Assembly: GCF_000354175.2 (NCBI RefSeq)
Contig: NC_022359.1
Location: forward strand, 690,001 to 722,000
From: Vibrio alginolyticus NBRC 15630 = ATCC 17749
GTDB taxonomy: Bacteria > Pseudomonadota > Gammaproteobacteria > Enterobacterales > Vibrionaceae
DNA: 32,000 nt
Reading direction: 5' to 3'
Shown here: positions 1 to 32,000 of the stretch, one piece after another
How positions within the stretch are numbered: position 1 is the first letter of the stretch
Layout: the number at the start of each line of letters is the position of its first letter
Notes under the pieces: model-generated
The model's database searches: none
The model's input: the letters and a program-made list of their open reading frames with translations, nothing else
What the model was told of the DNA's origin: nothing
Program-made: the position numbers and the translations under genes

Positions 1-282
1 CATATTTTATTGCGAATTAAACAGCCTGAATTAACTCGTCCATATAAAACGCCTGGTGGGATAATTACGTCGAGTATTTCTCTGGTGCTTTCTTTGATCG
101 CAATGACAGGTGTTTATGCTTTTGATCCCTCGGCCTTTTTCATGACAATGGGATTGTTTCTTATCGGTGGTGTTTATTATGGGTTATACAGCCGCAACAA
201 ATTGGTGGCAGCAACCGCCGAGGAAGAGTTTGCCATGCTGTCTGTAGCAGAGCTAGAGCTTGAATCAGATGTCGTACGATAG
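1..282 (+). CDS. APC-family amino-acid/ethanolamine-type permease, C-terminal fragment (5' end lies outside the window)
   Basis: Frame 1 is open from base 1 to the TAG at 280-282. It encodes hydrophobic TM segments and the motif R-P-Y-K-T-P-G-G, typical of APC permease C-termini. A terminator hairpin follows. Confidence 0.6.
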   Translation, partial: HILLRIKQPELTRPYKTPGGIITSSISLVLSLIAMTGVYAFDPSAFFMTMGLFLIGGVYYGLYSRNKLVAATAEEEFAMLSVAELELESDVVR

Positions 283-313
283 TCACTCTGATTCTTGTTA
301 TTCAGCATATTAA

Positions 314-336
314 GGGAGCCATAGGCTCCCTTTGTC
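314..336 (+). terminator. Rho-independent terminator
   Basis: GGGAGCC-ATA-GGCTCCC perfect 7-bp stem followed by TTTGTC, about 30 nt after the permease stop. Confidence 0.7.
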
Positions 337-469
337 ATTTCTATCAAAAGTGCATAGCGCACAAATGCATCACTTTAACTTTATAAGTGGTTAATCATGT
401 GAAAGTCTAGTCTGGATAACGATGGCGCAGATCCATCACAGGTAAAGGTTAAGTTTTCAAGGAAAGGTC

Positions 470-1525
470 ATGATAAATAAGGTATTTAATACACTTTTGG
501 GAACAGAGTTACCGATTATTCAAGCGCCAATGGCCGGTGTGCAAGACAGCCAAATGACCATAGCCGTCAGTAATGTTGGCGGGCTTGGCTCGTTACCTTG
601 TGGAATGCTGAACAAAGACGCCATCGTAAAAGAACTTCAACTTATCAAGCAGGCAACTAACCGACCGTTTAACCTCAATTTCTTTTGCCATGAAATGCCG
701 GAGTATGACGCCAACAAGCACGAAAAGTGGCAAAAAACGCTGCAACCGTATTTTTCCGAGGTTGATGCAACCGTTCAGGCTCAGCCAAACGCTCCGACAA
801 GGATGCCTTTCAATCATGATATTGCTGACGCGATTGAACCATTTGCACCGCCAGTGATCAGTTTCCACTTTGGTTTGCCAGACGATGATCTGTTAGCTCG
901 AATTAGAGGGTGGGGAGGGAAGATCCTTTCGTCAGCGACCACGGTGGACGAAGCACTTTGGCTAGAAGCAAAAGGCGTTGACGGTATTATCGCCCAAGGC
1001 TTGGAGGCTGGTGGACACCGAGGTATGTTTTTATCGGATGATTTAACTACTCAATTAAGTTTGATGGCGTTATTACCACAAATCGCCAAACGGGTGAATT
1101 TGCCTGTTATTGCTGCAGGCGGAATCGCTGATAGAAGTGGGGTGGAAGCCGCGTTGAGATTAGGAGCGAGTGCCGTTCAAGTTGGCAGCGCCTATTTGTT
1201 GTGTGATGAGGCGAAAACATCGTCTTTACATCGATATGCCATTGCCAGTGAACGCGCGCAACATACCGCTGTGACCAATGTTTTCTCGGGCCGACCAGCG
1301 AGAGGCATTGTGAATCGCGCGATGTCGGAGCTAGGCTACATCAGTGAGTTTGCGCCGAAATTCCCATACGCCTCCATTGAAATGGCTCAACTAAGAGCGC
1401 TTATGGAAAAGCAAAACCGAGATGAATTCACACCGTTGTGGTGCGGACAAAACTCGTCGGGTTGTAAGGAAATATCGGCGGCAGAAATGACATTGTCATT
1501 AGTGGACGGCATCGATTTAAACTGA
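470..1525 (+). CDS. Nitronate monooxygenase (NMO / 2-nitropropane dioxygenase family, FMN TIM barrel)
   Basis: N-terminal 'LPIIQAPMAGV' and 'AQGLEAGGHRG' motifs and length of 351 aa. SD AAGGAAAGG lies upstream of the ATG. Confidence 0.85.
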   Translation: MINKVFNTLLGTELPIIQAPMAGVQDSQMTIAVSNVGGLGSLPCGMLNKDAIVKELQLIKQATNRPFNLNFFCHEMPEYDANKHEKWQKTLQPYFSEVDATVQAQPNAPTRMPFNHDIADAIEPFAPPVISFHFGLPDDDLLARIRGWGGKILSSATTVDEALWLEAKGVDGIIAQGLEAGGHRGMFLSDDLTTQLSLMALLPQIAKRVNLPVIAAGGIADRSGVEAALRLGASAVQVGSAYLLCDEAKTSSLHRYAIASERAQHTAVTNVFSGRPARGIVNRAMSELGYISEFAPKFPYASIEMAQLRALMEKQNRDEFTPLWCGQNSSGCKEISAAEMTLSLVDGIDLN

Positions 1526-1563
1526 TATGCATCTTGCCTTTTAAAGCGATGCTGACTGAATGG

Positions 1564-2043
1564 TTACGAGTTATCCCTGTATTTATGTAGTAAATCTAAT
1601 GGGATGTGGCAGTAATCATTCGGAAAGTTTGTGAGTCTGTCTTGGTGCTCATCATCACTTGGCACATAATTTGTGAGTGGCAGTACTTCTACGGCGATCT
1701 TGTCGGCGTCCGGTCGTACTGCGATAAACGCTTTCGCCATGGTGAGATGCTGTTCGTTTTGGCTATAAACACCAGTACGGTACTTCTCACCTACGTCTTC
1801 ACCTTGCTTGTTAACGCTGTAAGGGTCGATTATCTCAAACAAATACCCCATTAAAGTTTCAACCGAAACTTGCTCAGGGTCGAACTGGGTTTTCACGCAC
1901 TCTGCGTAGCCATCGTATTCGGATTGAGTGTTATCCGTTGTGCCATTTGCTCGCCCGGCTTCTGTGTTGATTACGCCCGGAAGGTGGCGCATAAATTCTT
2001 GCACGCCCCAAAGGCAACCGCCTGCGAAGTAAATTTCTTCCAT
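1564..2043 (-). CDS. msrA: Peptide-methionine (S)-S-oxide reductase MsrA
   Basis: 'IYFAGGCLWGVQE' active-site Cys motif plus 'DPYSVNKQGEDVGEKYRTGVY'. Start re-called to the internal ATG at 2043, which is preceded by AGGAT. The ORF-track start at 2103 adds 20 non-conserved residues. Confidence 0.85.
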   Translation of the reverse strand: MEEIYFAGGCLWGVQEFMRHLPGVINTEAGRANGTTDNTQSEYDGYAECVKTQFDPEQVSVETLMGYLFEIIDPYSVNKQGEDVGEKYRTGVYSQNEQHLTMAKAFIAVRPDADKIAVEVLPLTNYVPSDDEHQDRLTNFPNDYCHIPLDLLHKYRDNS

Positions 2044-2260
2044 TACTTTTATCCTAGTCTTTACCGTTGTTGGGATGTAGGGAGTTAACCCCTCTTCTTC
2101 CATCCCATTTTCGTTGCCCTATTATCTGTTGATGGGAGCGATATTCGCAAGGTAAAGCTTGGCTAATCAGACCACGCGTTTTTTCCTTTTTACTTTCAAG
2201 TTCTTTTCATATGAAACATCAGGTGAGTATACTGTAAGCTCATCAATAAGGAGCGAACCT

Positions 2261-3001
2261 GTGAACCCAAGACAAAATGAAATTCTGCAATTAGTGAACG
2301 ACCGTAAACGCGTTCAAGTCACGGAGCTTTCTGACATCATTGGCGTGTCGGGCGTGACCATCAGACAGGATTTGAACTTTCTGGAGCAACAGGGCTACCT
2401 AAAGCGCGTTCACGGCGCAGCTACCGCGTTGCAAAGTGATGACATTGATGCCCGCCTGGAAGTACGTTTCGATATTAAACAATCGCTCGCAAACCAAGCT
2501 GCGGATTTGGTCGCACCGAATGAGACAGTGCTGATTGAAGGAGGCAGTGCCAATGCGTTGTTGGCTCGGACATTGGCTGAGCGCGGCGATGTGACCATCA
2601 TTACGCCATCGGCGTATATCGCCCATCTCATCCGTAACACTTCTGCCAACATTATCTTGCTTGGTGGCGTGTATCAGCACCAAGGCGAGAGCTTGGTCGG
2701 ACCGCTGACTAAGTTGTGTATTGAGAACATTCATTTCAGCACGGCCTTCTTGGGTATTGACGGCTTCCATCAAGACACTGGCTTTACTAGCCGCGACATG
2801 ATGCGCGCTGAGATCGCAGAAACCATCATTGCGAAAAAAAGGCGCAATATTGTTCTAACGGATTCTAGTAAATTTGGGCAAATTTATCCCTCATCAATTG
2901 GTAAGACTGACGAAATATCAGTGCTGCTGACTGACAAAGCCGCTCCGAAAAGCGACCTTGAACAAATCAAAAAGCGAGGTGTGGAAGTTATATTAGGCTG
3001 A
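2261..3001 (+). CDS. DeoR/GlpR-family transcriptional regulator
   Basis: N-terminal HTH 'RQNEILQLVNDRKRVQVTELSDIIGVSGVTIRQDLNFLEQQGYLKRVHGGA' and DeoR C-terminal sensor domain ('AFLGIDG'). GTG start at 2261 is preceded by AAGGAG at 2249-2254. The TTG start at 2159 in the ORF track is unlikely. Confidence 0.85.
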   Translation: MNPRQNEILQLVNDRKRVQVTELSDIIGVSGVTIRQDLNFLEQQGYLKRVHGAATALQSDDIDARLEVRFDIKQSLANQAADLVAPNETVLIEGGSANALLARTLAERGDVTIITPSAYIAHLIRNTSANIILLGGVYQHQGESLVGPLTKLCIENIHFSTAFLGIDGFHQDTGFTSRDMMRAEIAETIIAKKRRNIVLTDSSKFGQIYPSSIGKTDEISVLLTDKAAPKSDLEQIKKRGVEVILG

Positions 3002-3895
3002 TTAAGCCACGCTTCGTTTTCGCTTCGCGAGCATTGCTGTTGGGGAGAAACCGGTGACTAGCATAGTGCCGCTAAGCACTAGAATTGTTCCTATGATGGT
3101 GTTAGAGCCGACGGGCTCATCTAGCACCAAGTAGCCCCATAAGATACCAAAAACAGGAACAAGAAAAGTGACAGTCAGTGCTGACGCTGGGCCGATATCA
3201 GAAACTAAGCGGAAATAGAGCAAATAAGCGAACCCTGTGCATACAACGCCGAGCGTGACAACAGAGCTCCATTCGAAATGACTTGGTTCTGCACGCATTG
3301 GTAAGAATGGTAGCAGCGGCAGTACCCAAATAACCGCCGCCCACATGCTGCCGTGAGCATTGTCAAAAGCAGGTACTTGTGGCGCATTTTTAGTGTAGTT
3401 GGTAGCAATGCCATAGCTGAAAGAAGCCATCAAACTGGCGGCAATAGGGAGCATGGCTTCTTCACCTATGGTTGAAGTATCTAAGCCGACCAAGACTGCA
3501 ACGCCTCCAATGCCTATTAGCATACCGAGAACAGATTTCGCTGTGAGTGGGCTGCGGTACCAAACAAAGCCAACTAGTGCTCCCCATATTGGGGCGGTTG
3601 AGTTCAATATTGCTAAAGTTGATGCATTCAGTGTCTGGGCTGCGTACGCAAAGAGTAAAAATGGAACTGCGCTATTGAATAAGCCAATAATAAAGAAGTG
3701 TTTAGTATGCGCAGTTAACGTGAGTTTCTTCTTCAAATATACGGCGATCAATAACAAAGCGACGGCGGCAAATGTAACTCGAAATTCGATTAAGTAAGCC
3801 GGCCCGAATGTGTTGGCGGCGACTCGCATAAACAGAAACGAGCCACCCCAAATAGCAGCGAGGCAGAGTAAGCGAAAAAAACTGACGGCAGTCAT
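3002..3895 (-). CDS. EamA/DMT-superfamily transporter
   Basis: About 10 predicted TM helices with two EamA-like halves, 297 aa. Convergent with the DeoR gene with zero intergenic bases. Confidence 0.8.
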   Translation of the reverse strand: MTAVSFFRLLCLAAIWGGSFLFMRVAANTFGPAYLIEFRVTFAAVALLLIAVYLKKKLTLTAHTKHFFIIGLFNSAVPFLLFAYAAQTLNASTLAILNSTAPIWGALVGFVWYRSPLTAKSVLGMLIGIGGVAVLVGLDTSTIGEEAMLPIAASLMASFSYGIATNYTKNAPQVPAFDNAHGSMWAAVIWVLPLLPFLPMRAEPSHFEWSSVVTLGVVCTGFAYLLYFRLVSDIGPASALTVTFLVPVFGILWGYLVLDEPVGSNTIIGTILVLSGTMLVTGFSPTAMLAKRKRSVA

Positions 3896-4049
3896 TTGAC
3901 ATCCTTGGTCGAGGTCTAGCGCCTCATCGATTAATTGTTGCGCTAACAGTGAATTAAACCAAGGATGAGGTCAACCAGAAATGTAATGCCAGTTCCGGAT
4001 CTGGCTAGCTTGGGCTCACGTTGATGGTGTGTTGTTGATTTGTGATGAC

Positions 4050-4406
4050 TTAATGGCTCTCTGACCATACTGCGAATTCATTTCCACTCGGTTCAGTGAA
4101 GTGGAATCGACAGCCGCCGGGGAATTCGAAAATAGGGCGGATAATTTTTCCACCATGCTGCTCTACTTTTGCCTGAGTGGCCTGAATGTCTGAGCTATAA
4201 AATACTAAAAGTGCGCCACCATTTGCGGTTTGGTTTATAAACTCAGATTTGAAGAATCCGCCATCCAACCCTTGTCCTGAAAATGCAGAATATTCTGGGC
4301 CATAATCGGTAAAGCTCCAGTCAAAAGCACGCTCAAAAAATTGTTTGGTCGCACTGACATTAGTGGAACCAAATTCAACGTAATTCAATTTTTCATGTTG
4401 ATGCAT
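4050..4406 (-). CDS. VOC (glyoxalase/bleomycin-resistance/dioxygenase) family protein
   Basis: 118 aa with a 'LNYVEF...FYERAFDW'-like beta-alpha-beta-beta-beta pattern and 'GCRFHFTEPSGNEFAVW'. Lies 29 nt downstream of pncA on the same strand. Confidence 0.7.
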   Translation of the reverse strand: MHQHEKLNYVEFGSTNVSATKQFFERAFDWSFTDYGPEYSAFSGQGLDGGFFKSEFINQTANGGALLVFYSSDIQATQAKVEQHGGKIIRPIFEFPGGCRFHFTEPSGNEFAVWSESH

Positions 4407-4435
4407 GGTGAAATCCTTCTCGGTTACTATCGTTT

Positions 4436-5089
4436 CTAGGCGAACTTTTCTACGATGATGTCGTCCGCTTTTTCGACAAATAATGCGCCATTATCTCTGA
4501 GCTCTGTCAGCACATTCTCTATATTATCAGGCAGCACCGCACGAGTTGAAGCAAGATTAACTACCACACTGTAGCCAAGTTCCAACGCTTGCATGACGGA
4601 TTTTTTCACGCAAAAGTCTAAGGCAAGGCCACCGATAACTAAGGTATCAATCCCGTTGAACTTTAGAAATTCATGCGCGCCTGTCGTTTTGGTGTCGGCA
4701 ATATCATGGAAAAAAATACCGTAAGGGTGCGCGTCAGGATCCATACCTTTATTAACTTGAAAATCATAGTCCAACACGGGTGGTAAACCATCTAGCAGCT
4801 CAGAACCTGTTGTGCCAAGCACACAGTGACGGTTCCACTTTATATCCACATTCGGTAAACCAACGGGCTCAAGCATATTGGCTGGCGATTCTGCATCCCA
4901 TTTTGCTTTCGGTGGGTGCAAGTCACGACTGACCAGTTTTAATCGGCCTTTGGCATGATTACTCAAAAGCTCCGGTACGATTTCCAACGCACCTGCAACG
5001 GGCAGTTCATTTGGACATAACTCACTAAAGCCTTTCTCTGGATCAACGTCGATCACTGCTGTAGTTTGATAGTTTACTCGAACAGTCAT
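4436..5089 (-). CDS. pncA: Nicotinamidase / isochorismatase-family hydrolase (PncA-like)
   Basis: Isochorismatase-fold motifs: 'AVIDVDPEKGF' (Asp) and 'LVIGGLALDFCVKKSV' (catalytic Cys). The context between nrtR and the divergent pncB supports the call. Confidence 0.75.
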   Translation of the reverse strand: MTVRVNYQTTAVIDVDPEKGFSELCPNELPVAGALEIVPELLSNHAKGRLKLVSRDLHPPKAKWDAESPANMLEPVGLPNVDIKWNRHCVLGTTGSELLDGLPPVLDYDFQVNKGMDPDAHPYGIFFHDIADTKTTGAHEFLKFNGIDTLVIGGLALDFCVKKSVMQALELGYSVVVNLASTRAVLPDNIENVLTELRDNGALFVEKADDIIVEKFA

Positions 5090-5121
5090 GGCAGACTCCT
5101 TGTCTGTCTGATTGTCTGCGT

Positions 5122-5847
5122 TTATCCACGCAAACAGTTTTGAAAAAAGGTTACTTCGTCGCTAGTCAGCGTATATACCATTGCGGGTTTTCCACCTTTG
5201 CCTTTGTTGGTTGAAGCGACTTTATTAGTGGGTTTTAGTACGCCTGAATCTATCAAGCGGCGCTTAATCGTCATTCGGCTGATATCAATACCAAACTCTT
5301 GATAAGCAGAAATGATGTCCGCAACCAAAAACTCTTTGTCTAATGCAAACAAAAGAACCGATGTGTATTCAATGGATGCACGAAGCTTTTGCCACGCTTT
5401 TTCAATGGTTTTTTGATGATCAAATGCGAGGGTTTCTTCTCCATTGAGAATAGCCTGTAGCGAAAACCATTTAAGTTGGCATTCCGGTACACCTGCATTA
5501 TTTATTTGCTCTACATTGTTACGATCGACTAAGGCGTAGTGCGTAATGTTTAAGCTCCAGTCTTCTGGATCGCGCTTTGGATCACCGTCGATAAACGCTT
5601 CGCTAAAATGGCGAGGGTAGGTATGGATTTTCTCACGGCAAATTCGGCGACGCGCCGCTTCAAAGTTTTCATCGGCCGGGCGTCCGCCTTCACTGGTTAA
5701 GTCTTTATCAAAGACAAATCCGCCCGGTAGTGCCCAGACTCCATGGTATGGCCGATTTGGATTTGAACGTTTAATCAACAACACTTCCAATCCCTTATCG
5801 GCACAGCCAGATAGCCTGAATGGAATAATGTCGACAGATACGATCAT
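5122..5847 (-). CDS. nrtR: NrtR-type regulator (Nudix-like N-domain + C-terminal winged HTH) of NAD metabolism
   Basis: Degenerate Nudix segment ('WALPGGFV...RRICREK') followed by a wHTH-like C-terminus. Co-directional with pncA and divergent from pncB, the arrangement known for NrtR regulons. Confidence 0.75.
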   Translation of the reverse strand: MIVSVDIIPFRLSGCADKGLEVLLIKRSNPNRPYHGVWALPGGFVFDKDLTSEGGRPADENFEAARRRICREKIHTYPRHFSEAFIDGDPKRDPEDWSLNITHYALVDRNNVEQINNAGVPECQLKWFSLQAILNGEETLAFDHQKTIEKAWQKLRASIEYTSVLLFALDKEFLVADIISAYQEFGIDISRMTIKRRLIDSGVLKPTNKVASTNKGKGGKPAMVYTLTSDEVTFFQNCLRG

Positions 5848-5907
5848 GGTTGGGTCCTAATATTGATTTGTAAGTAATCTAGCGCATAACAAGTGGTCAA
5901 TCAATGG

Positions 5908-5930
5908 GTAAGTAACGAGTTGTTAGAAAC
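5908..5930. promoter_or_regulatory. Operator-like motif (GTAAGTAAC-GAG-TTGTTAGAAAC) in the nrtR/pncB intergenic region
   Basis: Related to the two TTAGTAAC-A(4-5)-GTT copies nearer pncB. Partial dyad symmetry (GTAAC...GTTA). Confidence 0.3.
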
Positions 5931-6040
5931 GTTTTCGGTAGTGTTCTTAATACGGTTTGAGCATAAATTTACGGATGACTCTGACTTATTCACAATGCTT
6001 GTTCGAATTCTAGACAAAAAAACCTTATAAAAATGAGTGG

Positions 6041-6055
6041 TTAGTAACAAAAGTT
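6041..6055. promoter_or_regulatory. Operator-like repeat copy 1 (TTAGTAACAAAAGTT), candidate NrtR site
   Basis: Nearly identical sequence recurs 55 bp downstream. Partial dyad GTAAC-N4-GTTGAC. Confidence 0.35.
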
Positions 6056-6095
6056 GACAAACTATAGATGGGTGTTTATTGTTTACGCAAATTAG

Positions 6096-6111
6096 TTAGT
6101 AACAAAAAGTT
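6096..6111. promoter_or_regulatory. Operator-like repeat copy 2 (TTAGTAACAAAAAGTT), candidate NrtR site
   Basis: Second copy of the motif, 35 bp upstream of the re-called pncB ATG at 6146. Confidence 0.35.
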
Positions 6112-6145
6112 ATATACCCAGGAAGGGCATGTAGAAGGGCACCTA

Positions 6146-7456
6146 ATGACCACCAAACTATTTTCTTCCCGCATCATTCAAAGCGCTTTGGATTTCGATG
6201 TCTACAAAGTCAATATGATGAGTGCTGTAACAGCGCTTTACCCTGATGCGATGGTGTCATATAAGTTTATCGTGCGCAGTGAGGAAGACCTTTCTGAGCT
6301 TTTGCCTGAGGTAAAAGCCGAAGTCCTTAAACTGCAAGATATTCAATTTACGCAAGAAGAAATTGAATATATTAAGCGTGTCGCGCCTTACCTGAATCCT
6401 GACTTTGTTGATGCACTGCGCCATTTCCGTTTCAACCCACAAAGCGATGTCTCTTTCCATAACAAAGCCATGGCTGATGGCTCAAGCCAGTTAAGAATTA
6501 CTATTAACGGTTTGTGGCGAGATACCATCTTGTACGAAACGATCATCATGAGCATCGTGTCTGAAGTTCGTAGCCGTCAGCGTTGGTCAGATATCCCTGT
6601 TGTGCAATTTACCACTGTTTTAGAAGAGAAAGTTCGGCACCTAAAGTCGGAACTAAAACGTCGTAACATCACTAACTTTAAATTTTCTGACATGTCGACG
6701 CGTCGACGTTTTTCCTTCCAAGCTCAGCGCACTATGCTGGAATATTTGTGCCAGGAAGTGCCGGAATGTTTGACAGGAACAAGCAACTATCACTTAGCAA
6801 AAGAGCTAAACTTGACGCCTATCGGCACCGTTGCTCATGAATGGTTTATGGGACACCAAGCTCTGGTGAATGTGCGAGATTCGCAAAAAGTGGCGTTGCA
6901 ACGTTGGCAAAAAATGTTTAATGGTGCACTAGGCATTGCGTTAACCGATACGATTGGTATCGATGCTTTCCTTAAAGACTTTGATGAAGAACTAAGTAAC
7001 GCGTACTTCGGTGTACGTCACGATAGTGGTTGCCCTTATAGCTGGGGTGAAAAAATGATTGCACACTACCAGTCACTGAATATAGACCCATTAACAAAAA
7101 CACTGGTGTTTACCGACGGACTTAACTTCGAACAAGCGTTAGATATTTGCGAGTATTTCCAAGGACGTATTCAGGTGAGTTTTGGTATCGGTACTTTTCT
7201 TGCCAATGATATGGGTGATTATGTCAATAAAGATGGTGAAGCCTACCAGCCACTTTCTATCGTGATAAAAATGGTCACGTGCAATGGTTCACCGGTCGCC
7301 AAAATCAGTGACGAACCTGAGAAAGCCATGTGTGAAGATATCTTCTTTTTGATGAATCTCAAGCGCCGCTTTGAACAACCTCTTGATTTAAATGAGTGTC
7401 GTAAAATGATCGATCGTTTAGAAACTGAAGGTCAAAATTATCTCATTGACGCGTAG
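6146..7456 (+). CDS. pncB: Nicotinate phosphoribosyltransferase PncB
   Basis: 'SALDFDVYKVNMM', 'GTVAHEWFM' and 'GVRHDSG' motifs and about 436 aa. ATG at 6146 is preceded by GAAGGG. The ORF-track start at 6068 would cover one operator-like repeat copy (6096-6111) and lie just downstream of the other (6041-6055). Confidence 0.9.
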   Translation: MTTKLFSSRIIQSALDFDVYKVNMMSAVTALYPDAMVSYKFIVRSEEDLSELLPEVKAEVLKLQDIQFTQEEIEYIKRVAPYLNPDFVDALRHFRFNPQSDVSFHNKAMADGSSQLRITINGLWRDTILYETIIMSIVSEVRSRQRWSDIPVVQFTTVLEEKVRHLKSELKRRNITNFKFSDMSTRRRFSFQAQRTMLEYLCQEVPECLTGTSNYHLAKELNLTPIGTVAHEWFMGHQALVNVRDSQKVALQRWQKMFNGALGIALTDTIGIDAFLKDFDEELSNAYFGVRHDSGCPYSWGEKMIAHYQSLNIDPLTKTLVFTDGLNFEQALDICEYFQGRIQVSFGIGTFLANDMGDYVNKDGEAYQPLSIVIKMVTCNGSPVAKISDEPEKAMCEDIFFLMNLKRRFEQPLDLNECRKMIDRLETEGQNYLIDA

Positions 7457-7776
7457 GCGTTATCCTCTCTCCTTGATAAGCACCCTCTATCGTTACGACA
7501 AATTTATATAGGTAAACGTGGAGGGTGATTTCGTTATAGTAATATACAGAAGTAACCAGATACAGCGCAGGAAAGCACTCAAAAGTTGATGTGTTATCTG
7601 CCTTTGATTAGTGTAAATCGATACGTTACAGCATCGTGGACGGTGTATCTCATCCGACACTAAACTCAGTCTAATCACGTAGTTTATTCCCACGTACCAT
7701 GAGCTCACTCGGGTATAGACGTCTATCTGCTTTTATGACTTTGGGCTTCACGTAGTTGCTTGAATCAGGAGTCAAA

Positions 7777-8136
7777 ATGAACCTAGTAGTACATTTGCAA
7801 AAGAAAGCGATCCGAAAATATGGCTATGAGATGGCCACTCGCCAAGCATGGAGGTGTGGTATCAAGGCAAATCTTGTAAAGCGCGTGATTGGCCTTTTTA
7901 AAGGACAAATTGTTTGTGTGGTTGAAGGTTGCCGAGCAGAGTTTTCTTCTCCTCTTAATAACCCCCTTCACGAAGATGACAAGCAGGGGCGATATGTGTT
8001 TGTTGGCGGTGTATGCTGGGAACCAAATAACATTATAGCGCCTGGTTTCCCTGATTTTATGTTTATGCACGTGCGTAATCTAAGCCACCGTCATAAGTAT
8101 TTAACGGATGACGAACTATTTTTGAGCTTGGCTTAA
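7777..8136 (+). CDS. Hypothetical protein (119 aa), no family recognised
   Basis: ATG at 7777 with a strong SD CAGGAG 5 nt upstream. Open frame of 119 codons with no motif I can place. Confidence 0.5.
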   Translation: MNLVVHLQKKAIRKYGYEMATRQAWRCGIKANLVKRVIGLFKGQIVCVVEGCRAEFSSPLNNPLHEDDKQGRYVFVGGVCWEPNNIIAPGFPDFMFMHVRNLSHRHKYLTDDELFLSLA

Positions 8137-8350
8137 AAATAAATCTCATAGACTAGTCCAGCCCAATCATAATCAGTAGTGATACAGTTTTAGCTCTGTT
8201 GACACGTTGCTGAGTGTTTCTTGACGTACCTCTTATAAAACAGTGTTTCTTTACTTGTTAATAACAGAGGGTTTGTTTTCGTCTGATGTGATTTCCCTTT
8301 TGCGATTTACCATAACGCTCATCAAAGCAAACCATACTGGGATGTAAATC

Positions 8351-8869
8351 ATGAATATGAAATCTATCGCAATTGCAACGGCAGTTGTTGCTGTACTAGC
8401 AGGCTGTAAAGACAAAACGCCACCAGCTCCAACTCAAGCAAACATTACTTTGGTTGAAGCGGTGACTGAAACGGTGAAAAAGCCGCACCAAGTATGTAAA
8501 GACGTGGTAGTAACCGAGCAAGTTGCCCCTGCGGATGACAATAAAATTATTGGTACGGTTGGTGGCGCAGCAGCTGGAGCAGCGCTGGGCAACCAAATCG
8601 GTGGTGGCTCAGGTAAAGTGATTGCAACTGCAGCTGGTACGATTGCTGGTGCACTGACAGGTCGTAAGATCCAGGAGAATGTGCAAAAAGGTGATGTAGT
8701 AACAACGACGAAAAAACAGTGTCATACAGAATATACGACATCTGATAAAGTAGTGGGTTACGACGTCACTTACGAAGTTTCAGGTGCACCAACGACGGTT
8801 CGTTTGGCGAGCAAGCCAGCGACAAAAACGTTCCCAATTCAAGATGGTAACGTTGTTCTACCACAATAG
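8351..8869 (+). CDS. Outer-membrane lipoprotein with glycine-zipper domain (Slp/17-kDa-antigen-like)
   Basis: Signal peptide with lipobox 'VLAGC' and Gly-zipper 'GGAAAGAALGNQIGGGSGKVIATAAGTIAGALTG'. A terminator follows. Confidence 0.75.
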   Translation: MNMKSIAIATAVVAVLAGCKDKTPPAPTQANITLVEAVTETVKKPHQVCKDVVVTEQVAPADDNKIIGTVGGAAAGAALGNQIGGGSGKVIATAAGTIAGALTGRKIQENVQKGDVVTTTKKQCHTEYTTSDKVVGYDVTYEVSGAPTTVRLASKPATKTFPIQDGNVVLPQ

Positions 8870-8895
8870 TTAGCGACTTAACCGAAGCGATTAAC

Positions 8896-8930
8896 AAGCC
8901 CTTTTATCTTTGAGATGAAAGGGCTTTTTC
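8896..8930 (+). terminator. Rho-independent terminator
   Basis: AAGCCCTTT ... AAAGGGCTT stem followed by TTTTC. Confidence 0.7.
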
Positions 8931-9039
8931 ACACAAGCGGCGTTTTCATCTGTTTTCCTATTGGAATGTGCGGCCAGAAATACCCGTTAATTTCCGTGTT
9001 CGATACAATCACTTTTCTAAAAGTACGAACGGAAAAAAC

Positions 9040-9819
9040 ATGGAAGATTTTTACCTGACCGAGCACGGTTTGGCTGGTTATTTCGAAGCGCAATGGTTCG
9101 ACAAGTTCATTGAGGATCAACAGATTGAGATGATAACCAGTCGCTCAAAACAAGTCCCACTTTCTTTTTTGTCATCACCTCACTGCTCCCAAGTTGCTGA
9201 TTTTATTGCGCAGGCGGTAATCGAAAGCAGCGTTCAGCCGTATTCCCTACTTGAGGTTGGGGCGGCGCTGGGAAGAAATTATTATGAGTTAGTGCAACGC
9301 TTACCTAACCTTAGAGAAGCGACGCTTGTGGAGCCTTCAAATAGGTTAATGGATGGCTTGAAGCAACTATTAATAGAAGAACAACGCGTCGAGCTTACTT
9401 ACCTTCACGATGTGAACACCTTAAACACTTTAGAGGTAGAGAATAGAGATATCGTACAGAAATGTGCTCATGTTGATTTGACGCTAATTAACCAGCCTTT
9501 TGAGCTTGATACTCTCCAATCTCGCTTTGATTTAGTCGTATGTTTAAATGTGATTGATCAATGTGAGTCGCCACTTAGCGTGATCAATGCTCTAAAAAAA
9601 ACCACCAAGGTGGGTGGGCTGATCGTTGTCTCTTGCACTTATCAGTGGAACGCGAAACACATCAAAAATAAAGAAGAGGCGGTTGATGATATCAAAGAAT
9701 ACTTTGCTGAAGGCTGGCGTCTAGTGTCGGAAGCCGAGCATGAATATCGCATCCGGTTTAATGATCGCTTTGCAAGGCAGTTTTTATCTCACGTAGTCGC
9801 TTACGTAAAAAACGATTAG
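9040..9819 (+). CDS. Class I SAM-dependent methyltransferase-like protein
   Basis: Motif-I-like 'LLEVGAALGRN' and post-I/II pattern ('FDLVVCLNVIDQ', 'GGLIVVS'). ATG at 9040 chosen over the upstream alternative start in the ORF track. Confidence 0.6.
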   Translation: MEDFYLTEHGLAGYFEAQWFDKFIEDQQIEMITSRSKQVPLSFLSSPHCSQVADFIAQAVIESSVQPYSLLEVGAALGRNYYELVQRLPNLREATLVEPSNRLMDGLKQLLIEEQRVELTYLHDVNTLNTLEVENRDIVQKCAHVDLTLINQPFELDTLQSRFDLVVCLNVIDQCESPLSVINALKKTTKVGGLIVVSCTYQWNAKHIKNKEEAVDDIKEYFAEGWRLVSEAEHEYRIRFNDRFARQFLSHVVAYVKND

Positions 9820-9827
9820 AGCCACAT

Positions 9828-9858
9828 AAAAAACCGAGCACTTACGGCTCGGTTTTTT
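9828..9858. terminator. Bidirectional intrinsic terminator between convergent genes
   Basis: AAAAAA-CCGAGC-loop-GCTCGG-TTTTTT: A-tract and T-tract flank a GC stem. Confidence 0.75.
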
Positions 9859-9881
9859 AGTCTTTGGGCTAGAGCACAACT

Positions 9882-10763
9882 TTAAGTAACGTGCGCTTCT
9901 TGTTGCTCTTGCAACTTTTTCTTGCGACGCTCTCGTTTAGAAAGCCAAACCAGAGGCACAACAATCATAATGGTTCCTATTGCCATAAATATATCTGGCA
10001 CTTCTCCAAACCAAATCAATCCCACAAACACGGCACCAATTAAGCCACTGTATTCAGCGCTAGCAATTTTGTTGCTATCGATCGAACGGTAAGCGATGAC
10101 ACATGTTGCTGCATAAATCATGATGAACAAACTTGAGCCAGCAGCAACAGGGAAAGCACTCCAGTCCCAAGGTTCTGCTTCGATCAGAACAAGCAAGAAG
10201 GCTACTGGAATACCTGCCAAGTTTGTCATCAATAACGTTTGCATCACAGACTGATTTTTTGGCAGTTTTCGAATGAGCAAGTTATTGATTGCTAAAGTAA
10301 TTGCAACAACTAAAGCTGAAATGGCTGCCCAATCGATTTGGTCTGGACGAATGATGACCAATACACCGGCAAAGCCCATTATCGCTGCAGCGACCGATTG
10401 CTTAGACAACTGTTCTCCAAAAAAGATTGCTGCAAGTGGCAGCATGATCAATGGCGCGGCGTAAAAGATCGCGTTCGCAGTTGCGAGCGGTAAAGATGAG
10501 ATCGCCAAAACCATGAATATTGCACCAAGTAACCATACGTGAGCGCGAACAGCATGCCACTTAAACCCTTCAAGAAAAGGCGCATTTTTTGTTAGCAGGT
10601 AGACTGGCAGCAGGAAAAGCACCGCTGATATTTGTCGGAAAAAGACAAATTGAAAAATAGGCACTTCATTTCCGACACTTTTAATTAAAGAGTCCGAAAG
10701 CACCGCAATGAGATTTCCAACAATTAATAGCAGCATCGCTGCTCCGACCGATGTAACTTTCAC
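9882..10763 (-). CDS. EamA/DMT-superfamily transporter
   Basis: 10-TM hydrophobic profile, 293 aa, basic C-terminal tail. Divergent from a LysR regulator. Confidence 0.8.
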   Translation of the reverse strand: MKVTSVGAAMLLLIVGNLIAVLSDSLIKSVGNEVPIFQFVFFRQISAVLFLLPVYLLTKNAPFLEGFKWHAVRAHVWLLGAIFMVLAISSLPLATANAIFYAAPLIMLPLAAIFFGEQLSKQSVAAAIMGFAGVLVIIRPDQIDWAAISALVVAITLAINNLLIRKLPKNQSVMQTLLMTNLAGIPVAFLLVLIEAEPWDWSAFPVAAGSSLFIMIYAATCVIAYRSIDSNKIASAEYSGLIGAVFVGLIWFGEVPDIFMAIGTIMIVVPLVWLSKRERRKKKLQEQQEAHVT

Positions 10764-10856
10764 TTTTTCCTCTCCTCTTTCTTTGCCAAAGAGTAGGTGA
10801 TGTCATAGGATGAAGTGAAGTGATATTTATTAGTTTAAGTATGAGATTTTTAGATA

Positions 10857-11741
10857 ATGAAATTGCCACCACTCAGAGCTGTTCACTGTTTTGAATCTGT
10901 TGCCAGAAACTCTAGCTTTTCGCTTGCTGCTGAAGAACTCAATGTGACGCAAAGTGCCGTTAGCCACCAGATACGATTATTAGAAGATTATTTGGGTGAA
11001 TCATTATTTATCCGTCAAGGCAGAAAGCTCTCTTTGTCCGATACGGGCACCCGCTATTTAGAGGATATTAGCCCAGCAATTAGCTCAATTGCGATGGCCA
11101 GCCAAAAGGTGCGAGAAGGGGACAAAGGCAGCATACGGTTGGCGATTTATAGCTCGCTTGCCGTAAAGTGGCTTATTCCGCGTTTGTCTGATTTTAAGCG
11201 CTTACATCCAGAAATCGATCTGACACTCAATATGGTCGTTGGTGATCCTGAACAGACAGACAGCGTTGGCGATTGTTTCATCACGGTAGAAAAGCCAAAG
11301 CGAAACTACATGTCGGTAAAGTTATACGCGGAGACGCTGTATCCGGTCTGCAGCCATAAAATTTGGAAAGAGTTGCAAGATCAACCGATTCCAGAAGCGC
11401 TTTGGCGATACCCTATTTTGTCGACAGACTCAATTTATCGTGAGAGAGGAAAAGACTGGGCTGAGTGGTGCAGAGCGGGCGGTTACACCTTGCCGAAAGA
11501 TGTCGATGTTCAACATTTTAGTCATATGTTGTTGGCAATAGAGGCGGCGCGTTATGACCAAGGCATCGCATTTGCGAATGATTTTATGCTCAATGAAAGA
11601 GATAAAGCGCACGATTTGGTGTACATCCCTTCTCATGGATTGGAAACCGGAGACAGCTTTTATTTTATTCATAAAAAGAGTCGAGCCAAGCAAGCGGAAA
11701 TCATCAAGCTCACTAACTGGTTGAAGCAGCAATGCTTGTGA
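10857..11741 (+). CDS. LysR-family transcriptional regulator (GcvA-like subgroup)
   Basis: 'LPPLRAVHCFESVARNSSFSLAAEELNVTQSAVSHQIRLLE' HTH plus a LysR substrate-binding domain. Confidence 0.85.
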   Translation: MKLPPLRAVHCFESVARNSSFSLAAEELNVTQSAVSHQIRLLEDYLGESLFIRQGRKLSLSDTGTRYLEDISPAISSIAMASQKVREGDKGSIRLAIYSSLAVKWLIPRLSDFKRLHPEIDLTLNMVVGDPEQTDSVGDCFITVEKPKRNYMSVKLYAETLYPVCSHKIWKELQDQPIPEALWRYPILSTDSIYRERGKDWAEWCRAGGYTLPKDVDVQHFSHMLLAIEAARYDQGIAFANDFMLNERDKAHDLVYIPSHGLETGDSFYFIHKKSRAKQAEIIKLTNWLKQQCL

Positions 11742-11829
11742 AATGACTAAATTGTCAAAATTAAGAAAGAAAGTGGCAAAGTTGTGTCTAAATATTTCAT
11801 GTTTTATTGAGTTTTTATTCATTAACATC

Positions 11830-11851
11830 CACTTGGTTTTGAAACCAAGTG
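11830..11851. promoter_or_regulatory. Perfect 10-bp-arm palindrome CACTTGGTTT-TG-AAACCAAGTG upstream of the OMP gene
   Basis: Read directly. Lies 71 bp upstream of the ATG at 11922 with no T-tract after it, so an operator or 5'-UTR hairpin is more likely than a terminator. Confidence 0.3.
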
Positions 11852-11921
11852 AAATGGACAGCATGGCATGCTTAAGGATGGGCAAAACACAACCTCAATA
11901 ATTAACAGGCAGTGAAATACA

Positions 11922-12536
11922 ATGTTTAAAAAAACATGGCTAATGACAGCCCTTCTAGCAACATGTTCTGTTGCAAACGCAGCTCCTTACGTTGGTGCAT
12001 CTGTAGGTCAAGCATCGTTTGGTGATGTTAATGGCTCTATCAATGGTGGTGGTACTAACGCTAGCACTAAACTTAAACTTGAAGATGACTCAAGCCTTTC
12101 AGGCAAAGTATTCGGTGGTTACAAATTCAACGAATACATTTCTCTAGAAGCAGCCATTGGTGGCTACGATGCTTTAGACGGCAAAGTTGTTACTGTTGGT
12201 GACATGAAGTATCTATCGATTCAGCCAAAAGCGACTCTACCGATTGGCGATCGTTTCAACCTTTTTGCTAAAGCTGGTCTTTCTTACTTCAATGCTGAAT
12301 TCAAAATTAGCAACTCTGTGATTGACGGTAGCGCAGGCCATACCACCATTTCTGACAGCACTGTAACAGGCATGTACGGTTTAGGCGCAGAGTTCGCTAT
12401 TACTGAAAACTTTGCTCTACAAGTTGAATGGGAATACATGATGCCTGAGCTAGACATTGCGAAATTTGGCAATGAAAAAGTAACGGTTGATGCAGACATC
12501 AATGTGTTCTCTGTAGGTATGAGCTACCGTTTCTAA
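11922..12536 (+). CDS. Small outer-membrane beta-barrel protein (OmpA-like/OmpW-Ail-type 8-strand barrel)
   Basis: Signal peptide ending 'ANA-AP', alternating aromatic/Gly beta-strand pattern, and C-terminal 'SVGMSYRF' with terminal Phe. Confidence 0.75.
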   Translation: MFKKTWLMTALLATCSVANAAPYVGASVGQASFGDVNGSINGGGTNASTKLKLEDDSSLSGKVFGGYKFNEYISLEAAIGGYDALDGKVVTVGDMKYLSIQPKATLPIGDRFNLFAKAGLSYFNAEFKISNSVIDGSAGHTTISDSTVTGMYGLGAEFAITENFALQVEWEYMMPELDIAKFGNEKVTVDADINVFSVGMSYRF

Positions 12537-12624
12537 GAATACTTATTCAAGTTACCTCTTGGCTTAGTAAACGTTTTTGACTTCTGTTGGTCGAGCTGAG
12601 TCCAAGCTTTGAATTTGTTTAGAT

Positions 12625-12670
12625 ATAGCACAGGAAGTTTAGTTGCTAAGCGTCCTGTGCTATTTTTTTT
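12625..12670 (+). terminator. Rho-independent terminator
   Basis: ATAGCACAGGA ... TCCTGTGCTAT 11-bp stem followed by T8. Confidence 0.8.
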
Positions 12671-12697
12671 GCTTTGGAATAACTCTTAGGAATCTTT

Positions 12698-14365
12698 GTG
12701 AACGATGTCAATCTTAGGTATCTGGATCTACTGTTAAAGCACTTTGAACCTCACCAGTATCACCTTGTTACGCTTTCTGAGCTAGAAGCGGTGATTTGCA
12801 CGTCGAGGCGCAATGTTTCTATTGTGATGAAAAAGCTTGCCACTTACGATTGGGTCGATTGGCAACCTGCGATTGGCCGAAGTAACGCTAGCCGTCTCAG
12901 TATTAATATTTCCCTCCAACAAGCGATGACCGAGTTTTTGGTTGAGGAGCTTGGCAGAGGAAGAATGAACTCAATAACGAAACTTATTGATTGGTTCGGT
13001 CAAACCGCGGTTAGAGCACTAACTATCGCATCTGAAAAAGTGAATCGATTGAATGAATCAAATAACGCTATTTTGATTTCTTCTTACCCTTGGGTATCCA
13101 AAATCGACCCTGCGAATACTTACCGTCACACTGAATTACACGTCGCGAAAAGCGTTTATGACGTATTGCTGACCCAAAATTCCAATGGTGGTATCGAGCC
13201 ATCGTTAGCACACGAATGGAAAATGGAAGGCAAGGTAATGACGTTATGGTTGCGGCCAGGCATATATCGCCATGATGGCGAACCCCTTAACATACAGGAT
13301 GTGGTTTGGAGTATAGAAAGACTTAGGGAGATAAAAGGACCAGTTCACGAGCTCTGGCAATGCATTGATAGCGTGGTTGCAGAAACATCTAACTGCTTAA
13401 AAATCATATTGAAGCATCCGAACAAGTTGTTTCCATACATGCTAGCAACTCCTCATGCGTCTATTCTGTGTCGAGATGTCGTCTCTTTCGGTTCTAGTTA
13501 TTCCTACCACATAGGGACTGGGCCATTTAAAATCAGCGGCTGGAACCAGGAGAGTATGACTCTTGAAGCGCACAAAGAGTATTTTTCAGCACGCGCATTG
13601 TTAGATCAAATAACGCTGTCTCATGGTGATGTTAAAACCTTAAATATGTTGAGCTTTAACCAAAGCTCCGATCACGTTGAAGTGGAAAAAATTAGCGCAT
13701 TTTCATATGTGACCTACCGCGAACGCGCGGAATCCCAACTCACAAAAGAAACTTGGTATCAACTCGCTGATTACATCCATGTGCAAAAGCGAATTTATGA
13801 TGCGCCAAGTGCCGTTGACAGCATTCAGTTAGAGACTCACGAGCAAGATTTATCAATAACAGATGGTGTTGTGATACCTAAACTGAAAGGTAAAGTGGTA
13901 TTAGCTGAACCTGTCTGGACGATTCCGAGTTTAATTCGTCATTCCGAATGGTTGCACAGTGTGATTCGTGCAACGGGATTAGAGTTAGAGATCATTGTTA
14001 TTGATGACATTAGTTTTCCTGAGGTAGTGTCTCACCAAGCAGATTTGCTCTTCATTGAGGAAGTCATGGAAGCACCATTTGAATATGGCATCTTCGAATG
14101 GCTGTCGATAGCAACTGGACTGCGTTTTAGTTTTGATCAAAGCCAGATGTTAAGCCATAGAGAAAAGGTTCGCAGGGCGATGGCAGATGATCACTCGCTA
14201 CAGTCTTTATTAAACCTAGAGAAAGCGCTGCGCGATCAGTACCTATATTTGCCTTTGTTTGTTGGCTACGAAGAAGTGACAAAAACACAGCAAGTGCGAG
14301 GTGTGCAGGTGAAGAATACAGGCTATAGCGATTTACATAGGTTATGGATTGCTCATTCACACTAG
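12698..14365 (+). CDS. SgrR-family regulator (N-terminal wHTH + family-5 solute-binding-protein domain)
   Basis: N-terminus 'LRYLDLLLKHF...VTLSELEAVICTSRRNVSIVMKKLATYDWVDWQPAIGRSNASRL' is typical of the SgrR_N domain. The remaining ~450 aa have SBP_bac_5-like length. GTG start. Confidence 0.75.
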   Translation: MNDVNLRYLDLLLKHFEPHQYHLVTLSELEAVICTSRRNVSIVMKKLATYDWVDWQPAIGRSNASRLSINISLQQAMTEFLVEELGRGRMNSITKLIDWFGQTAVRALTIASEKVNRLNESNNAILISSYPWVSKIDPANTYRHTELHVAKSVYDVLLTQNSNGGIEPSLAHEWKMEGKVMTLWLRPGIYRHDGEPLNIQDVVWSIERLREIKGPVHELWQCIDSVVAETSNCLKIILKHPNKLFPYMLATPHASILCRDVVSFGSSYSYHIGTGPFKISGWNQESMTLEAHKEYFSARALLDQITLSHGDVKTLNMLSFNQSSDHVEVEKISAFSYVTYRERAESQLTKETWYQLADYIHVQKRIYDAPSAVDSIQLETHEQDLSITDGVVIPKLKGKVVLAEPVWTIPSLIRHSEWLHSVIRATGLELEIIVIDDISFPEVVSHQADLLFIEEVMEAPFEYGIFEWLSIATGLRFSFDQSQMLSHREKVRRAMADDHSLQSLLNLEKALRDQYLYLPLFVGYEEVTKTQQVRGVQVKNTGYSDLHRLWIAHSH

Positions 14366-14399
14366 AGTCGGTGTTCAAGATTATGCAAATGTCCAACGC

Positions 14400-14426
14400 A
14401 TAAAGCCATCGAAATGATGGCTTTAT
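14400..14426. terminator. Bidirectional terminator hairpin between convergent genes
   Basis: ATAAAGCCATC-GAAAT-GATGGCTTTAT perfect 11-bp stem. Confidence 0.7.
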
Positions 14427-14440
14427 AAGGGCGTATCGGA

Positions 14441-15220
14441 TTAGAAGTTGTACGACACACTTGCGCCAACAACCCATTGGTTTGCGCTATCAACGATAGA
14501 AGAGTCGCTGATACCGCTGCCTAGGCGCGTGTATTGTGTCATTTGGCTTACTTGCCAGTTGTCGTTGATTGGCATAACAAGTTTGTAGCCCACACCATAG
14601 CTTACCGTTGAATCACCTTTGTATGCTTTGCGGTTTGCGTTTGCTTCGCGTTGTTTCACACCAAAGTAGTAATCTACGTAGTCTTCACTTTGATAAGTTA
14701 GGTTAGCAAAAGGAACAAAATCAACACTACCGAATTTCATGATGTGGAAGTAAGTCGCGCCCGCCAAGTAACCTTTGTAAGCACCGCTGATATCGTGCTG
14801 AAGGTATGTAGAAATGACGTTGTTTTGATCCAGTGTAAAGTCTGCGTTTAAACCTAGATCGACGGCGAAACGGCGTTTATCTGTGCCTTTCAGGCTTTTC
14901 GCTGTATCACCGTCGCGCATTACACCACTACCTACAAGGTAGGCACTCATGTTGATTAACTCATTGGTGTTACCGAAGAAGCGGTAGTTAATGCCACTTA
15001 GGTCGGCATTAAAGTCGTCACCATGGTAACCACCGTTGAGAATTGGTGCTGTATTATGCTTTTGAGCTTTGAAAAGATCGCTGCCTTGAGCCACACCAGC
15101 TTCTACGTTCCAACCGCCTTCGTTGTTGTAGATGTTACCGTTACGAATGTAAGTATCGCCAGCGAAAGCTGAGCCAGCAGCTGTCAGAGTAAGTAGTGCA
15201 ATTAATGTTTTTTTCATCAT
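14441..15220 (-). CDS. MipA/OmpV-family outer-membrane protein
   Basis: Signal peptide 'MMKKTLIALLTLTAAGSAFA', beta-barrel pattern, and C-terminal 'ASVSYNF'. Start re-called to the ATG at 15220. Confidence 0.8.
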   Translation of the reverse strand: MMKKTLIALLTLTAAGSAFAGDTYIRNGNIYNNEGGWNVEAGVAQGSDLFKAQKHNTAPILNGGYHGDDFNADLSGINYRFFGNTNELINMSAYLVGSGVMRDGDTAKSLKGTDKRRFAVDLGLNADFTLDQNNVISTYLQHDISGAYKGYLAGATYFHIMKFGSVDFVPFANLTYQSEDYVDYYFGVKQREANANRKAYKGDSTVSYGVGYKLVMPINDNWQVSQMTQYTRLGSGISDSSIVDSANQWVVGASVSYNF

Positions 15221-15375
15221 TTTTCCGAGTTGTTCTGTTTTGTTTTGAACACTGTACAAAATGACGTTGTAAGCATCTATCGGCAAAGCGTATGGAAATG
15301 TAATGAACAATCAGGGTAAGAAGCAGAATGTTGCTTCAGAATAGAAAGGTTGCTGGAATAGCTTTCGTTAAAACA

Positions 15376-15408
15376 GCGAAAAAATCCGAGCTGGGGTGGC
15401 TCGGATTT
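15376..15408 (-). terminator. Rho-independent terminator of nlpE-like gene
   Basis: AAATCCGAGC-TGGGGTG-GCTCGGATTT stem. On the minus strand it is followed by a T-run. Confidence 0.7.
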
Positions 15409-15439
15409 GGGGTATTTATCAGGTATTGATACTAACTTC

Positions 15440-15973
15440 TTACTGTTTCGTTAAGTTGTATAGTGGTGCTAGGTCACCCGTTACTTTTTCGCCATTCATG
15501 TCTAGCTTCATAAGTACGTTTTCACCAACAAAGTATTGGTTTGGTGCATCTTCATTTGTCAACGTTACGATGCTGCCATTTGCGTCCCAAGTGAATTGAC
15601 CTTCAGATTTTGATTGACCGTCTTCTTTGTCTTGGTAGCTTTCTTCAAGTACGTAAGTGCCATCTTGATTTAGTGTGATGGTCATATCGATACCAGCACA
15701 ATCCGCGCAAGGTAGTGTTCCTTTGTAGGTGCCGTTCCAGTCCAGAGCACTTTGTGCGTTGTGTTCAGAGTCTACAAATGTCTCTTCAGTAATTACCTGT
15801 TCTTCTTCTACTGGTAACGTGTCAATTGTCTCAGTCGTAACGTCTGCACTGGTGGTGACTTCAGTTTCCGTTGCCTGAGGTACTTCAACTGCGCTTGTTT
15901 CGGCAGGTTTCTCATCTTGACAGCCTGCAAGAATGATTACCGCGCCTGTTAGTGCCAACATTGTCTTTTTCAT
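15440..15973 (-). CDS. nlpE: NlpE (CutF) N-terminal-domain lipoprotein
   Basis: Lipobox 'ILAGC' and 'GTLPCADCAGIDMTITLNQDGTY' (CXXC motif of the NlpE N-domain). ATG at 15973 is preceded by AAGAGGGA. Confidence 0.8.
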   Translation of the reverse strand: MKKTMLALTGAVIILAGCQDEKPAETSAVEVPQATETEVTTSADVTTETIDTLPVEEEQVITEETFVDSEHNAQSALDWNGTYKGTLPCADCAGIDMTITLNQDGTYVLEESYQDKEDGQSKSEGQFTWDANGSIVTLTNEDAPNQYFVGENVLMKLDMNGEKVTGDLAPLYNLTKQ

Positions 15974-16240
15974 TTTATCCCTCTTTAAATCAAGATTTTG
16001 TATGAGAGTAATAGTAGACATTTATCGAGGATTTGCGTCATCAAAAAGCAATAGAATGATCTAACTATGTCAATAAAACCGGATATGAGCATGAAATTGT
16101 CAGGAAAATCAGAACAATGTAAATGTTGCTTTGGGTATCAAGCTTGAGCCCACAGACAAATATCTAAAAAGGGGAGTGGGAGTGGGAGTGAGTTAATTGA
16201 TAACAGCCCACATTGTTGTGAGCTGTATTATCAACATCAT

Positions 16241-17470
16241 CTAAGAAACGTTATTGAAGCTTGAGCGTGAAGTGCCTCGTTTTGTGCTTCGTTGATCAGA
16301 AAACAGCTCCGCAATAACCTGACGATTTAATTCGCCTTTCAAATGGCCGTGCTCATCGATGACGGGCAGTGAATGTTCACACGACATGACTTCAGTCAGC
16401 ACTTGCTCAATGGCTAAATGTGGAGAGATGATAGGCACCTCTTCATAGATATCATCACGCCAATCTGATATATGAGTTAACTTCGCTGCGTTTAGCAATC
16501 CTTGCTGTGTTATCACGCCTTGATAGCCTGCATTGGTCTCATGGTAGGCATAATCACGTTTAACACGTTTCATTTCACTTAGTGCATCTTCAATGGTTTC
16601 AGCGCGAACACAGTACGAAGGTGGCTGCATCAGCGTTTCGACTGTCAGTGCTCGCGCTCTATTGACGTCTTTTACAAAGGCTTCAACGTACTCATCGGCA
16701 GGATGCAGTAAAATTTCGTCTGGTGAACCTTGTTGGACAAGTTCACCGTCTTTAAGAATCGCGATGCGATCGCCAAGTCGAAGCGCTTCATCTAAATCAT
16801 GAGTAATGAAAATAATGGTTTTGTGCAGCTTCTGTTGCAGCTCTACCAGCTGATCTTGCATTTCGCTCCGAATCAGAGGGTCCAATGCTGAAAAAGCCTC
16901 GTCCATCAACAGTATTTCGGCGTCGGTAGCCAGTGCCCGTGCAAGGCCCACACGCTGTTGCTGTCCACCCGATAGTTGAGCAGGATACTGGTGCTTATAA
17001 CCCGTCAGTCCAACGGTTTCTAACCATTCATTTGCTTTTTCTAAGCGCGCCTCTTTATTCATTCCCTGAACTTCCAAACCATATGCGATGTTGTCGATAA
17101 CAGTGCGATGAGGCAGCAAACCAAAGCGCTGGAACACCATAGACATCTTGTGACGGCGAAACTGTTCAAGCTCTTTGTTCGAAAGTTGCATGACATCCAC
17201 CCCTTCTACCAAAATCTGCCCCATGGTTGGATCGATTAATCGGTTGAAGTGGCGAATCATGGTGGATTTTCCAGAACCGGATAATCCCATAATGACAAAA
17301 ATTTCACCCTTTTGAATTTGCAGGTTGATGTCTTTTAGTCCGACCGTGTGGCCCGTTTCCGTTAAAACCTGCTCTTTACTATGTCCCAACTTAACGCGCT
17401 CAATCACGCTATTGGGCTTGGGGCCGAAGATTTTATACAGACCGCTGATTTCGATAAGTGGACTAGTCAT
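16241..17470 (-). CDS. proV: Glycine betaine/proline-type ABC transporter ATPase (ProV/OpuAA) with C-terminal CBS pair
   Basis: Walker A 'GLSGSGKST', signature 'LSGGQQQRV', Walker B 'LLMDEAFSALD', and a CBS-like C-terminus. Overlaps proW by 8 nt. Confidence 0.9.
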   Translation of the reverse strand: MTSPLIEISGLYKIFGPKPNSVIERVKLGHSKEQVLTETGHTVGLKDINLQIQKGEIFVIMGLSGSGKSTMIRHFNRLIDPTMGQILVEGVDVMQLSNKELEQFRRHKMSMVFQRFGLLPHRTVIDNIAYGLEVQGMNKEARLEKANEWLETVGLTGYKHQYPAQLSGGQQQRVGLARALATDAEILLMDEAFSALDPLIRSEMQDQLVELQQKLHKTIIFITHDLDEALRLGDRIAILKDGELVQQGSPDEILLHPADEYVEAFVKDVNRARALTVETLMQPPSYCVRAETIEDALSEMKRVKRDYAYHETNAGYQGVITQQGLLNAAKLTHISDWRDDIYEEVPIISPHLAIEQVLTEVMSCEHSLPVIDEHGHLKGELNRQVIAELFSDQRSTKRGTSRSSFNNVS

Positions 17471-18362
17471 GTTTTGAGTCTCCTAAATGAGCTTGAGTGC
17501 GTTTCGCATACGCTTGTGAAGCACGATCAAAAAGGATTGCTAGGGCGACAATTGCTAAACCATTGAGAAGACCAAGAGTGAAATATTGATTGGTAATAGA
17601 CTTTAGAACAGGCTGACCTAAACCTTTTACCCCAATCATTGATGCGATGACCACCATTGACAGTGCCATCATGATCGTTTGGTTAATTCCCGCCATGATG
17701 GTTGGCATTGCAAGCGGAAGCTGAACCCCAAAAAGCCGTTGCCGAGTGCTGGCACCAAATGCGGTTGCGGCTTCCAATACTTCTTTATCAACTAGACGAA
17801 TGCCCAAATTGGTTAAACGAATAACCGGTGGAATCGCGTAGATCACTACTGCAATAAGGCCAGGAATTTTCCCGATGCCCAATAACATCACAACTGGAAT
17901 GAGATACACAAATGCCGGCATGGTCTGCATGACGTCGAGTAATGGTGTTACCACCGACTGAATGCGATTAGAGCGCGCCATAGCGATACCGATAGGGATA
18001 CCGAGTGCAATGGCAAGCATGGTACACACAGTGATGATACTGAGCGTGCGCATAGTGTCTTCCCACATTCCGAAATAGCCAATCAGAATCAGCGAACCAA
18101 AACATGCAGCGGCCAGTTTCCAAGAGCGGCTGGCGGCATAAACGAGAGTGGTGCAGACACCTAAAATAATGAACCAAGGTGTAGAAATCAGAAGTTTTTC
18201 AAACCAGACAAGAAACGCAAGGAGCGGATCAAACAGAGACTCAATGAGTTCACCATACTCGCGAGAGAAATCTCTGTAGGCGCCGTCGAGTGTTTTGCGA
18301 ATCGCCCTGAGATCAGAGGCATCCATTTCCGGGAATTCGCTGAGCCAATTTGAGTCAGACAT
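17463..18362 (-). CDS. proW: Glycine betaine/proline-type ABC transporter permease (ProW/OpuAB)
   Basis: BPD-type permease with an EAA-loop region 'EAATAFGASTRQRLFGVQLPLAMPTIMAG'. SD AAGGAAG lies upstream of the ATG at 18362. Confidence 0.9.
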   Translation of the reverse strand: MSDSNWLSEFPEMDASDLRAIRKTLDGAYRDFSREYGELIESLFDPLLAFLVWFEKLLISTPWFIILGVCTTLVYAASRSWKLAAACFGSLILIGYFGMWEDTMRTLSIITVCTMLAIALGIPIGIAMARSNRIQSVVTPLLDVMQTMPAFVYLIPVVMLLGIGKIPGLIAVVIYAIPPVIRLTNLGIRLVDKEVLEAATAFGASTRQRLFGVQLPLAMPTIMAGINQTIMMALSMVVIASMIGVKGLGQPVLKSITNQYFTLGLLNGLAIVALAILFDRASQAYAKRTQAHLGDSKHD

Positions 18363-18550
18363 ATGTACTTCCTTTTTCTGATATACCTAAGCGCTTTCAA
18401 GAAACTTAATTTGGCAAGAAGAGTAGGGCACCTAGGCCAAGTAATGGTCGTTCGACAGGTTCTTTATCGAACGTATTACTCTTTAAGCTCAGGCGAATAT
18501 CGTCAAACTTCTCTTTTTCGTTCCTTAGGTATACATCCTTTAAATAAAAC

Positions 18551-18576
18551 AATCATTAGTGTTCAAACTAATGATT
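18551..18576. promoter_or_regulatory. Inverted repeat AATCATTAGT-GTTCAA-ACTAATGATT upstream of proW
   Basis: Perfect 10-bp arms, about 190 bp upstream of the proW ATG in an AT-rich 496-bp divergent intergenic region. Confidence 0.3.
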
Positions 18577-18782
18577 TGCTTGGATTATAGTTTTTCTTCT
18601 TCAATAAAATGAACACATTAGCGTGTATTTGTATGAAAAATCTGCGCAAATTAACGTTTTTATTATCCGGTTAATTAGAATTGATCTTTTTGCTCGTTTG
18701 TCATCGAAATTTCTAAATTATTAGATGTCTAATTAATGCTGATGTATTACGTATTTGTCGTGTTGATTTTTGCAAACTTAGT

Positions 18783-18820
18783 TTATTGGCATATGCTAAA
18801 AATGTTATTGGCATATGCCA
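18783..18820. promoter_or_regulatory. Tandem operator-like palindromes (2 x TTATTGGCATATGC; cores TGGCATATGCTA and TGGCATATGCCA)
   Basis: A 14-bp direct repeat at 18783-18796 and 18805-18818, 22 bp apart. The second core (18809-18820) is a perfect 12-bp palindrome and the first is 11/12. They overlap a plausible sigma70 promoter (TTGCAA 18770-18775, 16-nt spacer, TATGCT 18792-18797), 40-75 bp upstream of the DUF134 gene. Confidence 0.45.
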
Positions 18821-18858
18821 GTTTAAGGCGTAATTTGACTCTGTGTTTTTGAGGGACA

Positions 18859-19152
18859 ATGATGGCAAGACCAAAGATAGAAAGACGAATATGCGGACGT
18901 GCGGCTCACCACTGCTTTAAGCCCAATGGCATTCCATTTAATCAGTTGGAGCAAGTCGCCATATTACCAGAAGAGTTAGAAGCGCTACGTTTAGCCGACT
19001 TAGAGGGGCTTAGCCAGCAGCAAGCTGCGGAGCAGATGGGCGTTTCTAGACAAACTTTTGGTAACACAGTAAAAAGTGCAAGATTGAAAGTCGCAAAAAG
19101 TTTAGTTGAAGGTCATGCATTAGTTTTTCCGAATGAGGAGTCAAACTTATGA
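18859..19152 (+). CDS. DUF134/UPF0251-family predicted DNA-binding protein
   Basis: 'RPKIERRICG....CFKPNG' N-terminus and a sigma-70-region-4-like HTH 'LSQQQAAEQMGVSRQTFGNTVKSARLKVAKSL'. The stop overlaps the next start (ATGA). Confidence 0.8.
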   Translation: MMARPKIERRICGRAAHHCFKPNGIPFNQLEQVAILPEELEALRLADLEGLSQQQAAEQMGVSRQTFGNTVKSARLKVAKSLVEGHALVFPNEESNL

Positions 19153-19655
19153 TTTATGCTATTCCTAATGATGGTGAGCGGGTGGCAAACCACTTTGTAA
19201 AAGCACCATACATCGCTATTTATTCTGATACTGACGGTATGCTAAAAAACTTAGCGAACATTGCTTCTATGCCACAAGCGGGTTGTAATGCGAAGTCTCA
19301 GTTGATTCAGTCTCTACAAGGGTACAATGTGGATGCTGTTCTTGTGCGAAATATTGGTGAACGTGTATTGGCAAAGCTACTTAGCAGTGGCACGCCAGTA
19401 TTTAGGCTGTCTACTCGTAGTTCATTGGAAGATGTGCTTGCGGTTCCAAGAGAGCCTTTGATTGAGCCCTCTCAAGGACGCCCATCAAACAATCATAAGA
19501 AAAGTGTTCACAAACAAAAAGGCGGCTGCGGCTCCTGTGGTTGTGGTGGCCAAAAATCAAAAACCTCCTTGTTGGCAAGACCTAAAGCGCTACTCAAAGC
19601 AACATCTAGCCCTGCTATACTTAAGCTAGAGTCGATGGCTAATAAGGCAGGTTAA
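19149..19655 (+). CDS. NifX/NifB-C-type (dinitrogenase FeMo-cofactor-binding fold) protein with Cys-rich basic C-terminal tail
   Basis: 'MIYAIPNDGERVANHFVKAPYIAIY...GYNVDAVLVRNIGERVLAKLLSSGTPVF' matches the family pattern. The tail contains GGCGSCGCGG (19521-19550). Confidence 0.75.
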   Translation: MIYAIPNDGERVANHFVKAPYIAIYSDTDGMLKNLANIASMPQAGCNAKSQLIQSLQGYNVDAVLVRNIGERVLAKLLSSGTPVFRLSTRSSLEDVLAVPREPLIEPSQGRPSNNHKKSVHKQKGGCGSCGCGGQKSKTSLLARPKALLKATSSPAILKLESMANKAG

Positions 19656-19656
19656 T

Positions 19657-19866
19657 ATGGTTTGGTTATTTACCTTTCTTGGTTTTCTCGCAATCATTTT
19701 GTTGATGTCACTTGGCGTCATTTTTCATAACAAGCGTATTCAAGGAAGTTGCGGCGGTCTAAACAACGTCGGTGTTGATAAAGTATGCAACTGCGAAACC
19801 TCATGCGCAGAACCTGAAAGGCGTTTATATCAAATCTCAGAACCTAACTCATCACCTGAGCGCTAA
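19657..19866 (+). CDS. nqrM: NqrM-like (DUF539) single-TM 4-Cys miniprotein
   Basis: N-terminal TM helix, then 'IQGSCGG' and 'VCNCETSC', the four-Cys layout I recall for Na+-NQR maturation factor NqrM. Starts 1 nt after the preceding stop. The symbol denotes a family-level paralogue only. Confidence 0.65.
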   Translation: MVWLFTFLGFLAIILLMSLGVIFHNKRIQGSCGGLNNVGVDKVCNCETSCAEPERRLYQISEPNSSPER

Positions 19867-20656
19867 GGCTTTTGGCCCATTGCGGCAAGGTTTGCCGAAA
19901 CCAGTCCAAATACTTGCTGGTCTGCGGATTCTCTCTGGAGACCAGTATGTTGACTACCTCGACAACGATCCACGCTTTTGCTAGTCCGATATCGCGCGCC
20001 AATTCTGTTGTTTCACCTTTCTCTGCGCACTTTATATATTTGTCTGCTACGTTCAAGTAATCATCAAATGTGCCCATGCCCTCGATGAGCGGTGCTAAAT
20101 CTATCGCGACATGCCCTGTAGAAAAGCGCTCCCAGTCGAACAGCACCAGCTCGCCATTTTCGCGCTGTCCCCAGTTTCCTGCATTGGTGTCTCCGGAGAT
20201 CAAGTTCTGCCTATCAAAAAGGTGCGCCGATCGTTGTTGTAGCTGGTGGAAGAACTGTTCTGTCTCTGAGCCCAGTTTAAGTGTAGTGAGTGCTTGTTGA
20301 GTCGCTTGTGGTATCCACTGGTGGCGGTGATAAACACCATCTGATGTTGGTGGAAGTCGGTGCAGTTTGACGAGTTGTTCAATGACTCGATCATCTTCAA
20401 GTAAGAATGCTTGCTCGACTGCGTGGGGAACGTATTCAATGTACAGAACGTTTTTCTGGTCGTCGAGTTGAATCAAGCGCGGTACGTGTATTCCAAGCGC
20501 GTTAAACTGTTCGGCATAGCGTTGATAAAACGCGACTTCTATTTGAGTAGGGTTACGTTTTTCTATTACTTGGACGCCATCTTTTTCGATGAGAAAAACT
20601 TTGGCACTGCCCATTTGGTTGAGTTCTTGCTGCGACACCGGACTTCCTGTCTTCAT
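19844..20656 (-). CDS. Phosphotransferase (APH/choline-kinase-like) family protein
   Basis: Kinase-fold motifs 'LISGDTNAGNW' (Brenner-like xGDxxxxN) and 'LFDWERF'. The start is uncertain (ATG 20656 versus TTG 20710). The 3' end overlaps the nqrM-like gene by 23 nt. Confidence 0.65.
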   Translation of the reverse strand: MKTGSPVSQQELNQMGSAKVFLIEKDGVQVIEKRNPTQIEVAFYQRYAEQFNALGIHVPRLIQLDDQKNVLYIEYVPHAVEQAFLLEDDRVIEQLVKLHRLPPTSDGVYHRHQWIPQATQQALTTLKLGSETEQFFHQLQQRSAHLFDRQNLISGDTNAGNWGQRENGELVLFDWERFSTGHVAIDLAPLIEGMGTFDDYLNVADKYIKCAEKGETTELARDIGLAKAWIVVEVVNILVSRENPQTSKYLDWFRQTLPQWAKSLSAQVMS

Positions 20657-20843
20657 GTAGAGAGAGCTCACCTTAATCGCTGCACTCACGTTTGCCAATA
20701 GCCACGACAAAGTGCCTCAAAAATATTAAATGCAACTGTTTAAATATGATTTTGTCGTTGGTGTCTAAATTTTACACAGTTACGCCTGTACTCCGATAAA
20801 TTCGTTCTACGCTTACTATTCGTCTTAATAAAGGAGAACCAAA

Positions 20844-21038
20844 ATGGCTGTAATGAAGCAGGATATTCCAAATCGTGTAACGGTTTACCATGACAATATC
20901 GATCAAGAACAAGAGCTGAAAAATGCGATGCTGCCAGAGAAACCGCGCTACTTTAACGGTGCTCCGACTTACAAAGCGAACAGCATCGAAGAGTTTGAAA
21001 GCAAAATCAGTCAGATAGGTTTGTCTCTCGATAAATAA
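20844..21038 (+). CDS. Small hypothetical protein (64 aa)
   Basis: Strong SD AAGGAG (20831-20836) 7 nt before the ATG, and a strong terminator 15 nt after the stop. No family recognised. Confidence 0.6.
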   Translation: MAVMKQDIPNRVTVYHDNIDQEQELKNAMLPEKPRYFNGAPTYKANSIEEFESKISQIGLSLDK

Positions 21039-21052
21039 TTTTTCTTTTACCT

Positions 21053-21084
21053 AAAAGCGCCCTCAAAATGAGGGCGCTTTTTTG
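21053..21084. terminator. Bidirectional intrinsic terminator
   Basis: AAAA-GCGCCCTC-AAAAT-GAGGGCGC-TTTTTT between the convergent small gene and the EF-G paralogue. Confidence 0.8.
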
Positions 21085-21113
21085 TTTATGTGATTGATTT
21101 GAATCTTAGGGAA

Positions 21114-23138
21114 TTAACCTTGTTGTGTACTGCCTTGGCAGACCTGTTTTTGCACTGCTGGTGGCGCAGGCTCGTAATGGCTTAAGGTCATACTAAAGCT
21201 GCCTTCACCACCAGTGATAGAGCGTAATCGACGAGCGTAATCTTGCAGCTCGTTTACAGGTGACTTGGCTCTGAGTAAGGTGAAGCTGCTGTCGATTGGC
21301 TCGGTGCCTTCGATTAAGCCTCGGTTTCCAGATAAATCTCCAGAAACATCGCCAACGTTCGCGGTTGGGATGTGCAGTTCCATCTGGACAATGGGTTCTA
21401 GCACAATAGGATCTGCGTTGTTAATCGCATCTAAAAAGGCTTTCTTACCTGCGATGACAAACGCAATTTCTTTCGAATCGACGGAGTGATATTTACCGTC
21501 ATAAACGGTGACTTCCACATCCTTAATTGGGTTGCCAGAAATCGCGCCTTCCTCTAACGCTTGCAAAATACCTTTTTCTACAGCAGGAATGAGCGCGGTT
21601 GGAATGGCGCCACCCACCACTTTGTTGATGAACTTAAATCCGGCACCACGTTCGAGTGGACGAACCTTCAATTGCACTTCACCAAACTGGCCTGCACCGC
21701 CACTTTGTTTTTTGTGTCGATAATGCCCTTCGGCAGGTTTGGTGATGGTTTCAAAGTATTCGACGCTTGGTTGGCAGGTTTCGACGTCCAGTTTGTACAC
21801 GTTCGCCATCTTTTCTAATGCGACTTTGAGGTGAAACTCCCCTTGGCCGCTGATGATGGTTTCGTTGGTGCGAGCGCGATGTTCGATGCGCAGAGAAGGG
21901 TCTTCACTGGCAATTTTATTCAGCACATCTCCTAATTTTTGCTCATCTCCACGCTTAAGAGGCTTCAAGCACAAAGAATACATGGAGTCAGGAAGGTCCA
22001 ACGTTTTGAGTTGAACACCATCTTCTTCGTGAGAGTCATGAACGATTGAATCGAATTCGAGATCATCCACTTTGGCTAAAACGCAGAAGTCGCCCGCAAG
22101 CGCGCGAGGGATCTCGGTTCTATCTTTGCCCTGCAGTTGATATAAGTGCCCAACTTTAAATGCCTTGTTGCTTTCGCCAATATAAAGCTGGCTGCCCGCA
22201 TTGATTTCACCCTGATACACACGTAAGTAGGCAAGTTTTCCCATATATGGGTCGACGCTGACTTTGTACACGTGTGCGACGGTGTGCTCTAAGGTTTCGC
22301 AATTTACTTTGATTTTTTTGCCGTTCTTTTCCAGTAGAGGAGGGTTACCCTCGTTTGGCATGGGCATGATCTCCGCCAAGGTGCGCAGCAGCAACTCGAC
22401 GCCCGCGCCGGTTTGTCCTGAGACAAAACAGACCGGAATCACATGTCCAGTTCTCAGTGCTTCTTCAAACGGATCATGCAGTTGCTCTGCGGTGAGTTCG
22501 GAGCCTTGTTCCAGATACAGTTCCATCAGTTCTTCATCGACTTCGATGACTTGGTCAATTAAGGTCTCATGAGCTTCATCTACCGTTGCAAGTAAGGTTT
22601 CTCGTCCCAATTCTGGTTCGAAATAGCAGTCAACTACAGATTCCCCGTCAGCCGAAGGTAAGTTGATCGGCAAGCAGTGGTCACCAAAATGCTCAACGAT
22701 GTTCTCCATCAATCTTTCTAACTGATTACCGTGGTTATCGAGCTTATTGATAATGATCATCTGACATTTTTGCTGCTCTTTAGCAAAGGTGAATAAGCGA
22801 TCGGAAGTTTGGTTAAGTGGGGTTTGAGGGTCGATGACAAGGGCAGATGTTTCAACGGCAGGAAAAACGCTGATAGTACGGCCAAGTAACTCGTTTTGTC
22901 CCGGAGTGTCGATGATATTGAGCCGGTGTTTATTCCAGCGCAGTGCTACTGGCGTTGCTTCAATACTGTGTTGATATTGGATGGATTGAGGGTCGAAGTC
23001 GGTAACGGTATCGCCTTTTTCTACGCTGCCTAAATGGTGCGTGGCATCGCAGGTGAAGAGCAGTTTTTCTATCAGCGTGGTTTTACCGGTCCCGGTTTGG
23101 CCGACAAAAGCGATATTGCGTATTTTGTTGATAGGCAT
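21114..23138 (-). CDS. Elongation factor G-like translational GTPase paralogue (divergent G domain)
   Basis: Five-domain EF-G length. Motifs: G1 'GQTGTGKT', G3 'DTPGQ', G4 'NKLD', domain IV 'DGKYHSVDSKE', domain V 'SPVNELQDYARRLRSITGGEGSF'. ATG at 23138 is preceded by AAGGAGG. Confidence 0.85.
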   Translation of the reverse strand: MPINKIRNIAFVGQTGTGKTTLIEKLLFTCDATHHLGSVEKGDTVTDFDPQSIQYQHSIEATPVALRWNKHRLNIIDTPGQNELLGRTISVFPAVETSALVIDPQTPLNQTSDRLFTFAKEQQKCQMIIINKLDNHGNQLERLMENIVEHFGDHCLPINLPSADGESVVDCYFEPELGRETLLATVDEAHETLIDQVIEVDEELMELYLEQGSELTAEQLHDPFEEALRTGHVIPVCFVSGQTGAGVELLLRTLAEIMPMPNEGNPPLLEKNGKKIKVNCETLEHTVAHVYKVSVDPYMGKLAYLRVYQGEINAGSQLYIGESNKAFKVGHLYQLQGKDRTEIPRALAGDFCVLAKVDDLEFDSIVHDSHEEDGVQLKTLDLPDSMYSLCLKPLKRGDEQKLGDVLNKIASEDPSLRIEHRARTNETIISGQGEFHLKVALEKMANVYKLDVETCQPSVEYFETITKPAEGHYRHKKQSGGAGQFGEVQLKVRPLERGAGFKFINKVVGGAIPTALIPAVEKGILQALEEGAISGNPIKDVEVTVYDGKYHSVDSKEIAFVIAGKKAFLDAINNADPIVLEPIVQMELHIPTANVGDVSGDLSGNRGLIEGTEPIDSSFTLLRAKSPVNELQDYARRLRSITGGEGSFSMTLSHYEPAPPAVQKQVCQGSTQQG

Positions 23139-23388
23139 AGAGCCTCCTTGCAAGATGGCGTGAAAAACCTACGAATTGCTAGGAAGTGGGTTGTTATAGA
23201 AACCCACGCACTGCATTGGAGTAGGGCGGGATTACCGCCTATTCGTTTTCCACGTCATTTTCCGGATGACTCGATGCATAAGACCACCTTCTTGGACTAC
23301 TGGAATCTTAGCATGCCTCAATAACCATATAATTTATGTGACTTATTTCATGATGGGGCTGATTGTTTTTTAATCGAGATCATAAACT

Positions 23389-23428
23389 CAGAGGTTCTGA
23401 CTTTTGGAGCAAAACCTCTGGATTTTTT
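23389..23428. terminator. Terminator hairpin downstream of the epimerase gene
   Basis: CAGAGGTT-N16-AACCTCTG lies 4 nt from the stop. The T6 tract is on the plus-strand side and A6 on the minus-strand upstream side, so orientation is ambiguous. Confidence 0.5.
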
Positions 23429-23431
23429 AGG

Positions 23432-24424
23432 CTATTTGGAAAGAACGATTTCGCCGTCGCGATAAACCAAGCTTGGCGTTACATCTTGTCCGAGCAACAC
23501 CGGGCCATCAAGATCGACAACGCTTGCCTGAGCAGCAATGGGTAAGGCAGCGCGCATCGCAAGCGACGTCCCCAACATACAACCGGACATGAGGCTAAAA
23601 CCGAGTTTTTGGGCGTCGTCGGCTAATAATAGTGCTTCAGTGAGCCCGCCAGTTTTATCTAGCTTAATATTCACCATTTCATATTTTCCAACCAGCTGAT
23701 GTAATTGCTCTCTGGTGTGACAACTTTCATCGGCGCAAAGTGGAATGGGGTGCGGAATGCTGGCGAGTACGTCATCGCAGTCTTGTGGCAACGGTTGTTC
23801 GATCATGGTGATGTCTAGCGGTTCGAGTTGAGCAAATACCGTCGCGAGGTCGAGGCTTTGCCATGCTTCATTCGCATCTAAAACAATTTGCGCGTGCGGC
23901 GCAGCATCGCGTACTGCGGCAACGCGATCAAGCACGTGTTCACCATCCAGTTTTACCTTAAGCAGTTTTGCGCCTTGGCTAAGGTAATCCTGCGCCTGTT
24001 TTGCCATCGCTTGCGGCGTGTCGATAGAAACCGTCATCGCCGTCACAATCGCCTCTGGTAACGTAAAGAGGTCGTGAACCTGTTGCTTGTGGCTCAAAAG
24101 CGCGTGAAGATGCCAAAGGGCGCAATCCAATGCATTTCTTGCCGCCCCCGTGGGCAATAACGATTGAAGCTGGCTTTTGAGAACCATGACATCAGCTTCG
24201 CCTTTGGCATACAAACTTTGCAGTTCATGTGCGGCGTGAGAAATCGCCTTAATCACCGATTCAACCGATTCACCATAACGAGGGTATGGCGTGCATTCAC
24301 CTTGGGCGGTCATGCCTCGATGTTCAATTGTCACTCGGACTACGTGGCACTCTGTCCGACTGCCGCGAGAGATGCGAAATGGTGTCGCCATGGCAATCGT
24401 GACAGGTTCTACATGAATTTTCAT
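23432..24424 (-). CDS. dgcA: Enolase-superfamily dipeptide-epimerase-like racemase (candidate N-acetyl-D-glutamate racemase DgcA)
   Basis: Catalytic pattern 'LLKVKLDG' (KxK), metal ligands 'DANEAW', 'IEQP', 'ADES', and second base 'NIKLDKTGG'. The dgcA assignment rests on context with DUF1611 and LysR genes. Confidence 0.7.
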   Translation of the reverse strand: MKIHVEPVTIAMATPFRISRGSRTECHVVRVTIEHRGMTAQGECTPYPRYGESVESVIKAISHAAHELQSLYAKGEADVMVLKSQLQSLLPTGAARNALDCALWHLHALLSHKQQVHDLFTLPEAIVTAMTVSIDTPQAMAKQAQDYLSQGAKLLKVKLDGEHVLDRVAAVRDAAPHAQIVLDANEAWQSLDLATVFAQLEPLDITMIEQPLPQDCDDVLASIPHPIPLCADESCHTREQLHQLVGKYEMVNIKLDKTGGLTEALLLADDAQKLGFSLMSGCMLGTSLAMRAALPIAAQASVVDLDGPVLLGQDVTPSLVYRDGEIVLSK

Positions 24425-24474
24425 CTCACTAGTTTTCCCTAAACCGCAGTTATTTTCTAAACCGTAAATGTTTC

Positions 24475-25479
24475 TTAAATCGTAAGGAGCCTATCTGCAA
24501 CCGCATCAACGCCAAAACGTACAGGGTCGGTGACGGGCACTTGGTATTTGTCGCTCCAATCCTGGCATAACTGGGCAGCATCTTCTTCGCTGAGCGCCGA
24601 AGTGTTTAAGCAAATACCCACTAATTGAGCGTTTGGATTTGTTAGGCGAGCAGCGGCCAGATTCGCTTCTATCGTTTGTTCAATGGTTGGCAAGCTCGCA
24701 TGTGGTAAGTTGCGGATGTGCGGGCGACCAATCTCATGGCACAGTATCAGAGCGTCAGCTTGTGCGCCGTGAAGTAAGCCCAAACTTACGCCAGCAAACG
24801 AAGGGTTAAATAACGAACCTTGCCCTTCGATGATGTCCCAATCGTGATCGGTGAACTCAGGGCTGATCGTTTCTACTGCGCCGGAGATAAAATCGGCAAC
24901 TACGGCATCAATTGAAATGCCACTGCCTGCGATGAGAATTCCAGTTTGACCCGTTGCTTTGAACTCTGCGCGACAGTTTTTACGCTTTAATGTGTGCTCA
25001 ATGGCGAGGGCAGAGTACATTTTGCCAACGGAGCAATCTGTTCCTACAGTAAGTACTCGCTTGCCTGCGCGAGCTTTGCCATTGCCGACCTTGAGCGGGG
25101 CATCATAATGGCGAACATCATACAGTTTGGTTAATCCGCGTTGTTCTAGATCGGCAAGAGGAGAAAGTTCCGCCAAACGTTGGTGCATGCCCGATGCAAT
25201 TTCAAATCCCATCTCTGCCGCTTCAAGTAAGGTTGCTTGCCAAGCTTCGGGAATGACGCCTCCTGGATTTGCCGTGCCGAGCACCAGCGTTTTTGCTCCT
25301 TGCTGCTGCGCTTGTTGTAGTGTCATGTCGGTTAAACCAAGCGATACGGTTTCTGGCGTCAGGCGGATTTGGCCAAGACAAATCTCAGGTCGCCATTGGT
25401 ATATGCCACGCGCGGTTTTTGCTGCGAGTGGATCGGTTACATCGCCAAGAAAGAGTAGGTAAGGTTGAGCAATTTGCAT
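24475..25479 (-). CDS. dgcN: DUF1611-family protein (candidate D-glutamate N-acetyltransferase DgcN)
   Basis: 'VGTDCSVGKMYSA' P-loop-like motif and a ~334 aa length typical of DUF1611. ATG at 25479 is preceded by GAAGGGAA. Confidence 0.65.
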   Translation of the reverse strand: MQIAQPYLLFLGDVTDPLAAKTARGIYQWRPEICLGQIRLTPETVSLGLTDMTLQQAQQQGAKTLVLGTANPGGVIPEAWQATLLEAAEMGFEIASGMHQRLAELSPLADLEQRGLTKLYDVRHYDAPLKVGNGKARAGKRVLTVGTDCSVGKMYSALAIEHTLKRKNCRAEFKATGQTGILIAGSGISIDAVVADFISGAVETISPEFTDHDWDIIEGQGSLFNPSFAGVSLGLLHGAQADALILCHEIGRPHIRNLPHASLPTIEQTIEANLAAARLTNPNAQLVGICLNTSALSEEDAAQLCQDWSDKYQVPVTDPVRFGVDAVADRLLTI

Positions 25480-25558
25480 GATGGTTCCCTTCGTCATCGT
25501 TATTGCTCATTAATGTAGCCAGACTGATTTAGGAAACCGAATGCTTATTTGTTAGGCA

Positions 25559-25579
25559 GGTATAACTTCAGGTTATACC
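25559..25579. promoter_or_regulatory. LTTR-box-like dyad GGTATAAC-TTCAG-GTTATACC (contains T-N11-A)
   Basis: Perfect 8-bp arms between the LysR gene stop (25581) and the DUF1611 gene start (25479). Confidence 0.4.
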
Positions 25580-25580
25580 T

Positions 25581-26462
25581 TTAACCCATCTGTTGTTTTA
25601 GGGCGGTGATAAATTGCTTTGTCGCAATGGATTGAGGTGTGTGCTCTGCGAATAAAATAGAGACGGAGAAGGACATATTTGGCTCCAAAGCATGCACGGA
25701 AACGGCATTATCTTGGCGATATTGTTTTGCAGTCCAAGGGTCTACAATTGCGAATCCTGCTTCGTTTTTCACCAGTTCAGCCGCCGCGGAGTAGCTGCGG
25801 ACGGTGATGGCATGTTGATAATGCTCGTCACGCGCTGATAAGGTTTGATGCAGCAATAGACCCAAAGGGTCTCGGCTATCTAAACCGATAATGAGTAAAT
25901 CGTGACTGATGAGTTCTTCTAAAGTGACGGTTTTTTCTGTGGGTATCGCTGCGCTTTTAGGGGCAATTAGCGCCAAGTTTTCTTTTAATAACATGTGTCC
26001 CATGATCGCTGGTGGCGTTTCTTCACCGAACGCAATGGCGACATCCAATTCATGTTTCAGTAAACCTGAGCACAGCTCATCGCGATTGGCCGTTAAGAGC
26101 TCAAAGGAGATGCCGTGCTCTTTCGACAGCAACGCGACAGTCGGCGCTAACAAGTGTGCGGCCAAAACAGGCGGGGCACCGACTCGTAAATGTTGAGTTC
26201 CCTGTTTGACTTTGTTGGTCAGAGAGCGAAATTGTCCGAGTTGTTGATAGACTTTTTCAGCCTCTGGCAATAAGGCTTTGGCTTCTTGAGTGGGAACGAG
26301 ACGCCCCTTTACACGCTCAAATAAAGCGAAGCTCAGTTGTTGTTCTGTATGGGCGAGAACTCGAGTTACATTGGGCTGGGAAACGTGTAGTAAGCGAGCC
26401 GCACCAGACACCGTTCCTGCTTGCATAATGGCGTAAAAGACTTCTAATTGCCTTAAATTCAC
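25581..26462 (-). CDS. dgcR: LysR-family transcriptional regulator (candidate DgcR)
   Basis: 'MNLRQLEVFYAIMQAGTVSGAARLLHVSQPNVTRVLAHTEQQL' HTH plus a LysR effector domain. Lies immediately upstream of, and co-directional with, the DUF1611 and epimerase genes. Confidence 0.7.
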   Translation of the reverse strand: MNLRQLEVFYAIMQAGTVSGAARLLHVSQPNVTRVLAHTEQQLSFALFERVKGRLVPTQEAKALLPEAEKVYQQLGQFRSLTNKVKQGTQHLRVGAPPVLAAHLLAPTVALLSKEHGISFELLTANRDELCSGLLKHELDVAIAFGEETPPAIMGHMLLKENLALIAPKSAAIPTEKTVTLEELISHDLLIIGLDSRDPLGLLLHQTLSARDEHYQHAITVRSYSAAAELVKNEAGFAIVDPWTAKQYRQDNAVSVHALEPNMSFSVSILFAEHTPQSIATKQFITALKQQMG

Positions 26463-26542
26463 TGCGAATTCCTTCTGCTCATGTTGGTCACCTCAGAATA
26501 CCCAACCTTGCTGATAAGCGATAGAGGTAAAAGTGCTGGCGT

Positions 26543-26577
26543 AAAAAATAGGAAGACGATGTTGGTTGCCTTCCTAT
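26543..26577 (-). terminator. Rho-independent terminator of the MFS gene
   Basis: ATAGGAAG-N14-CTTCCTAT stem. On the minus strand it is followed by TTTTTT. Confidence 0.7.
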
Positions 26578-26616
26578 CTCGCTTTTTCAATTTCTCAACT
26601 TCTCAATTTCTATGCT

Positions 26617-27825
26617 TCACTTTGCTGCTGCATGAAGGGGCAGGTCGTTAAACGGCTCGACGTCTCGACTGAGTAATCCCATCAAAATCACTGCTAACAC
26701 CATGACAGCAGCTGCGATTGCAAAACCGTATTGTGTTAGTTCGTAATGACTCAACATTGCAATCAGGACGTAACTGAGAGATTGAATGGTGGTGGCAAAC
26801 ATGCTGATGCCGCCATCGACGCGACCTCGTTGATGAACCGCTACGGTGTGATGCATCCAGTTGACTCTCGCAATGCGATTTAGCGCGTTAAATACGCCAA
26901 ACAGCGCCGTAAACAATAAGATGGTCAGCGGGCTCATCGCAAAACTCATCCCGATAAGCGCAAAAGATACCATAACCATCGAAGCGAACATAATGTGGCT
27001 ATGGGAGGCACGGCTTAGCACTTTGGTGACAATAAAGCCGGTTAGCAACGAGCCGAGGCCAAAACTGATGTTGAACCCTGCAAACCAATCGCCAGAGATG
27101 CCTTGTTCAGAAAACCAAATCGGCACCAGTTTGCTCAAATACGTCAATGCAGGATAAGAGAGGCAAGAGAGCAGAATAAAGCCATAAAATCGGGGTTCGA
27201 GACGGAATATTTGTTTGCTCTCTTTGAGTTGCGCGATGAAAGCAACGGATTTTGACGCCCTTAATTGTTGGGTATAAGGCGTCAGAATATAGAACATCGC
27301 TGCTAACGCAGAGGCGCTGGCCGCAAACAAAGCAAACTCTTTCATACCCCACATTTCAAGCAAAACAATACCCAACGCGCCAGCTCCGAGGGTTGTGGAT
27401 TGCATTACAATTTCTTGCTGACCCGAAATTTTCGCATACTCATGGTGCTGATAATTTTCTTGGGTGAAGGCGTTGTTGGTCGTCCATGCAAAATTACTCG
27501 AAACCCAATACACCAATTGCGCAAAAGCCAGCAACCAGTGTGACTCAAACCCTAACCAATAAGCAATGAACACCACCAAAGCCATACCCGATTGAATCCA
27601 TTGATTGAGCACGAGTAGTACTTTGCGTGAATGTCGGTCAATTAAAGTGGAAAAGAAAGGCGTAGCCAGAAAAGAAATCGCGGTGCAGCTCAGAGAAACT
27701 AAAGCGACGAATGTACCCATGTTAGGTTCGGAAAGCATGACCCATGGCAGCGCCATCATGAATAAGCCAGAGGAAATGCTGTCGAAGAAGCGGCCAGCTA
27801 AGTACGGCTGAGTTTTATTTTTCAT
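26617..27825 (-). CDS. MFS transporter (SoxR-box-associated, probable efflux pump)
   Basis: 12-TM profile with 'GRFFDSISSG' near the N-terminus. ATG at 27825 with GAGG SD is preferred over GTG at 27912. Confidence 0.8.
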   Translation of the reverse strand: MKNKTQPYLAGRFFDSISSGLFMMALPWVMLSEPNMGTFVALVSLSCTAISFLATPFFSTLIDRHSRKVLLVLNQWIQSGMALVVFIAYWLGFESHWLLAFAQLVYWVSSNFAWTTNNAFTQENYQHHEYAKISGQQEIVMQSTTLGAGALGIVLLEMWGMKEFALFAASASALAAMFYILTPYTQQLRASKSVAFIAQLKESKQIFRLEPRFYGFILLSCLSYPALTYLSKLVPIWFSEQGISGDWFAGFNISFGLGSLLTGFIVTKVLSRASHSHIMFASMVMVSFALIGMSFAMSPLTILLFTALFGVFNALNRIARVNWMHHTVAVHQRGRVDGGISMFATTIQSLSYVLIAMLSHYELTQYGFAIAAAVMVLAVILMGLLSRDVEPFNDLPLHAAAK

Positions 27826-27966
27826 TATGTTTGCCTCTAACTCCCGATGAGTTTCAAAAGCTTGATGTCCAACTGTCTTGTGTTTAACAACCAAGTCGTT
27901 CGCGCTGAACACATTATCTTGAGATCGCCGGGGTTTAGCGTTAATTAAGATGGTGCAACTTTAAAA

Positions 27967-27984
27967 CCTCAAGTAAGCTTGAGG
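27967..27984. promoter_or_regulatory. SoxR box CCTCAAG-TAAG-CTTGAGG
   Basis: Perfect 7-bp inverted repeat matching the canonical SoxR operator core (CCTCAAG-N4-CTTGAGG). On the minus strand it reads TTTACCTCAAGCTTACTTGAGGTTTTAAAGT, like a soxS-type promoter with the operator inside an overlong spacer. Confidence 0.8.
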
Positions 27985-28026
27985 TAAAGCATTTTTTTAA
28001 CAAAATTGATACACAGGGAGTCAAGG

Positions 28027-28461
28027 ATGGAAATCAGCGTAGGAGAAGTGGCAAAACGTTCTGGAGTGAAAGTATCTGCCCTACATTTTTACGAGCAAAA
28101 AGGACTGATTTCGAGTTGGAGAAATCAAGGTAATCAGCGTCGCTACCATCGCAGTGTGTTGCGCCGTGTTGCGGTGATCAAAGCAGCGCAGCAAGTTGGG
28201 TTGTCGTTAGAAGAAATTAAACATGCGTTAGATGAACTGCCGAAACACCAAGCCCCTAACAAAGCGCAATGGGAAGAAATGGCAAGCCATTGGCATGAAC
28301 AGTTAGAACAAAAGATTCAAAAACTTAAAGCGTTGCAAAACGATTTAGGCGGATGCATTGGCTGCGGGTGCTTGTCGTTAGAAACCTGCGCACTGCGAAA
28401 CCCAGAAGATGTATTAGGGAAAGACCACTCGGGGTCGAACTTAACGTTAGAAGAAGAGTAG
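28027..28461 (+). CDS. soxR: Redox-sensitive MerR-family activator SoxR
   Basis: MerR HTH 'ISVGEVAKRSGVKVSALHFYEQKGLI' and the [2Fe-2S] motif 'CIGCGCLSLETCALRNP'. ATG at 28027 is preceded by GGGAG. Confidence 0.9.
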   Translation: MEISVGEVAKRSGVKVSALHFYEQKGLISSWRNQGNQRRYHRSVLRRVAVIKAAQQVGLSLEEIKHALDELPKHQAPNKAQWEEMASHWHEQLEQKIQKLKALQNDLGGCIGCGCLSLETCALRNPEDVLGKDHSGSNLTLEEE

Positions 28462-28470
28462 CGATTATCT

Positions 28471-28866
28471 CTATTCTTTGTCGAAACTGTCGACTACGAT
28501 CGCGCCCATCGAAGCAGGCATTGTGATGACGATAACGCGTTTTATCGCAACCAAAGGCTCATTCATGAGTGGCAGTTTATCAAGACAGAAAAGAACTAAC
28601 GCTACCACAACGGCCGCAATGAGGTACGCGATAACCACACGAAAAATAAAGATGGATACGCGATTCTTGATGTGGCTTTGAAACACGCTTTGATACGCGA
28701 AAAAACTGAGGAAAATGACAGAAAGACTTAACAGCATGAGCAAGTTTGCCATTGGTAGGCTCTCACCCAATCGCCACGCTTCCTCCGAAAATGAGATCGG
28801 GACTGCTAGGGCAAAAGCGCCAACCAATACTTGGCTAGCGTCTTCTAGATTAAAGTGGCTGCTCAT
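28471..28866 (-). CDS. Small integral membrane protein (DUF2391-like)
   Basis: 4 TM helices and 'ALAVPISFSEEAWRLG' near the N-terminus. Lies 13 nt downstream of the TPR gene on the same strand. The family call is from memory only. Confidence 0.5.
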   Translation of the reverse strand: MSSHFNLEDASQVLVGAFALAVPISFSEEAWRLGESLPMANLLMLLSLSVIFLSFFAYQSVFQSHIKNRVSIFIFRVVIAYLIAAVVVALVLFCLDKLPLMNEPLVAIKRVIVITMPASMGAIVVDSFDKE

Positions 28867-28879
28867 GCTGTTTATTCCA

Positions 28880-29725
28880 TTATTCGCTTGCTAGATGTAA
28901 GAGCTTTTCAAAACGCTCATTACCGTGCAGCAATTCGAGGTCTCGTTCTTCGGCAAGTAAATCACGAATGGATGGGCTGTATTCAATTGCGCGTTCCAAG
29001 TCTTCAATAGCTTGCTCTTCGATACCAAGGCGAGAGTATGCACACGCGCGTTGATACAGTGCAGGGCCGTTGGTGTAATCGACTTCAAGTACGCGGTTAC
29101 AAATGCTAAGTGCCCAATGGTATTCGTTGATTTCCATCGCTGCGTCGGCTTTGTACGTCAACGCTTCTAAATCACCTGGACGAATTAACAAGATTTCATC
29201 ATAGATTTCGATACGTTGCTCTGGAGTTTGAGAGCTTTGTGCACGTAGCCATAAGTTATGGATCTCGTTGATTTTCTCAATTTCTTTGTTGTTTTCACTG
29301 ATAATGCGAGTTTTGCGTTTTAAATCTCGCTCAAGGGCGACAAACTTTTTCTCGTATTCTTGGGCGATCTTCTCCAATCGTTTATCAGCCATCTCTTTGG
29401 TGTTGTGTTTAAACTCACGCAGAGATTGCCATCCGACAAAGGCAATCAGAGATGCGACACCAGCAATGATGTAGAAGAAGTATGTAACGGTCACGTTGGC
29501 ATAGTTCAACGATTTATCTGCGACCGTTAGCTCGCGATCGGTGATCTCTGTGATCATTCGCTTTTCTAGGCTTTGATAGTCCTGACGCAGCGCTTTTAGT
29601 TCATCTAAAATATAGCGTTCCATTAATGGTCTATCTAACAGATCCGATTCTGAATACTTTTCCTCCGATGCCATTGTTGGCAAGGCAAGTATCAGCGAGA
29701 AAAAAATACCAATAAATAAGCGCAT
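28880..29725 (-). CDS. Membrane-anchored coiled-coil / TPR-repeat protein
   Basis: Signal peptide 'MRLFIGIFFSLILALPTMA', an internal TM 'VTVTYFFYIIAGVASLIAFVGW', a Lys/Glu-rich coiled coil, and C-terminal TPR-like repeats ('ALYQRACAYSRLGIEEQAIEDLERAIEYSP'). ATG at 29725 is preceded by AAAGGA. Confidence 0.65.
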   Translation of the reverse strand: MRLFIGIFFSLILALPTMASEEKYSESDLLDRPLMERYILDELKALRQDYQSLEKRMITEITDRELTVADKSLNYANVTVTYFFYIIAGVASLIAFVGWQSLREFKHNTKEMADKRLEKIAQEYEKKFVALERDLKRKTRIISENNKEIEKINEIHNLWLRAQSSQTPEQRIEIYDEILLIRPGDLEALTYKADAAMEINEYHWALSICNRVLEVDYTNGPALYQRACAYSRLGIEEQAIEDLERAIEYSPSIRDLLAEERDLELLHGNERFEKLLHLASE

Positions 29726-29925
29726 ATAACGTCCTTTCACGAGAAGAGTACAGATAGACCATGCAACAATAGCAAATAGCACAAACGTTTAGCAAAGTTA
29801 TTACAAAAGAAATAACAGTCGTCTTCGTAGAAGTCATATTCTTGTTGTTTTTCAGTTTGTTCCTGGTGGTTATTTGTTGTGATATCTTTTATCCTCCTTG
29901 CGAATTTATGATTAATGGAGTGAGC

Positions 29926-30396
29926 ATGGACGCGCGAGCTAAGGATTACTTAGAACAATTCCTAGAATTATTATCACCAGAACAAAGGGAAGCTGTACCA
30001 TCAGTCAGTGCTGACTATTATTGTGCCGATGAATACAACGCGAATGTATGCGCAGACTTGGTTCGTATTGGACAGAAAACTGCATCGTGCAGTTTGGAGC
30101 TTTGGTATCGAGAACATGGTGAAACCATGCCCCAAGTCGGTCATTTACAAGTAGTGACGAATTGGGATGGGGACCCGGTTTGCGTGATACGAATTACTGA
30201 CGTAAGTACATGCAAATATGAGAATGTAACCGCAGAGTTTGCCTACGCAGAAGGCGAAGGTGATAGAACCTTAAACTGGTGGCGTGATGCTCATACTGCA
30301 TTTTTTAAAGCTGAATGCGATGAGTTGAACATCGATTGGCATGAGAAACGTACGCTGGTTTTAGAGCGTTTTGAAGTGGTGTATCCCGTCAATTAA
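29926..30396 (+). CDS. ASCH-domain protein
   Basis: 'ADLVRIGQKTASCSL' and 'FAYAEGEGDRTLNWWRDAH' patterns typical of ASCH (YhfF-like) proteins. ATG at 29926 is preceded by GGAG. Confidence 0.7.
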   Translation: MDARAKDYLEQFLELLSPEQREAVPSVSADYYCADEYNANVCADLVRIGQKTASCSLELWYREHGETMPQVGHLQVVTNWDGDPVCVIRITDVSTCKYENVTAEFAYAEGEGDRTLNWWRDAHTAFFKAECDELNIDWHEKRTLVLERFEVVYPVN

Positions 30397-30404
30397 TCTC
30401 TGAT

Positions 30405-30436
30405 AGCAGCACTGATTTGAAGTGCTGCTTTCTTTA
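30405..30436. terminator. Intrinsic terminator between convergent genes
   Basis: AGCAGCACT-GATTTGA-AGTGCTGCT followed by TTCTTT. Confidence 0.7.
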
Positions 30437-30450
30437 CTGAGAGACCATTT

Positions 30451-31038
30451 TTAGCGCTTTCGAGCGGTCACACTAAACATGTGCCAATGTTTTTGGCTTC
30501 CTACTACAGTGGTCCCGTCTTCATCTCTTTCATGCAATGAAATGAGGTCGTAACCTTCGAATAAGCTTTCCACTTCCTTTTTTGTTAATGCGGTAATGTT
30601 TGGGTGCATTTCGGAGGTAACCCAGGAGTCTTTCACTCCCAAGAAATCGCCGCAGAAGATACCGCCCGGTTGTAATGCGCTGTCTATTTTTGTCCAGACT
30701 TGTTTGAAGCCTGTATCAGGGCAAAAGAACAAACTGGCATTTGCGATAACCAAGCTGCACTGAGGGTAATTAAATTCAGTAAAACAGCACTGCGAAACCG
30801 AAAATCGTTTATTACCTTCAAAGCGTGTTAAACAAGTTTTTACTGCATCTTCATTGCTATCACATGCGTGAACCTTAAATCCCTGTTCGAGTAGAAAGTG
30901 GCTGTCTCGACCTATTCCGCAGCCAATATCAAGAGCGACTTTGCCTTCTATCTTAAGTTGGTTTACGGCATTTTCCACGTTTGGGCGGTGAGGTTGGCTT
31001 AAAATTTTCTGATAGTATTCATTCCATTGCGCTGGCAT
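30451..31038 (-). CDS. Class I SAM-dependent methyltransferase (TehB-like)
   Basis: Motif I 'ALDIGCGIGRDSHFLLEQGFKVHACD' and 195 aa. Confidence 0.75.
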   Translation of the reverse strand: MPAQWNEYYQKILSQPHRPNVENAVNQLKIEGKVALDIGCGIGRDSHFLLEQGFKVHACDSNEDAVKTCLTRFEGNKRFSVSQCCFTEFNYPQCSLVIANASLFFCPDTGFKQVWTKIDSALQPGGIFCGDFLGVKDSWVTSEMHPNITALTKKEVESLFEGYDLISLHERDEDGTTVVGSQKHWHMFSVTARKR

Positions 31039-31128
31039 TGAACTTCCTTATGTTGGTTGTGTCCCCTGCCCAAAACTAGCGTCCATTTTGTTTTGCTTGA
31101 CTGGGGAGGTTTGCAGTATTGGCAGCTG

Positions 31129-32000
31129 TTATAGCTGATCTTCAATCGGTAATATTCCGGAGAACCAAGCGCCCATTTTTCGCCATACTCCTGCTTCTGG
31201 TTCGGAGTCGTATTCTTCGCCTGTTTTTACGTCGGTCCAGACAATGTCCCCGTCGCGCAGAGTTAAGGCATAGGCGTTACTCGACAGTTGATTCGGCAGT
31301 TGTTCTAGAAACATTTGCACATATTCTGGCTGTTCGATAACAACGGCCATTTCGGTATTCAAAGCGGCCGAACGTGGGTCCCAGTTCATCGAACCAACGA
31401 AAAGTGTTTTGTTATCAATCGTCATTGCTTTAGCGTGTAAACTTGCTCTGCTACTCCCCGTGAGGCTCCACTTACTTTTGAGTTTTGCGCTCGCTTTTAC
31501 TTCCCAAAGCTTGATTCCAGCTTCGAGTAGATCTTTTCGATATTTTGCGTACCAACCATGCACGGCAAACACATCGTTAGACGCGAGGCTATTGGTCACA
31601 ATCGTGATATCAACGCCTCGCTTGGCCGCGTTACTTAATGCTTGAGTACCTACTTCAGTTGGAACGAAATAGGGAGAGATGAGCACAAATGAATCCTCAA
31701 CACTTTTAACCAGCTCCGTTAAATTATCAATAAGTTGGCTCTCTCGGGTCGCGACTTTATCGGGCAGATCAAACCATACTTTCGCTTCTCCCCAGTAGAG
31801 CTTGAGTTTGCCTTGTTTTAGATCTTGGTACATATCCAGTTGAGTGAAGTCATAGCGGCCGGTTGAAAACTTTTCCTCTAACCGGAGTTTATTGACCTGC
31901 TTTTGAATCGCTTGGTCGGTAATTTGCTGTGAATTCGGTGTAATCCATTCCATTGGTATCGAATAGGCGCTATTCCAGTAGAGGTCGAACTGATCGGCAG
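31129..32000 (-). CDS. Phospholipase D / cardiolipin-synthase-family protein, C-terminal part (5' end outside window)
   Basis: HKD motif 'SLHAKAMTIDNKTLFVGSMNWDPRS'. The reading frame stays open upstream of the ATG at 31953 through base 31998, so the gene very likely continues beyond the window. Confidence 0.8.
   Translation of the reverse strand, partial: ADQFDLYWNSAYSIPMEWITPNSQQITDQAIQKQVNKLRLEEKFSTGRYDFTQLDMYQDLKQGKLKLYWGEAKVWFDLPDKVATRESQLIDNLTELVKSVEDSFVLISPYFVPTEVGTQALSNAAKRGVDITIVTNSLASNDVFAVHGWYAKYRKDLLEAGIKLWEVKASAKLKSKWSLTGSSRASLHAKAMTIDNKTLFVGSMNWDPRSAALNTEMAVVIEQPEYVQMFLEQLPNQLSSNAYALTLRDGDIVWTDVKTGEEYDSEPEAGVWRKMGAWFSGILPIEDQL

Follow-up and report, generated by a model that had tools for sequence, protein, structure and literature searches.

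Vibrio alginolyticus encodes an NqrM-like protein on chromosome 2, unlinked to nqr genes and in a three-gene operon with a DUF134 protein and a NifX-like protein. Na+-NQR, the chief respiratory sodium pump in Vibrio and in many pathogens, is being explored as a drug target; the loading of its unusual intramembrane iron centre is known only as requiring NqrM. Within the window, i.e., the whole stretch of 32,000 nucleotides that was analysed, the three genes were re-read on the plus strand at 18862–19152 (gene 1), 19149–19655 (gene 2), and 19657–19866 (gene 3), identical to the open reading frames in a preliminary description of this DNA. The ATGA overlap between genes 1 and 2 (19149–19152) and the one-nucleotide gap between genes 2 and 3 (position 19656), both pointed out there, are present, as is every other sequence detail that it reported. 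The spacing at the two junctions, −4 and +1 nucleotides here, ranges from −4 to +24 nucleotides across all lineages. Another in-frame ATG precedes gene 1 at 18859, and we take 18862 to be the start because the orthologs begin with MARPK and the Shine-Dalgarno sequence GAGGGA (18851–18856) fits this position. An Rfam search of the window gave zero matches, and a scan for consensus promoters and terminators found no terminator 3′ of gene 3 and reported neither of the two candidate promoters discussed below.

Gene 1 codes for 96 amino acids, named a DUF134 domain-containing protein by NCBI. Its placement in DUF134 was borne out by Pfam (PF02001, 7.7e-21, 74.9 bits against a cutoff of 27), by alignment, and by an AlphaFold model, and the protein has the N-terminal RP...FKPxG arm followed by an HTH that defines DUF134/UPF0251; we class it as a short-form regulator. 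The HTH, at about residues 30–85, is similar to sigma-70 region 4, with a secondary Pfam match to Sigma70_r4_2 (1.4e-7) and a modelled core superposing on ECF sigma region 4 at 1.2–1.6 Å over about 57 residues, and it resembles the KorA/ArdK repressors as well. The single-sequence AlphaFold model left the Cys-containing arm unmodelled. Within the N-terminal stretch RICGRAAHHCFKPNG, singled out in the preliminary description, the two Cys residues, Cys11 (18892–18894) and Cys18 (18913–18915), are invariant in 17 orthologs, whereas the two His residues are not conserved. The Cys pair is kept in Vibrionaceae and shifted or lost in distant DUF134 proteins, so that the suggested Cys-based sensor appears plausible in the Vibrionaceae lineage only and does not extend to the wider family, in which the Cys positions vary. 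A PDB sequence search returned no DUF134 structure, and a literature search on DUF134/UPF0251/COG1342 and on NifX-type cofactor proteins in Vibrio found nothing relevant.

Gene 2 consists of a globular domain of the NifX/NafY fold (residues 1–118, 19149–19502) and a disordered tail (residues 119–168 with the stop codon, 19503–19655), both on the plus strand. As proposed, it belongs to the Nitro_FeMo-Co family (PF02579, IPR003731; 1.3e-14, 54.7 bits against a cutoff of 26.3, residues 8–98). The AlphaFold pLDDT is above 90 for residues 1–118, and Foldseek matched the model to TM1816, TM1290, NafY, NifX, and the orange protein (1o13, 1rdu, 2re2, 1p90, 9ian_F, and 2wfb) with E-values of 1e-5 to 1e-3 and target-normalised TM-scores of 0.6–0.7. 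Alignments of the globular domain revealed an invariant core Cys46, a VRNIGER motif, and a SQGRPSxxH segment; a single site made up of H15, C46, H116, and C127 was considered, but H116 and C127 are not conserved in the wider subfamily. The tail, with pLDDT below 50, contains no W, F, or Y (0–5 among orthologs), and the C-terminal 60 residues (from Gln109) have a pI of 10.4, a net charge of +11, 3 Cys, and 8 Gly. Tails of orthologs from all lineages show a pI of 9.9–11.3 and 1–4 Cys, and the family tails analysed are 13–62 residues long, 13 residues being found in the 123-residue Psychromonas counterpart. Some orthologs have His-rich tails, with 11 His in Vibrio agarilyticus. The GGCGSCGCGG stretch is located exactly where it had been placed (residues 125–134, 19521–19550), but this string is not conserved: it is the Cys-rich, cationic character that persists among the tails, not the sequence. 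IssA of Pyrococcus furiosus (PF2025) is a thioferrate iron-sulfur storage protein, in which an IPR003731 domain carries a cationic tail and which binds iron and sulfur (PMC5524996). By analogy of architecture, IssA is the nearer analogue of gene 2, rather than NifX. Genes for nif functions are absent from the window and from every related locus inspected. In such surroundings, neither FeMo-co nor NifB-co is a plausible cargo.

The 69-residue product of gene 3 falls into the NqrM family (PF04400, DUF539; 8.5e-18, 64.3 bits against a cutoff of 22, residues 21–62), which agrees with the preliminary description, and the single transmembrane helix and four Cys described there are present. Kyte-Doolittle hydropathy is above 2 over residues 1–23, where one hydrophobic N-terminal helix is located (19657–19725, plus strand); the 19-residue mean is 2.1–2.65 for windows starting at residues 1–7, and from residue 19 on most windows are negative with a maximum of 0.24. 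C32, C44, C46, and C50 are invariant or nearly so in family alignments. The GSCGG...CNCETSC segment (19750–19806) is followed by LYQISEP (19825–19845), giving a CNCETxC...LYQIxEP signature in place of the canonical CxCxxPC type. Among 148 NqrM family representatives, CxCxxPC occurs in 54 and LYQIxEP in 11, with both in a single protein. On this evidence, gene 3 is assigned to a distinct NqrM subfamily, which we call NqrM2. NqrM2 genes never adjoin nqr/apbE in any context inspected, and nqr/apbE are absent within ±10 kb of gene 3. An NqrM2 gene resides beside a NifX-like gene in all inspected loci with upstream DNA available, except in Celerinatantimonas. Vibrio natriegens carries the trio, and its canonical apbE-nqrM follows nqr on chromosome 1 (PMC6209661). 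The comparison thus points to gene 3 as an extra, sequence-distinct paralog and not a relocated housekeeping copy. Canonical nqrM is documented for V. natriegens and V. cholerae only. A genome scan with gene-3-specific patterns returned paralog loci only, and the best 120 matches listed in an NqrM profile search are all of the NqrM2 type.

The three genes, put forward as one module in the preliminary description, are co-conserved. The trio is intact in 21 of the 21 reference species retrieved (Vibrio and Aliivibrio), with differing flanking genes, and trio or pair is kept in Vibrio, Aliivibrio, Psychromonas, and related metagenomic lineages. Identical proteins of the module were found in hundreds of assemblies. 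As judged by these comparisons, the trio is a real, mobile unit.

Upstream of gene 1, the sequence TTATTGGCATATGC occurs twice (18783–18796 and 18805–18818), as had been reported, in the context of two palindromes 22 bp apart. The distal one, TGGCATATGCTA (18787–18798), is an 11/12 palindrome within the extended context TTTATTGGCATATGCTAAAAAT, and the proximal one, TGGCATATGCCA (18809–18820), is a perfect 12/12 palindrome with the family consensus ATTATTGGCATATGCCAATAAT. A lone perfect 12-bp palindrome is nothing unusual for the window, which contains 9 of them compared with a mean of 9.2 in shuffled sequences. None of 300 dinucleotide shuffles, however, contained a perfect palindrome accompanied within 40 bp by a copy with one mismatch or none. 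The pair is kept from Vibrio to Aliivibrio despite diverged flanking DNA. Of the 18 species-labelled loci headed by DUF134, 16 have a further site 22–23 bp upstream of the proximal palindrome; loci in which DUF134 is not the first gene of the operon lack it.

The proximal motif has a background rate of approximately zero. In the genome-derived loci (533 kb), every site with one mismatch or none stands in front of the module. In 79 metagenomic DUF134 loci, the 120 nucleotides preceding each DUF134 gene, together 9.5 kb, contain 51 sites, and the remaining 318 kb contain 12, 11 of which precede a NifX-like gene where DUF134 is convergent. The pattern used to retrieve these loci contained the recognition helix (QTFGN[TIA]VK), so that the link to the operator holds only for DUF134 proteins with this helix. 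Over the approximately 860 kb of DNA fetched, nearly all TGGCATATGCCA sites lie in front of DUF134, NifX-like, or NqrM2 genes. The site also occurs upstream of distant long-form DUF134 genes without NqrM, including one ORP-type cluster. Three known types of element were considered for the palindrome and rejected: a sigma-54 promoter (TGGCAC-N5-TTGCA) has the wrong GG-to-GC spacing, sites of the LuxR/HapR type have the outer TTATTG...CAATAA in common with it but exceed it in length by 2 bp, and the GntR-type TGGT-N3-ACCA site differs in spacing. DUF134 is very probably the protein binding the palindromic operator. The self-regulation by DUF134 that had been proposed has thereby gained strong comparative backing, as the operator accompanies DUF134 genes across lineages.

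The operon promoter probably uses the −35 hexamer TTGGCA (18808–18813, plus strand, 5/6 match), which resides inside the proximal operator. A weak −10 hexamer, TAATTT (18831–18836, plus strand, 3/6), which keeps A2 and T6, is inferred at the corresponding distance. The same arrangement, in which TTGGCA in the proximal palindrome is separated by 17 nucleotides from a −10-like hexamer, is seen in 19 of 22 loci from about eight lineages, with TATACT in Aliivibrio fischeri and TATAGT in Vibrio scophthalmi at the −10 position. The promoter originally suggested, TTGCAA-16 nt-TATGCT (18770–18797, plus strand), is probably wrong: it is impossible in single-operator lineages, and its TTGCAA (or CTGCAA) is kept in Vibrio loci only and is absent in Aliivibrio.

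Sequence and comparative analysis show how the operon is built, to which families and folds its products belong, that NqrM2 forms a subfamily of its own, and that the operator and DUF134 occur together. From this we infer an autorepressed operon, in which DUF134 would act at the palindromes and the NifX-fold carrier would supply NqrM2 and, through it, an intramembrane Cys4 site, likeliest that of NqrD/E; we give this reading as a whole about an even chance. The short DUF134 protein would bind as dimers to the two TGGCATATGCCA palindromes, two helical turns apart. Bound at the proximal palindrome, it would shut the promoter, because this palindrome contains the −35 hexamer, and would thus repress its own operon. 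With DUF134 off the DNA, translational coupling would yield the products of genes 2 and 3 in fixed proportion. The gene 2 product, presumably cytoplasmic, would hold iron or a simple iron-sulfur species with its NifX-fold domain and IssA-like tail. The membrane protein NqrM2 would take this cargo on its four Cys and, by analogy with canonical NqrM, put it into an intramembrane Cys4 site. For canonical NqrM, delivery of Fe or Fe-S to NqrD/E has been proposed (PMC12174285, PMC6209661), and the NqrD/E centre of Na+-NQR would be the likeliest target of NqrM2, which would create a conditional second maturation route. Cys11 and Cys18 of the N-terminal DUF134 arm would probably sense the signal, which would be either the occupancy by Fe-S or the redox state of the thiols. 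If true, a second, separately regulated NqrM together with a soluble partner would provide the first handle on the source of the iron or cluster.

The same operon and regulation might serve a different target, a reading that we consider unlikely. The NqrM2/NifX-like pair would then mature another membrane complex, for which the RnfA/RnfE centre of RNF is the best candidate. RNF and NQR have homologous membrane subunits and cofactors (PMC12174285), and sister species still possess the canonical nqrM (PMC6209661). The distinct sequence of NqrM2, its own LYQIxEP signature, and its dedicated partner also suggest a distinct client. However, none of the loci inspected has rnf, nif, or other candidate client genes linked to the module, and this includes the two diazotroph-related contexts, which showed no nif or rnf linkage. 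Kostyrko et al. reportedly described in 2016 a V. harveyi nqrM mutant without functional Na+-NQR. As V. harveyi carries the trio (L011), the resident module would not have rescued this mutant, and NqrM2 would be no substitute for canonical NqrM under laboratory conditions; such an outcome fits a different target, and repression of the trio would explain it equally well. Organisms with RNF but without NQR are not known to have any NqrM, so that RNF would generally not need such a factor, which speaks against RNF as the target.

It is doubtful that the module serves mainly for storage or buffering, with gene 2 holding iron and sulfide, or else some other thiophilic metal, on its cationic Cys tail in the manner of IssA, NqrM2 anchoring or nucleating the deposit at the membrane, and DUF134 inducing the operon when iron and sulfide are abundant. 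The IssA-like architecture of an IPR003731 domain with a disordered, high-pI tail of few Cys is compatible with such a role, and the IssA study mentions a clade named "IssX", mesophilic and still uncharacterised, whose tails are rich in Gly and of high pI (PMC5524996). IssA itself is produced only under plentiful iron and sulfide, and the His-rich tails, as in V. agarilyticus, resemble metal-buffering tails. However, the tails here are short, down to the 13 residues of Psychromonas, and without the aromatic residues of IssA, and gene 2 is strictly paired, and coupled in translation, with a gene of the NqrM family, which argues for a hand-off instead of bulk storage.

We regard it as improbable that an unlinked transcription factor binds the palindromes while DUF134 is an accessory or scaffold component of the carrier system, as proposed for Orp5, which, judging by synteny, is probably a COG1342/DUF134 protein. 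In favour of this, Orp5 has been reported in a protein complex (PMC6345978). The operator is kept in front of NifX-like/NqrM2 pairs that lack a neighbouring DUF134 gene, the distance covered being 5 kb for V. cholerae and the P0050 group, 8 kb for a V. diazotrophicus-like locus and Celerinatantimonas, and 10 kb for V. fluvialis. The binder at these loci is therefore encoded elsewhere or is a different protein. Against it, even in lineages very far apart the site goes with the DUF134 genes themselves, whether or not NqrM is present and in some cases also without NifX-like genes, and the double site is confined to loci headed by DUF134. Moreover, DUF134 has a clear sigma-region-4/KorA-like HTH, and the Psychromonas NifX-like/NqrM2 pair lacks both DUF134 and the operator site.

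A horizontally acquired, redundant or decaying nqrM copy with hitch-hiking neighbours and no distinct role is highly improbable: one strain of V. alginolyticus carries a frameshift in gene 3, so that this gene would be dispensable, several truncated or chimeric variants exist in public data, and the flanking genes vary by clade as for a mobile unit, but the module persists from Vibrio and Aliivibrio to Psychromonas and metagenomic lineages, with the Cys residues, signature, operator, promoter geometry, and tight junctions all conserved and the exact proteins in hundreds of assemblies.

The autorepressed loading path could be an instance of a wider theme, which we put forward tentatively as a possibility. 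DUF134/UPF0251 would be a widespread and hitherto unstudied autoregulator family, whose members with the SRQTFGN helix share TGGCATATGCCA, sense Fe-S or thiol state, and control NifX-fold carriers, and the Vibrionaceae would have captured a specialised NqrM paralog, with an IssA-like carrier supplying NqrM2 at the membrane, as a conditional second loading path for Na+-NQR or RNF. For DUF134, a family without assigned function, the comparison provides a specific DNA motif together with a common thread for its regulon, namely NifX-fold carriers and ORP-type clusters, and it links the poorly understood non-nitrogenase NifX-fold proteins of ordinary aerobes to the IssA/ORP iron-sulfur trafficking of anaerobes.

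Among known systems, canonical NqrM (DUF539) shares with gene 3 the length of about 70 residues, the single N-terminal transmembrane helix, and the four Cys in the GSCGG...CxCxxxC layout. Unlike canonical nqrM, which follows nqrF-apbE, gene 3 is located on chromosome 2, unlinked to nqr/apbE, and is paired with a NifX-like gene under a predicted DUF134 operator; NqrM2 has CNCETxC and a short C-terminus with LYQIxEP, whereas the canonical protein has CxCxxPC and a long basic tail. Gene 2 has the same fold as NifX, NafY, the NifB C-terminal domain, TM1290, TM1816, MJ0327, and PH0822, but differs from NifX/NafY and the small homologs in its lack of nif neighbours and in the invariant core Cys and cationic Cys tail. 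With IssA it shares an architecture in which the Nitro_FeMo-Co domain carries a disordered tail that has a high pI and few Cys, contains much Gly in most of the Vibrio orthologs, and is conserved in chemistry instead of sequence. Unlike IssA, gene 2 comes from a mesophilic facultative aerobe and is coupled to a membrane NqrM paralog, and its tail is shorter, has several Cys, or His in some species, and is aromatic-free, in contrast to 14 aromatic residues of 70 in the P. furiosus IssA tail.

As a small HTH protein encoded first in its operon, with palindromes overlapping the predicted promoter, gene 1 resembles the autorepressors IscR, NsrR, and RsrR as well as KorA and ArdK, and its conserved Cys could ligate a cluster as in the Fe-S/thiol autorepressors. 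Unlike IscR, NsrR, and RsrR, it is unrelated in sequence to the Rrf2 family and has two Cys per monomer, located in the N-terminal arm. The Vibrio module differs from the Desulfovibrio ORP clusters in lacking sigma-54/OrpR control and MinD/Mrp ATPases (no MinD/Mrp-type Fe-S ATPase gene is present in the window), and it carries an NqrM paralog instead. In a distant metagenomic relative (L083), the operator heads a cluster of DUF134, NifX-like, MinD-type 4Fe-4S ATPase, and NifX-like genes. DUF134 genes likewise precede NifX-fold genes in the ORP clusters (Orp5, Orp3/Orp4 ATPases, Orp8, and MrpORP), where homology of Orp5 with a [2Fe-2S]-binding protein has been reported (PMC6345978, PMC8359166), and the NifX-fold domain of MrpORP, the same Pfam domain as in gene 2, binds a [3Fe-4S] cluster (PMC6345978).

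The sequence of the window, on re-reading, bears out all coordinates and sequence features of the preliminary description. Gene 1, coding for the DUF134/UPF0251 protein, occupies positions 18862-19152 (plus strand) with an in-frame alternative ATG at 18859, followed by the ORFs of gene 2 (NifX-like, 19149-19655, plus strand) and gene 3 (NqrM-like, 19657-19866, plus strand). Both the proposed ATGA overlap of genes 1 and 2 and the 1-nt gap between genes 2 and 3 are real. Pfam agrees with the three family placements, namely DUF134 (E = 7.7e-21), Nitro_FeMo-Co (E = 1.3e-14, residues 8-98) and NqrM (E = 8.5e-18), each far over the gathering score; an NCBIfam search of the three products gave nothing specific beyond Pfam. 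The public names, all for V. alginolyticus or Harveyi-group proteins, are "DUF134 domain-containing (UPF0251) protein" for gene 1, "NifB/NifX family molybdenum-iron cluster-binding protein" for gene 2 and "(Na+)-NQR maturation NqrM" for gene 3. Hundreds of assemblies encode the exact trio proteins, the replicons concerned measuring 1.86-1.99 Mb, and the replicon of the window is therefore V. alginolyticus chromosome 2. Because the 90%-identity cluster containing the gene 3 protein also includes 166-aa NifX-like sequences, a product spanning the gap between genes 2 and 3 (window 19653-19659), by read-through or fusion, is suggested to exist somewhere.

The genes flanking the trio in the window have no relation to respiration or Fe-S biogenesis. 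A divergent ProW/ProV-like ABC permease and ATPase pair (16241-18362, minus strand), without an adjoining substrate-binding-protein gene, lies upstream. Downstream are a convergent APH-family kinase/phosphotransferase gene (19844-20710, minus strand) and, beyond it, a full-length EF-G paralog (21114-23153, minus strand). The 3' ends of gene 3 and the APH-family gene share 23 nt (19844-19866), and no terminator-like hairpin was found between them. An Rfam search of the window returned zero matches.

Co-conservation of the three genes had been named beforehand as a test of the module, and the module withstood it. A scan with gene 3, using one genome per species, returned 21 loci, including those of V. 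diabolicus, V. harveyi (chromosome 2), V. owensii, V. rotiferianus, V. jasicida, V. hepatarius, V. nereis, V. agarilyticus, V. scophthalmi and Aliivibrio fischeri ES114 (chromosome I). All 21 species loci keep the three genes, side by side according to tblastn, and the flanking genes vary from clade to clade. The trio also occurs in V. natriegens, and the junctions between module genes measure -4 to +24 nt in all loci. V. scophthalmi and a number of metagenomic contigs have DUF134 inverted and downstream of the NifX-like/NqrM-like pair. The pair alone is found in a minority of V. cholerae strains, species-wide in V. fluvialis, and in another Vibrio group, a V. diazotrophicus-like contig and Psychromonas. 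In V. scophthalmi (locus L026, 8190-8290), gene 3 is directly followed by a run of tandem GTTGCTTG / GTTGCTTA octamer repeats, beyond which lies the inverted DUF134 gene.

Gene 3 represents a distinct type within the small NqrM family (196 representatives at 50% identity, 4,919 clusters at 90%). In most representatives, CxCxxPC precedes a long basic tail; the gene 3 type carries C(N/D)CETxC with LYQIxEP soon after and then the C-terminal end. This type, here called NqrM2, accounts for 11 of 148 NqrM representatives and for all of the best 120 profile matches, and the TM helix and four Cys are kept across the subfamily. NqrM2-type genes are located directly 3' of a NifX-like gene in all inspected loci with upstream DNA, bar one, and neither nqr nor apbE is near them in any inspected locus. 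The exception is Candidatus Celerinatantimonas neptuna, in which the NqrM2-type gene stands alone (locus L041, 7964-8207), with TGGCATATGCTA 37 nt upstream of the start codon and no NifX-like or DUF134 gene within 8 kb on either side. In V. cholerae and V. natriegens, the nqr operon of the large chromosome carries the canonical nqrM behind apbE (PMC12174285, PMC6209661); since V. natriegens has the trio as well, it possesses two NqrM-type genes. In V. alginolyticus CP054701.1, gene 3 is uncalled and bears a 10-bp frameshifting deletion in the TM-helix codons (L006 10553-10705, about window 19700-19712), which would be surprising were gene 3 a Vibrio's only NqrM. Further truncated or chimeric gene 3 products are found in public data (P0046, P0054, P0066, P0067).

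Upstream of gene 1, both proposed copies of TTATTGGCATATGC are present, and the operator palindrome, TGGCATATGCCA (extended consensus ATTATTGGCATATGCCAATAAT), has a distal copy at 18787-18798 (11/12 palindromic) and a proximal copy at 18809-18820 (12/12). Lone perfect 12-bp palindromes are ordinary, with 9 in the window versus 9.2 in shuffles; a perfect palindrome with a near-copy at most 40 bp away appeared in none of 300 dinucleotide shuffles. The pair, 22-23 bp apart, is kept upstream of gene 1 in Vibrio and Aliivibrio within diverged surrounding DNA, each copy having at most one mismatch except the V. nereis proximal copy, which has 2; V. hepatarius has a single palindrome. Genome-derived loci totalling 533 kb have sites of no more than one mismatch solely in front of the module, including pairs without DUF134 and the lone Celerinatantimonas gene. 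The window also holds TGGTATATGCCA at 25397-25408, an 11/12 match inside a DUF1611-family gene (24475-25497, minus strand); as a single site in coding sequence, it is probably due to chance.

The association of operator and DUF134 extends to metagenomes. A scan with a DUF134 alignment retrieved 80 loci at 48-100% identity; its pattern contained the recognition helix QTFGN[TIA]VK, and the operator result therefore covers DUF134 proteins with that helix. Of 79 metagenomic loci, 44 have the palindrome in the 120 nt preceding the DUF134 start; among them are 31 of 45 long-form DUF134 genes in loci without NqrM, where it is mostly 26-31 nt 5' of the start codon. These long forms measure about 113-170 aa, most have a CxxC...CPxC module at the C terminus, a Gly/Arg tail is frequent, and their genes sit 5' of NifX-like genes. 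The metagenomic loci have 51 sites within the 9.5 kb of DUF134-upstream windows versus 12 in the remaining 318 kb, and 11 of these 12 lie just 5' of a NifX-like gene where DUF134 is convergent, the other being at -131. At locus L083 (3001-6043), an operator-bearing long-form DUF134 gene is the first of a complete ORP-type cluster that also encodes a MinD-type 4Fe-4S ATPase (MinD/CbiA type, 603 aa, four 4Fe-4S motifs); others (L087 2983-4924, L105 3001-4615) head clusters in which NifX-like genes are accompanied by the gene of a Fur-family regulator or of a DUF364 "metal chelation" protein. The CxxC...CPxC module of L110 (3001-3468) and other long forms is a weak Zn_ribbon_8 match, often followed by a Gly/Arg-rich cationic tail; in Vibrio it is the NifX-like partner that bears the cationic Cys-containing tail. 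Pfam relates the DUF134 core to sigma-70 region 4 (1.4e-7), a modest single-sequence model is similar to ECF sigma region 4 and to the KorA/ArdK repressors, and the operator half-site TTGGCA is -35 hexamer-like. From these sequence data, we consider it quite likely that DUF134 is the protein binding the operator.

The promoter put forward in the preliminary description (TTGCAA-16-TATGCT) fared less well: the scan did not report it, it needs the distal palindrome, and its hexamer is absent in Aliivibrio. An alternative geometry is shared by 19 of 22 loci, which span about 8 lineages: TTGGCA in the proximal palindrome is followed, after a spacer of 17 nt (in a single locus, 18), by a predicted -10-position hexamer with A2 and T6, i.e., TAATTT in the window, TATACT in A. 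fischeri, TATAGT in V. scophthalmi and CAAAAT in V. cholerae and V. fluvialis. With the alternative geometry, transcription in the window is predicted to start at about 18843. Under either promoter, core promoter elements and operators coincide in part, an arrangement that speaks for repression. Of 18 loci with DUF134 first in the operon, 16 have two sites; elsewhere there is one site, a distribution that fits autoregulation by DUF134. The V. natriegens-related group (L009, L010, L016, L017, L038) has about 40 extra nt between operator/promoter and the DUF134 start, and this longer leader contains tandem CTTGGAGTT repeats in L010 (about 7130-7200).

Cys11 and Cys18 of DUF134 are invariant in 17 Vibrionaceae orthologs, in which the adjacent His vary; in the long forms, Cys are elsewhere in the same 14-residue arm or absent, and the C-terminal four-Cys module is present. 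Orp5 is presumably COG1342 (= DUF134), and the gene order in L083 agrees with orp5-orp4-orp3. The Cys pattern, the presumed Orp5 link and this gene order make Fe-S or thiol sensing by DUF134 plausible.

For the gene 2 product, AlphaFold with a 19-sequence alignment predicted a confident NifX-type domain (residues 1-118) and a disordered tail from residue 119. Foldseek matched it to TM1816, TM1290, Ta1041m, MJ0327, PH0822, the NafY core, NifX and orange protein. SQGRPSxxHxxKGGC is invariant in the Harveyi-clade orthologs; the wider subfamily retains only the core Cys C46, the VRxIG motif and the C-terminal Cys-rich patch. The tail chemistry is conserved across orthologs (pI 9.9-11.3, net charge +3 to +11, 1-4 Cys, acidic residues nearly absent).

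The best-supported explanation is a DUF134-repressed operon supplying cargo delivered by NqrM2. DUF134 would repress the operon, and derepression would yield coupled amounts of an IssA-like soluble iron or iron-sulfur carrier and the membrane NqrM paralog; NqrM2 would then hand this cargo on to a Cys4 site within the membrane, NqrD/E of Na+-NQR being the likeliest one. On this model, a canonical nqrM is expected in every genome with NqrM2, an unlinked DUF134 gene in the V. fluvialis and V. cholerae strains whose pair bears the operator, and a small regulon marked by the few operator sites of a genome. A V. harveyi nqrM mutant described by Kostyrko in 2016 reportedly had no NQR activity despite the presence of the trio, which fits repression of the trio under laboratory conditions and, equally well, a client other than Na+-NQR, e.g., RnfA/E. 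Other rivals are that the NifX-like protein serves as IssA-like storage at the membrane, that a factor other than DUF134 binds the operator, or that the trio is merely redundant.

All three families are already named in databases, where the NCBI label of gene 3 is plain NqrM, and the module contains no new fold or family. Judged by the literature examined, three things are new: the NifX-linked NqrM2 subfamily and the signature that marks it, the view of its partner as IssA-like, and the conserved operator giving DUF134 a probable function and regulon. IssA of P. furiosus joins a 109-residue IPR003731 domain to a disordered cationic tail of 70 residues, one of them Cys, that binds anionic thioferrate, and the same paper names an uncharacterised mesophilic "IssX" clade (PMC5524996). 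In Desulfovibrio MrpORP, the same domain holds a [3Fe-4S] cluster via Cys/His motifs (PMC6345978). The gene 2 product shares with IssA the architecture of an IPR003731 domain with a disordered cationic tail; the aromatic residues typical of IssA are absent in the gene 2 tail. By analogy with this architecture and with the [3Fe-4S] binding by MrpORP, a simple iron-sulfur species is a more credible cargo of gene 2 than a nitrogenase-type cofactor.
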